64,000 nt of DNA from a virus. Its lineage: Duplodnaviria; Caudoviricetes. The notes beneath the pieces are model-generated. The model did no database searches and was not told the DNA's origin. It saw only the letters and a program-made list of their open reading frames with translations. The stretch lies in the IMG/VR virus record IMGVR_UViG_3300049988_000286, positions 160,001 to 224,000 of that record; one strand, written 5' to 3'. The position numbers and the translations under genes were made by a program. Numbering within the stretch: position 1 is the stretch's first letter; each line of letters opens with the position of its first letter. Below, one piece after another: positions 1-64,000 of the stretch.

Positions 1-28
1 GCACGCGGTAAACTTCGCGGGAGATATC

Positions 29-247
29 ATGCATAAAGGTCTGGAACAAGCGACCCTGCTCTGGGTCGAACTTCATCCCTACTGGCAGACCGCCGATCAC
101 TCCGGCTTTATTCTGGGAGTCTATTACTTTGTCGCCGTCCCATTCATCACCGAGACCATCAATGAAATAGGGCGGGTCGGTGACGCAGAGATGCACCGAA
201 GAGTCTGGGATATTCTTGAGTGCGGTAAGGGCATCGCCATTTATTAG
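29..247 (+). CDS. hypothetical protein, 72 aa
   Basis: ORF with GGGAG SD-like sequence upstream; no recognisable motif. Confidence 0.4.
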   Translation: MHKGLEQATLLWVELHPYWQTADHSGFILGVYYFVAVPFITETINEIGRVGDAEMHRRVWDILECGKGIAIY

Positions 248-383
248 TTGAACCATGCCCTGTTATACTTGGCGGCGGGACGTGCTCGCAATATTGTCCC
301 GCCGCCAAGGGCATGGTGGTTGCTTGAAAGTGCTCGATCGTTGCGGCGAGCATGTTGTAGAAAGTTTCCCGAAAACTTTAGCC

Positions 384-389
384 TAAATA
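384..389 (+). promoter_or_regulatory. T4-like late promoter core TAAATA, 4 nt before the MTase ATG
   Basis: cctaaatacattATG; the same hexamer precedes most structural genes in the window. Confidence 0.65.
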
Positions 390-393
390 CATT

Positions 394-1206
394 ATGGACG
401 ACTTTAATGACGGCTCGGTTCGCCTATTTCACGGCGATTGTTTAAGCAAGATGCAAGAGATCGCCGATCAGAGTGTTGAATTAATACTATGTGATCTCCC
501 CTATGGGACAACTGCTTGTGCGTGGGACTCGATCATCGATCTCAATGCCATGTGGTCCGCGTATCGCCGCATCATCACACCAACGGGCGCGATCGTGTTG
601 ACTGCCGCCCAACCATTTACTTCGGTGCTCGCAGTCTCAAACCTCGAATGGTTCAAATACACTTGGGTGTGGGAAAAGAATCGACCCACCAATTTCGCAC
701 ATGCCAAGAACAAACCAATGAAGAAGCATGAGGACATTCTAGTATTCTCTCCCGGAACTACGGTTCACAAGAGCCAGAGCAAAACGCGGATGACATACAA
801 CCCACAGGGAGTGCAGCAGATCACTCCGAAGAAGGTAACGAAGAAAGCGAGCGAGAAGACCGACGCTTTCTTCGCAGACCGCCCCGGTCACCGAGAGTTC
901 GAAAGGAAGGAGGCGGGCTTCCCGCACTCTATCTTGACCTTTGCTACTGACCAGCTTGGTCTCCACCCCACGGCAAAGCCCATCGACCTCATGCGCTATC
1001 TGGTGCGGACCTACAGCAACCTCGGCGAGACTGTGCTCGATAACACGATGGGGAGTGGTTCCACCGGTATCGCGGCAGTCATGGAAGGACGCAAGTTCAT
1101 CGGGATCGAGCAGGATGACCACTACTTTGAAATGTCGCGACGACGGATAGTCGAGGTGAGTGAGCCCAACCCCGTCGAGGACGGGGATGGGATTATCATC
1201 GCCTGA
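394..1206 (+). CDS. DNA N4-cytosine/N6-adenine methyltransferase, beta class, orphan
   Basis: catalytic motif IV ILCDLPY near the N-terminus; HPTAKP; SAM-binding motif I VLDNTMGSGSTG near the C-terminus. Confidence 0.9.
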   Translation: MDDFNDGSVRLFHGDCLSKMQEIADQSVELILCDLPYGTTACAWDSIIDLNAMWSAYRRIITPTGAIVLTAAQPFTSVLAVSNLEWFKYTWVWEKNRPTNFAHAKNKPMKKHEDILVFSPGTTVHKSQSKTRMTYNPQGVQQITPKKVTKKASEKTDAFFADRPGHREFERKEAGFPHSILTFATDQLGLHPTAKPIDLMRYLVRTYSNLGETVLDNTMGSGSTGIAAVMEGRKFIGIEQDDHYFEMSRRRIVEVSEPNPVEDGDGIIIA

Positions 1207-2110
1207 AGTCGCGCAGAGCATCTGGGAGAGACGAGTAGGTCTTGAGTTTAGTCACGCGGTCACGAAAATGATAAAGGTTCTCGTGACCCGCCTCGCGAAC
1301 CAGCGACATATGCGATTTCGCCAGCCATGTGTTGAACACCTCGCGATCGTCCGGAATAGCCTTGACATTGGTTTGCCTACGCAGCAGCGGCACTTCATCT
1401 TCGTAGCGTTTGATGATTTGGCTAAAACTCGGCCAGTCTGATGGCCCAGATAGCGTGATATTGTCCGCCCTGATCATTGTCATGCCGAAGTGATTACCGC
1501 TACCCGCATAACCGAGTAAGGGTATTTGATCGAAGTTGAAGCCGATCAGAGCACTCATTAACAGCATCACCCAAGCCTCTGCTTTCGTGTCGCGCTTATC
1601 ATAGTGGCTGACGATTTCCGCCATTGCCTCTGGATAGAGACGCGAAGCGTTGTCGTGGAACCACGCGCAGAACGTGCTACGAGACCATTGCGTGATGGTG
1701 ACCACGACCGTGGCACGCGGTGCAAGATGGCGCGAGAGTGTCCTCTCAATCCACAGACCAATATCTGGGGTGATCCCCGACATGAGATCGAGGTTGACTA
1801 GATCGTAGGGCTTTGTGGGAACGAAGCATTCAACGGGTGTATGGATGATTTCGATCCGGTCAGCACCGACCGAGCCGTTAAGATAAAGACGATCTCGGGT
1901 TTTGCCCATGTGAACAAGCTCGGAAGTTTCGTGTTCGATCCACGTCTGCTCGGTCTGCGCCGTGATAGCATCGAGGCGTAGCATGTCACGGACATCGAGC
2001 GCCTCTCGGCCCGGCAAGGTCAGGAGGCTCTTGTAGGGCATACGAGGAAGTGTACCAAACACGATCTCCCGCGCATCATTCTTGCCGTCATTATCGTAGT
2101 CGAGCATCAT
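1196..2110 (-). CDS. putative class I SAM-dependent methyltransferase-fold protein, 304 aa
   Basis: LLTLPGREALDV (motif I-like), WIEHE (acidic strand-2 end), YDLVNLDLM (motif IV-like); ATGA overlap with the upstream helicase. Confidence 0.5.
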   Translation of the reverse strand: MMLDYDNDGKNDAREIVFGTLPRMPYKSLLTLPGREALDVRDMLRLDAITAQTEQTWIEHETSELVHMGKTRDRLYLNGSVGADRIEIIHTPVECFVPTKPYDLVNLDLMSGITPDIGLWIERTLSRHLAPRATVVVTITQWSRSTFCAWFHDNASRLYPEAMAEIVSHYDKRDTKAEAWVMLLMSALIGFNFDQIPLLGYAGSGNHFGMTMIRADNITLSGPSDWPSFSQIIKRYEDEVPLLRRQTNVKAIPDDREVFNTWLAKSHMSLVREAGHENLYHFRDRVTKLKTYSSLPDALRDFRR

Positions 2111-4383
2111 GCCATTTTACTCTTGGAAATAGCGACCTGATGCGATTCGCGACGGTGTAGGCTGCGCGCGCTGGGGCCGACTTTAACCGGCACCACGACG
2201 TTCTCGGGAGTCTCCTCGAACTTGATATACTCCCTATCAACCAGCATGGTTACGAGGTGAACCACAGGGGTGCCGCTGCGTAGATCGAACGAAACGCGAA
2301 ACCGACGCTTTTTGGCATCGAGGAGCGTGGTGCGATTGTTGTGGCCGCTGGTCTTCCGGCCCCCCTTGCCGCCGTACTTGATGAAGTGATTACGGATGTC
2401 GATCTCGACGTGCTTCTGCTCGTTGACAGGATAGTGCACCCCATCTGGGCGCGTAGTGCCCGGACGCAACAGCTTCGCGCCAACACCAGCCTTCGTCATC
2501 GCATCTTGCAGATCACCCCAATACGGTCCCACAATAGCTTCGATGTCGAAGTTGAGGTAACGCGAGCGGGCAAGGTCGGACGGCGCGGACGTGACCGGAC
2601 CCTTCGCCCATGAGAGTTTGGGTACCGGGCCGTTTGTCTGGATAACCTTGGCTTCTCCAAACTGTTTGTGCCCCACGTTGACCTTCGCCTCTCGGTCGTC
2701 GCGCCTCACGACGTGTCCGAACACGTCGGTAAATCGCTGCCGAAGAGCCGTGAGGTGTTTGTATTCGGATTTGGTGAAATCGATGATAACTTGGTCTAGC
2801 GTCTGGCCGTTACGCGGCAAGAAGTTTTCCATGACAATCGAGTTACTGCCCGGATTCTTACGTGGAATCTTCTCGTGATACTTGTCATAGTCGCGGCGAA
2901 ACAGCCCGATCATCTTTTCGTTCTCGTCGCTCACGATCACCATAGTGGACCGCTGGTCGATAATCTTGAACCATCCACTCATGCGACCCATCGTGCCCTG
3001 CTCCATAGCGATGGTGTTGCTGAATGCGTCAGTGAAGTCGAACGCGAGGGTGCATTCGGCGGGAACGCGATCCTGTCGCCGAGCCGCCCCTTTCACGACG
3101 ATCAGGCAATAACCGTCGTTCTCTGCTAGCACGTCATCGATCTGCTTGTATCGCTTCTGCCCCGGCAGTAGCCGACCCTTGCGCTTCATATGCGTGTCGT
3201 AGAATGGGACCAGCTTGATCCCTTGCTTGCGCAGGATGGGTTCAACGTGCTTCTCGAAGTGGGCAGTCGTTGCCGCCGACCCCACGCGCACGATCCCTGC
3301 ACGACCGCCATTGAACTTTAGGCCGTTGAACCCACGGCGGGACGGTGGGTTCATGCAGCATTCGTAAAGCACCTCTGCGAGTAATTCCGCCTGAAGCCGA
3401 GCGTCCTTCTTGCGGTGCGTGTTGTTGCTCGACAGGTTCGCCGTATAGCTGGCCAAGGTGAAATCTGCGAAGGCAGGGTTACGAACGAGCTTCGACACGG
3501 TAGTGAACCCAAGCACGGGGGTTCGTTTACCCGCAACGGTACCGCAATATCCGCTGTTTGGATCGATGTGAACTTTGTAGTGTTTATAGTTCTCGATCTC
3601 CCTGTAGGGGTAGCTGGTCGCCGAGATGAGCAATAGGCGCACCTCATAACCACGGTTGCGAAGCTCGACCATCCAGCGATCAAGAACACTGTTGATACCG
3701 CTCGCGGCGTCACCCTCGTCGATGACTAAAGTGATGATTGTGGCTCCGATTTCCGTCGCGCCAGCATCGATCTCGTCGATAGGTGTTTCAGTCGAGCGTT
3801 TGAACGACTTGATCAGCCCGTTCTTGCAAGCGTCTTGGATGGTGTAGACCTCGCCATCGAGGTGCAGCGAGGCGTGCAGATCGACGAAATCTTCGAGGTC
3901 GTTGTTGGTTTGATCGGCACCGATATTTTTACCGGGGTTGACCAGTGCAATATACTCGGGGTTGCCGTCACGCTCGTTAAGCAACGCCCGAATACCGACA
4001 GCGAAAATCGAGGATACGGTCTTGCCGTATTGTGTCTCCGCCTCCAGCGCAATGTGGCTGGTGCTGTCAAGCAGAGACAGCATGTTTGCGACGACCTCGC
4101 CCTTATCGACATGGGGCATGGCACCGGGATAGGAACTGATAACCTCGAACGCCGTTTCGCTGCGCAACTGCATCTTGGCGTAGATTTCTCGCTGACGCTC
4201 CACCGAGAGCTTTATGTGCAGTGAGTGCGCAAGCTGGGCGTCAACGGCGACCTCTTGGAAGTCGTCGTTGAGGAAGGTGGTCAGGTGATCGAGGTATTGG
4301 CGATGGCCTTCGCCAACGATCCGCTGCATATCGCGAACGGTGAACGTCGCCTTGTCGTTCTTGATGCGAGATCGGATGGCCAT
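2107..4383 (-). CDS. SF2 helicase-like ATPase, Z1-domain/restriction-subunit-like
   Basis: Walker A AETQYGKT, Walker B LVIDEGDAAS, motif III ISATS, motif VI QGTMGRMSGW; start 4383 chosen for coupling to the upstream stop (4416 is the alternative). Confidence 0.7.
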   Translation of the reverse strand: MAIRSRIKNDKATFTVRDMQRIVGEGHRQYLDHLTTFLNDDFQEVAVDAQLAHSLHIKLSVERQREIYAKMQLRSETAFEVISSYPGAMPHVDKGEVVANMLSLLDSTSHIALEAETQYGKTVSSIFAVGIRALLNERDGNPEYIALVNPGKNIGADQTNNDLEDFVDLHASLHLDGEVYTIQDACKNGLIKSFKRSTETPIDEIDAGATEIGATIITLVIDEGDAASGINSVLDRWMVELRNRGYEVRLLLISATSYPYREIENYKHYKVHIDPNSGYCGTVAGKRTPVLGFTTVSKLVRNPAFADFTLASYTANLSSNNTHRKKDARLQAELLAEVLYECCMNPPSRRGFNGLKFNGGRAGIVRVGSAATTAHFEKHVEPILRKQGIKLVPFYDTHMKRKGRLLPGQKRYKQIDDVLAENDGYCLIVVKGAARRQDRVPAECTLAFDFTDAFSNTIAMEQGTMGRMSGWFKIIDQRSTMVIVSDENEKMIGLFRRDYDKYHEKIPRKNPGSNSIVMENFLPRNGQTLDQVIIDFTKSEYKHLTALRQRFTDVFGHVVRRDDREAKVNVGHKQFGEAKVIQTNGPVPKLSWAKGPVTSAPSDLARSRYLNFDIEAIVGPYWGDLQDAMTKAGVGAKLLRPGTTRPDGVHYPVNEQKHVEIDIRNHFIKYGGKGGRKTSGHNNRTTLLDAKKRRFRVSFDLRSGTPVVHLVTMLVDREYIKFEETPENVVVPVKVGPSARSLHRRESHQVAISKSKMA

Positions 4384-4384
4384 C

Positions 4385-4753
4385 TTACTTCGTCGCCCGG
4401 AGAGAGTAAGTGCCATCGTCGTTCTTTACGAGGGGGCCAGTCTTGGGTAGGTTTTTGCCGCGACGCGAACCTTCGTTCTGCAACTCGACGAGAGCCCACG
4501 AAATGGTGTTCTTCGTCTCGGGAGTACCGCCGATACGCTCCCGAATCTGGTTAGCGGTAAGCGGCTTACGTGTGAGAGCCTTGAGGATGGGGGCGTGAAA
4601 ATCGGATGCCTTGGCATCCGACTTGGGGAGTGACTTTGGACCGCGTTTTGCGGGGCCGGAGATGGTAGAAAGGGTGACGGCGATCTCACCATCTGGCTGC
4701 ATCGCACCGAAATCGACGCGGAGCGCCTCACCTGCGTTCAACACCATGTGCAT
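4385..4753 (-). CDS. winged-helix DNA-binding protein, 122 aa
   Basis: ILKALTRKPLTANQIRERIGG...TISWALVELQNEG...LVKNDDGTYSL pattern; SD GAGGAGA 7 nt upstream of ATG 4753. Confidence 0.6.
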   Translation of the reverse strand: MHMVLNAGEALRVDFGAMQPDGEIAVTLSTISGPAKRGPKSLPKSDAKASDFHAPILKALTRKPLTANQIRERIGGTPETKNTISWALVELQNEGSRRGKNLPKTGPLVKNDDGTYSLRATK

Positions 4754-4849
4754 AAAAGATTCTCCTCTTGAAACCGAGGGAACTATCATACTTTTGTGAG
4801 TTTGCAAGCGAAAACTCGCAACGACATAAGGTGCTGTGGGTGCCTTTCC

Positions 4850-4981
4850 TTACTTCTTGGAATGGTCACCTCCCCGACACCCGCACTCCGCTTCCTCGGG
4901 AGTGTCTCCCAACATCTCCCTGACCTCGCGGCACAGGGCCTCGTCCTTCTCCGGTGCTTTGTGCTTCTCACCCTTGCTCAT
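4850..4981 (-). CDS. small hypothetical protein, 43 aa (MSKGEKHK...)
   Basis: GGAGG SD upstream; fills the gap between the endonuclease and wHTH genes. Confidence 0.5.
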   Translation of the reverse strand: MSKGEKHKAPEKDEALCREVREMLGDTPEEAECGCRGGDHSKK

Positions 4982-5807
4982 GCTCTTTCCTCCAATGGAA
5001 TTTACCGGCAGTCTTTGCCTGACCGTTGACGCACATCTGGATGCTGGACGCTGCAATCCCAGTATTTTTAGATGCCTCTGTGCAAGTTCTAAACGAGGCT
5101 ACCTCGCTACCGTCCGGGTTCAACTGCACGATCCGGTAATCAGTCTTCTTTTGACGATGCACGATCGGTGGGATCACTTCCACGTTGTGGCCCATCTTTG
5201 CTTGGATCACCAAACCGTCTTCAGTCCGCGTAGTACGGCTTTTACCTAGAAGCACCTGATTGAGAAGGCGATAGTCGATACCAAGTTCCGTCGCCGCCGA
5301 CCTCTGTGAGGTGTATTGCCCAATCGGTACACCGTCAGCGCCGTAAATCGTTACAGGCTTCGAAAATCGATCTGTCATGTCAGGCCGCTTTCGGCCCACG
5401 TTGATTTTGTTGCCAATCTTCTTCTCGGACATGATCGCTTTGGTGGCTTCCGTGTGGCGAAGGCCGTTCGCACCCTCTCCACCAAGGGTCAGGTTCGCAA
5501 GAGGCCCGGTGCCGTCACAACGCCTTCCAATTTGACCGATAAGCGCAATCTCGATCGCTTGGGCCATCTTCTCGGTCTCAACCGTCGCAAGGACATCTTC
5601 TACGATCTTCAGCCCATTCCTCCACGCCTTCCTGATAATATGCGCTTTGATCGTCTTGGCATCCCGCTTTCGAGCATCACAGAGATGCTCATTGAGACGA
5701 CGAGAACCGACAAAAGAGATGCCGATGTAAAAGGGGACTTCTTGTCCCTCTACTCGCAATTGATAAACATAATGTGACACGATGCTAAACTCCGATAGAA
5801 AGATCAT
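4968..5807 (-). CDS. free-standing GIY-YIG homing endonuclease with NUMOD3/NUMOD1-like DNA-binding repeats
   Basis: YVY..FYIG, RRLNEH, IEIALI, LANLTLGGEG, HTEATKAIMSEKKIG, FRTCTEASKNTG. Confidence 0.8.
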   Translation of the reverse strand: MIFLSEFSIVSHYVYQLRVEGQEVPFYIGISFVGSRRLNEHLCDARKRDAKTIKAHIIRKAWRNGLKIVEDVLATVETEKMAQAIEIALIGQIGRRCDGTGPLANLTLGGEGANGLRHTEATKAIMSEKKIGNKINVGRKRPDMTDRFSKPVTIYGADGVPIGQYTSQRSAATELGIDYRLLNQVLLGKSRTTRTEDGLVIQAKMGHNVEVIPPIVHRQKKTDYRIVQLNPDGSEVASFRTCTEASKNTGIAASSIQMCVNGQAKTAGKFHWRKEHEQG

Positions 5808-5814
5808 CTGTCGT

Positions 5815-5820
5815 TATTTA
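5815..5820 (-). promoter_or_regulatory. late promoter TAAATA for the homing endonuclease
   Basis: TAAATA 7 nt upstream of ATG 5807. Confidence 0.55.
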
Positions 5821-5837
5821 GCATCGTGTCCATTCAA

Positions 5838-7217
5838 CTACGCAGCCGCGCGATCCCTCACTTCGGCAAGCGTCGTCGAACCGACCGCAAGACCATCGAG
5901 GAAGCGTCGCTTGAGGAGGTCGCCTTCCGCGCCGTAAGCGACGGTGACGATTTGACCATCAATGCGCACCACCGAGAGGCGTCCGCGCTTCGAGCGCTTG
6001 CTGTGATCACCCACCGGGTCTTTGTAAACGTCGATCCACTCACCGTTGATGCGAGCCGCGCAGCACTTCATGGCGAACTTGAGATCATCGCGGTTGACGA
6101 TCTGGAGCAACCCGCCGCCCATGCCGAAGGCAATATTGTCGAGCGAGTAGCCAGCCGCCAAGACGTTCCGGATGAGGATCAGGAGCGTCTTGTGCGTGAT
6201 CCCATCTCCTTGGATGATCCGAACCGCCGGGTTGAGGACGCGAAAACCTTTGCTGTTGACGGTGTGGCCGAACGCCGCATCGAGGCGCTGTAGGATTTCC
6301 ACGGGCACCATTGTGGGGTCACCACTGTCAGGACGAACGACAACGACGGTGCCGCTATCGAGCACCTCTTGTTTGAGTTCGACGCCCCAGATGTTCGACA
6401 CCGCATTGTAGATGTCGTAGCTGTCCGAGACGGCGGAGATCATCACGCCGCGACCACCCAGCTTCGTCATCATGTTCCGATACGCTTGCGCCTCATGCGA
6501 GCGACCGAAGCTGGTGACCGTCGAGTGCTCCATCGCCGAAATCGAGTTGCCGGGCATCTCGTCAGCGTAGAAGCGACGCCCCGCCACGAGCGCTTCGAGG
6601 GTGTCGGTTCCACGGAAGTTGACGAGATGAGCGATCCCGCCGATTGCGGCGCTCTCGCCGCTTGACACGCCGCGTGCACCGAAATCGTGAAGCTTGAAGG
6701 GGATTTGACCCTGCGGATCGTCGGAACTCTCCACGAGGCCGTCCATGATCATCTGGCGGCACATGTAGGAATTTGTAGCTACCGTCGTGGGATACCAGAT
6801 GGCGCGAAGCAGCGCGGTTTCGAGGAACGAAGTCAGCCAGAAGAACTCCGGATCGGTGTTGACGATGGTGACGAGCGGGGTGCCGGTCGGCACAACCATG
6901 CCTTCGTCGATCGCGCGAATCTCCACCGGGAGCCTACCACCGTGCTTATCGACGAGAAGCCGCCATCCCTCTTCGAAGAAGGGCACGCCATAGAGGGGCG
7001 ACATCGCGACGGCCTCATCGACCATCGCGTGGGTTACGGGATTGGTGAGGATGCGATCTCGAAACATCTGAAGACCGAAGTAGCAGATACGATCCCAGAT
7101 GCCGCCACGGCTCTCGATGTAGGAGTAAACGTACTCCGTGCCTCCGGGGTATTGATATGCGTGCGACCACTTGTAGCCGTCGCTCATGATGCAGATGTTG
7201 TCGGTAAAGGTAGTCAT
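5838..7217 (-). CDS. nadV: nicotinamide phosphoribosyltransferase (NAMPT)
   Basis: SDGYKWSH, LHDFGARG, SAMEHS, VVVRPDSGDP, IIQGDG, FGMGGGLLQ; the track start ATG 7235 lies inside the SD, so 7217 is preferred. Confidence 0.95.
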   Translation of the reverse strand: MTTFTDNICIMSDGYKWSHAYQYPGGTEYVYSYIESRGGIWDRICYFGLQMFRDRILTNPVTHAMVDEAVAMSPLYGVPFFEEGWRLLVDKHGGRLPVEIRAIDEGMVVPTGTPLVTIVNTDPEFFWLTSFLETALLRAIWYPTTVATNSYMCRQMIMDGLVESSDDPQGQIPFKLHDFGARGVSSGESAAIGGIAHLVNFRGTDTLEALVAGRRFYADEMPGNSISAMEHSTVTSFGRSHEAQAYRNMMTKLGGRGVMISAVSDSYDIYNAVSNIWGVELKQEVLDSGTVVVVRPDSGDPTMVPVEILQRLDAAFGHTVNSKGFRVLNPAVRIIQGDGITHKTLLILIRNVLAAGYSLDNIAFGMGGGLLQIVNRDDLKFAMKCCAARINGEWIDVYKDPVGDHSKRSKRGRLSVVRIDGQIVTVAYGAEGDLLKRRFLDGLAVGSTTLAEVRDRAAA

Positions 7218-7238
7218 GATAATGGAATCCTCCATTAA

Positions 7239-7261
7239 GCCGCTCCATTCACCGGAGCGGC
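7239..7261 (-). promoter_or_regulatory. RNA hairpin GCCGCUCC-GGUGAAU-GGAGCGGC in the NAMPT leader
   Basis: perfect 8-bp stem; same loop as the hairpin at 8406-8428. Confidence 0.55.
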
Positions 7262-7271
7262 GGGGTTGATA

Positions 7272-8381
7272 TTACTTCTTCGGGGTCTTGAGCATTGCCT
7301 TGAGGGTTTCGATGATCGCGAAATGATCCTCGAACATCATCTCCGACTTGATGTCCGCGATAGGAACCCAGCGAGCCACCTTGGCATCGCTGCGACCCTT
7401 GACCTTCGGGAGGGGTCCATCTTCCAGCTTGATCAGGAAGACTTGCGAAACGACGCGGCCACGATCGCTGCGGTAGGGATAGTTGGCATTCATCTGGCCA
7501 ACCATCCCGCCCTTGAGGCGACTGTTATTCACGTCGATCTTGGTCTCTTCGCGAAGCTCGCGGATGAACGCATCTTCGTGCCATTCGCGGTTTTCGAGGA
7601 AGCCTCCGGGAAGCGCGAGCAGACCCTGCCCCGGAATGTTCTTTCGCTCGATGAGGAGCACGTGCCCGCTCTGAACCACCATGGCATCGACAGTGTTGTG
7701 AACGACCGTGGGGCGGAAACCGAGTTCCTTCTCCACCATGTCAGCAGCCTTCTCGAAGGCCCGGCGATAGTTCTGGTTGTAATCGACTTCGCGGAACAAG
7801 TGGGAAAGATCACCGCCACGCAAAAGATCACGGATGGTAGCGTTGGTGCCAAGCGGAACGCTCTTCGCCGATTCAGGTGACCACCGCTTTGATGCATACA
7901 AGGCGTCGCGCATGTTGGTAGCCGAGAGGTTATCGTGAAGGCTCTCAACCCCGATCGACTCCCACTGCGGGAACATATCGAGGAAGAAATGATTCCCCTT
8001 CTCGTCCTTGGCGTGCCCGATCAACGCGATCTTGGGCTTGTTTTCCCACGGACCGGTATCGTCGATGACGCGCGACATCGCGGACTGAACGTCCTCCTGC
8101 CATTGCAGATTGGAGTAAGGAGCGTCTCGAACAGCGGAGATCAGGATACGATCATGGAAGCGCGGATCGAACGATCCACGGATCATCTCCTTGACTTCGT
8201 TGAACGAGAAGGGAGAGCGCTCCGTGCGCGGCTGGAAGCACGAACCAACGATGACGTGGACGTACTTGGAGCGGGTGAGCGCAATTTCGATGATGCGATG
8301 GTGAGCGTTGTGGAAGGGGCGAAACCTGCCGATAAAAACGCAAAAATCGTACTGGCCCCCATCGGGGCGGTCGTCTGACAT
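7272..8381 (-). CDS. nadM: bifunctional NMN adenylyltransferase / Nudix ADP-ribose pyrophosphatase (NadM-Nudix, NatV-like)
   Basis: FIGRFRPFHNAH nucleotidyltransferase motif, IGHAKD, LSATNMRD, Nudix box GGFLENRE..RELREET, GRSDA, MFEDH. Confidence 0.92.
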   Translation of the reverse strand: MSDDRPDGGQYDFCVFIGRFRPFHNAHHRIIEIALTRSKYVHVIVGSCFQPRTERSPFSFNEVKEMIRGSFDPRFHDRILISAVRDAPYSNLQWQEDVQSAMSRVIDDTGPWENKPKIALIGHAKDEKGNHFFLDMFPQWESIGVESLHDNLSATNMRDALYASKRWSPESAKSVPLGTNATIRDLLRGGDLSHLFREVDYNQNYRRAFEKAADMVEKELGFRPTVVHNTVDAMVVQSGHVLLIERKNIPGQGLLALPGGFLENREWHEDAFIRELREETKIDVNNSRLKGGMVGQMNANYPYRSDRGRVVSQVFLIKLEDGPLPKVKGRSDAKVARWVPIADIKSEMMFEDHFAIIETLKAMLKTPKK

Positions 8382-8405
8382 TATATCCTCCATCAGAAGG
8401 GTTGC

Positions 8406-8428
8406 TGCGACCCATTCACCGGATCACA
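8406..8428 (-). promoter_or_regulatory. RNA hairpin UGUGAUCC-GGUGAAU-GGGUCGCA in the NadM leader
   Basis: 8-bp stem with two G-U pairs that form only on the mRNA strand. Confidence 0.55.
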
Positions 8429-8432
8429 CTTC

Positions 8433-8438
8433 TATTTA
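8433..8438 (-). promoter_or_regulatory. late promoter TAAATA for the nadM-nadV operon
   Basis: intergenic TAAATA about 50 nt upstream of nadM. Confidence 0.55.
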
Positions 8439-8470
8439 GGCCAATGCGGCTCCCTCGGTCAATATAAATC

Positions 8471-8499
8471 TTGCACCGCCGAACTATATCCGCTATGCC
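8471..8499 (+). promoter_or_regulatory. sigma70-type promoter TTGCAC-N17-TATGCC
   Basis: predicted +1 coincides with ATG 8506. Confidence 0.5.
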
Positions 8500-8505
8500 A
8501 CGGTT

Positions 8506-8955
8506 ATGGATGCTCGCTACACCCGCACCTACTGGTACGATGCACCAGCGTACGATGTTGCACAGACCTTCAATCGTGGGCAACTCGCCGGTTTCTACCC
8601 CGATCAAGCGCCGCAGAAGCGGGGCCGCAATCAGGACGAAGACCTGTGTCTCTTCCTCGATCAACTCTGCGCTCGATGGTTCAACACCCCATTTACGCTA
8701 CAGACCGAGTTCATGGCGGAGTATCGCTTCCTCGATCTCGATTATCGCGCTGCGAAAATAAGGTCGTATAACGCGCATATGGATCGTTGCTTGATCGAGA
8801 GCACGGACGACCCGTCCATGTACGCGATCTTCGATATGCGGTTCAAGCGCGGGTTCGGTGGCGTGTCGAGCAACGTCCTGCATTGCCACACCTACGAGGT
8901 GCATGAGTGGAACATTCCTGACCACGAGATGACCCTCATGCGGTTGATCTTGTGA
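8506..8955 (+). CDS. hypothetical protein, 149 aa
   Basis: ORF in a coupled run (GTGA overlap with the next gene). Confidence 0.75.
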   Translation: MDARYTRTYWYDAPAYDVAQTFNRGQLAGFYPDQAPQKRGRNQDEDLCLFLDQLCARWFNTPFTLQTEFMAEYRFLDLDYRAAKIRSYNAHMDRCLIESTDDPSMYAIFDMRFKRGFGGVSSNVLHCHTYEVHEWNIPDHEMTLMRLIL

Positions 8956-9212
8956 AGACGATTACGGTAGAACTCGGGCAAGGGAAGAGTTACGACTTCA
9001 TCACCGCCGTCGAGGTAGCGAGAGCGGTCGTTGAGGGGGAGTTTCACCTCAAGCTGGGGTTGGCCTCCGTAGAGGCATCGTTGCCTTCATCGAGGCTGCG
9101 CTACTTCCTCCAAAATCATCTCTCGGGTATGTTCGCGCTCATCTTCACATCGCAGCATGACGCCACCATGTTCGTCCTCGCCTATCAGAGGAGCGACAAT
9201 CCCGATGTTTGA
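8952..9212 (+). CDS. small hypothetical protein, C-terminal F-x-x-x-x-D-x-x-x-F-x-L family
   Basis: FTSQHDATMFVLAY. Confidence 0.7.
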   Translation: MKTITVELGQGKSYDFITAVEVARAVVEGEFHLKLGLASVEASLPSSRLRYFLQNHLSGMFALIFTSQHDATMFVLAYQRSDNPDV

Positions 9213-9456
9213 AGTCACTTTCCCACCCAGCGACTTCGACGGCATGGAACGCTTCTACGCGATTCGGCAAGCGCGCAAGCACGCGTTAGGGCCGTTCTCT
9301 TTGCGTGTGGGCGATAAGCGGATGTCAGCCATGAAGGGGATGCTTCCCGATGAGGCTTTTACCGCACATCTAGAGGATCGTTGGGGTCTCGTCTTCGAGA
9401 GCGAGGTGGACATGATGATGTTCAAGCTGGCGTTTCGCCCGATGGATCAGGCGTAA
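9205..9456 (+). CDS. small hypothetical protein, same family, 83 aa
   Basis: SD GAGGAG; FESEVDMMMFKLAF. Confidence 0.7.
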   Translation: MFEVTFPPSDFDGMERFYAIRQARKHALGPFSLRVGDKRMSAMKGMLPDEAFTAHLEDRWGLVFESEVDMMMFKLAFRPMDQA

Positions 9457-9797
9457 GCGGCAAGCTTCTTGGCCGTCGCCTTCATCCGCTTGCCCTCGGT
9501 ATCAGCGTGCTGGCAGCAGAACAGCAGGTTGATCACTCTACCCTTGAGCGAGTAGACGAGAATGATGTCGGGGGCGAGGTGGCAGTGCTGAAACCCCTTG
9601 AGCGGTCCGGTGAACGGACGATCATGGGAGCCGAAGCGTTGCTGTAAGGGATCGGGTAGCTTGGCGGCAGTGAACTGCGCCAGCTTATCCTTGAGACGCG
9701 GGTTTGCGCGCAGCAAGACGGCGAAGCTTTCGGTGAAGAGCGGCTTGGGTGCGATCGTCCACGGAACATCTCGTCCCGCTTCAACGATGATCGCCAT
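9447..9797 (-). CDS. YafQ/RelE-family mRNA interferase toxin, 116 aa
   Basis: DRPFTGPLKGFQHCHLAPDIILVY...CQHAD aligns by eye to E. coli YafQ DHPLQGSWKGYRDAHVEPDWILIY...GTHAA. Confidence 0.8.
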   Translation of the reverse strand: MAIIVEAGRDVPWTIAPKPLFTESFAVLLRANPRLKDKLAQFTAAKLPDPLQQRFGSHDRPFTGPLKGFQHCHLAPDIILVYSLKGRVINLLFCCQHADTEGKRMKATAKKLAAYA

Positions 9798-9805
9798 CCA
9801 CTCTC

Positions 9806-9946
9806 TTAAAGAGCGGCGAGCCACTTCGCGAATTCTTCCTGCGACATCGACTGGGTATCGTCCCCCTCGGCCGCGATGATGCGCGCGACGAGATCGGTAT
9901 CCTCGGTGATGATCTGCTCGATCAGCATGTCGGTGTCCTTTTCCAT
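9806..9946 (-). CDS. putative antitoxin, 46-aa acidic peptide (not in ORF track)
   Basis: MEKDTDMLIEQIITEDTDLVARIIAAEGDDTQSMSQEEFAKWLAAL; ends 8 nt before the toxin ATG. Confidence 0.65.
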   Translation of the reverse strand: MEKDTDMLIEQIITEDTDLVARIIAAEGDDTQSMSQEEFAKWLAAL

Positions 9947-9952
9947 GACCGG

Positions 9953-9958
9953 TATTTA
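9953..9958 (-). promoter_or_regulatory. late promoter TAAATA for the antitoxin-toxin pair
   Basis: 6 nt upstream of ATG 9946. Confidence 0.65.
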
Positions 9959-9984
9959 GCACAGTTCTGCGGCAAGGCAAGCAC

Positions 9985-9994
9985 TAATTGATTA
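9985..9994. promoter_or_regulatory. palindromic operator-like site TAATTGATTA (CACTAAT-TG-ATTAGTG)
   Basis: recurs at 14149 and 16076. Confidence 0.4.
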
Positions 9995-10019
9995 GTGAGA
10001 CTTAGCGAACAAAGACAAA

Positions 10020-10049
10020 TTGCACCCTTGGTGCGCCAGAAGGTATAAC
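10020..10049 (+). promoter_or_regulatory. sigma70-type promoter TTGCAC-N18-TATAAC
   Basis: predicted +1 coincides with ATG 10056. Confidence 0.55.
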
Positions 10050-10055
10050 ACCGTG

Positions 10056-10727
10056 ATGGAAAGAAATCGTTTTTGCGGCTTTTGTGGCACTGAATTCAAC
10101 GATCTGTCGTGGCCGCGCCACTGCACGAATTGCTCACGAGTGACCTACCGTAACCCCCTCGCTGTAGCGATCTGCCTCCAGCCGATCACCCACGGGGAGC
10201 GGACCGGACTCGCTATTGCCCAACGCGCTATTCCACCCGTTGGTGGTTGGGCGTTGGTGGCAGGACACCTCGAAGTGTTCGATCATGGTAGCGAAACGGT
10301 TGAGGAAGGGGCGGCACGCGAGTTCTTCGAGGAGACAAGCGTGCGTTCGGGCGCGAACCCACGCCTCATCCGCAGCGAGAAGAACCATCTCGGTCACCTG
10401 TTGATCATCGTCGAAACCGATGCCATCCCTTGGTCGGACTGGACAAAGGCCAGACCCTGTTCGGAAAACCTCGCCCTCGACGTAATGTGGGAGCCACGTG
10501 ACCTCTGCTTCCCCATTCACACCAAGGCAGCCAAGGATTGGTTCGAGGGTAGACAGAAGCCAGCAGCGACGCTTATCTTCAGCACCATCAACGAATACGA
10601 TTCGTGGTGCGCGGTATGGTCGATCGATCGGAACGGTGACTACATCGATGTGATCTTCGAGGATGCCGACGCGGAGACTTGCGAAGATTGGTGTGCCGCG
10701 AATGGCTATCGTATCGTCATCGTCTAG
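10056..10727 (+). CDS. Nudix hydrolase with N-terminal zinc ribbon and C-terminal extension
   Basis: FCGFCG...HCTNC..YRNP; GWALVAGHLE...AAREFFEETSV. Confidence 0.85.
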   Translation: MERNRFCGFCGTEFNDLSWPRHCTNCSRVTYRNPLAVAICLQPITHGERTGLAIAQRAIPPVGGWALVAGHLEVFDHGSETVEEGAAREFFEETSVRSGANPRLIRSEKNHLGHLLIIVETDAIPWSDWTKARPCSENLALDVMWEPRDLCFPIHTKAAKDWFEGRQKPAATLIFSTINEYDSWCAVWSIDRNGDYIDVIFEDADAETCEDWCAANGYRIVIV

Positions 10728-10736
10728 GAGATATTC

Positions 10737-10889
10737 GTGACACGAGATGAAAAAGCGACGCTCATCGAGGATGCGCGTCAGCGCATGGTGGAGGCGTATC
10801 GCAACTATACTGATCAAGGCAGTGTGGCGAACCTGACAGCCGCCGCATCCTATGCTGCGGTCATGTCCGCGTTGATCGCTGATCTATGA
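10737..10889 (+). CDS. hypothetical protein, 50 aa (not in ORF track)
   Basis: AGGAG SD, GTG start, ATGA overlap with the next gene. Confidence 0.6.
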   Translation: MTRDEKATLIEDARQRMVEAYRNYTDQGSVANLTAAASYAAVMSALIADL

Positions 10890-11212
10890 CCTTGCTTCCT
10901 CTCACGCCGGGGCTCCTTCTCTCGATGGCGCTTCGCTACGATCACAGCTTTGGCATTCATGGACCGTTTGATCCAGAACCCGATCTTGCTTCCAAGCAGA
11001 TGGCGATCTTCGATCAGGCGGTTGAGTATTGGCGCACTAGACACGACGAGCCCATTACTGTAACCGACCGTCAACTCCGGGAAGAAATGACCGGGGTTGG
11101 CTTCTTCGTCCCGGCCGTAGGTCAGGAGGATGTGAGCCTTCTTCGTGCATCAATGGATGCACGGGTGTTCGAGCACCTTGTGTGCTTGGTTGAGAGGTAT
11201 CGAGATGAGTGA
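10886..11212 (+). CDS. hypothetical protein, 108 aa
   Basis: coupled on both sides. Confidence 0.65.
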   Translation: MTLLPLTPGLLLSMALRYDHSFGIHGPFDPEPDLASKQMAIFDQAVEYWRTRHDEPITVTDRQLREEMTGVGFFVPAVGQEDVSLLRASMDARVFEHLVCLVERYRDE

Positions 11213-11648
11213 AACGGGTTTGCAGAAGTTGAAGGCCGATGTCATCGTGGCAATGAAGGCTGGGGATCGCACGCGCCTTGACGTGCTTCGCCAGTTCGTC
11301 AACCGCACCACGATGACGGCGAAGAACGACGGCAACCGTGACGCCACCGACAAGGATGTGATCACCGCCGGTCTCAAGATCGTCAAAGAGGCGAATGAGA
11401 CCCGCTCGATCTACGTCGAGAAGGGCGTCGATACCTCGCCGCAGGACACCGAAATCGCGATCGTCTCCGAGTATCTGCCCCGGCAGATGAGCGAGGATGA
11501 TCTGCGCGCCGTCCTCGTCACTCTCTCTGCCTCGGCACCGGAGGGCAAGGCGGCGCGCGGCTATTACAACAAGGAGTTGAACGCGCGCCACAAGGGCGAG
11601 TTCGACAACGCGGTGGCGCAGCGCATGATCGCCGAGATGGTAGCGTGA
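11205..11648 (+). CDS. GatB/YqeY domain protein
   Basis: VAMKAGDRTRLDVLR, EIAIVSEYLPRQMSEDDL. Confidence 0.85.
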   Translation: MSETGLQKLKADVIVAMKAGDRTRLDVLRQFVNRTTMTAKNDGNRDATDKDVITAGLKIVKEANETRSIYVEKGVDTSPQDTEIAIVSEYLPRQMSEDDLRAVLVTLSASAPEGKAARGYYNKELNARHKGEFDNAVAQRMIAEMVA

Positions 11649-11797
11649 AGATGACCTTCTTCCGCGCGATCTCGGCCGTGTTGATCGGTGCTGCCGTGGG
11701 GACGCTGGGGGCCGCTGTGGAACACAGCATGGCGGAACCGGCGTCGAAGAAGAAAGCCAAGAAGAAAACTCGCAAAAAGAAGGGTAAGCATGGCTAA
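11645..11797 (+). CDS. 50-aa membrane/signal peptide with poly-Lys tail (not in ORF track)
   Basis: MKMTFFRAISAVLIGAAVGTLGAAVEHSMAEPASKKKAKKKTRKKKGKHG; GTGA overlap. Confidence 0.55.
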   Translation: MKMTFFRAISAVLIGAAVGTLGAAVEHSMAEPASKKKAKKKTRKKKGKHG

Positions 11798-12053
11798 CAT
11801 CATCACACCAGACGAAGTGCGTGACTGGTTCGCCGATGCCGATGACGATGAGGTCACGGGCTTCCTCGAAGAGGGGCTCACGGATGTCATCGGCGGCGAG
11901 TCTCGTCCCCAGAAGGTCAAGGACATGATCATCGCGATGTCCGACCACACTATCCAGACGCTCCTCGACGACAATGGCCTTCAGCCTTTGATCGAGAACC
12001 TCGAAGAAGACGACTTCTTCGGTACCGAGGGCTTTGCCAAGCGCTTCGCATGA
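11790..12053 (+). CDS. highly acidic hypothetical protein, 87 aa
   Basis: 22 D/E versus 6 K/R. Confidence 0.75.
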   Translation: MANIITPDEVRDWFADADDDEVTGFLEEGLTDVIGGESRPQKVKDMIIAMSDHTIQTLLDDNGLQPLIENLEEDDFFGTEGFAKRFA

Positions 12054-12060
12054 ATGATCG

Positions 12061-12085
12061 CCGGTGGGATCGAGTGTCCCACCGG
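12061..12085. repeat. 9-bp perfect inverted repeat CCGGTGGGA-N7-TCCCACCGG
   Basis: seen directly; no U-tract. Confidence 0.6.
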
Positions 12086-12091
12086 TTGACA

Positions 12092-12097
12092 TAAATA
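12092..12097 (+). promoter_or_regulatory. late promoter TAAATA
   Basis: 4 nt upstream of ATG 12102. Confidence 0.65.
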
Positions 12098-12101
12098 GAT
12101 C

Positions 12102-12614
12102 ATGGTTTGCACGCATGATCATCCCCTCGTCGAGACGCAGCAACTCGATGAGATGTATTACAAAACGATGATGCAGAAGATTGTGCCCGGCTACCTGCCG
12201 ACGCGTGACTACGCCCCGTTGATTAAATTCGTCAAGTATCAGAAGACTGTGGGCAACACGATTCAGTTCTTCGTGCCCAACCGCTACAACGGCTTCATGG
12301 TTTATATCCGCTTCGATGAATGGGCGGAGAATGTCCGCGATCTCGAATACACGCCAGTAGAAGCAGCAAGGCTTCTATTCTGGGGCGCGAACCTGCGCAT
12401 CCACTGCAACTGCCCAAGCTTTGCCTTCCACGGCTATCAATATATCCTTTCCCAAACCGAATCCGCTATCGTGCCGGAAGTGCGCTTCCCCCATGTCCGC
12501 AACCCTCACCTCAAGGGTCTCTTGTGTAAGCATGGACGCCGGGTGATGAAGACCTTGCCGTTCCACCTCGGTGACATGGCGAAGGCTATCAAGGAACAGC
12601 GCGCGGCGCTCTAG
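12102..12614 (+). CDS. SWIM-like zinc-finger protein
   Basis: IHCNCPSF...LLCKHG (CxC-Xn-CxH). Confidence 0.65.
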   Translation: MVCTHDHPLVETQQLDEMYYKTMMQKIVPGYLPTRDYAPLIKFVKYQKTVGNTIQFFVPNRYNGFMVYIRFDEWAENVRDLEYTPVEAARLLFWGANLRIHCNCPSFAFHGYQYILSQTESAIVPEVRFPHVRNPHLKGLLCKHGRRVMKTLPFHLGDMAKAIKEQRAAL

Positions 12615-13177
12615 TCGCTGAACAGCACCTCGTCCGCTGTGGCCGATCCTTCGAAGTCGTAACGCTCTCCGGCTGGAAACCCGACGATGAGTTTCGTGCA
12701 GCGTTGACCACCAATCATGCGGTCGTATTTGAACCGACCATGCTTTGCTAGAATTTCTTTACCGAGTAGTTCTTCCGCATGATCGTTCGGAACTGGCGGC
12801 AGCCCGAGATTGAGCGCGACATTCGCCGCTTTACCGCTGGCCTCCGACCAGCCACGATGAAGCTTGATGTCATCGGCGACAATCCGCCGCAAATCAATCT
12901 TCGACTGTCGAGAGTCGTCGGTAGCAACACAGACGCGCTTCGCACCATACTTCTTCTTGAATATAGCAACGACGACGATCTTCCCTTTACGGCGGACAAG
13001 CTTCCACCAAGTATTGGGTTCATTGATAAGATCGTCAACACTCCGATAATTGAGGTTGCCGCCGATGTATTGATATGCTTTCTCTATCAGGTCGAATACC
13101 TCTGGCGCGTACTGCGCCTTCTGCTCGCGGTCAAAGAGGTTGACGTAAGTCTCTGTAAGAATCTCATGGAGGCGCAT
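12611..13177 (-). CDS. hypothetical protein, 188 aa, probable head-internal protein
   Basis: real start MRLHEILTE, 4 nt after TAAATA; the track ORF is over-extended. Confidence 0.75.
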   Translation of the reverse strand: MRLHEILTETYVNLFDREQKAQYAPEVFDLIEKAYQYIGGNLNYRSVDDLINEPNTWWKLVRRKGKIVVVAIFKKKYGAKRVCVATDDSRQSKIDLRRIVADDIKLHRGWSEASGKAANVALNLGLPPVPNDHAEELLGKEILAKHGRFKYDRMIGGQRCTKLIVGFPAGERYDFEGSATADEVLFSD

Positions 13178-13181
13178 TGGA

Positions 13182-13217
13182 TATTTATTACGGTGCGGTG
13201 ATGGTTTGGGGTAAATA
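13182..13217. promoter_or_regulatory. back-to-back divergent late promoters (TAAATA at 13182-13187 minus, 13212-13217 plus)
   Basis: 4 and 5 nt upstream of the two divergent ATGs. Confidence 0.7.
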
Positions 13218-13222
13218 CTCCC

Positions 13223-13873
13223 ATGCGCCACCACATCGACCTCATCAACTCTGTCCTCGTCGAGGCACAGAACACCAACGAGATTTTCCAGCAGACGCGC
13301 ACCGCGCTCACCCGCGCATGGACGAGCAAGAAGCGCCTCTCCTATCAGACCGCCCAGCGCGAGATCGTCACCACGCTGACGAAGATAGCCCAGCAGATGC
13401 AGGACGATTCGCACCCCATCACCGTCTTGGTCGATCTCTACCCCGATGATCCCAAGCCGGGTCGCCTGACCGCGCACCACGGTGGTGCATGGATGGTAAT
13501 CAACTTCGAGCGCACGCTTCCTGATGACTGGGACAAACTGTCGAACGAAGACATCACCACCGTGGTGTTCAAGGTCAGTCAGGTGTTCGCGCACGAGATG
13601 CAGCACTATGCACAGTATCTGCGCAACTGGTCGTATTTCGAGCAGCGGGGTGGTGACGCCCCCGAGAGTCAGGTGCGTTCCGACGCCGCCAGTGCGTGCC
13701 GGGAACTCATCGCCCACTACGGCGACGCCAAAACGGTAATCGGCGCGCTGAAGTCGAGCGTCGCTGACGTAATTGAGGCCTCCGAGGCAATGGCGAAGAA
13801 CCTTCGCAACACCACCAAGGAGGCCTCCAAGCGTTTCCTCACCGCCCTCTACACGCAGCTACAGACTAGCTAG
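13223..13873 (+). CDS. putative zincin-like metallopeptidase, 216 aa
   Basis: FAHEMQHYAQ (HEXXH) on a predicted helix. Confidence 0.55.
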   Translation: MRHHIDLINSVLVEAQNTNEIFQQTRTALTRAWTSKKRLSYQTAQREIVTTLTKIAQQMQDDSHPITVLVDLYPDDPKPGRLTAHHGGAWMVINFERTLPDDWDKLSNEDITTVVFKVSQVFAHEMQHYAQYLRNWSYFEQRGGDAPESQVRSDAASACRELIAHYGDAKTVIGALKSSVADVIEASEAMAKNLRNTTKEASKRFLTALYTQLQTS

Positions 13874-14042
13874 TCGAGCGGCATACCGCGCAATAGGGGA
13901 GAAGGTTGAGGACTTCGAGCAACTCGTCGAAGTCGTGGTCGTTGGTGACCTCGCACTCGCGCAGCGCCGCTCCCACCCCGGCCAGCGTGGGGTCGATCGT
14001 CACAACTACAATGATTCCGTCCTCCATCATTCGAGCCTCCAT
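13866..14042 (-). CDS. hypothetical protein, 58 aa (not in ORF track)
   Basis: MEARMMEDGIIVVVTID...; TAAATA at 14099-14104 upstream. Confidence 0.45.
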   Translation of the reverse strand: MEARMMEDGIIVVVTIDPTLAGVGAALRECEVTNDHDFDELLEVLNLLPYCAVCRSTS

Positions 14043-14118
14043 GGTGGTTGAGCCTAGTTAATCGATCAACCGTCCTGTGGTTCCACAGTTCACGGGAATA
14101 TTTATTCCATTATCGCTG

Positions 14119-14158
14119 TTGACAGTTCGCTGCCTTTCCCGTATTCGGTAATTGATTA
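14119..14158 (+). promoter_or_regulatory. sigma70-type promoter (TTGACA at 14119) with a TAATTGATTA site over the start region
   Basis: TTGACA-N17-TATTCG then TAATTGATTA and AGGAG SD. Confidence 0.5.
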
Positions 14159-14168
14159 GGAGAAAGCC

Positions 14169-15503
14169 ATGCTCGACCGTAACGATCCTGCCCGCACCGT
14201 TTTCCTCATCCCGGAGGCTCACATGCCCCGCTTGGAGCGCGAGGTAGCCAAGCTTTCCAAGAAGGCGGAGAAGTGGCACGGCTGGGCATTCGACGTGCTC
14301 GTCTTCGGTTTTCAGTTTCGCGACGAGCGGGATGGCACCAAGACCAAGCTGATCGAAGTTTCGCTCGATGTCGAGACTATCAAGCTTGACGGCTGGGAGT
14401 TTCTCGCGCGCCTCGATCACGCGCAGGATACGGGCAACATCGTCCGGTCGGTCCCCAACGCCGTCGTGGATGTCGCGGAGCGTTTCCGCCACTCCGCTCC
14501 GGACTGCGAGCACTGCAATCATCGTCGGCTGCGTCGCGACACCTTCGTGCTCTATGATGCCGAAAGCGGTGAGTACAAGCAGGTGGGCTCGACCTGTCTG
14601 GCCGATTTCCTCGGGCACGAGGCCACCAAGCTGGGCCGCATCGCCGAACTCGCCGGTTACGCGACGGAACTCGCCCGCGCTCTCGAAAAGGAGCCGGTGA
14701 GCAATGACCCTCGTGTCTTGCAGGAGCGTCGCTACATCGATCTCGCCGACTATCTCGTCCATTGCGCGACGATGATCCGCGTTAACGGCTGGGTCTCGGG
14801 CAAGGCCGCATACGAGAACAAGTCCCTGACCGCAACGCGCTGGGTGGCGCTCGACAACATGCTCACCGCGAGCATGACCTTCGTTGTGGAGCCCACGGAC
14901 GAGGATCAGGCACTGGCCGAGAAGGCTCGCGCTTGGGTGCAGGGCTTCGCCGATCTGCCGAGCCTCGACGAGTATCAGCACAACGTCCTGACCCTCGCCA
15001 ACGCGGTCGTGATCGATACCCGCGCGTGCGGCCTCGCGGCGTCGATCGTCGGCGTCTATTGGCTGAAGCACACGCCGAAGCGCGGCAAGGCGCAACTCGG
15101 TGACCTGACCGAAGTCCTGACGCTGTTCGGCCGCGCGGCGCGCCTCCGCAATCCCAAGATCAACCTCGACTTCCCCGACACGGGCAAGATCGTGCTCTCG
15201 GTCGCGGGTCCGCGCTCCAAGGCTCCGGGGACGATCAACGTCGCCACGCCGGGCGGATACGAGGCCAACACATGGTATGGCCGGGTCAATCTCGATGGTA
15301 GCTTCACGCCCACTCGTCAGGCTCCGGCAGCGCTGGAGGCTAGGCTGGCTTTGTTCGCCGCCGATCCCGCCAAGGTGGCGGGCGAGCATGGTCACCGCAC
15401 CGGCCAGTGCTGTTTCTGTAACCGTCCCCTCACGGACGAGCGTTCGACGGAAGTCGGATATGGCCCGGTCTGCGCGGACACTTTCGCCCTACCGTGGGGT
15501 TGA
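14169..15503 (+). CDS. phage protein with two Zn-binding motifs, C-terminal DUF6011-like domain
   Basis: CEHCNHRR...VGSTC and GQCCFCNRPLTDERSTEVGYGPVC. Confidence 0.75.
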   Translation: MLDRNDPARTVFLIPEAHMPRLEREVAKLSKKAEKWHGWAFDVLVFGFQFRDERDGTKTKLIEVSLDVETIKLDGWEFLARLDHAQDTGNIVRSVPNAVVDVAERFRHSAPDCEHCNHRRLRRDTFVLYDAESGEYKQVGSTCLADFLGHEATKLGRIAELAGYATELARALEKEPVSNDPRVLQERRYIDLADYLVHCATMIRVNGWVSGKAAYENKSLTATRWVALDNMLTASMTFVVEPTDEDQALAEKARAWVQGFADLPSLDEYQHNVLTLANAVVIDTRACGLAASIVGVYWLKHTPKRGKAQLGDLTEVLTLFGRAARLRNPKINLDFPDTGKIVLSVAGPRSKAPGTINVATPGGYEANTWYGRVNLDGSFTPTRQAPAALEARLALFAADPAKVAGEHGHRTGQCCFCNRPLTDERSTEVGYGPVCADTFALPWG

Positions 15504-15603
15504 CAGTTCACCAAATGATCGGCTTGCGGAGAAGCCGCTGGACAAGCGCCCGCAAGTAGATCACGCCATCTGGAGCGGTCAGGGGATCGCCGGGGGTGCG
15601 ACA

Positions 15604-15819
15604 ATGGCTTGGATGATCCCAAAGGATGCGCTGCTGCTGATTATCAACCATCGCATCGACTGTCTGCGGCAAGACGCCCGTATGGGCCAAATCGCTGCTC
15701 GGCAGAAGATCGACGTGTTGGAAGATTTATTGGTGATGATCGACTTTATTCAGCCGATATCGATCGGATCAGTCGAGCCAGTAAATCTTGCGGAAACTAT
15801 CCGCATCACGCCCGCTTAA
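15604..15819 (+). CDS. hypothetical protein, 71 aa
   Basis: ATG after a GGGGGT SD-like sequence; the track ORF is over-extended. Confidence 0.4.
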   Translation: MAWMIPKDALLLIINHRIDCLRQDARMGQIAARQKIDVLEDLLVMIDFIQPISIGSVEPVNLAETIRITPA

Positions 15820-16056
15820 CGCCAACACGGCGTCGCGCTCGTCGATGGTGATGTAACGATCATCGTTACCGAGATGCCAGTCATCCTTGGCGTTCATGAA
15901 GAGGAAATCCATCAGGGCACCACGGAAGACGATCGCCTCGAACGCGGAGTGCTCACTCAACGCGACGCGGAAGATGTGACGATCACCCATGACACCAATC
16001 GGCTTGATGGTGAAGGAGTCGAGGTCAACGGCCTCGTAGGGGTTAGTCGCCAGCAT
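15769..16056 (-). CDS. hypothetical protein, 95 aa
   Basis: ORF; IDERDAVLAL resembles the small-protein family motif. Confidence 0.6.
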   Translation of the reverse strand: MLATNPYEAVDLDSFTIKPIGVMGDRHIFRVALSEHSAFEAIVFRGALMDFLFMNAKDDWHLGNDDRYITIDERDAVLALSGRDADSFRKIYWLD

Positions 16057-16075
16057 AGATGCGCTCTACACCGGC

Positions 16076-16085
16076 TAATCAATTA
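16076..16085. promoter_or_regulatory. TAATTGATTA site (minus strand)
   Basis: intergenic, upstream of 16056. Confidence 0.4.
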
Positions 16086-16087
16086 AG

Positions 16088-16354
16088 TCAACTGATTGCG
16101 GCTGACTTGTAGCCCGAGAACGCATGGTCGAGAAATGATTCGCTGCACAGCATGTGGAGTAGTTCCATAAAGGAGTAGTCGGAACTGTCCCGGATCAGGC
16201 AGGTGAACATATCATGACAATAGCAATCCACTGCTACTACGGAAACGCCCTGATTGAAGCACTGATTGTAGATGTAACGACGAACCTCGTCCACAAATGC
16301 ACGAAGCCGATCAGCGCGTCGATTAAACAGGTCGTCCCTTGAAACGATATTCAT
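16088..16354 (-). CDS. hypothetical protein, 88 aa, Cys/His-rich, lower GC
   Basis: GGAGG SD and TAAATA at 16374-16379. Confidence 0.65.
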   Translation of the reverse strand: MNIVSRDDLFNRRADRLRAFVDEVRRYIYNQCFNQGVSVVAVDCYCHDMFTCLIRDSSDYSFMELLHMLCSESFLDHAFSGYKSAAIS

Positions 16355-16396
16355 GTTGTTGAACCTCCACGAGTATTTATCGATAGAGGGGCGATT

Positions 16397-17083
16397 TTAC
16401 ACGCGAGGGAAGGCCTCTCCACTGCGATAATGTGGGTCGCCTTTGAGGTGATCGTTTATCAGCATAACGACGACGCGGCAGTTGGCTTTGCTCAACAACA
16501 GGGCCTGACAGGGCTCGTTGGGATGAATGACTGCGTTGCCGCGATCAACGAAACCCGCGTAACCGAGGCGACGCAGCATGGAGTTCCAGATGATGTGCTC
16601 CTCCCGACCGAGCAGCCTTTCCGCCCGCTTGGCGATGCGGTGAGTGAGGTTCCAGAATACCTCACCGGTAGTGTTGTAGTTGTGGTAGAGATCACCGGTC
16701 CAACCCTCGATCATCGATAGGGCGAATTGTTCGTTGTTGGCATCAACGAGCCGCCACAACTGGGTGCAGATACCGTCGTAGTCGTGCTCGAACTGGCTAT
16801 CGTCATACTCGCCGATATCGCAAATTTCTCCCCGTCCCTCGAACAAGCAGACGTATTTTCGATCGGAGGCGAATGGGATCGTGGATTCGCGCATCATCTC
16901 ATAGGCTTCCCGCAAGGGGTAGGCGTAGATACCGATCGGCGTTGAGGTATGCTGCGTCGATGGATTGATCCCCAGCTTCTCAATATCGACGAAGGATACG
17001 AACATGTTGGGTCGATTGAGGTATTGGGCGAGCACCGACATCGCGGTTTCGGAGCGACGCTCCATGAGGTCAAGGAGGATCAT
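16397..17083 (-). CDS. hypothetical protein, paralogue 2, possible ADP-ribosyltransferase-like fold, 228 aa
   Basis: FVSF..KLGINP..TPIGIYAYP...LRRLGYAGFVD..IHPNEPCQA. Confidence 0.75.
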   Translation of the reverse strand: MILLDLMERRSETAMSVLAQYLNRPNMFVSFVDIEKLGINPSTQHTSTPIGIYAYPLREAYEMMRESTIPFASDRKYVCLFEGRGEICDIGEYDDSQFEHDYDGICTQLWRLVDANNEQFALSMIEGWTGDLYHNYNTTGEVFWNLTHRIAKRAERLLGREEHIIWNSMLRRLGYAGFVDRGNAVIHPNEPCQALLLSKANCRVVVMLINDHLKGDPHYRSGEAFPRV

Positions 17084-18297
17084 CCCTCCACCCCGTGCGC
17101 GATCACGTCGGCGACTTGAGGGATTTTGGTGAATGCCTCGAAATTGTCGATGCGGGACGGGTTATGGAGCAAACCTTGTATATTTCCACGATCAAGGCCG
17201 CTCGCCAACAGTTCTCGCAATACATCGGAGTCGATCTTGCCTTTGGCGAAGGCGATGAGGTGTTCCTTCATCGAACGAAATTTCATCAATCGTCGGATAT
17301 GGTTCATCCTGTCGGGGAAGTCAGAATGACCAAGGATATAATCGATGATGTCAAATTCATGATTGCTGATGCAGAAGAAAACAACTTGGCTCTTTTGCTC
17401 ATCCGTGCATTTATCGAGGAAGCGGTACTTCATTGCTTGCTTCAAATTCGAATCGGCGTAGGAGTCGATGAAGCGGATCGTGTCATCGACGTTCGCAACA
17501 GTGAGGCGCTGGACGCGCGCCGCAGGGATGTTGTTGATCTCGCCGGTGGTGATCATCTTGACCATCGATGACTTCCACGTGTTCTGGACACGCTCGTGGC
17601 CGATCGATCGGTTGATGATCGTGATGGGCTTGATCACGCCGGGGTTGAAGATCACCGCCTGTGTGGGCTCATTCTCGTGGATGAAGCCATCGCCGCGGGC
17701 ATCGAAGGCGAGGTCGAAACCGATTTTGCGCAGGAGGGATGTCCACATACCGATCGAGGCCTTGCCCGGCTTGAGAGCGATCGAGAGAAGCCGGGTGGTA
17801 TTCCACAGCCATGCGACGGGCATCATCGCGTAAGCGGTGCGCCGTCCCTCTTCAGAAATCGTGTCGAGAGTCTCCACATCGATCAGGCGCAACTCCTCCA
17901 AGATGCGCATCTTCTCGCGCCACTCCGCCATGGTGAGGTCGCCGGTAAGTTCGCGCTTCAGCGGCGCAGTGACGCGGAAAACCCACGCATGGTCCCAAGG
18001 CGATTCGCCACTAAAGGGCACTTCGAGACCACCATTATAGTCACGCCCGTCGTCACCGAACTGCTCGGTATATTCGATGACATAATCAACCGGGTAGCAG
18101 TAAACACCTAGAGGTGTCTCGAAACCAGAGCGAGGATTGATACCAAGCTTGGCGGCTTTGTTCTTGCCAAACCCTTGTGTAAAACTGACGAAAACATCGT
18201 CCTCTCCGCGAAACTTTTCTAGCTGCTCAAGCGGAGTACCGGCGCGAGGATTACGCGCTGGATTAGACCGACGTTCAAAAAGGTCTTGGAGGAACAT
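17080..18297 (-). CDS. hypothetical protein, paralogue 1, possible ART-like fold plus helical C-terminus, 405 aa
   Basis: FVSF..KLGINP..TPLGVYCYP...LRKIGFDLAFD..IHENEPTQAVIFNP; start MFLQDLFER, 5 nt after TATAAATA. Confidence 0.75.
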   Translation of the reverse strand: MFLQDLFERRSNPARNPRAGTPLEQLEKFRGEDDVFVSFTQGFGKNKAAKLGINPRSGFETPLGVYCYPVDYVIEYTEQFGDDGRDYNGGLEVPFSGESPWDHAWVFRVTAPLKRELTGDLTMAEWREKMRILEELRLIDVETLDTISEEGRRTAYAMMPVAWLWNTTRLLSIALKPGKASIGMWTSLLRKIGFDLAFDARGDGFIHENEPTQAVIFNPGVIKPITIINRSIGHERVQNTWKSSMVKMITTGEINNIPAARVQRLTVANVDDTIRFIDSYADSNLKQAMKYRFLDKCTDEQKSQVVFFCISNHEFDIIDYILGHSDFPDRMNHIRRLMKFRSMKEHLIAFAKGKIDSDVLRELLASGLDRGNIQGLLHNPSRIDNFEAFTKIPQVADVIAHGVEG

Positions 18298-18302
18298 GCG
18301 GG

Positions 18303-18310
18303 TATTTATA
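18303..18310 (-). promoter_or_regulatory. late promoter, full T4 consensus TATAAATA
   Basis: exact consensus. Confidence 0.75.
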
Positions 18311-18319
18311 CCCACAAGG

Positions 18320-18712
18320 TCAGACGCTTGGGCGCATCCGCATCGAGGGGACGGCGCACACCTTCTTCGCATCGAGGAGCGCCACCAATGCGTGATCACG
18401 GCTCGGCTGGGTCGCCACTGCGGCATCAAAGTCGTCGCGGCGAACGATAAAGGCCCCGGCGTCCTTCATACCAATGAGGTAGAAGGCATCACCGTAGTGC
18501 CATGACACCGAGCACGCACCAACAAGGAGATCAGCGGCAGCGGCAGGGAGGGACGCGGTAACAATGCGGAGTTCGGGCTCGCCTCGCGGTAGCGACACCG
18601 TGATGGGGATGATCTGGAGCGGAATGTCGGTCGGCGAGGGCTTGGGCGGCAACGGAGCCGCCGTGGTGAGAAGGCTGCTGATTAGACCAATGAGAACCGA
18701 CGTTTTGAACAC
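18320..18712 (-). CDS. exported/periplasmic hypothetical protein, 130 aa
   Basis: N-terminal signal-like MFKTSVLIGLISSLLTTA, then a Pro-rich linker. Confidence 0.6.
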   Translation of the reverse strand: MFKTSVLIGLISSLLTTAAPLPPKPSPTDIPLQIIPITVSLPRGEPELRIVTASLPAAAADLLVGACSVSWHYGDAFYLIGMKDAGAFIVRRDDFDAAVATQPSRDHALVALLDAKKVCAVPSMRMRPSV

Positions 18713-18772
18713 TCCCTAGACTCCTCGATACATTTTACTAATCATGCATCAAGGAGCCCCGTGGAGCAATAA

Positions 18773-19243
18773 TCAATTTGTCGGCACGAAACCATCGAAT
18801 AGATATACCACCGGTTGGTAGTTGGTCGAATACCGCTCGACGATCGATGAGAGGACCGCCCACGATCCTCCGGCGAGCGCGGAGCCCATAGTGGGCATGA
18901 AGAGTTTGTCGATGCCCAAATCTCGCGCTAGCACATCGATGGCTTCCAGCCCTTCAGCGATGGCATCGTAGGAGACATAGCGTCTGCCATCGTAGCCGTA
19001 GAAGCGCTGGCCGATCAGGTTGAAGATGGTGCGGCCATCATCGGCCCGGTAGGGGATGATCTGGCCGGGCTTGAGACCCTCTAGGTGATGCACCTCTGTA
19101 TAGACCTCGTAGGCACCGGGGTAACGCTCTCGTAGTTCTTTGGCGAAACCGCTCCCCATGCGACCCTGTGCATTGCAGCAATGGACGAGAAAACGCACAT
19201 CTTCGCCTTCGAACAGATTGCCGGTTCGATACTCGATTTTCAA
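18773..19243 (-). CDS. macrodomain ADP-ribose-binding/hydrolase protein
   Basis: GNLFE, VHCCNAQGRMGSGFA, MPTMGSALAGGSW. Confidence 0.9.
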   Translation of the reverse strand: MKIEYRTGNLFEGEDVRFLVHCCNAQGRMGSGFAKELRERYPGAYEVYTEVHHLEGLKPGQIIPYRADDGRTIFNLIGQRFYGYDGRRYVSYDAIAEGLEAIDVLARDLGIDKLFMPTMGSALAGGSWAVLSSIVERYSTNYQPVVYLFDGFVPTN

Positions 19244-19596
19244 AACAAATCCTCCGGTTGATGATCAGATGCTTCCGCGTCCCAATCGACGTAGCTGGTC
19301 ACTACCGGAGCATCGAGAGCCTCAATCGCAAAGTGGTAGAAATCCCCGCCCGTCCAAAGCTGCACAATGGTGAAGCCTCGTTCGCGCAAGGCTTCGTCCG
19401 CGCCTTGGAACACCGCCAGCGTGCCATAGTCGCTACCATGCGCTAGCTTAAGCCGGGACACAAGACCGTTGATACGAAGATCGATGCCCCGAGCATCAAC
19501 CAGTTGCTGCAAACCCTCGATGGCTTCACAAACTCCCTTCCAGTCACAGCCAGCGGAGGCTTCTGGAACATGGGCATCCCTTTCGATGAAGATCAT
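19240..19596 (-). CDS. hypothetical protein, 118 aa
   Basis: start MIFIERD chosen from the ATGA overlap chain. Confidence 0.6.
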   Translation of the reverse strand: MIFIERDAHVPEASAGCDWKGVCEAIEGLQQLVDARGIDLRINGLVSRLKLAHGSDYGTLAVFQGADEALRERGFTIVQLWTGGDFYHFAIEALDAPVVTSYVDWDAEASDHQPEDLF

Positions 19597-19658
19597 CGCA
19601 TCAACAGCAGCACGGTTGGTAAGAACCCAACCATGAACAGGAACAGGCTCGCGCGCAT
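19593..19658 (-). CDS. 21-aa hydrophobic microprotein MRASLFLFMVGFLPTVLLLMR (not in ORF track)
   Basis: TGATG overlap upstream, ATGA overlap downstream. Confidence 0.5.
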   Translation of the reverse strand: MRASLFLFMVGFLPTVLLLMR

Positions 19659-19873
19659 CAGATATCCGCCCCCTGTGCATCACTGACGAGATGACCGGCG
19701 CGCAGCCGAAACGAGAAAGCATCACTGAACTTCGTCATGTAGATGGCATCACGGCGCAGCACGACCCTTCCGTCAGCCTCGCCCGCCGTTTCGGCCACCA
19801 TTGAACGGACCTCCTCTGGGGAAAACTCGTCCATGTTGTTCAGATAATCGATAGCAAATTTCCAAGCCTTCAC
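19658..19873 (-). CDS. small hypothetical protein, 71 aa, same small-protein family
   Basis: GAGGA SD + GTG; MTKFSDAFSFRL. Confidence 0.6.
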   Translation of the reverse strand: MKAWKFAIDYLNNMDEFSPEEVRSMVAETAGEADGRVVLRRDAIYMTKFSDAFSFRLRAGHLVSDAQGADI

Positions 19874-19886
19874 GTCTCGTTCCTCT

Positions 19887-21944
19887 TTATACTTCTTCGC
19901 TGATACTCGTAAAACCGTTCTCTTTCGAGACCCGAAGAATTCGATCAATGCGACCGACCAATTCATCTCGGTGGCTAACGAGAAACACGTTCCTACCAGC
20001 CCGGCCCATCGCCTTCAATATTTGCAGACCCGATTCCGCACCAGCACCATCAAGGCCAGAATCGAGAAGTTCGTCGATCCAGATCAGGTTGACACTGTGG
20101 TTCAACGACTCCCAGACATCACGGAACGCCCACGACGTGGCCATGATAAGCCGATTGCCCTCGCCACGAGAAAGCTGTGCGAAGTCCATGCTACGACCGA
20201 GAAGCACAATATCGACATCGAGGTCCGACTTGAACCGAATCTCGTGCGGGAGACCCAGTTTATTCAGATAGCCGTTGAGGCGCTGATTGAGATGAACGAG
20301 GTTCTGCTCGACGATCTTGCGGCGGATGAAGCTGTCTTTATTCGTGAGCATCTTGAGCACATACTCCTGATGGAGCAATGTATCGGTGAGTTCATTCATC
20401 GCAGTGAGATCAATCTCCTGCAAGGTCTGCTGCAATCCCGCGATTTGTCCCTCGAACGGATTCTCGGCAGCGGCCTCTCGTGCCAGATCGGTAGCGAGGA
20501 TGTCACGGGCGTGCTTCACCGTGTAGATTTCATCGCGAGACTCGAACAAGGGCTGGGGCTGCTCGCCCAATGTGTTCAACTCGTCAGCGAGAGCGGTGAG
20601 ATGCCCAGCCTTCTCTACCAAAGCTGTATCGAGCGCCGTCAACGATTGTGTGATCTCCTCTACCACCACGGCGGCATCAAGAGCAGCCTGTTCGCTCTCT
20701 TCGATCCGAACGGCAATCTCCGAGCGCGCTTCCTCGATCTCTTCCATCATGCGGGCATGATCGGCCTCCTTGCTGACCACGGCCTTGTCGCGGGCCGCGA
20801 GGTCACGCTCCAACCGTGCAATCACGGCGGCGAGGTGATCAGTGCCCGCAAGGGCTTGGCCGCATGTCGCGCATTCTTGCTCGCCGGGATTGGCGAGAAG
20901 ACCCATGACACGATCGCGCTCCGCCGTGGCGGTAACGATATCGGCCTGTAGCGCATCACTGTTCGCCAAGGCGCGCACGAGGTCACGCTCCAGCCGATCA
21001 ACGGCTGCCCTACCGGCCGTTCCTTGGATGATGGTTTGAGCAGCGGCGAGGCGACCGTTGAGCGATGTCCGGTCTCGTTGTAGCTGGGTGACATCGCGCT
21101 CGACGAACTGCTTGTCGCTGACGAGGACGCGGTGTCGCTTTCGCCAAGCATCGAGGGCATCGAACGCCGCAATCTCCGCGTCGAAGTCGATCGCCTCTGT
21201 GGCGGCAATCTGTTCCGCGAGGTCGATCATGGTGGCGTCATGGGTGTTCTGCCAACGATCGCGCTCCATCTCGGCGCTCTTCACCGCGAGGTTGATACGC
21301 CGGTTAGCCGCTTCGGTGGCTTTGTTCGAGGCGTCCTCGATCTTGATGCTGTCCTTGGTGAAGCCGATCATGCCCTTCAGCGTTTCCGCCCGCGCGCTGA
21401 TCTGGGTGACGCCAAGTAGCTCCTCGATGATCTCGCGCTGCTTCGCCGCCCCCTCTTTGAGGAAGGGCTCCGTATAGGTATTGAGGGCACAGATGTGCTT
21501 GAACATCGTGTGCGACATTCCAATCAATTCGGAGATGTCGATCTGCGTCTGGGCGTTCTCACCCTTCGCGTTGTTGTCGTCCTGCTCCTCTGGGAGCAAC
21601 TCCTGACCATTCTTGTAGAACTTGAGGACGTTGGGGCGACGACCACGCTCGACCCGGTAAGCCACCCCATCCTTCTCGAAGTCAACGACGACAAACATGC
21701 CCTTGCCATTGATGTTGTTGATCAGATTGTCGATCTTGATCTTGGTCAGCGGCTGTCCGTATAAACCAAAGGAGAGGGCTTGGAGGAGGGCTGTCTTTCC
21801 CGCGCCATTGCGGGTCACGCCGCCATTGGCGTCGTTGTTGCTACCAAGGATCAAGGATAGGCCATGATCGGAAAGTCTTACCGCCTGTGTAGCGTTACCG
21901 ATCGAGAGGAAGTTCTTCAATGATACTGAATTGATTTTGAACAT
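19887..21944 (-). CDS. recombination endonuclease subunit, Rad50/SbcC-like (T4 gp46-like)
   Basis: Walker A NGAGKT, coiled coil with CATC hook, signature LSRGE, Walker B IWIDELLDSGLD, VSH. Confidence 0.95.
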   Translation of the reverse strand: MFKINSVSLKNFLSIGNATQAVRLSDHGLSLILGSNNDANGGVTRNGAGKTALLQALSFGLYGQPLTKIKIDNLINNINGKGMFVVVDFEKDGVAYRVERGRRPNVLKFYKNGQELLPEEQDDNNAKGENAQTQIDISELIGMSHTMFKHICALNTYTEPFLKEGAAKQREIIEELLGVTQISARAETLKGMIGFTKDSIKIEDASNKATEAANRRINLAVKSAEMERDRWQNTHDATMIDLAEQIAATEAIDFDAEIAAFDALDAWRKRHRVLVSDKQFVERDVTQLQRDRTSLNGRLAAAQTIIQGTAGRAAVDRLERDLVRALANSDALQADIVTATAERDRVMGLLANPGEQECATCGQALAGTDHLAAVIARLERDLAARDKAVVSKEADHARMMEEIEEARSEIAVRIEESEQAALDAAVVVEEITQSLTALDTALVEKAGHLTALADELNTLGEQPQPLFESRDEIYTVKHARDILATDLAREAAAENPFEGQIAGLQQTLQEIDLTAMNELTDTLLHQEYVLKMLTNKDSFIRRKIVEQNLVHLNQRLNGYLNKLGLPHEIRFKSDLDVDIVLLGRSMDFAQLSRGEGNRLIMATSWAFRDVWESLNHSVNLIWIDELLDSGLDGAGAESGLQILKAMGRAGRNVFLVSHRDELVGRIDRILRVSKENGFTSISEEV

Positions 21945-21956
21945 ATGGGATTTTAC

Positions 21957-22340
21957 TCAATTGATCACTGGGTTGCAATTTGCAAACCAAGGGAAACGAT
22001 CTTGCGATGATAGGGTGAGGAGCGTTAGATCGTGATCGATCAACTCCTCTGTGTTGATCCACTGCGACAGCGAGCCACCGTTTGTCTCCGCACGGACGAC
22101 TACCGCCTCATAGGCGATGTCACCCATTGGTTCGAGCATCGTGGCATGAAAGTGAATCATCTGGTTGAGACGCTTGGTCTCAAACCAGAAAATGAACGTT
22201 CCATTGTCGCAAGATATGCTGGCACAATTAGCCATCCGGAGTTGGTATTCGGCAACGAGGAAACTGTCCTCCGAGACCGTGAGCGCATGATGCCTCGCGA
22301 TCACATCAAGGCATCGTGAACAGAACTCCTCTGCGGTCAT
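21957..22340 (-). CDS. hypothetical protein, 127 aa
   Basis: coupled to gp47 by an ATGA overlap. Confidence 0.65.
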   Translation of the reverse strand: MTAEEFCSRCLDVIARHHALTVSEDSFLVAEYQLRMANCASISCDNGTFIFWFETKRLNQMIHFHATMLEPMGDIAYEAVVVRAETNGGSLSQWINTEELIDHDLTLLTLSSQDRFPWFANCNPVIN

Positions 22341-23374
22341 GATCCGAGACTGTTGTAGATTTCCACCAATTTGGCGGGTCGATAGGTTGAACCAAGCACC
22401 GACTGAAGACCCTCGACGACAATCTGGTCCACTGATTGGAAGGTTACCTCGCCATCGAACTCCTGATCCATCGACCCCTTATTGGGGTGGACGAGTTCGA
22501 TCTTCCGCATCCCGTAGCGGTTGATGTATTCCTCGCGGACAACCTGTGCCTCCTCAAAGGTGACCTCAATGTCGAGCGTCACCCTTGCGGTCAGCTTGGG
22601 GCAGAGCATTCGATCCGGCTCTTGCAGAAGCTGGGAGAGGGTCATCGTGCGGAATTGCGGCGCATCCGGCCATGCCTCGAATACAGGCTCGCCGCCCCAT
22701 TCAAGGAACATCATGCCGCGATCGGAGTCCCACGCGTCGGCGAAATCGAAGGGGAAGGGATTACCGATGTAGATGACGTTCTGCTTGGCCTGACGAAAAT
22801 GGAAGTGGCCCGAGAACGCGTATTCGCAGTTGGCGAAATCATCCACCGTGACACCACCCTCGTGATCCGGCATCGGCACCTTGGCGTTCATCAGGAAGCC
22901 ACCGTTGAGTTCACCGTGCATGAAGACATAGCGGGACTTGATACTCTTGAGCGTCTTCTTCTCATCTTTGACCAGCCATGGCAGGAAGGTCATCGACTCG
23001 CGACCGGTGCCGAAGGTGGTGGGTTCGGAGATCAGCGTCAGGTTGGTGAGGTGCTTCGAGAAAGCCATCGACGACATGTCGCGTTTGTCCCGATACAGGA
23101 GGTCGTGGTTGCCGACGATGAAGTAGATGTCCGTGAAGGCATCGTTGAGCATCTCCAAACCCTGCAAACCATAGTTGAGGGTTGAGACGGCAACCTGATG
23201 GCGATTGTCAAAATAATCACCGAGGAAGGCGATGGCGTCACAATTCTCGGCCTTGGCGCGTTCGATGAACCACGCGATGAACTCAAGGTTGTCGAGATTT
23301 GCTTGCTCGTTGTTGGATCGCCTACCGAAATGGATATCTGTGAAACAGGCTAGTTTCTTGAATGGAGTGGTCAT
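22337..23374 (-). CDS. recombination nuclease subunit, Mre11/SbcD-like (T4 gp47-like)
   Basis: FTDIHFG, LGDYFD, VGNHD, HGE, SGHFH. Confidence 0.95.
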   Translation of the reverse strand: MTTPFKKLACFTDIHFGRRSNNEQANLDNLEFIAWFIERAKAENCDAIAFLGDYFDNRHQVAVSTLNYGLQGLEMLNDAFTDIYFIVGNHDLLYRDKRDMSSMAFSKHLTNLTLISEPTTFGTGRESMTFLPWLVKDEKKTLKSIKSRYVFMHGELNGGFLMNAKVPMPDHEGGVTVDDFANCEYAFSGHFHFRQAKQNVIYIGNPFPFDFADAWDSDRGMMFLEWGGEPVFEAWPDAPQFRTMTLSQLLQEPDRMLCPKLTARVTLDIEVTFEEAQVVREEYINRYGMRKIELVHPNKGSMDQEFDGEVTFQSVDQIVVEGLQSVLGSTYRPAKLVEIYNSLGS

Positions 23375-23413
23375 CGGTTGAAATTACATCACCGACAACC
23401 CCGCCGCTATATT

Positions 23414-24286
23414 TCAATGATCGTGCTTTTTATCAGCCTCTGCCTTTGCCATCGCGGCGATCTGCGCGGCTGATTTGCGCCCGCGCTTCGCCGGTAGAGG
23501 CTTGGGTTCCACGACGCCGCTCTGTGCGAGTTCGTTCTCGATCTGGCGCGTGTGGCTCGGTGACATTCCCATATGGATCAGGAGGTCATCCCGGATATTC
23601 TGTGCCTTCTTCTCCAAGTTGATGACGCGCACGAAGCAGTGGGTCAGCGTTGTGGTAAAGAATGCGAAGGGGTTGTTAGACTTCGACTCGTCAAACTGTA
23701 GGCCCACCTGTGCGAGATGGGTCAGCGCCAGTCCCTTCATATCATCGCGGTAGCTGTAGTTACGGAAGTTGCTCTTGCCGCTATACTTATCGACCAGCAT
23801 GACGAACATCAGCCCAAGCCGTTCCGACATTCGTCCCTTCTCGATCGTGAACTCACCGGTCTCGAAATCACCACGCCAATGCGATCGGCCGACTTCGGTC
23901 CACACCTGTTCACCGTCCTCATCGAAGGACAGTAGATAGTGCTTGAAGGGAGGAAAGTTAGTGCGGGCGTGGCTCTGATTAGTGGCACGAGACTTGCGCT
24001 TACGATCGGGGTCAAGGGGGACGTGATCATAGGTCATTACCCGGAATACCAGTCCATCAGCAGTATGGGGCTCCTGATCGTCTTCCAGCTTCGAATTTAG
24101 CTTGGACAGAAGCTCAAGGAGGTAAATGTCGGTCACCGAAGCGAGGCTACTCACAATGGCGTCGTATTCCGAATATTCCGGATCGATAAAGGTGCAAAAG
24201 GTCTTTTTGCAACGAGCGATCTCGGCCAGCAATTCTTTATTGGACAGATACTTAATGGCGCGGGGGCGAGTTACGGTTTTGGTCAT
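23414..24286 (-). CDS. late-transcription sigma factor (T4 gp55-like)
   Basis: YLSNKELLAEI, NFRNYSYRDDM, QFDESKSNNPFAFFT, INLEKKAQNIRD. Confidence 0.85.
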   Translation of the reverse strand: MTKTVTRPRAIKYLSNKELLAEIARCKKTFCTFIDPEYSEYDAIVSSLASVTDIYLLELLSKLNSKLEDDQEPHTADGLVFRVMTYDHVPLDPDRKRKSRATNQSHARTNFPPFKHYLLSFDEDGEQVWTEVGRSHWRGDFETGEFTIEKGRMSERLGLMFVMLVDKYSGKSNFRNYSYRDDMKGLALTHLAQVGLQFDESKSNNPFAFFTTTLTHCFVRVINLEKKAQNIRDDLLIHMGMSPSHTRQIENELAQSGVVEPKPLPAKRGRKSAAQIAAMAKAEADKKHDH

Positions 24287-24326
24287 CTAATCCTTTGCTA
24301 CACAAGGACGATGGCCTTGATTCCTC

Positions 24327-24356
24327 AATATAGCGTAGACCGAACTGTTGTTGCAA
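24327..24356 (-). promoter_or_regulatory. sigma70-type promoter TTGCAA-N18-TATATT for the gp55-like gene
   Basis: consensus-like spacing upstream of the AAAGGA SD. Confidence 0.5.
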
Positions 24357-24386
24357 TAAATACTACTATAATAGTCCCGCTAAATA
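24357..24386 (+). promoter_or_regulatory. tandem late promoters (TAAATA 24357-24362 and 24381-24386) opening the baseplate operon
   Basis: seen directly. Confidence 0.65.
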
Positions 24387-24407
24387 TTTGGCAATGAGGG
24401 AAAGATC

Positions 24408-25274
24408 ATGAACCTACTCAAGACTCCGGTGTTCACCGCCGCCACAGTGCCTTTCGTGCCCGACGACACTGCGGCTGTGCAGTCGTTCGACCCCCGCGAC
24501 TCGATGCTTGCCGCAGAGGGAATCGATGTGTCCAACTTCCATTCCACGGAGGACGAGCCCGATGAGATCGTGGTATCAGGCAAGCGCGATGGTGCGGTAG
24601 CGGCAGCGGATGCTCCGGTGGACAATCGTCTCCGTTTGTCGGCCCTGTCGGGGCGAGAGAACGATGTCTATGGTGCCTCGGATCGCAGTACCAACATCTT
24701 GACCCCCCTTCACCGCACCGGGGGGCTTCTCTTCCCCTACACGCCGTCAGTATCTGTGAACGGGGAGACTTCGTGGTCGAGCCACGATCTCGTTCACACC
24801 AACTACGACGTGCTCTCGTATCAGCGCACTGCCTCTGCGGTGATCGGCATCACTGGCAAGTTCACGGTGCAGAATCAGCGCGAGGGTGAATACGCACTGG
24901 CGGTTCTCCATTTTCTCCGCGTTGCGGGAAAGATGTATTACGGTGATTTCGATTCACAGCAGTATGACGCGAAGAACCGCGATACTACAAACACCTTGGC
25001 GGGTTTGCCCCCACCGGTGCTACGACTGCGCGGATACGGCACCTACATGTTCAATGATCTCAAGTGCGTGCTCAAATCCTACAGCTATTCCTTCGAGGAA
25101 GGAGCCGATCTCGTGACAATCAAGTCACCCACGGGTGGCACGGTGATGATCCCACCGATGTTCTCGATCACGCTCGGTATCGGTCTGCAACAGAACCCCT
25201 CCAAGGTCCGTAAGCAATTTGCCCTCAACCAGTTTCGCACTGGTGCACTGATGAAGAACGGAGGATGGTTCTAA
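24408..25274 (+). CDS. baseplate/tail-tube initiator-like protein (gp48/gp54-like)
   Basis: LLFPYTPSV, GLPPPVLRLRGYG; first gene of the baseplate operon. Confidence 0.65.
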   Translation: MNLLKTPVFTAATVPFVPDDTAAVQSFDPRDSMLAAEGIDVSNFHSTEDEPDEIVVSGKRDGAVAAADAPVDNRLRLSALSGRENDVYGASDRSTNILTPLHRTGGLLFPYTPSVSVNGETSWSSHDLVHTNYDVLSYQRTASAVIGITGKFTVQNQREGEYALAVLHFLRVAGKMYYGDFDSQQYDAKNRDTTNTLAGLPPPVLRLRGYGTYMFNDLKCVLKSYSYSFEEGADLVTIKSPTGGTVMIPPMFSITLGIGLQQNPSKVRKQFALNQFRTGALMKNGGWF

Positions 25275-25576
25275 TGCCTCGTATCACCTACCCGGCAAGC
25301 TCACCCTATGCGGCAACGCCGCAGAGTGCGTTCTCGATTGGTCGTTATCAGCATCGCAACATTCCGTCGAGTGATCAGGACAGCTTCTTCACAATAACAG
25401 AGAAGTACAATCTCCGTCCTGATCTTCTCGCCTATGATCTTTATGGCAATCCGAACTACTGGTGGGTATTCTGTTCACGGAATATCTCCCTGATCCGTGA
25501 TCCCATCTGGGATTTCACTACCGGAAAGGTGATCACGGTTCCTAGCAACACCCATTTGAAGGCGACCATCGGTTGA
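25274..25576 (+). CDS. baseplate wedge LysM-like protein (gp53-like)
   Basis: RPDLLAYDLYGNPNYWWV. Confidence 0.8.
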   Translation: MPRITYPASSPYAATPQSAFSIGRYQHRNIPSSDQDSFFTITEKYNLRPDLLAYDLYGNPNYWWVFCSRNISLIRDPIWDFTTGKVITVPSNTHLKATIG

Positions 25577-28311
25577 CAACTCCTAAACGCCCCCCTGACG
25601 CCAAGCCTATCGCGCAGAACGATACTGGCTTGCGCGAAAAACTGATTAAGCCCGTGAACGGTCCTATCTCTTCCGGGTTTGGAGCGCGCGAGCGGCCCGG
25701 CGGCGTGGGATCAAAGGATCACAAAGGGATCGACTATGCGGTTCCTGCCGGGACGCCCGTCCATGCTGCGGCTTCGGGCACGGTAACATTCGCGGGAACA
25801 CGAGGCGGATATGGCAACTATGTCATCATTGATCACGCCGACAAGACGCAGACCGCTTACGCGCACTTGAGCGATATCGGTGTGCAAGTCGGCACGCGTG
25901 TCGCTGCCGGTGAGGAGATCGGGAAGTCCGGTGGTGTCAAGGGCGCGGCCGGTTCGGGTAATTCACAGGGCGCTCACCTCCACTTCGAGGTGGCGAAGAA
26001 TGGCGTCAAGGTCAATCCCAAGACGGTCACCGATGTCGCGAAGACCGACAAGGCCGCAGAAGCGAAGCAGACTGCTAACGATGCCGAATTGTCTCGTCAG
26101 CAGATCGTAATCAATCAGGATCAGGATGCCATCATTGAGAAGCTGATCTCGGGCGATCACTTCAAGGAAAATGCCGCTAACACCTATGACAATCTCACCT
26201 ATCATTGGCGGCTCTACATGACCGCCGACAGTGAGGTTACGTCAGCGGCGACAACGACAGCCGAGTCCACCATCCAGAAGTTCTACGAGGAGTTGAACAG
26301 CTTCACGCAAGTCACGATCGCAGAGACGGGTGTGACCACCTACTCGATCGATGAAGTCACCATGGAAGCCGCTGTCGGAACAGAGTTCCGGACAGAAAGC
26401 ACTCTGTTCACCTCGATGGAGATGAAGATCACCGAGCCTAACGGTGTCAACTTCCTAGATGCTCTTCGCTCTGCGGGTATTCGAACCGGTACGCGTAACT
26501 ACATGAAGACGTTCTACTATCTCGAACTATCCTTCAAGAGCTACAACCTCGATGGCACCATGAACCTCGCCCCGTTTGCCGATCTCCCCAACGGGGGCAA
26601 GTGGGTGTGGACCGTGCAGATCACCAACATCGATGTAGCCCTCGACGCCGGTGGGGGCAGCTACACCTTGCAGATGATCCCGCTCACGGACTCGCTCCTG
26701 ACCGGAAGCTACAATCTCATCCCGTCGAGCATCCACGTCAACGGCGGAACCGTGGGTGAGTTCTTTGACGATCTCTGCTCTCGCCTCAACAACGTCTGGT
26801 CGCGCTTCAAGGGCGGACCCGGTATTATCAAATACAAACCAGCATTCCATCCTGTCAAGGATGTGATGACCGCTGAACAGGTCAGAGCCTTGCCGGTCAT
26901 CCCCAAGGATCAAGACTTCAATTCCGAGCGCGACATCGCCTTCGATGCTAACAAGACTGGTCACATCGCGCAGGGGTTTACAATCTCGCGCGTGCTCGAC
27001 TCCCTGATGTCATCGTGCGAGGAAGCGCAGAAACTCGCTATGGACAGCCTTACACCCGGCTCCGTGGATGGCGAGAAGGCGAAGGCGCGAGGCTACCGCC
27101 AGTCGATCATTTGGCGCATCGAGCCAGAGGTCAAGCTGCCTAACTACGATCCGATCTTCAACGAATACTACCAAGACATCACGCTGCACATCTATGGCTT
27201 TCGCCACCATACTGCCGTGCTGTCGCCGCAGGATACAACGAGCGATGAGGCGGCGCAGAAGGCAATCTTGACCGAGATGGTGACGCGTAACTTCCTGCTG
27301 AAGAAGTACGACTATCTTTTCACCGGCCAGAACCAAGAGGTGCTCGATCTTGACCTCAATTTCAACCTTGCATGGCAGGCATATTTGCCGCGCCTTGTTG
27401 AAGCGAATCAAGATCAAGTAGCCACGCACGCGAAGGCGAACCCCAATACGCCCACCACCGATGCGGAGAAGAAGCGCGCAGAGGATGAGCGCAAGAAGAA
27501 CGATCCGCAATCGATCGGTTCTGCACAGGGCGAGAGCGCGCAAACCGCCAACTCCTTGTACGAACAGGTCAGGGCTTTGGAAGCGACGAACCCGCGTTCA
27601 GAGGAAGACGAGAAGAAATTGCAGGAATTGCGCGTCAAATACAAGGAGGCGATTGCCGCCAACGACGCGCAGTCTCGGATCACCAGTGCCAAGCGGGCGG
27701 AGAAACAAGCAGAGCGACCCGCACAGACACCGGGTCGGGATTTTCAGCGTGAATACGCGGACGATTTCGCATTCGAGTACCGCAAGCTTTCCGATCAGCA
27801 GAAGAAGGAAGCCTTCCCGATCACGATTCAGACCTACGACCCCGCCGACAACTCGGGCCTTTCGGGCCAATACCATGCGGGTAAGTCACTCTACGGCGCA
27901 GTCTTGAATCAGGCCTATGGCCCATTGGCGACGCAATTCTTCCGCATCTCCATGACAGTCATCGGCGATCCTTTCTGGATTGGACCGGGATCGTTCGAGC
28001 AAGCCATTGCACGCAAGTCCGAGACGTTCAGTGGTTCCTATCCCAACCATTCCGAGGGCGCGAACGCGTTCCTGTTCCGGATGCGCTATCCCTTGGGTCA
28101 GGACGACAATGGCGACATTGTTCTAAACACCAACGAGACGGTGACGGGTGTTTATCAGGTCAACAAAATCACGCACAAGTTTATCGATGGTAAATTTACG
28201 CAAGTCCTGCAAGCTAACCGCATACCGATCGTCGATCTCTACACCAGTTTGTATAAATCGATTTATCCCGACACGGAAAATAATCCCAATGACAATAACG
28301 GGGGCGGCTGA
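25573..28311 (+). CDS. baseplate hub protein (gp27-like) with N-terminal M23 peptidase
   Basis: HKGIDY, GYGNYV, YAHLS, HLHFEV; ISMTVIGDPFWI, GVYQVNKITHKF. Confidence 0.8.
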   Translation: MTTPKRPPDAKPIAQNDTGLREKLIKPVNGPISSGFGARERPGGVGSKDHKGIDYAVPAGTPVHAAASGTVTFAGTRGGYGNYVIIDHADKTQTAYAHLSDIGVQVGTRVAAGEEIGKSGGVKGAAGSGNSQGAHLHFEVAKNGVKVNPKTVTDVAKTDKAAEAKQTANDAELSRQQIVINQDQDAIIEKLISGDHFKENAANTYDNLTYHWRLYMTADSEVTSAATTTAESTIQKFYEELNSFTQVTIAETGVTTYSIDEVTMEAAVGTEFRTESTLFTSMEMKITEPNGVNFLDALRSAGIRTGTRNYMKTFYYLELSFKSYNLDGTMNLAPFADLPNGGKWVWTVQITNIDVALDAGGGSYTLQMIPLTDSLLTGSYNLIPSSIHVNGGTVGEFFDDLCSRLNNVWSRFKGGPGIIKYKPAFHPVKDVMTAEQVRALPVIPKDQDFNSERDIAFDANKTGHIAQGFTISRVLDSLMSSCEEAQKLAMDSLTPGSVDGEKAKARGYRQSIIWRIEPEVKLPNYDPIFNEYYQDITLHIYGFRHHTAVLSPQDTTSDEAAQKAILTEMVTRNFLLKKYDYLFTGQNQEVLDLDLNFNLAWQAYLPRLVEANQDQVATHAKANPNTPTTDAEKKRAEDERKKNDPQSIGSAQGESAQTANSLYEQVRALEATNPRSEEDEKKLQELRVKYKEAIAANDAQSRITSAKRAEKQAERPAQTPGRDFQREYADDFAFEYRKLSDQQKKEAFPITIQTYDPADNSGLSGQYHAGKSLYGAVLNQAYGPLATQFFRISMTVIGDPFWIGPGSFEQAIARKSETFSGSYPNHSEGANAFLFRMRYPLGQDDNGDIVLNTNETVTGVYQVNKITHKFIDGKFTQVLQANRIPIVDLYTSLYKSIYPDTENNPNDNNGGG

Positions 28312-30275
28312 TGACTACCATTAACACAGGGCGTAAGCGCACGCGCGCGCAGCGTGGTATCGATGATTTGCGGGCATCGAGCAACATCCATCTCGCATTC
28401 GTGAAGAACACCGCTGATCCCCAGCGCATGGGTCGTTTGCAGGTCTGGATTCCTGAACTCGGTCCCGACGATCCCGCTACGTGGATCACCGTCTCCTATG
28501 CGGCTCCCTTTGCGGGTGCGTCGCCGGTCACGGACAATGTGGTGGATGATCGCTCGGAGGCGGGTTCACAGTCCAGCTACGGGATTTGGGCCACTCACGT
28601 CGATGTGGGCAATCAGGTGTTGGTCTGCTTCGTCAATGGCGATGCTGCACGAGGTTATTGGTTCGGATCGGTCTATGCCCAGAACATGAACCACATGGTG
28701 CCCGGCGTGGGGATGAACGTCTCCACTGATCCGCAACTCAACGAGGCATTTGCGCCCTATAGTCCGCCGGTGGCCGAGTACAACAAGAAGGACACATCGA
28801 TCAATCCCGCGAGCCCCGTCCGGCCCGCCGCCTCCGCTCTTGCGACCGCATTGCTCGCTCAAGGTCTCTCGCACGATCAGGAACGCGGCGTCTCCAATAC
28901 CTCGGCGCGGCGCGAAGATACCTCGCGGGTGCAGGGTTGGCTCACCCCCGGTGGCAATTCGATCAGCTTCGACGATGATCCCGCCAACGCCTTTATTCGG
29001 TTCCGTACCAAGCACGGCGCGCAAATCATGATTTCCGACACGTCGGGCTACATCTACGCTATCACAAAAGAGGGAAAGTCTTGGGTTGAGATTTCCGATG
29101 GTGCGGTGGAGATTTACAGTAGCGCACCGGTGTCGATCCGGTCGGAAGACGACGTGAATATCCAAGCCGACAAAGACTTGAACCTCGATGCGCGCGGAGA
29201 TATCAATCTCAATGCCGGAGGTGCTATCCGGGCTCATAGCGGAGGTGCGACCGAGATCGCCGCTGGCGGTGCTCTCAACACTCAAGCGGGCGGCAACGCT
29301 TCGCATAGTGCGGGAGGTAGTCTCGCACTTGGTGGCGGCGGCGCGGTGGGAATTTCCGCTGGTGGCGCGCTGGTCTCCGAAAGCGGCGGGGCGAACGTTC
29401 GCAATGGTTCGGAGATACTTGACAACTCCGGTGGAGGCAGCGCCGTCGCCCCGGCGGAGGCAAGCTTCAAGGAAGCATCGTCAATCGGTGACAGCACGGG
29501 TCGGGCTACCATCTGCTCACGCTCTCCCGCGCATGAACCGTATCACCATCCCATCAACGCCACCGTCTCAACTGCGCCAGCGGGAAGCGGCGCTGGTGCG
29601 GGAGGCGCTGGCACGATCAAACGCGCGGACGGCACGCTCGTGCAAGGCGTCACCGAGCCTGACAATACACCGGTCCAGAAGATCGGTGGGTATAAGGTCA
29701 GCGATCGTGTCAACGGCTGTATCTATCAGGCGAGCCGCCGCACCGGTGTTCCCTACACCACGATGATGGCCATGGCGGCAGCGGAAAGCAGTTTCAACCC
29801 TAATGCGGGTGCGTCGAGTTCATCAGCGAAGGGCTTGTATCAGTTCGTTGGCGGAACATGGGACACCATGCAGAAGCGCTACGGGCCGAATGGTACCGTG
29901 GTGAAGAACCCCGGCGTCTCGACGAACATCTTCGATCCCTGCGGGAACGCGTTGATGGGAGCCTACTACATCAAGGAGAACGCTGCGGCATTGTCGGCAG
30001 CCGGGTTGGGAACGAGCCCGACAGAACTCTACTGCTGCCATTTCCTCGGCACCGGTGGCGGTCGTCGCTTCCTGCGTGCCGTCAAGGCGAACCCCAATGC
30101 ATTGTCGAACCAGTCCGTTGACGGACGTGCGTTCCGGGCCAATCGGAGCATCTTTGTGAAGCAGAATGGTCAGACGCGCACCAATCAGGAAGTCTACAAC
30201 ATCCTTCATGCGAAGACGGGCGCGACAGTGCCCCAGTGGGCGGCTTATCAGAAGTCTCACAGCACTAATAAATAA
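28311..30275 (+). CDS. baseplate spike (gp5/VgrG-like) with C-terminal lytic transglycosylase
   Basis: OB fold DPQRMGRLQVWIPEL; beta-helix repeats; AESSFNPNA..AKGLYQF. Confidence 0.85.
   Translation: MTTINTGRKRTRAQRGIDDLRASSNIHLAFVKNTADPQRMGRLQVWIPELGPDDPATWITVSYAAPFAGASPVTDNVVDDRSEAGSQSSYGIWATHVDVGNQVLVCFVNGDAARGYWFGSVYAQNMNHMVPGVGMNVSTDPQLNEAFAPYSPPVAEYNKKDTSINPASPVRPAASALATALLAQGLSHDQERGVSNTSARREDTSRVQGWLTPGGNSISFDDDPANAFIRFRTKHGAQIMISDTSGYIYAITKEGKSWVEISDGAVEIYSSAPVSIRSEDDVNIQADKDLNLDARGDINLNAGGAIRAHSGGATEIAAGGALNTQAGGNASHSAGGSLALGGGGAVGISAGGALVSESGGANVRNGSEILDNSGGGSAVAPAEASFKEASSIGDSTGRATICSRSPAHEPYHHPINATVSTAPAGSGAGAGGAGTIKRADGTLVQGVTEPDNTPVQKIGGYKVSDRVNGCIYQASRRTGVPYTTMMAMAAAESSFNPNAGASSSSAKGLYQFVGGTWDTMQKRYGPNGTVVKNPGVSTNIFDPCGNALMGAYYIKENAAALSAAGLGTSPTELYCCHFLGTGGGRRFLRAVKANPNALSNQSVDGRAFRANRSIFVKQNGQTRTNQEVYNILHAKTGATVPQWAAYQKSHSTNK
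30269..30274 (+). promoter_or_regulatory. late promoter TAAATA, 4 nt before the gp25-like ATG
   Basis: overlaps the spike stop codon. Confidence 0.5.
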
Positions 30276-30278
30276 CTG

Positions 30279-30647
30279 ATGACGGATAGAACATTTGTAG
30301 GCTTCTCGACTGTGGGTGCGAGTGATTCGAGGTCTTGGGCCTTGTATGACCGCGATCTCATCAAACAGGATTTGAGAAACCATTTTCACACTCGCAAGGG
30401 CGAGCGGCGGATGCGACCCACCTATGGGTGTTCGATCTGGGACTACATCGGTGAACAGATGTCTGCTGATATCAACGAATCTATTCGTCTCGAAGCCGAG
30501 CGTATTGTAGAGTTGGATACCCGGCTAGAGGCTGAAAACATTTATGTCGATGCTAAGGATCACACGATCGTGCTCGTGATGGACCTCATCTATCGGCTCG
30601 ACGGAACAGCAGAGCGGTTCAAGATTATCTTTGATGCTCGTCAGTAA
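30279..30647 (+). CDS. baseplate wedge gp25-like protein
   Basis: LIKQDLRNHFHTRKGERRMRPTYG. Confidence 0.85.
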   Translation: MTDRTFVGFSTVGASDSRSWALYDRDLIKQDLRNHFHTRKGERRMRPTYGCSIWDYIGEQMSADINESIRLEAERIVELDTRLEAENIYVDAKDHTIVLVMDLIYRLDGTAERFKIIFDARQ

Positions 30648-30662
30648 TATTGAGAGGAAGTA

Positions 30663-33600
30663 ATGCAGAACAATCGGCAATCAGAGCTATTCTTGAGCAA
30701 GGACTGGCTTGTCCTCTATCAGGCATTCACGCAGGTAAACTTCAACGCCAGCGACCCTAACTCGATCAATCAGTCACTGCGCGATTATATCGCAGTCAAC
30801 TATCCCGAGGATTTCAACGACTGGATCGAGTCGAGCGAATTCGTTGCGATCATCGATCTCCTCTCGTGGCTCGCGGGTACCCTTGCGTTCAAGATGGACA
30901 TCAACTCGCGCGAGAACTTCCTCGAAACCGCAGAAGCACGCGAGTCGGTGCTTCGGCTTGCGCGTTTCCTCTCCTACAACCCTCGCCGCAACCGCCCCGC
31001 CACCGGTATGGTGAAGCTGGTCGAGGTATCGACCGATGATGACATCCGCGATTCCACGGGCACCAACCTCGCAGGGGTGAAGGTTCAGTGGAACAACGCT
31101 GACGATCCCGATTGGTTTGAACGCTTCACCACGGTGATGTCGTCGGCATTCACGAACACCAACCCGTTCGGCACCCCGTTGAAGACTGGCCTCCTGACTG
31201 GCATCCCCACCCAGCTTTACCGCGTCAACTGTCTGATGGGGGCGAACAACTTCGCCTTCTCGACGAGCGTAGGCGGCGAGGGGATGGACTTTGAACTCTG
31301 CAACGGAGACTTCAACGATCTCGGTAGCTTCAACGAGCGTGCCCCCGATGCGAGCGCGGCGTTCAACCTCTTCTATCGCAACGATGGTAATGGGAACAAC
31401 TCTGCCCGCACCGGCTTCTTCATGCTCTTCAAACAGGGATCAACGGTTCGTCAGACTTTCCGCATCGATACGCCGGTTGAGAACCAGTTGCTCGATCTCG
31501 ATGTCGGTGGTGTGAACGAGAACGACGTGTGGGTGCAGACCGTGGATGAGAACAGCCAAGTCCTCATCGACTGGACCAAGGTTCCCGCGATCTTCTCCGA
31601 AAACATCACCTACAACAACGTCAACGCTGACAATCGCAACATCTTCTCTGTGTTGACGCGTGATCAGGATCGTGTCTCGATCCGCTTCTCCGATGGTATC
31701 TTTGGAACCGCGCCGGTGGGCAACATCATGGTCTCGCACCGCGTGTCCAACGGTCGCCAATATCAGGTTCGTCCGACCGATATCAACCGCATTACCCAAT
31801 CGATCCGCTACTTCAATCGCGCGGGCATCTTGCGCACCCTCAAGCTGACCTTCAGTTTGCAGGAGCCGGTCCTCAACGCAGCGCCGCGTGAGACCGACGA
31901 GCAAATTCGCCAGCGCGCTCCCGGCACCTATGCGGCCCAGAACCGCATGGTATCGGGCGAGGATTATAATAGCTTTCCGCTGTCGTCGAACCTCGCCACC
32001 AAGCTAAAGGCCGTGAACCGCGTCTACAGCGGGCACTCGCGCTTCATCGACCTCAATGACCCCACCGCGACCTACACGGATGTGGTGGTCAACAGTGATG
32101 ACGGAATGCTCTACCGCGAGACCGCCAACGTCTACGCAGAGGTGCCGTTGTCGCTCAACCGGACACCCGCCGAAATGATCTCTGCGCATTTGCAGCCGAT
32201 CGTTCGCAGTCTCAATGTCCGCTCCTATGTCAATGATACCATCTTTGGGCGCGTATCTCGCGGAGCCAATAACCCCGACGTTGACATTCCGGCTGGCACA
32301 AGCTGGAAGCGTTCCACCTCCGCGAAGTTTTCATCTTCGGGCGCGCTGTCGCATTCGAGCCTCTACTTCCGTGAAGGCTCGCAACTGAAGTTTGAATTGC
32401 CCAACGGCGAGTTCCGCTGGGCAAGCATCGCGGTGCTGACCGACAATCCCACTACGATTGTGCCCGCCAATACGCGTGGACCCGTGACACTTTCAGAGGA
32501 CATTCCGACTGGATCGCGTGTCGTCTCGCTCCTGCCGGGTTTCTCGTCTGAACTGCCAACAGAGACTTTCCTTGCCCTTGTTGCCCGCTTCGGTGCCGCG
32601 AGCGCACGACGGGGCTTCTCGCTCTGGTTTGATCCCGAGCAGGATCGATGGTTGATCCGTGATGAAGTCACGCTACTGTCCGCCGCTGACAATACCAACG
32701 ACGCCATCCATGTCCTTACCGCAGAGTTCTACGCGGGTAGCTTGTGGAAATTTGCTGCTCGGGGGACCAAGTATGTCTTCGAGTCGGAGCGTAAGGTGAA
32801 GTGGTTCAGCGACTCCAACAATACCGTCGATAGTGAGACGGGTTTGAAAAAGAACGACACGGTGACCGTTCTTCGCAGCAATCCTGATCTTCGAGAGGAT
32901 TATGCGGCGGATGGGCGCGGCATTGTTCGCGATCGTGCCTTCAACGTCTCTGCCCTCTACTATTACGGTGATGGCGCACAGGAGCCGCGCCGCGTTCAGG
33001 TTGACTTCACCGACGTGGACGGTGATGGTTCACCCGATGACCCGGAAGCGGTCAGCTTCATCACCGACTTGCCTGATTATCAAGGAACGCTGTTCTGGCA
33101 GCTTGGTGAGAGCTACGGGCAGCCGTGTTACAAACCGACGCGCGAGATCACCGTATTCGCCATGCCGTCGATCCGTTTCATCTCGCAAATCCCGCCAATC
33201 GTCCGCTTCCATCGCGGCGAGGGGGCGAGCGACATCGCATTTGCGTCGGGGGACATCTGCTATGTGGTGTCATTGGGCGACTTCTTCGAGCGTGTGAACG
33301 ATTCATGGCAGACCCTGCCGCGCCGTAACTTCCGCATCGCGAAGGGCCGGGGTGCCAACACGGCCAAGCGCTGGGTCGTCATCGACCCCTACCAGCGTGA
33401 CGATGACCGCGATGGTAATCCCGATGGCGGCGGTACCGTGTATCAGATCGCCTATTCCCGCGACGCCAATGAGGTTGCGGCACAGTATCGTTCCGCTGAT
33501 GAATTCCTCATCCGCGACGGTTCTCTGGCATTCAAGTGGAAGCACTATGCCCCGTCTGATCACCGTATCGATCCTGCGATCACGAACATCATCGACACCT

Positions 33601-34142
33601 TCGTCCTCTCTACCGAGTACGACTACGCGACGCGACTCTGGATCGCCAATGGTGCAAAGATCACCGATCTCCCCAAAGCTCCTACCGAACTTGATCTTCG
33701 TCTCACCTTTGCGGAATACGATCAGCAGAAGGTGTTCTCCGACCAGATTGTTTGGCGTCCGGTCAGTTACAAGCTGCTTTTCGGTAACGGTTCGGAACCA
33801 CAGAACCTGCGTGCCCGCTTCAAGGTGATCAAGCTGCCGATTTCCAATGTCGCCGATGGCGAGGTGAAGAGCCGCGTCATCGCTGCCGTGAATGAATTCT
33901 TTGCGGTATCGCGCTGGGATTTTGGTGAAACCTTCTATTTCACTGAACTTGCAGCATTCATCCACCAGCGACTTGCTGGTGTGATCGGTAGCGTAGTTAT
34001 CGTTCCAATGGATGAGGAGGCCAGCTTCGGTGAAGGCTTCGAGGTGCGTTGCCGCACCGATGAAATCTTCATCTCCACCGCGCAGGTGAGTGATGTTGAG
34101 ATCATTAACTCAAATACGACGAGCCAACTTCGTATCCGTTAA
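30663..34142 (+). CDS. baseplate wedge protein (gp6/J-like), 1159 aa
   Basis: DWIESSEFVAIIDLLS, TAEARESVLRLA, IRFSDGIFG, ETDEQIR, QNRMVSGEDY. Confidence 0.85.
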   Translation: MQNNRQSELFLSKDWLVLYQAFTQVNFNASDPNSINQSLRDYIAVNYPEDFNDWIESSEFVAIIDLLSWLAGTLAFKMDINSRENFLETAEARESVLRLARFLSYNPRRNRPATGMVKLVEVSTDDDIRDSTGTNLAGVKVQWNNADDPDWFERFTTVMSSAFTNTNPFGTPLKTGLLTGIPTQLYRVNCLMGANNFAFSTSVGGEGMDFELCNGDFNDLGSFNERAPDASAAFNLFYRNDGNGNNSARTGFFMLFKQGSTVRQTFRIDTPVENQLLDLDVGGVNENDVWVQTVDENSQVLIDWTKVPAIFSENITYNNVNADNRNIFSVLTRDQDRVSIRFSDGIFGTAPVGNIMVSHRVSNGRQYQVRPTDINRITQSIRYFNRAGILRTLKLTFSLQEPVLNAAPRETDEQIRQRAPGTYAAQNRMVSGEDYNSFPLSSNLATKLKAVNRVYSGHSRFIDLNDPTATYTDVVVNSDDGMLYRETANVYAEVPLSLNRTPAEMISAHLQPIVRSLNVRSYVNDTIFGRVSRGANNPDVDIPAGTSWKRSTSAKFSSSGALSHSSLYFREGSQLKFELPNGEFRWASIAVLTDNPTTIVPANTRGPVTLSEDIPTGSRVVSLLPGFSSELPTETFLALVARFGAASARRGFSLWFDPEQDRWLIRDEVTLLSAADNTNDAIHVLTAEFYAGSLWKFAARGTKYVFESERKVKWFSDSNNTVDSETGLKKNDTVTVLRSNPDLREDYAADGRGIVRDRAFNVSALYYYGDGAQEPRRVQVDFTDVDGDGSPDDPEAVSFITDLPDYQGTLFWQLGESYGQPCYKPTREITVFAMPSIRFISQIPPIVRFHRGEGASDIAFASGDICYVVSLGDFFERVNDSWQTLPRRNFRIAKGRGANTAKRWVVIDPYQRDDDRDGNPDGGGTVYQIAYSRDANEVAAQYRSADEFLIRDGSLAFKWKHYAPSDHRIDPAITNIIDTFVLSTEYDYATRLWIANGAKITDLPKAPTELDLRLTFAEYDQQKVFSDQIVWRPVSYKLLFGNGSEPQNLRARFKVIKLPISNVADGEVKSRVIAAVNEFFAVSRWDFGETFYFTELAAFIHQRLAGVIGSVVIVPMDEEASFGEGFEVRCRTDEIFISTAQVSDVEIINSNTTSQLRIR

Positions 34143-34207
34143 TTGAACGAACTGTGCGATTGCTATATAATGGTAGAGCCTATTAAGTGTAGGCTTTACC
34201 ATCTCTC

Positions 34208-34213
34208 TAAATA
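34208..34213 (+). promoter_or_regulatory. late promoter TAAATA
   Basis: intergenic, upstream of the 3284-aa gene. Confidence 0.6.
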
Positions 34214-34241
34214 AACCTAGAGACACAGTATAGCGAGAATC

Positions 34242-37200
34242 ATGAAGCGTCGTCCTATCACGCAGCTACCGGCTGTTCACCAAACCGATCCCCTCAAGCG
34301 GTTCTTCGGAGCCACGGTGGATCATCTTTTCCAGCCCGGCAACGCTGTGCCAATCAGCGGCTACATCGGCCATGTGCCGGAGTACAACGACGCGTCCAAG
34401 GATTTCTACAAAGTAGAGCCTAATGCCGCTCGCACCAAGTATCAGCTTGAACCAACAATGGTCTCACAGGCGGAGGACAAGTCGCTCTCCGCGATCCTCT
34501 TCTATGACGATCTGGTTAGCCGCCTCTCTGCCGTTGGTGCTCTTGTGTCCAACACCGATCGTCTGTTCAAGTCCGAGTATTGGACGTGGGCACCCCCGGT
34601 CGATATCGACAAGATCAACAACTCGCAATACTACTACTGGTCCAGCGACAGCGTTCCGGCGCTCAAGATGACGCTCCCCGGCGTCGAGCTTCCGGTCACC
34701 TATCAGGGCGACGGCAGCACTAATCGATTTGCGCTTCCGCCGTCTCTCCCGCGCCGTCGCATCCTTCCCGCTGACCAGATCACCGTAGAGGGTGAAATTT
34801 TCGACGGATCACCCCGTGTGCTCGTTAATGGTCGCAGCGTGCCGTTTACGCTCGACGGGCAGGACATCGTGCTCGCCACGACGCCTCTTACCGGTATCCC
34901 GATCGAGGTCTACCGCTATGGCAGCCTCGGTAATGGTAGCCGCACGAACTTTGCCATCCCGTTGATCTACGATGATAGCGTGTCTTTCTCCGCGTCCGAC
35001 ATCCATGTGTTCGTCGGAGGTCGCGAAACCAAAGCATTCACCATCTCCGGGAACGCGATTGTGCTCGCCGTTGCCCCGGCGGGTGACATCGAGGTTTCTG
35101 TCACGATCTTCTCTGACATCAGAGAGGCTCTCTCGCGGGCAAGTCACACCGTTGACATCTCCTCCCTGAACGCCGCTGGCGTGAAGAAACTCGTAGATGG
35201 CCTCAAGATCGAGGCTATCGATCCGACGCGCTGGGCATTCGGTTTCGAGACCAAAACCTTCTCGACTCACAAGTGGGATGAGCAGAACCCTGCGGTATTC
35301 TACGTGGATGGTGTGGGACAGACTTTGATCTTCACACCAGAGAGCGAGATGCTCGACATCGCCGACCCTTTCTACGCGGTTGTGTCACGCGAGCATCGCG
35401 CAGGATCGTTCTTCTCCCGTGCAAACCGCTGGGTTGCGCGCGAAGCCCTTGCGTGGTGCGAAGGTGCCACCACGGAGCGTCAGGCCAATCGGCCGATCTG
35501 TGAGTTTCGCGGTGATCTGAAGCTCTTCAACTACGGGACGCAGCGTGCTCCGGTGGCAGATGCCACGGTGGGTGTTTTCTCGCGCGTGACCAACTTCACG
35601 TTCTCGACGCACTCCGACGACGCTGGTCGCCCGATCAACGCTGGAGATATCGTCCTGATTGGCTCGGTCGGGCAGTCGTTCGATAACAAGTTCGTCGTCT
35701 GGCCCACGGTGGATGATCTGGCACCTGCCTTCGTCGGCACCCCGGATATCGTCCATACTGCCGTCATCGGTGATGTCTTTGTCAATGCTAAGACGAACAT
35801 CGAATATCGCTTTGCCGGTGATGCTTGGCTGCCGTGTGCCGTTCCCGGCGATCGACCCCTGTTCGATCTCTTTGACCAGAATGGTATTTCGATCGGCGAT
35901 GAAGCCGAGTATCCGGAAACAACATTCAACGGTTCGGCGATCTTCGGCTTCGAAGTCGGCGATGGGGTCAACGATGTTGTGCTTGGCTTCCCGGTGAACT
36001 ATGACACCTACGGTCAGATCATTTTCGAGAATTTTCTCTACACACAGCGGTACCGCTACCGTGATGGTGACATCACCGGCTATTACTTCTATCAGCAGGA
36101 CGGAGTTTTCCGCAACCAGTGGTATAAGGCGAAGGGTGTGCTTGCCGCACCGGGGAGCAGCACCGACATCACAGTCCCCCTCAACCTACAGGCAAACCCC
36201 AACTTCGGTACCCCAACGCTGATTTCGCGCAACAACTGGTTCAAGCATTTCTCGTCTATTAGCGAGAACCAGATTGGCTTTTCCGGACAGGTGTTCGCTG
36301 ATAATAACTGGTCAACCACCGACCGTGACTTGAGCGTCGGAACGGAGATCATTCAGGCCCGCTCTCCCCTCCTCAAGCTGATGATGCTGATGACGGAACA
36401 GGCATTCGATCCCGTTGCAGTAATCAAATATGTCGAGTCGGAGTACAGTCGCTTCAAGCTGAAAGTCCATCAGAAGATTCGGGATCGTATCAATGGTGGC
36501 CTTCTCACTGGCGCGTCGGATTTCACCGCTGCTGCTCGCGAAATCCTCGCAAGCCTTGGTGCGAATAAAACGCCCGATTTTGCGTTCTTCCTTTCGCGCA
36601 TCGCGGGCGGTACCTATTTCATCCCCGCCACCCCGGCAACGATGTCCATCACGCCGATGGTCAAGCCGACGATTATCTCCGAGAATGGCATCGCCTTCAT
36701 CGTTGGGCACGACGGTTCGCGCACGGGTGCTACCGATGCGATCACCGATGGCGTCGTGCTGGCGATCGAGCAACTGATCTTCAACAGCCGCGCGAACGAG
36801 GCGTATCATAGCGAGCTTCGTCCCATCCTTGACGAGTATGACCTCATCAGTGGTCAGTATCGCGTCGCAGACTACTCGCGCGATGAAGTCAACGTCATTA
36901 TGCAAGCCAGTTTTGAGGAGTGGGCGCGAGTCAACAACGCCGACTACCTATCAAACCTCTTGCACGATCCAGCCAATCCCTTCACGTGGAACTACGGCTC
37001 GATCGCGGATCGCAACGGAGCCAGTCTTCCCGGTAACTGGCGTGCAATCTATCGCCACTATTTCGACACCGAGACGCCCCACCTTACGCCGTGGGAGATG
37101 GTTGGCTTCGCGGAGCGTCCGACATGGTGGAACGCCCGCTACGGCGTGGCACCCTATACCCGCCTCAACACGCTTCTGTGGCAGGATATGGAAGCAGGGC

Positions 37201-40200
37201 GTATCGCCTCTGGACCACGCGCCGGGTTGGATACTCGATTTGCGCGTCCCGACCTCCTGTCGGTATTGCCAATCGACATCAACGGTAATCTCCTTGATCC
37301 CGTCGCGGCACGCATCGTCCCCAACGCGCCGTCGATTCAGTTCGCGCAGGAGAGTTGGGTGTTCGGCGACGGTGGACCGATCGAGAACCTGTGGCGGCGC
37401 TCGTCGTCGTTCGGCTTCGCCAAGGCACTCGCCCTCTTCCTGATGCGCCCCGCGCAGTTCGTTGAGGATTATTGGGACACCGACGAGCGTGCGATCGTGC
37501 ATGGCGATCAGTGGGTTGATCTTCCCGCCGGTCGGCGCGTCGCCTCATCGGAGTTGACCGTCCACGGTGAATTCGATGCCGCTGGTGTAGCGAAGGTCTC
37601 GTTCGGCATCCAGAACTGGATCGTCGAATACCTGATCAATCGTGGTCAGACGCCCGCGCGCCTCGGCACGCTCATTCGTGGCCTCGACGTGCGTCTCGCA
37701 CACAAGATGGCGGGCTTCACCACGACTGATCGTCTGACCATCTCTGCGGAGAGTTTCGGCCTCGTGCCGCCGGAGGATGTCGCGATCGAGTTGTATCAGT
37801 CGCCCGGTCTGACCAGCGATTACTACTCTGGCATCATCATCGAAAATCTGTCACCATCGCGGTGGCGTATATTCGGCTATAACTCGTCCGACCCTTACTT
37901 TGACATCGAGGCAAGTGATCGCGCGGGCCGTAAGCTGTTGCTTACCGGCGTCCCAGAGCGCGTGGTCAACGACTGGCGTCCGAGCGTCTACTACAAGACC
38001 GGGATGCTAGTGCTTCACCTCGGTGTGGTCTATGAAGCCAAGCGGAACCACACCTCGGGCCAGATTTTCGAGAATCTGTATTGGGAGCAGGATGAAGTCA
38101 ACACTCTCGCAGACGAGAAGCTATACGAGTATCTTGAGGGTAACGGACATGAGTCGCGAGTCCCCTACGCGAGCGTAGTTAACAATCGACAGGACGTTCT
38201 CGACTTCCTCTTCTCATACGCTCGAACACTGGCCAAGCGAGGCTTTGTGTTTGATGAAGGGACTTGGCAGGAAGCCGCGCAGCAGTTCATCACTTGGTCG
38301 AAGATTCGTTGGTCGAAGGGTTCTTTCATCACTCTGTCGCCGGGCGCACGCTCGATCAAGTTCTCGGCTCCGCAGGGCTATGTGCTCAATCTCGAAGGAC
38401 CAACTGCACTGGGGGGTATTCTCAACCGCACCGGGCATGTCATCGATCAGCGCAAGACTAAGATCGACCGTCTCGATGACGAACTCGTCATTACCGCTGA
38501 TGGCGATGACATCTATGGTGTATCGCTGCGTAAATCAGAGATCGAGCACGTCATCGTGTTCTCTAACCGCACGATCTTTGACGATCTGATCTACGATCCC
38601 GTGTTGAACATCCGCCAAACGCGCCTCAAAATGAGTGCTCGCCGTACCACGGAGTGGAACGGTCGTTACGATGCACCGGGGTTTATCATCTCCCAAGGAC
38701 AGATCGTCAACAATTTCGATAAGTCTGCGGAAGACCTTCGATACATGTTCGATATTGAACTCGCGGACAACACCGTCTTGCGCGATCATGCCCGTCATAC
38801 CATTGGTTTTCAGAAGCGCGACTACTTGAGCCGTCTGCTCCTGAACGAGACGCAACAGTTTGAACTATATCAGGGAATGATCCAGCAGAAGGGTGCTCGT
38901 GGGGCCTTGAACAAGATCGTGAGATCGCGGGCCGTCGAGGGCAATCGTGATCTGACGTTCCTTGAGGAATGGGCTTTCCGCATTGGTGAGTTCGGTTCCT
39001 ATGAGCCGCGCGCCTATCTCGAAATGGCCTTGAATGCCCGTGATATGCGGCGTGAGCAGCAAGTCGTTCATCTCGGTTCCAATCTCGGGAACGAGAGTGA
39101 CAATATCATCTCGCTGATCAACGAGGATTCGCGCTGGATTGATCGACCGGTTAACTTCAATGAACTAACCGTTGGCGATGAGGTCATCTATGGTCTCCCG
39201 AACGCGGGATATTGCCGCACCAGCGACGCCGATCATCACGCCGCCACCATGCCGCTGTTTGCCGCCAAGGCCTTCGATAAGCTTCAGGCGGGTGGATCGT
39301 TCCGCGCCGGAGAGAGCATTTGGCTCTATGATCACAACAACACGGGGTGGGCTTTCTTCTATCTCGTCGGTGAGAAGCGCATTACCTTGATCGAAACCGC
39401 CGAATCAAATGGTGAAGTCGTCGGAACGCGCCTCGTGCTCGGCACCGATCACGGTCTCGTAGCCGGTGACACCATTTTGATCAATGGACCCGCTGGTGAT
39501 AACTTCGCGGCGGCGGGCGTTTATCAGATTGCGGATGCGGGTATCGATTACATCGAGATCGATAACGAGGAAAATGCCAGCAGCCCGTATGATTTTGCCC
39601 AGCGTGGCGAAGAGGGTCCGCTCGTATTCCGCCTTACGACGGCACGTTTCCCCAACCGAGCAGCAGCACTTCTCGCCGATCGCGCTGTCCCTCTCCTGTT
39701 CGTCGATGACAACGGTCAGGGCAAGTGGTCGGTGCTGACTCGCGTGTTCCTTGAGCCGTTGATTGTGCCCATCGATCTCAACAATCCCCTCGGGCCGACC
39801 AAGATCGTGCCCCAGCCCCCGCAGGTGATCATCGCCCGTGAGCAGCCCCGGATGATGAACTCCGCGCGAATCGCGTCGGCGCTGATCTACGACCGCAATA
39901 CGGCGGTGACTGCGAACAGCATCAAGGCACAGCCCGTGACGCTGGCGCGCATCACCCCGATCGATCCGATGGTGGGCTGCATTTCCGGCATCGCCGATCG
40001 TGAGATCACCTACAAGCTTGAGTACGACCCCGCCGCCTATGCGGAAGATGGCAATCTGTGGACAGACGCGCATGTCGGGCAACTCTGGTGGGACATGTCA
40101 ACCACATGGTTCATCAACCCCTACACCGATCTGACACCGGCTAACGACGAGGCGCGTTACATCGCGGAGTTGCAGTATCGGGCGAACAACTGGTCGCGCC

Positions 40201-43200
40201 TCGCACCGGGGACCGAAATCGACATCTATGAGTGGACGCGCAGTGATGTGCCGCCCTCGTCGTTCGTCGGTGAGGTTCATCCCTCTGGTCAGTACACGAC
40301 GGCGCAGATCGACAATGCTGCATTGGGCAAGGTAGTGACGGAATACTACTTCTGGGTCAAGAATCCAATCGCTACCCCGGCCGTTGCTGGCCGCACCTTG
40401 GATGCACAATCGTGCGCAGACATCATCGCGAACCCGAGCGCAGCCGGTCTACCTTGGACCGCTTTGCTCTCGCCATTTGATTTCGTCATCTCCACGGTTC
40501 GTGACCGACTCACCGATGACTCGACGGTGTTGCAGCTACAGTTGCAACTCACCAACGAGGACGAGGATATCCCGCACAGACAGTGGGTCATGCTCCGCCC
40601 CGGCGATCAGACTTCACTGCCAAGCGCACAGCTTTGGAACAAGCTTCGCGATTCGCTGGTGGGTATCGATGACAACTTTGCCGCCGTGCCTAATCCAAGG
40701 CTGCATCAACAGTCTCGCACTGGTATCGCGGCCGGTCAGAGCATGTTTGACGCGGATAAGCGCAAGGATGCCCGCCGTTCCTTCATCACGCTGATCAATT
40801 ACCAATTGGGTAAGCGCGACTTCGGCGGAAGTCGTTCGTTCGCAGAGACGGTCTTTGACACCACAACGGCTCCGCCTTCGAAGCTAATCTGGTCGGCTAA
40901 TGGCTATTCCGAAACTCTCGCTTTCTTGCCCCCCAAGGCGTTCTACGACGTTGCTACAAGCGATCAGGCAGAATTTGAGGAACTCGTCAATAGCCAGTCG
41001 CAGCCGGGTCGTCGCGTGTTGTTTGACAACCGCTACTCCGCTAACCCGAGTTGGAGCGTGTGGCGCAAGTCGAATAACAAGATCGATCTCGTTCCCATGT
41101 TCGACTACACGGTTGACAAGATCACTGATCTCGCGCGGCTCGGTGGTGGTGCGATCCCGAATAACCGTTTTGTCCTCGTGCGTGAGAACGCCGAATACAA
41201 CGGCTTCTGGACCGTGCATCGCTATCTCAATGGCGCATTCTCGATCGTTGCAGCGCAACAACTCGACACGACCGGCTTCTGGGAGTTCAACGATTGGTAT
41301 AGCGGTGATTATACCGCAGAAGACGAACCGGTCATCACATACGCCGATGTGGCGGCGCGCGATCGTGCAGAAAGCCCGGTGAGCAACCGCTACGTGAAGG
41401 TGCTCGACGACGGCTCCGGATACTGGATTTGGACGGTGTTCATCGATGATGCGTGGCAGGTTGTCGCTCGCCAGTCTGGCACTATTCAGTTGAGCGAACG
41501 CTTCTTGGAAGATCGTCCCCTCTACGGTTGGGCCAATGGCGAGGCGTCGTTCGACAAGGTGGTGCGCGAGCGCGACGGCACACTGGAGCTTCGTGAGATG
41601 ATCGGTGCCATCTTGGACAATCTTCTCTCCAATGCGGAGAAGAACGAATTGTGGTTCTCGATGGTCAACTTCGTTCATGCGCATCATGATCAGGTCGATT
41701 GGGCGTTCAAGACCAGCTTCCTTTCGGTGGCGGGCTTCAACGAGAAGCTTACAACGGCTCCGATTGCGGCGGCGGACAACACACCGCACATCTTGTCTTA
41801 CATCGATGAAGTCAAGCCGTATCGAGTCACGGTTCGTGACTTCGCCCGGAGCCTCCGCCCTGATCTTGAATCGTTCACGATGGGTGCGACGGACTTCGAC
41901 AAACCCGTCTATTACGATCCGGCGACGATGGGCTTCCGCGTCCTCGATGAAGAGCGCGTGGACGACATTGCGATTATGGAGAAGGGGGTTTGGTCACATT
42001 GGCTTCACAACGTTGATCTCCGTCGCAACATGCGCATCAAGCTGGTGTTTGACCGCGTATGGTTCGAGGATGCTCTCGATGCCGGTGCCGCTCACCGCAT
42101 CACGCAGTTCTACCAGCCCACCGCTGGGATGAAGCCGCTTGATCTTCGGGCGTTGCTCGACCTCGACTTCAAGGGAACCACCCTGTCGGGTTCGACCTTT
42201 GCTAGCACGATCTCCGATAGCGTTGTTGGCGACCACACCGCAGAGACCACCAACGGACCTGACGGGTTTGCGATGCTTGACCCACGCGTTGCCCCTGACA
42301 CGCCGGAGGAATTGGTCCGCATGGGCGCGCACGACATCCTCCTGATGCAGGTGGACGATCGTTGGGGCGCTGGTGCCCCGAAACAATTCGTCCGCAGCTA
42401 TGATGTCGCCAAGGAGCGTCGCAATAAGGTCAAGCTGCCTATCGGCTGTGTGGCCCGCTCCGTGATCGTGTTCTTCGATGGTGTTCGCGGCGTTCCCGGC
42501 GTTGATTACCTTGTTGATCTACTCGCCAATGAGCTTACCGAAGTGCTGGTCAAGCGCGGCACCCAGCGCACCAAGACGGTAGTTGTTCACGCCTTTGGAC
42601 ATGCGGGACACCGCCCGATCATCGATCAGGTGTTCACCACGGCGACAGCGGGCAGCAATCAGGTCACCATCCCTGCGTTGGTGCTCGAAGAAAGCGCCTT
42701 CTCGTTCGAGGTGCTGCGTAACGGATCGTTCCTGTCGGCTACCCGTGTCGGAAACAAGGTGGCCTTCAATGCACAGGCGGGTGAGCAGATCATCGTCACG
42801 TTCTACCGTGGCGCGGTGCTTGCCGCGACCCGCATGGTAGTGCTCGATCTGACGAACACAAGCGGGACCGACTTCCAAGCCACCCTCCCAGCGGCGGCAC
42901 GATCCTTCAATCGACCCCTCATTTCTTCGATGATGATCGAGGTTGATGGTCGCCGCCTTGCCCCGCCGACGATGTTCTGGATGACCAATCAGCGCTTCCA
43001 GTTCCGCGCCGAATGGCCAACCGCTAGTGCGATTCGCGTTGTCGATGACACTGGCAATTCGTCATCCGTGGTAGCGATGAGCAAGAACAACCTTGCAGAT
43101 GCAGAGGCGGTTCTCGCCACCAACCCGGCGGCACGCTTCACGCTTTGGGAGGGTCATTTGATCATTACCGATGCGGATGCGGATTCGCGCACCTACGCGG

Positions 43201-44096
43201 TGGTGTTTGATGGCACTGGTGAATTCACGATCAACGATCTCAACGGCAATGTCTCGATCCCCGCCTACTCCGGCGGCGCTGTTCGCGCCCTCTACTGGCG
43301 CAACGACGCTTTGATGAAACCGAAGACTTGGGCTTTCCTTGCCGAGCAGACCGGTGTCTATACGCTATCGACATCTGCATTCTCGCATTCATCGTGGTTG
43401 ACGATCAACGGCCTTCGGCTCGTCGAGGGTGTGGATTACACAATCGAGGACACAACTGATGGCGGCTGGGGTATTGGGGCCTTCGACACTTTCCGTATCG
43501 ACTCGGTTCGGCCGATCAAGGTAGCCATCAAAAACTTCGTCGCCGCCACGGATCGCGTCGTGTTGACTTTGTTTGAGGGCAGAGAGAACCAGCCCGCAGC
43601 GACTTGGCAACACAGCACGACGACGCCCGACATCGTTCGCTTCCGTAAGGTGGAGGCGCGCGATGGTTACTCGGCTGGCTACGAGATCGAGCACGGTGCA
43701 TGGGCGACTGATCGCTTTGATACTCGCTTCGAAGGTGGCGTTCTCGCATCGGCGATTACCCGTGATGCCGATACCCTCACGATCGTGCGTAATCCCGCAG
43801 CGGTCCCTGCCGTAATGCTCGCGACGGAGGCTGTGCAGCTTCCTGTTGCGTCGGATAACGAGCCGGGCGTGGTCTGGATTGGTGCCGAACGCATCGAGTA
43901 TTTCCGTCGTGAAATCGTCGGGGAGACGGTGGTGCTTTCGGAGGTGCGTCGCTCAACAAAGGGAACGACGGCACGCGATCATGCAAGTGGTGCGAAGGTT
44001 CGTGTTCCTAACACAAGCACCCGCCTACCCGCGCCTCCGCTGGTCAATCAGCTTTCTTCCCTTCAGAGTGCCGCTGATACAGAGGGTGCCCCTTGA
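34242..44096 (+). CDS. giant virion structural protein, probable baseplate wedge/outer baseplate, 3284 aa
   Basis: position in the baseplate operon, late promoter, beta-rich modules. Confidence 0.75.
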   Translation: MKRRPITQLPAVHQTDPLKRFFGATVDHLFQPGNAVPISGYIGHVPEYNDASKDFYKVEPNAARTKYQLEPTMVSQAEDKSLSAILFYDDLVSRLSAVGALVSNTDRLFKSEYWTWAPPVDIDKINNSQYYYWSSDSVPALKMTLPGVELPVTYQGDGSTNRFALPPSLPRRRILPADQITVEGEIFDGSPRVLVNGRSVPFTLDGQDIVLATTPLTGIPIEVYRYGSLGNGSRTNFAIPLIYDDSVSFSASDIHVFVGGRETKAFTISGNAIVLAVAPAGDIEVSVTIFSDIREALSRASHTVDISSLNAAGVKKLVDGLKIEAIDPTRWAFGFETKTFSTHKWDEQNPAVFYVDGVGQTLIFTPESEMLDIADPFYAVVSREHRAGSFFSRANRWVAREALAWCEGATTERQANRPICEFRGDLKLFNYGTQRAPVADATVGVFSRVTNFTFSTHSDDAGRPINAGDIVLIGSVGQSFDNKFVVWPTVDDLAPAFVGTPDIVHTAVIGDVFVNAKTNIEYRFAGDAWLPCAVPGDRPLFDLFDQNGISIGDEAEYPETTFNGSAIFGFEVGDGVNDVVLGFPVNYDTYGQIIFENFLYTQRYRYRDGDITGYYFYQQDGVFRNQWYKAKGVLAAPGSSTDITVPLNLQANPNFGTPTLISRNNWFKHFSSISENQIGFSGQVFADNNWSTTDRDLSVGTEIIQARSPLLKLMMLMTEQAFDPVAVIKYVESEYSRFKLKVHQKIRDRINGGLLTGASDFTAAAREILASLGANKTPDFAFFLSRIAGGTYFIPATPATMSITPMVKPTIISENGIAFIVGHDGSRTGATDAITDGVVLAIEQLIFNSRANEAYHSELRPILDEYDLISGQYRVADYSRDEVNVIMQASFEEWARVNNADYLSNLLHDPANPFTWNYGSIADRNGASLPGNWRAIYRHYFDTETPHLTPWEMVGFAERPTWWNARYGVAPYTRLNTLLWQDMEAGRIASGPRAGLDTRFARPDLLSVLPIDINGNLLDPVAARIVPNAPSIQFAQESWVFGDGGPIENLWRRSSSFGFAKALALFLMRPAQFVEDYWDTDERAIVHGDQWVDLPAGRRVASSELTVHGEFDAAGVAKVSFGIQNWIVEYLINRGQTPARLGTLIRGLDVRLAHKMAGFTTTDRLTISAESFGLVPPEDVAIELYQSPGLTSDYYSGIIIENLSPSRWRIFGYNSSDPYFDIEASDRAGRKLLLTGVPERVVNDWRPSVYYKTGMLVLHLGVVYEAKRNHTSGQIFENLYWEQDEVNTLADEKLYEYLEGNGHESRVPYASVVNNRQDVLDFLFSYARTLAKRGFVFDEGTWQEAAQQFITWSKIRWSKGSFITLSPGARSIKFSAPQGYVLNLEGPTALGGILNRTGHVIDQRKTKIDRLDDELVITADGDDIYGVSLRKSEIEHVIVFSNRTIFDDLIYDPVLNIRQTRLKMSARRTTEWNGRYDAPGFIISQGQIVNNFDKSAEDLRYMFDIELADNTVLRDHARHTIGFQKRDYLSRLLLNETQQFELYQGMIQQKGARGALNKIVRSRAVEGNRDLTFLEEWAFRIGEFGSYEPRAYLEMALNARDMRREQQVVHLGSNLGNESDNIISLINEDSRWIDRPVNFNELTVGDEVIYGLPNAGYCRTSDADHHAATMPLFAAKAFDKLQAGGSFRAGESIWLYDHNNTGWAFFYLVGEKRITLIETAESNGEVVGTRLVLGTDHGLVAGDTILINGPAGDNFAAAGVYQIADAGIDYIEIDNEENASSPYDFAQRGEEGPLVFRLTTARFPNRAAALLADRAVPLLFVDDNGQGKWSVLTRVFLEPLIVPIDLNNPLGPTKIVPQPPQVIIAREQPRMMNSARIASALIYDRNTAVTANSIKAQPVTLARITPIDPMVGCISGIADREITYKLEYDPAAYAEDGNLWTDAHVGQLWWDMSTTWFINPYTDLTPANDEARYIAELQYRANNWSRLAPGTEIDIYEWTRSDVPPSSFVGEVHPSGQYTTAQIDNAALGKVVTEYYFWVKNPIATPAVAGRTLDAQSCADIIANPSAAGLPWTALLSPFDFVISTVRDRLTDDSTVLQLQLQLTNEDEDIPHRQWVMLRPGDQTSLPSAQLWNKLRDSLVGIDDNFAAVPNPRLHQQSRTGIAAGQSMFDADKRKDARRSFITLINYQLGKRDFGGSRSFAETVFDTTTAPPSKLIWSANGYSETLAFLPPKAFYDVATSDQAEFEELVNSQSQPGRRVLFDNRYSANPSWSVWRKSNNKIDLVPMFDYTVDKITDLARLGGGAIPNNRFVLVRENAEYNGFWTVHRYLNGAFSIVAAQQLDTTGFWEFNDWYSGDYTAEDEPVITYADVAARDRAESPVSNRYVKVLDDGSGYWIWTVFIDDAWQVVARQSGTIQLSERFLEDRPLYGWANGEASFDKVVRERDGTLELREMIGAILDNLLSNAEKNELWFSMVNFVHAHHDQVDWAFKTSFLSVAGFNEKLTTAPIAAADNTPHILSYIDEVKPYRVTVRDFARSLRPDLESFTMGATDFDKPVYYDPATMGFRVLDEERVDDIAIMEKGVWSHWLHNVDLRRNMRIKLVFDRVWFEDALDAGAAHRITQFYQPTAGMKPLDLRALLDLDFKGTTLSGSTFASTISDSVVGDHTAETTNGPDGFAMLDPRVAPDTPEELVRMGAHDILLMQVDDRWGAGAPKQFVRSYDVAKERRNKVKLPIGCVARSVIVFFDGVRGVPGVDYLVDLLANELTEVLVKRGTQRTKTVVVHAFGHAGHRPIIDQVFTTATAGSNQVTIPALVLEESAFSFEVLRNGSFLSATRVGNKVAFNAQAGEQIIVTFYRGAVLAATRMVVLDLTNTSGTDFQATLPAAARSFNRPLISSMMIEVDGRRLAPPTMFWMTNQRFQFRAEWPTASAIRVVDDTGNSSSVVAMSKNNLADAEAVLATNPAARFTLWEGHLIITDADADSRTYAVVFDGTGEFTINDLNGNVSIPAYSGGAVRALYWRNDALMKPKTWAFLAEQTGVYTLSTSAFSHSSWLTINGLRLVEGVDYTIEDTTDGGWGIGAFDTFRIDSVRPIKVAIKNFVAATDRVVLTLFEGRENQPAATWQHSTTTPDIVRFRKVEARDGYSAGYEIEHGAWATDRFDTRFEGGVLASAITRDADTLTIVRNPAAVPAVMLATEAVQLPVASDNEPGVVWIGAERIEYFRREIVGETVVLSEVRRSTKGTTARDHASGAKVRVPNTSTRLPAPPLVNQLSSLQSAADTEGAP

Positions 44097-44100
44097 GGGT

Positions 44101-44108
44101 TATAAATA
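44101..44108 (+). promoter_or_regulatory. late promoter TATAAATA, 4 nt before ATG 44113
   Basis: exact T4 consensus. Confidence 0.75.
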
Positions 44109-44112
44109 GATC

Positions 44113-44220
44113 ATGAGTAAACCCGACGAAAACTCCAATGTCATCGTGGTTGAGCATTTGCTCATCCGCGATGTCACGAAAGACAAAGTTATCTTGAATA
44201 AGCGCCAAGGAGCCAAATGA
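44113..44220 (+). CDS. 35-aa protein MSKPDENSNVIVVEHLLIRDVTKDKVILNKRQGAK (not in ORF track)
   Basis: late promoter, ATGA overlap, similarity to the N-terminus of the next gene. Confidence 0.7.
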   Translation: MSKPDENSNVIVVEHLLIRDVTKDKVILNKRQGAK

Positions 44221-44813
44221 ACGACACGAACACTATCAAGGTGAAGGGCCATGTTCTCATCCGCGACGCGGATAGCGGTGAAGTCATTCTCGATAAGATG
44301 AATGCTATCCACCTTGAGAATATCTCCGAAGCACTTGCCCTCGCCGTTTCTCATCGGGGTTACGGACAGTTCAACACCATGGTTTTCGGTAATGGTGCTT
44401 CGGTAGTCTCCGGAACGGGCGCGGTGACTTACTTTCCCCCGAACGTGACTGGAAGAGACGCGAGCCTCTACAATCCCACCTATACTACCAAAGTCATCGA
44501 TGACAACAATTCGTTGAACAACGATCCGACAACGAACTTTGAGGAAGTCATCCACACTGATGGAACGACCTACAGTGATATTGTGGTGCACGCCTATCTG
44601 AACCATCACGAGCCCGCTGGTCAGGAGGCCTTTGACGACGCCGACAGCGTGAACGGAGCCTACGTCTTCGACGAACTCGGTATCTACGGCTATCCCAAAA
44701 ACGGTATCGGCACGGGTAAGCTTCTCACCCACTGCATCTTCAACCCTATTCAGAAATCGATCAATCGTGCGTTCGAGATTGTATATACGATCCGGATTTA
44801 TCTAGCACAATAG
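44217..44813 (+). CDS. virion structural protein, baseplate/tail-fibre attachment
   Basis: FDELG..LLTH..FNPIQKS motif; operon context. Confidence 0.7.
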   Translation: MNDTNTIKVKGHVLIRDADSGEVILDKMNAIHLENISEALALAVSHRGYGQFNTMVFGNGASVVSGTGAVTYFPPNVTGRDASLYNPTYTTKVIDDNNSLNNDPTTNFEEVIHTDGTTYSDIVVHAYLNHHEPAGQEAFDDADSVNGAYVFDELGIYGYPKNGIGTGKLLTHCIFNPIQKSINRAFEIVYTIRIYLAQ

Positions 44814-44869
44814 TTTCACGCATCAATATAGCAGGACCACACCGGTCATAGTATAGTTCGAGGAGATAT

Positions 44870-46012
44870 ATGTACAACATCAGAAACAGTGCCGGTGTCG
44901 TTGTCGCAGTAGTTGCCGACCGCCAGATCAACACCACATCCACTCCGCTCGCACTCGCGGGTTTCAACTCGTCGGGATACGGCATCTCCATTTCGGAGAA
45001 TTTCATTCGTCTCCTCGAAAACTTCAACTCCGACATATCCCCAAGTAACCCCCTAGAGGGAATGATCTGGTATGATCGCGCCGTGAGCAAACTGAAGTTC
45101 CGTCAGGGGACGCAGTGGAGCGCCGTCAATGGACCGATGACGACCGGGAGCGACTCTACCGCTGGTGGCCTTGCTGCTGCCTATCATCATCGGGTCGAAG
45201 CCGTGGACACCTCTGTTCTCGTCATGATCGCGGGTGGTAAGATCGTCTCCGTGATCAGCCCCCGTGACATCACCGTCACTAATCTTCCGGCCAACATTAC
45301 GATCAATTCGGTAAACTATCCCTTTGCTTCTGTCTTCCCGTTCGGTATCGAGGGTGGCAGCAACACGGCCAACGACGCCACTGACTACATCGTCAATGGC
45401 AAGGTGATGGTCTCCGAGACTGCTCGTTTCAGCGGTGGTGGTGACTTGAACAAGCCCGCTGGCTGGGCGTTCCTTGATCTTGGTTCTAACACCATTGGAC
45501 TCATGATCGCCAACGGTATCGTCGTTGCTGCTACCTCGAACACTCCCGTGCTCAACGGTGATCTCCCGGATAGCATTTCGGTGCTGGTCCGCAAGGACGA
45601 TCGCACCAACGAGACCACGGCAGTATCGCTGCGTTCGCGTTTTCCGCTGGGCCTCATCTCTGGCACCACCATGGCGGCGGGCGCGATCACTACCGGTGGG
45701 TTGCGCAATGTCCAAACGAAGAGCGTCCCCTACACGGTTCAGCTAGCCGATTCTGCCTCGATCCTGCGTATGGAATCGACATCGGCGCTGACGCTGACGC
45801 TTCCCAACAACATGCCGGTAGGCTTCGAGGTGATGGTCATTCAGACTGGCACCGGACTGGTCACGATCTCTGCTTCGTCGGGTGCCACTCTGGCGAGCCG
45901 TCAGGGCTTCACCAAGAGCGCGGGTCAGCACGCTCGCATTACTCTCTCGGTGGTATCCAATTCCAACGGCGCTGCGGCAGTGTACAACTTCGCCGGAGAC
46001 GGTGCAGTCTGA
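44870..46012 (+). CDS. tail fibre-like protein, 380 aa
   Basis: ENFIRLLENF..PSNPLEGMIWYD N-terminus; fibre-type C-terminal domain. Confidence 0.7.
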   Translation: MYNIRNSAGVVVAVVADRQINTTSTPLALAGFNSSGYGISISENFIRLLENFNSDISPSNPLEGMIWYDRAVSKLKFRQGTQWSAVNGPMTTGSDSTAGGLAAAYHHRVEAVDTSVLVMIAGGKIVSVISPRDITVTNLPANITINSVNYPFASVFPFGIEGGSNTANDATDYIVNGKVMVSETARFSGGGDLNKPAGWAFLDLGSNTIGLMIANGIVVAATSNTPVLNGDLPDSISVLVRKDDRTNETTAVSLRSRFPLGLISGTTMAAGAITTGGLRNVQTKSVPYTVQLADSASILRMESTSALTLTLPNNMPVGFEVMVIQTGTGLVTISASSGATLASRQGFTKSAGQHARITLSVVSNSNGAAAVYNFAGDGAV

Positions 46013-46497
46013 TGGCATCGTTATCAAAAAATAAAGGAAGTGCCTTTGAGCGCAAGATCGCAAATCTCTTCTCGGCGCGTTTCGCCGAATATACTGGGAA
46101 AAGTTCTTGCTTTAGGAGGAACGCGGACTCGGGGTCATTCTTCGGTGCTAGCAATAAGAAGCGCATCGAGACTCACGATACCTCAAAGGCTTGTTACGGT
46201 GACATCATGACGCCACCGGGCTTCAACTTCGCCATTGAGTGCAAGCACTACAAGACGCCGCCTAGCTTTGCCTCTATTCTCAAGCAGGATTTTAAGACTC
46301 TCGATGGATGGTTGGAACAGGCCGAACAGGACGCAGAGAACTCCCAGCAGCGTGTCCTCCTCATCATGAAGTTTAATAACGTCCCGGAGGCTGCGGTGGT
46401 CAAGTCTGACCTTGGTGCAATCAAGTATCGCGGCTATTCTATCGTGCCACTCGTAGAGTTCCTCGACCAGCCCGACGATTATTTCTTCACGAAGTAA
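46012..46497 (+). CDS. Holliday junction resolvase-like PD-(D/E)xK nuclease
   Basis: SKNKGSAFERKIA, YGDIM, AIECKHY. Confidence 0.8.
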   Translation: MASLSKNKGSAFERKIANLFSARFAEYTGKSSCFRRNADSGSFFGASNKKRIETHDTSKACYGDIMTPPGFNFAIECKHYKTPPSFASILKQDFKTLDGWLEQAEQDAENSQQRVLLIMKFNNVPEAAVVKSDLGAIKYRGYSIVPLVEFLDQPDDYFFTK

Positions 46498-46708
46498 AGG
46501 TCAACTCGGCGATGAGCCAATCCTCCTCGTTGGCGAGTCGTAGCCACGCGATCTGAAAACCACCGATGTGACGACGCGCAACATCGTAATCGGGTCGCGC
46601 GATGCCATTCTCCTTGCACCACCTATGCAATCGTTCGATGTCGTCCTTCTTCTTGACGACGACGATATGCGGGTAGAGTGCCGCCATGCGAGCATCTAGC
46701 GCGCTCAA
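46487..46708 (-). CDS. small hypothetical protein, same family
   Basis: LANEEDWLIAELTF. Confidence 0.65.
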   Translation of the reverse strand: MSALDARMAALYPHIVVVKKKDDIERLHRWCKENGIARPDYDVARRHIGGFQIAWLRLANEEDWLIAELTFTS

Positions 46709-47034
46709 AGTTGTAGCTTCGCCAAGATGTAATCGTGCTCGTTCATGAACGATAACCGATAATTTGGTCCTTTCGAGAGCGGGGCCAGATACCAGTTACT
46801 CGCGTTGTAGATTGCCCAGTGGAGGGCGTCAATCATCCGCGCGGGCTCGATGCCAAACTCACTCATCCCCGCCTCTACATTCGCGCCCGGAAGGCTATCG
46901 ATTGTTATGCAACCCCTTGTTTCATCAGCCATCCCATACTCCACTACATAATGGAGAACGACTGGGTGAACATCAATAAGGGGAACGCCGAAATGATTCG
47001 CCAGACTCTTGGCTCCTTCGATCCATTTCGTCAT
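46705..47034 (-). CDS. small hypothetical protein, same family
   Basis: FMNEHDYILAKLQL. Confidence 0.65.
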   Translation of the reverse strand: MTKWIEGAKSLANHFGVPLIDVHPVVLHYVVEYGMADETRGCITIDSLPGANVEAGMSEFGIEPARMIDALHWAIYNASNWYLAPLSKGPNYRLSFMNEHDYILAKLQL

Positions 47035-47264
47035 ATCAGAGGCATCCGGGATTCCTTGACGACCTTCATACGCTCTTCGACCATCTCCATGATGTCACGA
47101 CGCTCCGTGATACTCAAGGTCCAAGCCTCCTCGCGCGACAGTGCGCCACGCATATACCACATCAGATTAACGATCTGCGACCTCAATTCCTTCTGCTCTT
47201 TGTCGAAGCGTTTGAGAAAGCTGTTTATCTGCTCCCCGGTCGTCAGTCGGAGGAGCGTTCCTCG
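47031..47264 (-). CDS. gp51-like/tail-assembly-chaperone C-terminal ORF, probably reached by -1 frameshift
   Basis: LMWYMRGALSREEAW; no good start; lies in the -1 frame of the upstream gene. Confidence 0.65.
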   Translation of the reverse strand, partial: RGTLLRLTTGEQINSFLKRFDKEQKELRSQIVNLMWYMRGALSREEAWTLSITERRDIMEMVEERMKVVKESRMPLI

Positions 47265-47270
47265 AAAAAA
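47231..47270 (-). promoter_or_regulatory. predicted -1 ribosomal frameshift signal: U UUU UUC (47270-47264), 7-nt spacer, GCUCCUC/GGGGAGC stem
   Basis: canonical X XXY YYZ heptamer in the correct frame. Confidence 0.65.
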
Positions 47271-48163
47271 GTTGCAGGATTGAACTCGATCGAGCCCGCC
47301 CACTCATGACCGCAGTCGCCACAAGTAGCAGGGACAGTCTTGTCGGCACCCATATTGTTGATTGTCTCCAAGGCAGCGCGAATACGATTGAGGGTGCGGC
47401 TATCGGTATTGACGAGAAACTCCTCGATCATCCCTTGATCAGATACCTCGGCACCCGGCACGATGATCTTGATGATTGAGCAAGCAACGCCATGGGTGTT
47501 CATCTCCGCGAGCCGCGCCATCACGCCCTTGTAGGTAGCATCGCGCTCCTCATCCGTCGCCGACTCATTCATGTCCATGGCTTGAGCGATGCGACGCTCC
47601 TTAAAGGCCGCGATCAGGATTTTGGTCTGTAGCTTGACCGTGTGGGGGCGGAGATACACCACCATGTCGTCCGAGAGGCGCACCTCGTTGATCGCGGGCA
47701 CTGGCGTAATCGTCTGGAGGATCGAGGGGAGATCGACCTCGTAGGGGTTCTTCTCGTCACACTTGGGGCAGACGAGTTCCACGTCCATCTTGTCGCCACT
47801 GCTCGCGACCCGGATCGCCAGTAGGAGCACATCGAGATCGGGAGCCGAAACCAGTTCCGGCATCTTGATGGCGGGGACGCACGAGGCAATCAGGCTCATC
47901 ACTGCGCTGTTGTTCATCAAAGCGTCGGGGGACGACAGGAGAAGTTCGTCGGCGGCACGCATCGGCAGCACCTTGACTTCACCAGCCTCGTCCAACTCGA
48001 CCCCACCCTCTGGGAAGAACACACCCCCGGTGGGTAGCTTGACCGAACAACCCGGCAGACGAAAGTATGCCGCGAGTGGATTGCTCGATTTGGGTGCGGC
48101 AAATGCCTTGTCGGTGAACAATTCGTTTTCGTTAAATTCGTCTTCCGCGACCAGTTTGCTCAC
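47243..48163 (-). CDS. baseplate hub/tail assembly protein (gp26-like), 306 aa
   Basis: NPLAAYFR, LPTGG, PMRAADELLL, DLDVLLLAIR, CPKC, CGDCGHEW; GTG start after a GAGG SD. Confidence 0.8.
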   Translation of the reverse strand: MSKLVAEDEFNENELFTDKAFAAPKSSNPLAAYFRLPGCSVKLPTGGVFFPEGGVELDEAGEVKVLPMRAADELLLSSPDALMNNSAVMSLIASCVPAIKMPELVSAPDLDVLLLAIRVASSGDKMDVELVCPKCDEKNPYEVDLPSILQTITPVPAINEVRLSDDMVVYLRPHTVKLQTKILIAAFKERRIAQAMDMNESATDEERDATYKGVMARLAEMNTHGVACSIIKIIVPGAEVSDQGMIEEFLVNTDSRTLNRIRAALETINNMGADKTVPATCGDCGHEWAGSIEFNPATFFEERSSD

Positions 48164-48191
48164 ACAACACCTCACTCTACTTTTGTACCTG

Positions 48192-48236
48192 TATTTAAGT
48201 CATGATAAACTACGGAGATAACGCTCTCAATAAATA
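48192..48236. promoter_or_regulatory. divergent late promoters (TAAATA 48192-48197 minus, 48231-48236 plus)
   Basis: intergenic between the hub and tape measure genes. Confidence 0.65.
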
Positions 48237-48261
48237 TCAAGAACGATGAGAGACTTTGATA

Positions 48262-50625
48262 ATGAGTGAATTCGACCAGTCTGATATGGATCGCGTGCTT
48301 TCCGAGATGGAGAAGGCAGCGTCTGCGATGAACGGCATGGCCCGTGGGTCGCAGTCGCGAGGTCGCGGGAGCCGTCAAGAAGCCGCAGAGGCTTTGGAGA
48401 GTGCACTGTCGAAGGTCACTCGTCGTGCCAAGAGCTTCGATGATTCTCTCGCCAATGCGATCAACAACAGTGATCGTATGAACGAAAGCTTCGAGGGAGC
48501 GGTTGATCAGTTGACTCGCTTCACCTTGAGCGGCTTCGCTGGTGCGGCGGCGCTGGGTGCACTGATCACCAAAGCGATGTCGGTGACTAAAGTCTATCAG
48601 CAAATGTCCGAAGTTGGCCAGTCCTTCGGTGGCAGCATGGCCAAGATGATGATTGCAGCAGGTGAGGCGGGGCTTCCCCTGAATGAATTCGCTGCCATCC
48701 AGTCCAAACACAATGCCACAATCAACGCCACGAACGGTAACTACTTCAAGATGAACTCGATGCTGCGTGATCAGCTAAAGACGAGTGGCCTCTACGGTAT
48801 GACGATCGAGCAACTTGCCGACTTCTCTGCTGGTTACCTTGAAGTTTCCCGCCTCAATGGCACCCTCGCGACGAAAAGTAACGCGAAGGTAGTTAAAGAG
48901 ATGGGTGAGTTGGCGCTCACTACTACCGGGCTGGCGGAAGCCAGCGACAAGACGCGTCAGGAGATTACGCAACTTGCCACGGCGGCGTTGTCGAGCGCGT
49001 CGGCGATTGCGGGCATCTCGGTAGTATCCGCGAACCTCCGCGACACGGTTGACAAGAACGCGAAGACGACCACGGCAATCTTCGCTTCGCTGAACGGAGA
49101 GGCGGGTGAGTTCTTTTCCAAATTCTTCGCCGACTCTATTGGTATGCCAGCGGCGATGACGCAACAGGCGAGCACGCTCATCGACTCCGGTATGTCTCCG
49201 TTCGTGTCGCGGATGCAGGAAATCTCACGCAAGAACGCGATGGGGCTCGACACCACCGAAGACGCGATCAATGCCTCGAATGACTTCAAAGAAGCCGTTG
49301 AGGCAAACATGCCGGTGCTCCGCGCCCAAGCCGCTGCCGGTAACGAGAGCGCCGCGCAGACGATCCGTATGGCCGCTGCCATTCAGAAGCGAACTAAAGC
49401 AGAGATCGATCAGGCTAAGGACGCAGCGAAGAACAAGCCGAAGTGGACTGCTTTCTGGCTCTCGATCGACAGCATCTACAAGGGCCTCGTTGGTGCATTC
49501 AACTCTTCGTTCATCAAGGGCTTTACGAGCACTATGACGGATTTGGGCAAATTCGGGGAAAGCAACGCTGGCCAACGGTTGAAAAACTTCCTCGAAAGTC
49601 TCGGCGAACAACTCGGCAAATTCCTCGGTGGTGTATTGACCAGTGAGAACATCGAGCGCTTCGCCAACGGTATATTCAACCTCGCCAAATGCGTGTTCGA
49701 AGCCGTCGAATCATTCACCATGAATGGTGGTTTCGTTAGCCTTCAAAACTCTTTGACGATGCTTGGTGGGTTCATCTCGGTGGTGACATACCCGCTGCGT
49801 CTTCTCGGTGATGTATTGAGCAGCATGTCGCCCGGCTTTGTCAAGGCGGCAGGTATGATTGGCGGCGTCGGTTTCTTGCTCTTCAAGGCTTGGAAGATGG
49901 TCACCGGTATGCTGGGAATGCGGGCACAGACAATGAACGTCCGCGCCGGAACCGTCAACATCGATGGCGGTGGAGGCGGTGGTGGCGACGGCGGTGGACG
50001 CGGGCGCGGCCGGGGTCGAGGTGGTCGTCTTGGACGAGCCGCTAGAGGTGCCCGTGCGCGGTTTGGTCGTTCGAGCCTTGGTCGCATGGCCCGTGGCGTA
50101 GGCGGCGTGGGTCGCGTAGCTGGTCTGGGTCGGTTGGCTCTTGGTGGCGTTGGCGCGCTTGCGGGCATGGGTGGCGAGATGATCGCCGACAACATGCAGG
50201 ATGGTGCGGCAAAGACGGCGATAGGGTCTGCCTCTCGCGCGGCCGGGTACGCGGCTACGGGTGCCATGTTGGGATCGTTCCTCCCCGGTGCGGGCACTCT
50301 CATCGGCGGTGCTCTGGGCGGAGCCTATGGCCTTTATTCGGGCTACAAGGACTATTCCGCACAAGCTGCGGCGGCGAAGCCACAGATGCCCGCCATGGCG
50401 GTCCCGAAACCTTCCGCGATCCCCGGTATGGCCGCGATGGCGGTCCCGGCCACTGCCGCTGCTGCGAGCGCGGCGAAGCCCACCGTTGATCCCGCGCAGG
50501 TGATGATCGACGAGTTGAAGAAGCAAACCGAGGCATTGTCTCGCATGGCTGCGACGCTCGGCGGCAAGATCGATCAGGGTAATACTTTGCTACGCAAAAT
50601 TGAAGTTTCGGCCCAAAGTCTGTAA
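48262..50625 (+). CDS. tail tape measure protein
   Basis: long Ala/Gly-rich helical protein with hydrophobic GG-repeat segments, adjacent to the chaperone gene. Confidence 0.75.
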   Translation: MSEFDQSDMDRVLSEMEKAASAMNGMARGSQSRGRGSRQEAAEALESALSKVTRRAKSFDDSLANAINNSDRMNESFEGAVDQLTRFTLSGFAGAAALGALITKAMSVTKVYQQMSEVGQSFGGSMAKMMIAAGEAGLPLNEFAAIQSKHNATINATNGNYFKMNSMLRDQLKTSGLYGMTIEQLADFSAGYLEVSRLNGTLATKSNAKVVKEMGELALTTTGLAEASDKTRQEITQLATAALSSASAIAGISVVSANLRDTVDKNAKTTTAIFASLNGEAGEFFSKFFADSIGMPAAMTQQASTLIDSGMSPFVSRMQEISRKNAMGLDTTEDAINASNDFKEAVEANMPVLRAQAAAGNESAAQTIRMAAAIQKRTKAEIDQAKDAAKNKPKWTAFWLSIDSIYKGLVGAFNSSFIKGFTSTMTDLGKFGESNAGQRLKNFLESLGEQLGKFLGGVLTSENIERFANGIFNLAKCVFEAVESFTMNGGFVSLQNSLTMLGGFISVVTYPLRLLGDVLSSMSPGFVKAAGMIGGVGFLLFKAWKMVTGMLGMRAQTMNVRAGTVNIDGGGGGGGDGGGRGRGRGRGGRLGRAARGARARFGRSSLGRMARGVGGVGRVAGLGRLALGGVGALAGMGGEMIADNMQDGAAKTAIGSASRAAGYAATGAMLGSFLPGAGTLIGGALGGAYGLYSGYKDYSAQAAAAKPQMPAMAVPKPSAIPGMAAMAVPATAAAASAAKPTVDPAQVMIDELKKQTEALSRMAATLGGKIDQGNTLLRKIEVSAQSL

Positions 50626-50629
50626 TATC

Positions 50630-50637
50630 TATAAATA
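50630..50637 (+). promoter_or_regulatory. late promoter TATAAATA for the portal
   Basis: exact consensus. Confidence 0.75.
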
Positions 50638-50664
50638 AAATCAAAGAAGGATCGGTGACTATTT

Positions 50665-52458
50665 GTGGCTACGTGGAAGAAGTATTTTCGAGCAGTAAAC
50701 AACCCGCTGGATGCTGCGTACGAGCGACAGCAACAGGGGACGCCGGGCGATGGTCGCTCAACTGCGTCGAAGTTTCAATCGATCCTACCCGAAATCTACG
50801 CCGGGCATCCTAATCGCATTCAGCGTTACTATCAATATGAGGATATGGCACGCGACTCCGACATCTCGGCGGCGCTTGATACGATTGCCAACTTCTGCAC
50901 CCAGTCGGAGGAACAGAGCGACTCGCCCTTTGAAGTAAATTATTTCCAGAAGGCGACCGACCAAGAGATCAAGATCATTGAGGAGACTCTTACCCAGTGG
51001 GTGAAAGCCAATAAGTTCAAGGCAAAGCTGCGCAAGATTTTCCGTAACTGTGCACAGAACGGCGATGCTTTCTTCATCCGTGATCCCGAGGACCATACTT
51101 GGTTCTGGATCGACCATTACGCGGTCGAGTTGGTCAAGATGACGGTCGATGGTAAGCGCGAGCCGGAAGAGTACTTGATCAAAAACTTCGATCCGAACAC
51201 TACCGAGCGTTGGGGCACGTTCGTTGATGATATCTCCCGCTACCGCAACCCCGGAATGTCCCCAAGCGCATCGGGTCGCCCGATGGCATCGCAGTCGGGT
51301 TCACAGTTCCAGATGGCGGGCGCGGATCGCGATCAGCGCGCGCAGCGAGGGCAGCCGGGTCAAGCGGGGCTCAACACCTATGTGGCCGTCAAAGCCGAGA
51401 ATGTCGTCCACCTTGCCTTGAGCGAGGACATGGATATCAATGCTCCTTTCGGTCAGTCCGTCCTTGATCCGATCTTTAAGACCTTCAAGCAGAAGGAATT
51501 GCTTGAAGACTCGATCATCATTTACCGCGTCCAGCGCGCGCCCGAGCGTCGTGTCTTTTACATCGATGTCGGTGCAATGAACGGCGTTCGTGCGCAGTCC
51601 TATATCGAGGGTATCAAGAACGAAATCCATCAGCGTCGTATTCCGAACCGGACGGGCGGTGGATCGGCCATTATGGATACCGCTTACAACCCCTTGTCGA
51701 TGCTCGACGATTATTTCTTCGCCCAGTCGTCGGAAGGTCGTGGCTCAAAGGTTGAAGTCCTCCCGTCCGGCGACGCCTTGGGCGAGATCACCGACCTCTC
51801 TTACTTCACCAAGAAGATGGCGCGCGGCCTTCAAATCCCCACCACCTACCTCTCGCTCGGTGATGATGAGCAGCAAGCCAGTTACAATGACGGTAAGCTT
51901 GGCTCCGCCCTAATTCAGGAATTCAAGTTTAGCAAATACTGTATGCATCTCCAGAGTTTGCTCGCGCCGGAATTTGACAAGTTCTTTAAGGAGTATCTGG
52001 AAGCCAAAGGCGCGATTATCAGCCCTGACTTGTTTGAATTGCAGTTCAAGCCGCCGCAGAATTTCACGAAGTATCGACAGATCGAACTCGATCTACAGCA
52101 GACGCAGGTTTACTCATCCGTCGCCGGTAATACTCACCTGTCGGAGCGCTTCAAGCTTCGCCGCTTCCTCAACCTCACCCCGGAGGAGATGTTGGAGAAC
52201 GAGACCGATTGGGCGGAGGAGAATCCGGAGAAGATGAAGGCAGCGACTGGCTCGACTGCCGCTGAATCAACCCCGGATGGCGATCTTGGATCGATCGGAA
52301 TGCGGCCCGACGACGGTGGCGATCTCGATCTCGACCTCCCTGATGAGGGAGGGGACATGGACTTGGGCGGAGATGATCTCGGTGGCGGTGGCGGCGACGC
52401 CCCCGCGCCCGGCGGTGATGCTCCCGCAGCACCGGCACCACCAGCAGCAGGAGCATAA
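50665..52458 (+). CDS. portal protein (T4 gp20-like)
   Basis: IIIYRVQRAPERRVFYIDVG, DDYFFAQSSEGRGSKVEVLP. Confidence 0.95.
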   Translation: MATWKKYFRAVNNPLDAAYERQQQGTPGDGRSTASKFQSILPEIYAGHPNRIQRYYQYEDMARDSDISAALDTIANFCTQSEEQSDSPFEVNYFQKATDQEIKIIEETLTQWVKANKFKAKLRKIFRNCAQNGDAFFIRDPEDHTWFWIDHYAVELVKMTVDGKREPEEYLIKNFDPNTTERWGTFVDDISRYRNPGMSPSASGRPMASQSGSQFQMAGADRDQRAQRGQPGQAGLNTYVAVKAENVVHLALSEDMDINAPFGQSVLDPIFKTFKQKELLEDSIIIYRVQRAPERRVFYIDVGAMNGVRAQSYIEGIKNEIHQRRIPNRTGGGSAIMDTAYNPLSMLDDYFFAQSSEGRGSKVEVLPSGDALGEITDLSYFTKKMARGLQIPTTYLSLGDDEQQASYNDGKLGSALIQEFKFSKYCMHLQSLLAPEFDKFFKEYLEAKGAIISPDLFELQFKPPQNFTKYRQIELDLQQTQVYSSVAGNTHLSERFKLRRFLNLTPEEMLENETDWAEENPEKMKAATGSTAAESTPDGDLGSIGMRPDDGGDLDLDLPDEGGDMDLGGDDLGGGGGDAPAPGGDAPAAPAPPAAGA

Positions 52459-52460
52459 AG

Positions 52461-52700
52461 ATGACCTTGAACGAATTCGTCAAGCCCGAAGACGCAACCA
52501 ACTACGACCCCAACGCCGACACAATCGGCCAGCGGCATCGCGACGACACTCGCAAAGAGCCTCTCACGCTTCGACTGCTCAACCATCTCAAGAAGATGCG
52601 CGCACTCAAGAAGCTTGAGGCCATGAAGAAGCAAGATGTCCTGACTGCAATGTACGGCCAGAGCGAAGGCGGCGATGCTGGCGGCGGGGGTATGTTCTAA
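52461..52700 (+). CDS. small head-assembly protein, 79 aa
   Basis: position after the portal; LTLRLLNHLKKMR. Confidence 0.65.
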   Translation: MTLNEFVKPEDATNYDPNADTIGQRHRDDTRKEPLTLRLLNHLKKMRALKKLEAMKKQDVLTAMYGQSEGGDAGGGGMF

Positions 52701-52805
52701 TAAAAGCCGGTTTTTCACGCTTAACCTAAGCGTGAGAATCGGTGCGCCTAAATAAAAACGACACATGAGCAGTGTTGAGCAAAACCATATAGAGGAGTTA
52801 TTATA

Positions 52806-53753
52806 ATGAAGTCTATTCTTGAAAAGGCTTTGGTCCACCTCCTGAACGAGGACGTTGAGAAGGCACAGGAACTGATGCACCAGTTCGTCGTCGAACAGGC
52901 GCGCGCGATTCACGAGAGCCTCCGCGAGGGCGACGAGTGCGACATGGACGCCATGGACGATACCCTTGAGGAGAACGAGTTCTTCACCGAGGCTGATCTT
53001 GAGGACACCGAGGCTGCCGAGCAGCTTGAGGACGACCTCGACGACAACGACGGTGGCGACATCGCCGGTGGTGACGACTTCGGTGGCGAGGAAGTCGCTG
53101 CTGATGATCTCGACGCAGCCGAGGTAGAGGGTGGCGACGACATGGGTGCCGAGATGGGCGACGACATGGGCGGCGAGGGTGACATGGCCGAGAAGCTGGA
53201 CACCATCGAGGACGAGATCGCTTCGCTTCAGGCCGAGTTCGAGAAGATCATGGCCGAGTTCGACGGTGGCGACGAGATGGACGCCACTGATGAGGCTGGT
53301 GATGACTTCGGCGACGACGTTGAGGTTGCGGATGCTGACGCGGTTGACGCCCCCGAGTTCGGCGGCGAGACCGAGGAAGAGGACGAACAGGACTTCGATC
53401 GCGTCACCGAGTCGATGGTCGATGATCTGAAGAAGGTCTCGGTCCCGAACGAGGACGGTCGCGGTGCTACCGGCCAGAAGCTGTCCACCCCGACGACTTC
53501 GCCGATCGCCAAGGACGCGAAGCCGACCGTTCTTCGCTCGAAGAACACCGTTGGTCACACGGGTTGGGAGCGCGAGACTGCACCGTCGAAGAAGGATGGT
53601 CCGGATCGTGGTCGCAAGTACGACAACAACCGTTCGAAGGCCACTGACGGCAACGAGAAGATGCCCGCCACTGGTCCCAAGAAGGCGGAGATCAACAAGC
53701 CCGTCGCTGGCAACAACAAGTCGGTGATTCCGGGTAAGAAGAGCGGCAAGTAA
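52806..53753 (+). CDS. acidic prohead core protein (gp67/68-like position)
   Basis: very D/E-rich, TAAATA at 52749-52754, position before the protease. Confidence 0.7.
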   Translation: MKSILEKALVHLLNEDVEKAQELMHQFVVEQARAIHESLREGDECDMDAMDDTLEENEFFTEADLEDTEAAEQLEDDLDDNDGGDIAGGDDFGGEEVAADDLDAAEVEGGDDMGAEMGDDMGGEGDMAEKLDTIEDEIASLQAEFEKIMAEFDGGDEMDATDEAGDDFGDDVEVADADAVDAPEFGGETEEEDEQDFDRVTESMVDDLKKVSVPNEDGRGATGQKLSTPTTSPIAKDAKPTVLRSKNTVGHTGWERETAPSKKDGPDRGRKYDNNRSKATDGNEKMPATGPKKAEINKPVAGNNKSVIPGKKSGK

Positions 53754-53777
53754 TCTAGCCTCTCTTTAGAGAAAACG

Positions 53778-53810
53778 AAGCCCGCAGGGAGCAATTCCTG
53801 CGGGTTTTTC
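53778..53810 (+). terminator. intrinsic terminator
   Basis: CCCGCAGG/CCTGCGGG stem then TTTTT. Confidence 0.85.
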
Positions 53811-53873
53811 GTGTTCGAGACACAAGAAAGCCAGAATTAGGTAAATAGCAGGAACTTATATCGAGGTTTACTC

Positions 53874-54494
53874 ATGTCGCATATCCCACTTACCGAAGAC
53901 CTTACCTTTAGTCAGTCGATGCTAACCCCGCTGACCGAGGGCGAGGGTTCCAAGAAGGACTGGTACCTCAAGGGTATTTTCGTGCAGGGCGATGTTCGTA
54001 ACCTCAACCGTCGCGTGTATCCCACCAACGAGATCAAGAAGGCGGTCGCGCTCGTGAAGGAGAAGGCCAAGGACTTCACCGTCTGGGGCGAATTGGATCA
54101 CCCCGCAGAGTTGCAGATCAATCTGGATCGCGTCTCCCACCTCATCGAAGACATGTGGATGGAAGGCAATAACGGCATGGGCAAGTTGAAGATTGTCAAC
54201 ACGCCGATGGGTAACATCGCCAAGGCCATGCTTGAAGCCGGTGGCAAGATGGGTGTGTCTTCGCGCGGCTCCGGCAACGTCGATTACGACGGCGTTGTTT
54301 CCGAGTTTGAGATCGTCACCGTTGATCTGGTTGCTACTCCGAGCGCACCCGATGCCAAGCCGATCGCCATCTACGAGGCGTTCACTGGTCCGCGCGGCTA
54401 CATCCGCGAAGATTTGGCCCGTGCGGTCATGAATGATCCAAAGGCACAGAAGTATCTCCATAGTGAGATGCTGTCGTGGATGGATCGCCTGTAA
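53874..54494 (+). CDS. prohead core protease (T4 gp21-like)
   Basis: GELDHP, RVSH, GVSSRGSG, TVDLVATPSAPDA; TAAATA at 53842. Confidence 0.95.
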   Translation: MSHIPLTEDLTFSQSMLTPLTEGEGSKKDWYLKGIFVQGDVRNLNRRVYPTNEIKKAVALVKEKAKDFTVWGELDHPAELQINLDRVSHLIEDMWMEGNNGMGKLKIVNTPMGNIAKAMLEAGGKMGVSSRGSGNVDYDGVVSEFEIVTVDLVATPSAPDAKPIAIYEAFTGPRGYIREDLARAVMNDPKAQKYLHSEMLSWMDRL

Positions 54495-54595
54495 GCTTTT
54501 TCCACAAATTGGAGTCTAAAGGGGGCTTTGTGCCCCCACCGTCTAAATAATCGAAGAACAATTGTTCGAAGATTTTTAACAGATGGGAGACCATA

Positions 54596-55840
54596 ATGCC
54601 CAAAACGATTGAAGAAATCCTGAACGAGACGCTCGCCCCCGAGATGAAAGCGTCTCTGAAGGAAGCTTTCGACGCAAAGGTCGATGCCATGCGTGTAGAG
54701 ATCGAGGAAAGCGTCCGCGCTGACATCTCGAACCGCTACGAGCATGACAAGAGCCAGCTTGTCGAAGCGATGGATAAGATGCTCACGGACGTGATCCGCG
54801 TGCATGAGGAGGCCAAGGCTTCCGAGATCGCGCAGCTTGCCGAAGCCCGCACCAAGTACAAGACCGCCATCACCGAGAGCAAGACCGCCATCAAGGGCCG
54901 GGTTGCTGCGATGTCGTCCGCTGCCATGAAGATGATCAGCGAGTCGGTTGCCGCAGAGGTCAAGTCGCTGCGTGATCAGAAGGTGTCGATTGCTAACGAG
55001 GCCGCTGCTCTCTCCGAGAGCGTTGAGGCGGTAAAGTCGAAGCTGGTCGAGAACCACGAGGCTCACCTCATCAAGATCAACGAATTCGTGACCCGTCAGG
55101 TAGCGAAGGAAGTTGGCGAATTCGCACAGGACAAGCGTGCACTCGTCGAGACCCGCGTCAAGCTGATCTCGGAGAACAAGCAGAAGCTGGCCGAAGCACA
55201 GAAGAAGTTCATCAAGGAAGCGGCTGCCAAGGTCGAAGCTACTGTGACTGACACGCTGTCGCGTGAAATGACGCAGCTTCACGAGGACATCGAGCGTAAC
55301 CGTGACAATCAGTTCGGTCGCGACATCTTCGAAGCCTTCGCTGCTACCTACATGTCATCGCACCTTGCCGAGGGTTCGGAGGTCCGCAAGCTTCAGAAGA
55401 TGCTTGAGAGCCGCGACGCCACGATCGCTGCCAAGGAAGGCGAGTTTGCCACGATGAAGACGAAGCTGGACGAGGCAAAGACTGCCGCCGCCACTGCCGA
55501 GCGTCGCATCGTTGTCGAGGGCGAGCGTGCTGCTCGTTCGAAGATCATCAGTGATCTGGTTGCCAATCTTCGTGGCGACAAGCGCGCTGTGATGGAGAGT
55601 ATGCTTGAGACGACCAAGACGGTCAACCTCAAGAATGCTTTCGATAAGCTTCTCCCGGTCGTTCTCGCAGAGTCGCCCCGGAAGGCTGTTCCCGCAGGTA
55701 AGAAAGTCTTGAGCGAGACCAAGGTTGCTCCCGCTGCTGTCACCACCGGTGACCGTCGCGTTCGCACCGAAGCAATCGTTGAGGATGACAGCGCAGTATC
55801 CGAGATCGCCCGTTTGGCGGGAACTCTCCGGAAACTGTAA
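54596..55840 (+). CDS. prohead scaffold protein (T4 gp22-like)
   Basis: long charged coiled coil between protease and capsid; TAAATA at 54544. Confidence 0.85.
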   Translation: MPKTIEEILNETLAPEMKASLKEAFDAKVDAMRVEIEESVRADISNRYEHDKSQLVEAMDKMLTDVIRVHEEAKASEIAQLAEARTKYKTAITESKTAIKGRVAAMSSAAMKMISESVAAEVKSLRDQKVSIANEAAALSESVEAVKSKLVENHEAHLIKINEFVTRQVAKEVGEFAQDKRALVETRVKLISENKQKLAEAQKKFIKEAAAKVEATVTDTLSREMTQLHEDIERNRDNQFGRDIFEAFAATYMSSHLAEGSEVRKLQKMLESRDATIAAKEGEFATMKTKLDEAKTAAATAERRIVVEGERAARSKIISDLVANLRGDKRAVMESMLETTKTVNLKNAFDKLLPVVLAESPRKAVPAGKKVLSETKVAPAAVTTGDRRVRTEAIVEDDSAVSEIARLAGTLRKL

Positions 55841-55910
55841 AAAACGCCCTTATTGCGTAGTATTTGACTCAACACAATAAATATTTCAGAGACAAAAGGA
55901 GTTATTACCA

Positions 55911-57107
55911 ATGAATCTTTTCGAAAGCAAGTGGGATGGCCTCAAGGAGAAGCTCCTCGAAGGTTCCGACCTCACGCACAACATGGACGGTTCGCTGAAC
56001 AACAACAAGAAGAAGACCATGAATCTTCTCCTTGAGAACACCCGCCGTAGCCTCATGGAGGCTGCTTCTTCGGGTGCCACTTCGGCAGCGCAGATCGCCC
56101 AGCTTAACAAGGTCATTCTGCCGGTCATGCGCCGCGTTATGCCCACCGTCATCGCGAACGAGATCGTCGGTGTTCAGCCGATGGCCGGTCCGATCAGCCA
56201 GATTCACACGATGCGCATCTCCTACGCGGAGTCGGTCACGGGTGGCGTTACGGCTGGTGACGAGATGTTCTCGCCCTACAACATCGCGAAGTATTACTCC
56301 GGTGATACCTCGGCTCCGACCACGCCGCAGGGCGCTCTGACTGGCACGCTGGAGGGAACTCCGGGCCGTGGCGTCAAGATCAGCACGCTGCGTCAGACGG
56401 TTGAGGCTCGCTCGCGCAAGCTGTCGGCTCGCTGGACCTTCGAGTCGGCGCAGGACGCACAGTCGCAGCAGGGCATCGACGTTGAGCAGGAAGTCATGGC
56501 TGCCGTCGCGCAGGAGATCACTGCCGAGATCGATCAGGAAATCCTGTATCACCTCCGTCAGCTTGCTGGCACCTCGCAGACCTTCTCACAGGCTGCTGTC
56601 ACCGGCACCCCGACCTTCATCGGCGATGTGCACGCTGCTCTGGCGATCCAGATCAACCGCGCTGCGAACATCATTGCTACCCGCACCCGTCGTGGCGCTG
56701 GTAACTGGTGCGTCGTTTCGCCGACCGCTCTGACGCTCCTCCAGTCGGCGACGACTTCGGGCTTCGCGCGTTCGACCGATGGTGTCTTCGACGCTCCGAC
56801 CAACACCAAGTTCGTCGGCACGCTGAACAACACCCTCCGCGTTTATGTCGATGGCTACGGTCAGGACGAGACGCCGGTTCTGATCGGCTACAAGGGTAAC
56901 GAGACGGACGCTGCGGCGTTCTACTGCCCCTATGTTCCGCTGACCTCTTCGGGCGTGGTCCTCGACCCGCAGACGATGGAGCCGGTGGTGTCGTTCATGA
57001 CCCGCTACGGTTACACCGAGTTGTCCTCGAACTCGACTTCGCTCGGCAACGCAGCGGACTATGTTTCGAAGATCAACATCGACACGACTTCGCTGACTTG
57101 GATGTAA
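55911..57107 (+). CDS. major capsid protein (T4 gp23-like)
   Basis: VMRRVMPTVIANEIVGVQPM, RKLSARWT, EITAEIDQEI, AFYCPYVPL, FMTRYG; TAAATA at 55878. Confidence 0.97.
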   Translation: MNLFESKWDGLKEKLLEGSDLTHNMDGSLNNNKKKTMNLLLENTRRSLMEAASSGATSAAQIAQLNKVILPVMRRVMPTVIANEIVGVQPMAGPISQIHTMRISYAESVTGGVTAGDEMFSPYNIAKYYSGDTSAPTTPQGALTGTLEGTPGRGVKISTLRQTVEARSRKLSARWTFESAQDAQSQQGIDVEQEVMAAVAQEITAEIDQEILYHLRQLAGTSQTFSQAAVTGTPTFIGDVHAALAIQINRAANIIATRTRRGAGNWCVVSPTALTLLQSATTSGFARSTDGVFDAPTNTKFVGTLNNTLRVYVDGYGQDETPVLIGYKGNETDAAAFYCPYVPLTSSGVVLDPQTMEPVVSFMTRYGYTELSSNSTSLGNAADYVSKINIDTTSLTWM

Positions 57108-57133
57108 TCTTCGGATTACCCCGAATCAAAGAG

Positions 57134-57162
57134 AGGGTGGCAGGAAACTGCCACCCTTTTTT
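57134..57162 (+). terminator. intrinsic terminator after the capsid gene
   Basis: AGGGTGGCAG-GAAA-CTGCCACCCT then TTTTT. Confidence 0.9.
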
Positions 57163-57197
57163 GTTGCCTTGCTTCCACGGAAGGGCTACATAACACT

Positions 57198-58697
57198 ATG
57201 ACCCTCCGTGAACACCTCGATCTCATCATCGCTGAACACGGACTGAAACAATGGTCGAGGGTCGCACAGAAGGATGAAGCCTTCATGGCGCTTATCCCCG
57301 TCGTAGAAGGATTGTCCTTCCCCGAACGTGTCTTGGTTGCGTTGGGCGAACCCGCTTGGTGCGAGAGGGGCCAGAGGCGCAAATTCGGTTCGATCGTCAC
57401 GGGTTGGCGGTTCTGCGGCAAAACCGGCGTGTGCCCCTGCGCGGCCGAGACGGTCTCCCGGAAGTGCAAAACCAATATCGACCACGAGGCTCGATTAGCC
57501 AAAACGTCGGCGACGCTCAAGGCGCGCTACGGCTCCACCAATCCCGGCCAAGCCCCCGCTGCCAAGGCGGCGCACCGTGCCCTCTACGAAGATGAAGAGC
57601 GGGTAGCGGCAGCGGTTGCCAAAGGAAGGGCAACGATGCTTGAACGGCACGGCGTTGACAATGCGTTCAAACTCCCGATCGATCGGAAGGCTATTGCGCG
57701 CCGCGAATGGTCGATTGAGACGGGTGCCCTCCTCGATGATCCCGCTCTATTCGCCGACTATATGGCGAGCCGTTCTTCCATGGGCGCGGCCGATGACCTC
57801 GGGATCAATCCCACGACGATCAACAACTATGTTCGTCGCCATGGCCTCGATCTTCGAGGATCATCTTATGAACGCGAAATCGCGTCGTTTCTCGCCGATA
57901 ACGGATTGAATTTCAAGCCGCGTGATCGAACTGTGATCAGACCGCTGGAACTTGACTTCTTGTTAACCCAGCACGATCTGGCGATTGAGTTTAATGGCCT
58001 TTACTACCATTCTGAACTCGTTCTCGACAATGATGCTCATCAGCGCAAGTGGCAGATGTGTCACGATGCTGGTATTCGCCTGTTGATGATCAACGAGGAC
58101 GAATGGAACGAGCGCAAGGAAGTGCTCAAGAGGAAAATCCTGATTCTGTGTGGCCTTGGTGAGCGCGGCGTAGGTGGCCGTCAGCTATCTGTTCGAGATA
58201 TCGGGGCTCCTGTCGCAAGAGCATTCTGTGAGCAGCACCATATCCAAGGTGCGCCCGGTCCAGTCACGCTCGCATTGGGCGCTTTTGAAGGCGATGATCT
58301 TCGAGGTGTCGTCACGATGGGTAGCCAACGCGGCACGGGCGCAACAGAACTCACTCGTTTCTGCACTGACGGAAGGTTGTACGCGGGCATGTTTGGCAAG
58401 CTTCTGAAAGCCGCACAACATCGCTTTGACGAAATCGTGACTTTCGCCGATCTCCGCTACAGCGACGGCGGTGTTTACGACAAGACCGGATTCATCAACT
58501 GTGGCACAATTCGGCCCGACTATCGCTATGTGATACGCAACAAGAGCTTCCATAAGAGTCTCTTCACCAAAAAGCGGATTGCCGAGCGCTTCAACATTGA
58601 CATGACCGGACTTACCGAGCGTGATGCTATGCGCAGTCTCGGGATACCCCGCATCTACGATTGCGGAAAAATCAAGTATCGCTGGCTCAAAGATTGA
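57198..58697 (+). CDS. putative homing endonuclease (PD-(D/E)xK, Hef/Vsr-like)
   Basis: ELDFLL..LAIEFNGLYYHS..HQRK; Cys motif and RYG repeats; C-terminal FADLRYS..YDCG. Confidence 0.75.
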   Translation: MTLREHLDLIIAEHGLKQWSRVAQKDEAFMALIPVVEGLSFPERVLVALGEPAWCERGQRRKFGSIVTGWRFCGKTGVCPCAAETVSRKCKTNIDHEARLAKTSATLKARYGSTNPGQAPAAKAAHRALYEDEERVAAAVAKGRATMLERHGVDNAFKLPIDRKAIARREWSIETGALLDDPALFADYMASRSSMGAADDLGINPTTINNYVRRHGLDLRGSSYEREIASFLADNGLNFKPRDRTVIRPLELDFLLTQHDLAIEFNGLYYHSELVLDNDAHQRKWQMCHDAGIRLLMINEDEWNERKEVLKRKILILCGLGERGVGGRQLSVRDIGAPVARAFCEQHHIQGAPGPVTLALGAFEGDDLRGVVTMGSQRGTGATELTRFCTDGRLYAGMFGKLLKAAQHRFDEIVTFADLRYSDGGVYDKTGFINCGTIRPDYRYVIRNKSFHKSLFTKKRIAERFNIDMTGLTERDAMRSLGIPRIYDCGKIKYRWLKD

Positions 58698-58760
58698 TAT
58701 TGCCATCCTCGACTGCGGTCTGTAGAACGACGGAAACAAATCGTATAAGTGAGAAAGCGT

Positions 58761-59045
58761 ATGTCGAAGTCAGCCAACGAAATCGTTCAGGAAGCCCTTT
58801 TCTCGTCGCTGATCGAGGCAGTCACTGCGCTCAAGGCCGGTGGTACACCGAACACGATCCTGCGAGACCTGTCGGCCATTCACGCCAACACTTCGATGGA
58901 CTCGCTGCCCGATGGTGTGCAGAAGGCTCTTCAGGCGGGTGTCCGCGACACGATGGCGCGTCTTCAGAAGGAAGGTTACGTCATCGCTCCGAAAGTGCTA
59001 CCCGCGAAGCGCGAAACCTTCGCGCCGCGACATCCACGACGCTGA
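58761..59045 (+). CDS. hypothetical helical protein, 94 aa, possibly host-derived
   Basis: ORF followed by a terminator. Confidence 0.7.
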   Translation: MSKSANEIVQEALFSSLIEAVTALKAGGTPNTILRDLSAIHANTSMDSLPDGVQKALQAGVRDTMARLQKEGYVIAPKVLPAKRETFAPRHPRR

Positions 59046-59048
59046 ATT

Positions 59049-59081
59049 AAAAAAGGGGAGGTCTTGCGACCTCCCCTTCTT
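59049..59081. terminator. bidirectional intrinsic terminator
   Basis: AAGGGGAGGTC-TTGC-GACCTCCCCTT with an A-tract on the left, between convergent genes. Confidence 0.85.
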
Positions 59082-59105
59082 CGTTAAAGGGATGAGCAGT
59101 CCCCT

Positions 59106-59888
59106 TTATTCTTCACCATAGAGAGTTAGAATTTCTTCGATAACGGGATGGCGCTCTACGTCTTCGCGATCGAAGCGGACCAGCTTGATGCGATTAGAGC
59201 GGTGGAGTGCCAGACGGTTCATGAAGTCCTTGAGCCCGTTGTCGCTGAAACCGCGATCGTGCTGCTGGATATCACCAGTGACGAACATGCGGCTTTCATC
59301 ACCGAGGCGGGTCAGGACCATCTTCATCTGATTGGGCGTGGCGTTCTGCGACTCGTCGAACAGGATGATCGAGCGCTTGAGCGTGCGACCGCGCATATAG
59401 GCGAGCGGAGCGATCTCAACGACTTCATCCATGAGCATCTTCTCCAACGCCTGAACGGAATAGAATTCCTTGAACACGTCGGTGATGGGGATGACCCACG
59501 GAGCCATCTTGTCGAGGAGCGTGCCGGGCAGGAAGCCGTGCTGCTCGTCCACTGATACGGCGGGGCGGGTGATGATGATCTTGTCGATGTTGCCTTCCTG
59601 TAGCTGCTTGATCGCATACAGGGTGCAGAGCAGCGTCTTACCAGTTCCGGCAGGGCCAGTGGCGAACACTACAGAGTTGTGCTGGTCTTCCAGCAACTCG
59701 ATGTACTCTTCCTGACGCAGATTGCGCGGAAGCAATTCGACTTTCTTTTTTACGCGGGGTTCGGGATTAGCGTTGAAGGGAACAACATTATCACGGTATG
59801 AGCGCGAACTCGATTTCGGATTACGATCTTCGCGGGGGTTCGGACGACTGGCACGCTTCGCATTGCTGCGAGAATTTTGTTTAGCCAC
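59106..59888 (-). CDS. phoH: PhoH-family ATPase
   Basis: GPAGTGKT, GFLPG, PLAYMRGRT, DESQN, MVLTRLG, GDIQQHD; TAAATA at 59933. Confidence 0.95.
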   Translation of the reverse strand: MAKQNSRSNAKRASRPNPREDRNPKSSSRSYRDNVVPFNANPEPRVKKKVELLPRNLRQEEYIELLEDQHNSVVFATGPAGTGKTLLCTLYAIKQLQEGNIDKIIITRPAVSVDEQHGFLPGTLLDKMAPWVIPITDVFKEFYSVQALEKMLMDEVVEIAPLAYMRGRTLKRSIILFDESQNATPNQMKMVLTRLGDESRMFVTGDIQQHDRGFSDNGLKDFMNRLALHRSNRIKLVRFDREDVERHPVIEEILTLYGEE

Positions 59889-60020
59889 TGCATACTCCGT
59901 ATTTGGTTAGAGGTTTGGTGAGCGCTCACCTCTATTTACTTCCAAATTCCGGATCATGCCGAATAGCAGCCAGTCGTCCCTTCGATCTAAATAACGCCCG
60001 ATGACGGTTTTTAGCCGTTT

Positions 60021-60560
60021 TTACCTTGGCGCAGTCCAGTGATGATTGCATCGAGGCTCGTAAGTGTCGCTACCCCCGAGTTCAACCACTTCACCGCTAC
60101 GCGATTTCTTGTAGGTCTTGCTCGCCGGGGCGGCACAAACGCTGCACGTTGCTTTCAACTTGATGACTTCATCGGCCATCCCCGTGAGCGCCGCAGAGAT
60201 CGGGAAGGGATCACCATGCCAATCGGTGTCGAGGCCGCAGACAAGCACTTCCTTCCCGGCCTTGAGGAACACCTTGATGGCGCGCACGATGTCGCCGCCG
60301 TAATGGGGCTGGGCGAAGAACTGAACTTCATCGATGCAGATGAGACCAGCCGCATCGGCGGAGAGCATATCGTCGGGGAGCGCCACGGGAGAGGCATTGA
60401 CGCGATCCCCAGTATGGGTGACGCATTCCTCCTCTGCGTAACGGATGTCCATGGCGGGCTTGAACACGATCGAGTCATCTCGCGCCCGCACTGTCTTGAC
60501 AAGGTGACTGGTCTTCCCGCTGTACATGGGACCGGTGACCATGGTTAGGCGTCCGTACAT
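60021..60560 (-). CDS. tdk: thymidine kinase
   Basis: GPMYSGKT, IDEVQFF, GLDTD, CSVC, YEPRC. Confidence 0.95.
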   Translation of the reverse strand: MYGRLTMVTGPMYSGKTSHLVKTVRARDDSIVFKPAMDIRYAEEECVTHTGDRVNASPVALPDDMLSADAAGLICIDEVQFFAQPHYGGDIVRAIKVFLKAGKEVLVCGLDTDWHGDPFPISAALTGMADEVIKLKATCSVCAAPASKTYKKSRSGEVVELGGSDTYEPRCNHHWTAPR

Positions 60561-61120
60561 AGACGCTCCACGATCTCCGACCAGTCATTCACCCGCGTCA
60601 TCCCTGCATCGGGGAGGTCAGCGTTGTAGGCATGATTGATCAGGTAGGTGTCAAAGCCGAGTTCATGACCCGCTAATGCGTTGTCGTAGTTGTCCTCGAT
60701 CCATACGGATGGTTCAAGGCTGGATAGCACCGCACGCTTCGAAACAAATCCAGTAGCGATGACTTCCTCAAAGGGAACGCCCAGCACGGCTTCGAGATTA
60801 TTTCGACGCCTCTGCGCGATACCAGCGGTGTTGGGACATGCCGTGATCGCAACAAAGCGCCAACCACAAACATGGAGGCTACGCATTGCCTCTGCTGCTC
60901 CCTTCATGGCAGGGACGCTATAGGCGTGCTCACACGCGAAATAGCGGTGCACCACATCGCTCTCTTCTTCGTCGCTGATTCCGAAAGCGAGCGTGAGACG
61001 GTTGAACCGGTGAAGGTGATCATCGGGAAAGTCGTAGCCTTGTTCCCGCAGCCACGGCTCCCAATGCAGATTGAAGTCGAGAACGGTAGCATCGACATCG
61101 GTATAGATGATCTTACTCAC
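60545..61120 (-). CDS. HAD-family 5'(3')-deoxyribonucleotidase-like protein
   Basis: IYTDVDATV, ITA, SK, WIEDN; GTG start at 61120. Confidence 0.8.
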   Translation of the reverse strand: MSKIIYTDVDATVLDFNLHWEPWLREQGYDFPDDHLHRFNRLTLAFGISDEEESDVVHRYFACEHAYSVPAMKGAAEAMRSLHVCGWRFVAITACPNTAGIAQRRRNNLEAVLGVPFEEVIATGFVSKRAVLSSLEPSVWIEDNYDNALAGHELGFDTYLINHAYNADLPDAGMTRVNDWSEIVERLCTDA

Positions 61121-61451
61121 TGGTGGTATTCGCAAGCTGCTTGGCTGCCCAGTTGCGCAGACCATCCTTGATCATGTCATCGTACTTCTTCACGTAGTGA
61201 GCGATCACCATCTCGTCATCTGCCTCGCCCGCCCGAGCGTTCTTGAGCAGCTTGCCATCGAGGAGGTCGATGATCAGGCTCGCCGTCATCTGCTTTGCGT
61301 TGAGGCGATCGACGACACTCACGTGCTCGGTCATGACAAGGTTGTCGGGGTCGTTCATCCAACCCTTGACCCGTGTGTTGGCAGTAGGCTTTGGGATATG
61401 GCGTAGCTCGATCACGAGAAAGGGTCGGTTGCGATTGTAGTGATGGGACAT
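61113..61451 (-). CDS. hypothetical protein, 112 aa
   Basis: coupled within the replication operon. Confidence 0.7.
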   Translation of the reverse strand: MSHHYNRNRPFLVIELRHIPKPTANTRVKGWMNDPDNLVMTEHVSVVDRLNAKQMTASLIIDLLDGKLLKNARAGEADDEMVIAHYVKKYDDMIKDGLRNWAAKQLANTTSE

Positions 61452-61453
61452 AT

Positions 61454-62395
61454 TTACTTCCTTGTAAGCCGGACCATTTCGCAAATGGTGGCTGATAGAT
61501 TGATCTCTTCGTCCGCAACGAATTTGCTCTTATAGAGACCATCACGGACGATAATCAGCGCATCATCGTGCTGATCCGGTGTATCACCGAACAACTCCAC
61601 GTTGCGGTAGAGCCAGCGATAGATATCATCGTACTCCTCCGGGCTAGCCTGTGAGATGATAAGCTTCCGGGCAGCAGTGTGCTGTCGCTTGCGGAACATC
61701 TCCACCACCTCGAACATGAAGTCGTGAGCAGCGTGGTCGGACTTTGGTTTGGCACAGAGCCGCCCCTCGACTGTATTCTGCTCAACGAGGCCGATGCACT
61801 TACGAAGATCAGGGTAGGCGGCTTCGATATACTCACACAGGATATCGGTGTCGGCGGCAACCCCCTCACGGTCGAGGATTTCAGCGACGCGCATCACGAA
61901 CTCGGACTGGTCAAGTGCTTCGAAGTTAAACTCCTGACACCGGCTTCGGATCGCGCTTTCAATCTTCTCCACATAGTTGCATGTGAAGATGAAGCGGACT
62001 GTGGCAGAATATTGCTCGATCTCCGAGCGGAGAAACTTCTGCGACAGGAGGGAAAGCGCGTCGGCTTCGTCGAGGATGACATACTTGATGCCATGCTCGT
62101 TCTCAATCATGGGGTAGGTCTGCACGAACCCGGTGATCTGCGCCTCCAAGAGTTCTACCTTGCGGACGCGGCTCGCCTTGATGAACAGAATATCGCCCGA
62201 TGGCACATTGAGCAGCTTTAGGAGCAGTTTGGCGAGGCTGGTCTTACCCAGCCCCGATTTGCCCGCAAAGCACAGGTGCGGGAGCGCACCCGCTGCGATC
62301 CACTCGCCCGCCTTTGCGCGCAAGTTACCGTCGCGCCAGACATACTCATCGAGCGTCTGCGGAATATATCGATCGACCCAGAGTGTGGTATCCAA
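61454..62395 (-). CDS. sliding clamp loader AAA+ subunit (gp44/RFC-like)
   Basis: WVDRYIP, GKSGLGKT, ILDEAD, FTCNY, IRSRC, YPDLR. Confidence 0.95.
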   Translation of the reverse strand: MDTTLWVDRYIPQTLDEYVWRDGNLRAKAGEWIAAGALPHLCFAGKSGLGKTSLAKLLLKLLNVPSGDILFIKASRVRKVELLEAQITGFVQTYPMIENEHGIKYVILDEADALSLLSQKFLRSEIEQYSATVRFIFTCNYVEKIESAIRSRCQEFNFEALDQSEFVMRVAEILDREGVAADTDILCEYIEAAYPDLRKCIGLVEQNTVEGRLCAKPKSDHAAHDFMFEVVEMFRKRQHTAARKLIISQASPEEYDDIYRWLYRNVELFGDTPDQHDDALIIVRDGLYKSKFVADEEINLSATICEMVRLTRK

Positions 62396-62406
62396 CGCGG
62401 CGGTCC

Positions 62407-62757
62407 TTATAGAGCGTGAGTATCGTAGTCGGTAGGTCGGTCAGGCTGATCGCTGACCAGAAGGATTGCGGCGGGATCGATCTTCCAAACATCAATCTTG
62501 CCTTCGGGCAGATCGAGCGGTAGGCGAAGAGTCCAGCGACCGTGCTCGACGTAGAGCCACTCACCGGGTTCAAGGTAATCGATGTCCGGGCCGGTGCGCC
62601 AAACTCGGCACCAACGCGGCTTGATACCGTGGTCCTTCATGTTGTCGTCACGAAGAATGATACCACCCTTCGTCTTCTGCATCCCGGCCTCCAAATCAGT
62701 AACGAAGATGTTACCTTTGAGAGGCGTGAATGAATTTCCAGAGGTAGTCTGTGCCAT
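62407..62757 (-). CDS. co-chaperonin GroES/gp31-like, 116 aa
   Basis: PLKGNIFV, KTKGGIIL, VWRTGP; the track ORF is over-extended. Confidence 0.8.
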   Translation of the reverse strand: MAQTTSGNSFTPLKGNIFVTDLEAGMQKTKGGIILRDDNMKDHGIKPRWCRVWRTGPDIDYLEPGEWLYVEHGRWTLRLPLDLPEGKIDVWKIDPAAILLVSDQPDRPTDYDTHAL

Positions 62758-62851
62758 TACGGTCCTCGATTGTTTAGGTGACCATTTAGACAGCCATCTC
62801 CGGTTCTCGCAATATTCGAAGATAAATACGCAGTTATAAGGAGAAGCACTC

Positions 62852-63181
62852 ATGAAGATTACAAGCCTCAAGGGCCGCGAGGTTGATTTCAACGCTCTGC
62901 GCGCCAAGCACGCATCAACGATCGCTATCAACGGTGGATCGGGACCGCTCACCAACGCGCGAGGCGATGTCCTTGGTCGGGGCGGCGAGGTGATCAAGAC
63001 ACAGGCGGAGGTCATCAAGGATTATTATGAGAACAACCCCAAGGCCGTGACTGTCTCCACAGTCTCGCTCAAGGATGCCGATGAGGACATGATGACGCCC
63101 GCACAGGCGATTGCCGCTCTAGAGGGAGGCGAAGTGGCGAAAACCGTGCAGAAGCGTCGTTCGCGCGACTCCGAGGATTAA
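62852..63181 (+). CDS. late hypothetical protein, 109 aa
   Basis: TAAATA at 62823, AAGGAG SD; TNARGDVLGRGG. Confidence 0.7.
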   Translation: MKITSLKGREVDFNALRAKHASTIAINGGSGPLTNARGDVLGRGGEVIKTQAEVIKDYYENNPKAVTVSTVSLKDADEDMMTPAQAIAALEGGEVAKTVQKRRSRDSED

Positions 63182-63696
63182 TCCTTCAAGAACTCACCAA
63201 TTTCCAGTCCATACAGGATGGGATTGATCTTGGTGATACCGATCAGGAAGAGGGCAAAGCTGGCAACGCTAGACCCTCTTCCTACCCCCCATACGATCTT
63301 CCGGGCGCGAAAACTATCGACGAGGTAGATCATGAGGCGCAGTAGCGGCGTGAGTCCGCGCGTTTCGTATTCCTGCTGCTCGACCAAGAGACGAGCCAAC
63401 TCCTCATCACTCTGGCATCGGTCGCGCAACACGGCCCAAACATCGAGATCGTTGTATGCGGCCGGGAAGAGCCAACGCGATTGACGCTCCATATGGTATG
63501 CTTGGGGCGAACCCTGTAACACACTGGACGCGAAAACGGCGGTGGGCTTGTCGTTGGTGAGGCAGAGTTCGTTATAGCGTTCGATAAGGGGGTCTATCTC
63601 GACCACGGTGGCCGCGAGGTCTCGCCCCTCATACAGCATCTGAAAAAGATCGGGTTCAGTGAGGACTACCTCACCGTAATCGTTTACGTGCATCAA
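63178..63696 (-). CDS. stand-alone DNA polymerase III alpha (DnaE) N-terminal palm fragment
   Basis: WGVGRGSSVASFALFLIGITKINPILYGL matches the DnaE GxGRGSxxGSxxxxxLGITxxDP motif. Confidence 0.8.
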   Translation of the reverse strand: MMHVNDYGEVVLTEPDLFQMLYEGRDLAATVVEIDPLIERYNELCLTNDKPTAVFASSVLQGSPQAYHMERQSRWLFPAAYNDLDVWAVLRDRCQSDEELARLLVEQQEYETRGLTPLLRLMIYLVDSFRARKIVWGVGRGSSVASFALFLIGITKINPILYGLEIGEFLKD

Positions 63697-63990
63697 TCAG
63701 TCTTTGATGATCTGCGGGCGGAAATTGCCCTTGATGATTACCGCTTCGCGCGGAGCGTCATTAGCGAGGAACCCGAGATCGATTGCCCAATTCGGCTTCT
63801 CCGACAGATCGGCATCCTCCGGGGCGAGCGTGTCGAATACGGTGCCGTCGTCACGCATCCACCATGGTCGATCAAACCACGTCGGACCATCAATCCATCC
63901 TTCCATATCGGGAAGGTCTTCTTCGCAATCGCCGACATAAGTGAATACCAGCCCCTCCGCCGTGTCCGAGGATAGTTCAATAGTCCCCAC
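63697..63990 (-). CDS. acidic hypothetical protein, possibly 5'-truncated by the window edge
   Basis: frame is open to the end of the window. Confidence 0.6.
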   Translation of the reverse strand: MGTIELSSDTAEGLVFTYVGDCEEDLPDMEGWIDGPTWFDRPWWMRDDGTVFDTLAPEDADLSEKPNWAIDLGFLANDAPREAVIIKGNFRPQIIKD

Positions 63991-64000
63991 CGCGAAAGCA

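Follow-up and report, generated by a model that had tools for sequence, protein, structure and literature searches.

Here we describe a two-gene cassette on the minus strand of an uncultured T4-like megaphage of ~500 kb, in which the gene of a YafQ-like toxin is most likely overlapped at its start by that of an acidic 46-aa peptide. The analysed DNA, referred to below as the window, is a stretch of 64,000 nucleotides corresponding to bases 160,001-224,000 of an IMG/VR record of 499,572 bp and 57% GC. About 45 kb from the cassette, the window also holds a T4-type head module with portal, gp21-type prohead protease and Gp23 major capsid protein genes (Table 1). The immediate neighbours of the cassette are NAD-salvage and NUDIX genes (NAMPT, an NMNAT-NUDIX fusion, a second NUDIX protein and YqeY), and no compositional anomaly was found in it, its GC content of 57-59% being the same as that of its flanks.

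In the databases searched here, the toxin-partner module was seen exclusively on phage or metagenome contigs. Among 50,697 GenBank phage records there was no match to the DNA of the region and none to the toxin protein, and a pattern-based scan of 185,579 prokaryote species genomes, which weak relatives could escape, found no relative of the toxin. No cultured relative came to light either.

Table 1. Features of the toxin-partner cassette and of the head module, in window coordinates
Feature	Position	Strand	Basis
YafQ/RelE-fold toxin gene, most likely 125 codons plus TGA stop, GTG start at 9824-9822	9447-9824	minus	homolog alignment, overlap, AlphaFold, Foldseek
46-codon acidic partner ORF, TAA stop included	9806-9946	minus	codon usage, family conservation, upstream position, complex model
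19-nt dual-coding overlap	9806-9824	minus	partner end WLAAL-stop reads M-A-R-R-S-L in the toxin frame
TAAATA box, 6 nt upstream of the partner ATG (9946)	9953-9958	minus	genome-wide enrichment; upstream of head genes
-35-like TTGCCT (9980-9975), 16-nt spacer, TGc (9961-9959) of an extended -10	9959-9980	minus	layout recurs in relatives
Degenerate leader copy, toxin codons 1-15 (MARRSLREWMAIIVE), ending hydrophobic-x-Glu	9780-9824	minus	aligns with homolog leaders
T4-type portal	50665-52458		Portal_T4, E 1.4e-93
gp21-type prohead protease	53874-54494		Peptidase_S77, E 7.7e-27, 92 bits
Gp23 major capsid protein	55911-57107		E 1.1e-72

The toxin and its overlapping partner gene

The downstream gene encodes a YafQ-like member of the RelE superfamily with added conserved features of its own. 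As the original prediction had recognised from the letters, it resembles YafQ, matching Pfam YafQ_toxin (PF15738; E 1.6e-6, 28.8 bits, short of the 30-bit cut-off) and TIGR00053 (E 1.4e-7, 32 bits, short of the cut-off of 87.25), as well as a PHROG annotated as RelE-like toxin; the close homologs P0005, P0010, P0020 and P0021 pass the PF15738 cut-off (30.1-33.5 bits). No other Pfam family, the PBECR families included, matched at E up to 10, and the toxin therefore falls in no PBECR family. An AlphaFold model built on the homolog alignment (A1) has a mean pLDDT of 92.7 and a beta-alpha-alpha-beta-beta-beta-alpha topology, consisting of a leader helix (residues 6-18, pLDDT ~75), strand beta1 (23-26), helices 28-40 and 44-55, three strands within 79-105 and a basic C-terminal helix (113-124). 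Foldseek ranks first the YafQ proteins of E. coli and V. cholerae and HP0894/HP0892 of H. pylori, followed by RelE, YoeB and ParE structures; the top matches, YafQ entries 4mmg, 4mmj and 9lew_B from E. coli and V. cholerae, have a probability of 1.00, E 5e-6 and TMt 0.75-0.82.

Three of the four catalytic residues of YafQ, which we take to be H50, H63, D67 and H87 (E. coli numbering), are kept, in agreement with the earlier reading. H82, D86 and H106 of the toxin (125-aa numbering) align with H63, D67 and H87 and are invariant or nearly so in the family, and R69 takes the place of H50 (His50 of HP0892) in a column that is variable within the family. In the alignment to HP0892 and the V. cholerae and E. 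coli YafQ proteins, this Arg stands opposite the His of D-H-P-L, the second His of H-C-H-L stands opposite C-H-[IL] with the Asp three residues on, and the late His is opposite the S-H of the last strand. Further columns are invariant across the toxin family (F30, F51, K55, P59, D68, G77, H80, L83, Y91, E110 and G111, in addition to H82 and H106) or nearly so (D86, K112 and R113), and the protein is strongly basic, with a pI of 10.0.

The toxin was originally taken to start at ATG 9797, which made it 116 aa long and left an 8-nt gap behind the small ORF; both figures are now replaced. An exhaustive HMMER search yielded 120 representative homologs at E < 1e-3, the closest of which start M-A-x-x-S-L-R-x-F-I-D-L-I-E-G, followed by a conserved P-W that opens the toxin domain. 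In the window, the sequence ahead of ATG 9797 runs from a GTG at 9824 as GTG-ARRSLREWMAIIVEAGRDVPW and reads M-ARRSLREWMAIIVEA, which aligns with the homolog N-termini MAxxSLRxFIDLIEG (alignment A1). Since the homologs align from this GTG and the resulting overlap is conserved, ATG 9797 is set aside as the start, and the toxin is most likely a protein of 125 aa whose gene overlaps the 46-aa ORF by 19 nt; instead of an 8-nt gap, there would thus be translational coupling between the two genes. In the window and in four relatives (L004, L006, L007 and L008), the [A/G]TG start of the toxin lies within the codon of the partner's invariant Trp, and the stop of the partner falls within the S-L-R codons of the toxin. 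The same 19-nt overlap is found in these four and in L021, L023 and L041; in L005 it measures 22 nt, and in both L009 and L012 it extends to 28 nt. A 177-aa ORF at 9447-9980, taken from a mechanical ORF list, was rejected as its upstream part scores as non-coding in that frame.

The upstream ORF, ending in SQEEFAKWLAAL, is as acidic as first described (pI 4.05), and Lys3 is the sole basic residue among its first 21. In codon usage it looks like a coding sequence: it has a GC3 of 0.83, and a codon model that had 560 long ORFs from the same genome as its training set favours its frame over the five others, with a margin exceeding that of 99.7% of out-of-frame 46-codon samples. Nine orthologs (alignment A2) share the pattern M-[ED]-K-x..[LI]-x-E-Q-x-I-V-x-D-x-x-L-V-x-x-I-x-x-A...(P)-M-[ST]-x-E-E-F-x-x-W-L, with about five invariant columns in all, including E10, V20, W42 and L43; Glu10 lies inside the [LI]-x-E of residues 8-10. 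A profile search of 5.8 billion proteins gathered 14 clusters, none of them named and none with a Pfam domain, several coming from contigs of 143-485 kb.

Known antitoxin families were considered for the partner and rejected: Pfam returned only a chance match (0.086), NCBIfam and PHROGs nothing, a PDB profile search nothing below E 0.25, and the Atlas only unnamed clusters and one likely chance match. Sequence searches of Pfam, NCBIfam, PHROG and PDB likewise gave no match to a known DNA-binding domain, the trait behind the autoregulation of type II toxin-antitoxin (TA) pairs, and neither a ribbon-helix-helix domain nor homology to DinJ or RelB, which bears out the claim that the partner has no visible DNA-binding domain. 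Of 16 further loci examined, 13 have a member of the partner family immediately ahead of the toxin gene (L003-L009, L012, L021, L023, L037, L040 and L041), recognisable by the shared motif LV..I..A....M[ST].EEF..WL. These include a distant toxin of 37% identity (L037) and three fused ones of 266, 395 and 583 aa (L023, L040 and L041, respectively). Two loci, L002 and L011, have neither the small ORF nor the N-terminal leader of the toxin, and L039 has a small ORF that is unrelated to the partner family. The partner is a member of a new minimal family without a recognisable DNA-binding domain, and the pair is real and conserved.

Promoter context, N-terminal leader and fusions

TAAATA lies exactly 6 nt before the partner ATG, as had been noticed at the outset, and in this T4-like phage the sequence very probably serves as the core of late promoters. 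There are 171 copies genome-wide against 44 expected. The portal, protease, scaffold and capsid genes each have a copy 20-50 nt upstream with a Shine-Dalgarno leader behind it; at the portal gene it is the exact TATAAATA. Elsewhere TAAATA precedes start codons by exactly 4 nt at 78 sites and 5 nt at 20 sites. At these close sites (TAAATA-N4/5) no enrichment of a -35 element or of TGn was found in comparison with random positions, a pattern that T4-type late promoters would show.

The partner's TAAATA is the sole copy with 6-nt spacing, and its surroundings (TTGCCT-16-TGc, N6) are sigma-70-like, unlike those of the N4/N5 late class. Similar layouts recur in relatives: TTGACA-16-TGn-TAAATA-N6-ATG in L023 and L007, TTGCAA-16 in L008 and TTGCTA-17 in L006, while L004, L005, L012 and L021 have TTGACA or TTGACT-N17 followed by TATCAT, TATAAG, TATAAT or TATTGT. 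A consensus sigma-70 scanner called no promoter over 9000-10400, its silence reflecting that TAAATA does not have T at the last position of the -10 hexamer. A genome-wide class of TTGACA-N16-18-TAAATA promoters was considered and discarded, only two other sites being found. If the box served as a sigma-70 -10 hexamer at -12 to -7, the 6-nt gap would put the A of the ATG at +1, and the operon may hence be a leaderless message of the host RNA polymerase, a transcript of the late machinery, or both. Of the proposed rewiring of a TA pair into the late programme, the reading of TAAATA as the late core is very probably right; given the sigma-70-like geometry of the partner's own copy, the rewiring is possible rather than established.

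A leader of the form M-R-x-x-I-x-L-[IV]-E-[GAS] heads at least 19 unrelated proteins of the genome, and the N-termini of the toxin's relatives share it, an observation that is new here. A six-frame translation of the genome has 20 occurrences of the strict motif R-x-x-I-x-[LI]-[IVMC]-x?-E-[GASNH], 19 of them directly after an ATG, and in 13 of these 19 genes TAAATA stands exactly 4 or 5 nt before the ATG (odds ratio 15, P ~5e-8, against a background of about 98 such sites genome-wide in an assumed total of 700 genes). When 122 sequences were searched with an HMM of the 19 leaders, residues 7-17 of toxin homologs matched at E values of 2.5e-4 to 4e-3. The leader of the window toxin, SLREWMAIIVEA, aligns at the same position with a one-residue insertion and scores E 5 against this HMM; it is the most degenerate of the toxin family, so that this copy may have lost targeting. 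Among the leader-bearing proteins is a GNAT acetyltransferase whose C-terminus is weakly ParB/PFIN-like (E 4.6e-4, below the Pfam cut-off). A zincin-like protein at 13223-13873 of the window carries a longer variant of the leader that lies outside the strict pattern.

Head cargo of T4 carries N-terminal capsid-targeting sequences or propeptides of 10-20 residues, ten residues suffice for loading foreign proteins into the T4 head, and T4-type prohead proteases cleave after Glu (PMC9026906, PMC5694885, PMC3012670). By close analogy, the leader found here looks like such a capsid-targeting sequence with a prohead-protease site at its end.

In other phages the toxin forms the N-terminal module of longer proteins: the window toxin is a single domain of 125 aa, whereas P0012, P0021, P0010 and P0008 are multidomain. 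An ART-PolyVal domain follows the toxin in P0012 (774 aa, E 2e-16) and P0021 (395 aa, E 6e-18), a ParB/PFIN-like segment in P0008 and a region with an H-E-x-x-H motif in P0010; P0020 ends in a domain that shares 42% identity (E 3e-27) with L035, a free-standing leader-bearing protein of the present genome. In P0012, P0020, P0021 and P0022 the linker after the toxin module is itself leader-like and ends in hydrophobic-x-Glu, which is how a processing site between modules would be expected to look. A comparison of another leader protein, L032, with the ART-PolyVal region of P0021 by BLASTP gave a marginal match only (E 0.011) and was rejected as a link. Passages of PMC5512222 propose that polyvalent proteins, including those with BECR/RelE-fold RNase modules, are packaged and injected, and the toxin fusions fit the concept as set out there.

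Predicted complex and possible functions of the pair

Structure prediction of the complex, which the original prediction had put forward as a check, supports binding of the peptide to the toxin, with an ipSAE of 0.69 (0.67, 0.69 and 0.73 in the runs) against 0.00 for the best control. Among 80 solved complexes 58 attained this ipSAE, as did 2 among 110 mismatched pairs, counts that hold only roughly because our own alignments were used in the model, and part of the score may reflect likeness to RelE-family complexes, which have been solved. The runs share at least 65% of contacts with a partner pLDDT of at least 56, and the charges of the two proteins are complementary (+9.8 for the toxin, -9.5 for the partner). 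In the confident contacts, residues 32-46 of the peptide meet residues 21-26, 31-38 and 45-56 of the toxin and residues about 9-21 of its leader. The catalytic residues are absent from the confident contacts of the predicted interface, so that inhibition would be indirect or allosteric, or the peptide would have some other role. With the partner conserved beside the toxin and predicted to bind it, the proposed pairing of a toxin with a minimal partner is supported.

Our preferred reading is that of an RNase loaded into the capsid and injected, with a co-translated immunity peptide. The 46-aa peptide would be translated first from the shared transcript, with translation of the toxin coupled to it through the 19-nt overlap. 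Its C-terminal helix (MSQEEFAKWLAAL) is predicted to clamp beta1, alpha1, alpha2 and the N-terminal leader helix of the toxin, which would keep the latter harmless inside the phage-producing cell. As the leader is like a T4 capsid-targeting sequence, we propose that the toxin is prohead cargo: it would be loaded into the prohead, have its leader clipped by the gp21-type protease and be delivered with the DNA into the next host, where, by analogy with YafQ, it would probably cut mRNA on the ribosome and so attack the translation of the host or of a rival phage. We put the full story at a probability of roughly 0.5, and consider its toxin-immunity part likely. Packaging for injection was one of two options raised originally; it gains indirect support from the leader, the gp21-type protease and the polyvalent fusions, and we infer packaging itself from these features.

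The main rival is a conventional phage type II TA pair that acts inside the infected cell, is transcribed by host sigma-70 and is never packaged; it could serve in host shut-off, in exclusion of co-infecting phages or in stabilisation of a carrier state, with the N-terminal helix of the toxin simply being part of the antitoxin-binding surface. This account is favoured by the sigma-70-like TTGCCT-16-TGc-TAAATA-N6-ATG arrangement, which recurs in relatives, and by the canonical TTGACA/TTGACT-N17-TATAAT-type promoters that three relatives have in its place. A packaged protein should be made late, and the promoter geometry, unlike that of the late class preceding most leader genes, thus counts against a cargo role, as does the position of the module among NAD-salvage and NUDIX genes, outside the head cluster. 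The predicted interface takes in part of the leader, the leaderless L002 and L011 are also the ones without the small ORF, and the window leader is degenerate, all of which a purely intracellular pair would accommodate. However, the leader also stands at the head of 19 unrelated proteins without any such partner, which indicates a role independent of an antitoxin, and in relatives the toxin is joined to effector modules such as ART-PolyVal. Moreover, the pattern-based scan found no relative in cellular genomes, the home of classical TA pairs, and a T4-like phage that looks strictly lytic would have little use for an addiction module. On balance we regard a conventional TA pair as possible, though doubtful.

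A variant that goes further than the preferred reading is that of a toxin armed by the protease, in which the leader would draw the complex of toxin and peptide into the prohead, and the gp21-type protease would both remove the leader, a part of the predicted binding surface, and cut the peptide at its invariant [LI]-x-E, freeing an active RNase only within the capsid, where it would be ready for injection. We hold this to be unlikely; if true, a dedicated immunity gene together with a maturation-coupled activation step would be a first for a phage cargo protein, and the scheme would also cover those polyvalent fusions in which the upstream ORF is kept.

The partner might instead be a chaperone or adaptor and no inhibitor, keeping the basic toxin soluble or escorting the leader to the prohead core, in which case it may itself be cut by the protease at the invariant [LI]-x-E. 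Such a role would suit the confident contacts, which involve the leader helix together with the toxin's helical face and lie away from the catalytic residues, and the invariance of Glu10 across the partner family. Yet antitoxins of the RelB, YefM and DinJ types likewise work mainly by way of a C-terminal helix that binds the helical face of their toxins, and the pairing of an acidic with a basic protein, together with translational coupling, is typical of antitoxins. No small partner ORF was found upstream of any of the six leader genes that do not have a TAAATA-N4/5 start, and a chaperone seems rather improbable. Replacement of YafQ His50 and sub-threshold family HMM scores might suggest a non-toxic pair whose toxin domain has lost catalysis and merely binds RNA or the ribosome. 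This is very improbable given that the three catalytic equivalents, along with other columns of His, Glu, Lys and Arg, stay invariant at 36-53% identity, and given a dedicated, tightly coupled partner whose retention is hard to explain without toxicity.

Few injected phage proteins are known, such as T4 Alt and the internal proteins, with large polyvalent effectors predicted to behave likewise, and how a phage spares its own producer cell from toxic cargo has hardly been addressed so far. Under the preferred reading, the module suggests an answer, a RelE-type RNase cargo with a tightly coupled immunity peptide that has no DNA-binding domain; the same peptide gene accompanies multidomain fusions. 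If confirmed, the cassette would link toxin-antitoxin biology with the loading of capsid cargo and define a new antitoxin family; it would also yield, out of an uncultured lineage of megaphages, a compact RNase-inhibitor pair and a new tag for capsid targeting.

Comparison with known systems

The closest structural counterparts are DinJ-YafQ and HP0892/HP0894, which have the fold of the phage toxin, the motif D-x-P...C-H-[LI]...D...Y...H, and an antitoxin gene that is upstream and co-oriented as in the phage pair. The phage toxin differs from YafQ in the Arg that replaces His50, in an extra N-terminal leader helix and in a longer basic C-terminal helix, and it scores under the family HMM cut-offs; its partner is a 46-aa peptide with no ribbon-helix-helix and no detectable similarity to DinJ, and the phage genes overlap by 19 nt. 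T4 RegB, a phage endoribonuclease of RelE/YoeB-like fold, inactivates mRNAs, and is an early protein with neither antitoxin nor leader.

PaaA2-ParE2 depends on a separate regulator. In that system (PDB 5cw7), a minimal antitoxin without a DNA-binding domain neutralises a toxin of RelE/ParE fold via helices, and ParE2 is among the Foldseek matches to the phage toxin; no sequence relation of PaaA2 to the phage partner was detected, and ParE2 is a ParE-type toxin, not an RNase.

Polyvalent proteins, as described in passages of Iyer et al. 2017 (PMC5512222), combine BECR/RelE RNase modules with ART-PolyVal, zincin- and ParB-like modules in the same manner as the relatives of the toxin, whereas the window toxin stands alone, matches YafQ_toxin and falls in no PBECR family; those passages make no mention of a conserved upstream immunity ORF.

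The proposed fate of the toxin comes nearest to that of T4 IPI-III and Alt (PMC9026906, PMC3012670), unrelated cargo proteins whose short leader is removed by gp21, comparable to the hydrophobic-x-Glu leader of this phage. The leader consensus here, M-R-x-x-I-x-L-V-E, differs from the ten-residue tag of T4. Unlike the putative cargo of this phage, the T4 cargo is not known to include a RelE-fold RNase or a protein with a dedicated immunity gene. Both phages encode a protease of the gp21 family, and the ADP-ribosyltransferase activity of T4 Alt has its parallel in the ADP-ribosyltransferase to which relatives fuse the toxin.

Genomic setting of the toxin module

On both sides of the YafQ-like toxin gene and its overlapping acidic partner ORF lie clustered genes of the NAD-salvage and nucleotide type (window 5838-8393 and 10056-11648), a synteny that recurs in two of the other loci compared, L023 and L024. 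At its 3' end the toxin gene runs into the convergent plus-strand ORF 9157-9456, the two overlapping tail to tail by 10 nt (9447-9456), a stretch that includes the stop codon of the toxin gene and the codons just before it, and nothing resembling a terminator separates the two.

Near the toxin gene the window also encodes a protein with a C-x-C...C-K-H motif. Compared by eye, its translation shares this motif and long similar stretches with that of an ORF in the locus L002, which likewise lies near a YafQ-like gene, directly adjoining it in divergent orientation. In L040, a 226-kb contig from an NCBI assembly, the YafQ-ART-PolyVal gene is preceded, at a distance of about 1.7 kb, by a short ORF with a domain match.

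Features in the window, in compared loci and elsewhere in the phage genome
Feature	Location	Strand	Remark
NAMPT	window 5838-7235		
NMNAT-NUDIX fusion	window 7272-8393		
Zinc-ribbon NUDIX protein	window 10056-10727		
YqeY-like protein	window 11205-11648		
C-x-C...C-K-H protein	window 12102-12614	+	
C-x-C...C-K-H protein	L002 3292-3858	-	
ORF	window 12611-13717	-	example of TAAATA 4 or 5 nt before start codon
Zincin-like protein	window 13223-13873	+	longer leader variant at N-terminus
Gene directly 3' of major capsid gene	window 57198-58697	+	N-terminus MTLREHLDLIIAEH
96-aa ORF	L040 557-847	+	Cas12f1-like TNB domain match (PF07282)
Leader-bearing proteins (examples)	genome 32268, 52375, 349167, 462717	-, +, +, +	

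A shared N-terminal leader

The motif M-R-x-x-I-x-L-[IV]-E-[GAS] forms the N-terminus of at least 19 otherwise unrelated proteins of the phage, among them a GNAT acetyltransferase whose C-terminus shows a weak ParB-like match, and 19 of its 20 occurrences in a six-frame translation of the whole genome are N-terminal. We regard this shared sequence as a candidate capsid-targeting and protease-site leader. The product of the gene following the major capsid gene has a leader-like N-terminus with I-A-E at its end.

In four toxin homologs with extra C-terminal modules (P0012, P0020, P0021 and P0022), the post-toxin linkers (residues about 120-150) have A-G-E-L-P-E in common, followed by a leader-like stretch with hydrophobic-x-Glu at its end. 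Each linker may represent an internal protease site that separates one module from the next.

TAAATA spacing and possible leaderless late messages

Across the whole genome, the gap between TAAATA, the very probable late-promoter core, and the start codon is exactly 4 nt at 78 sites and 5 nt at 20, which leaves no space for a Shine-Dalgarno sequence. Such spacing suggests that leaderless late messages form a large class in this phage. The T4-like head genes differ, with TAAATA 20-50 nt upstream and then a Shine-Dalgarno leader.
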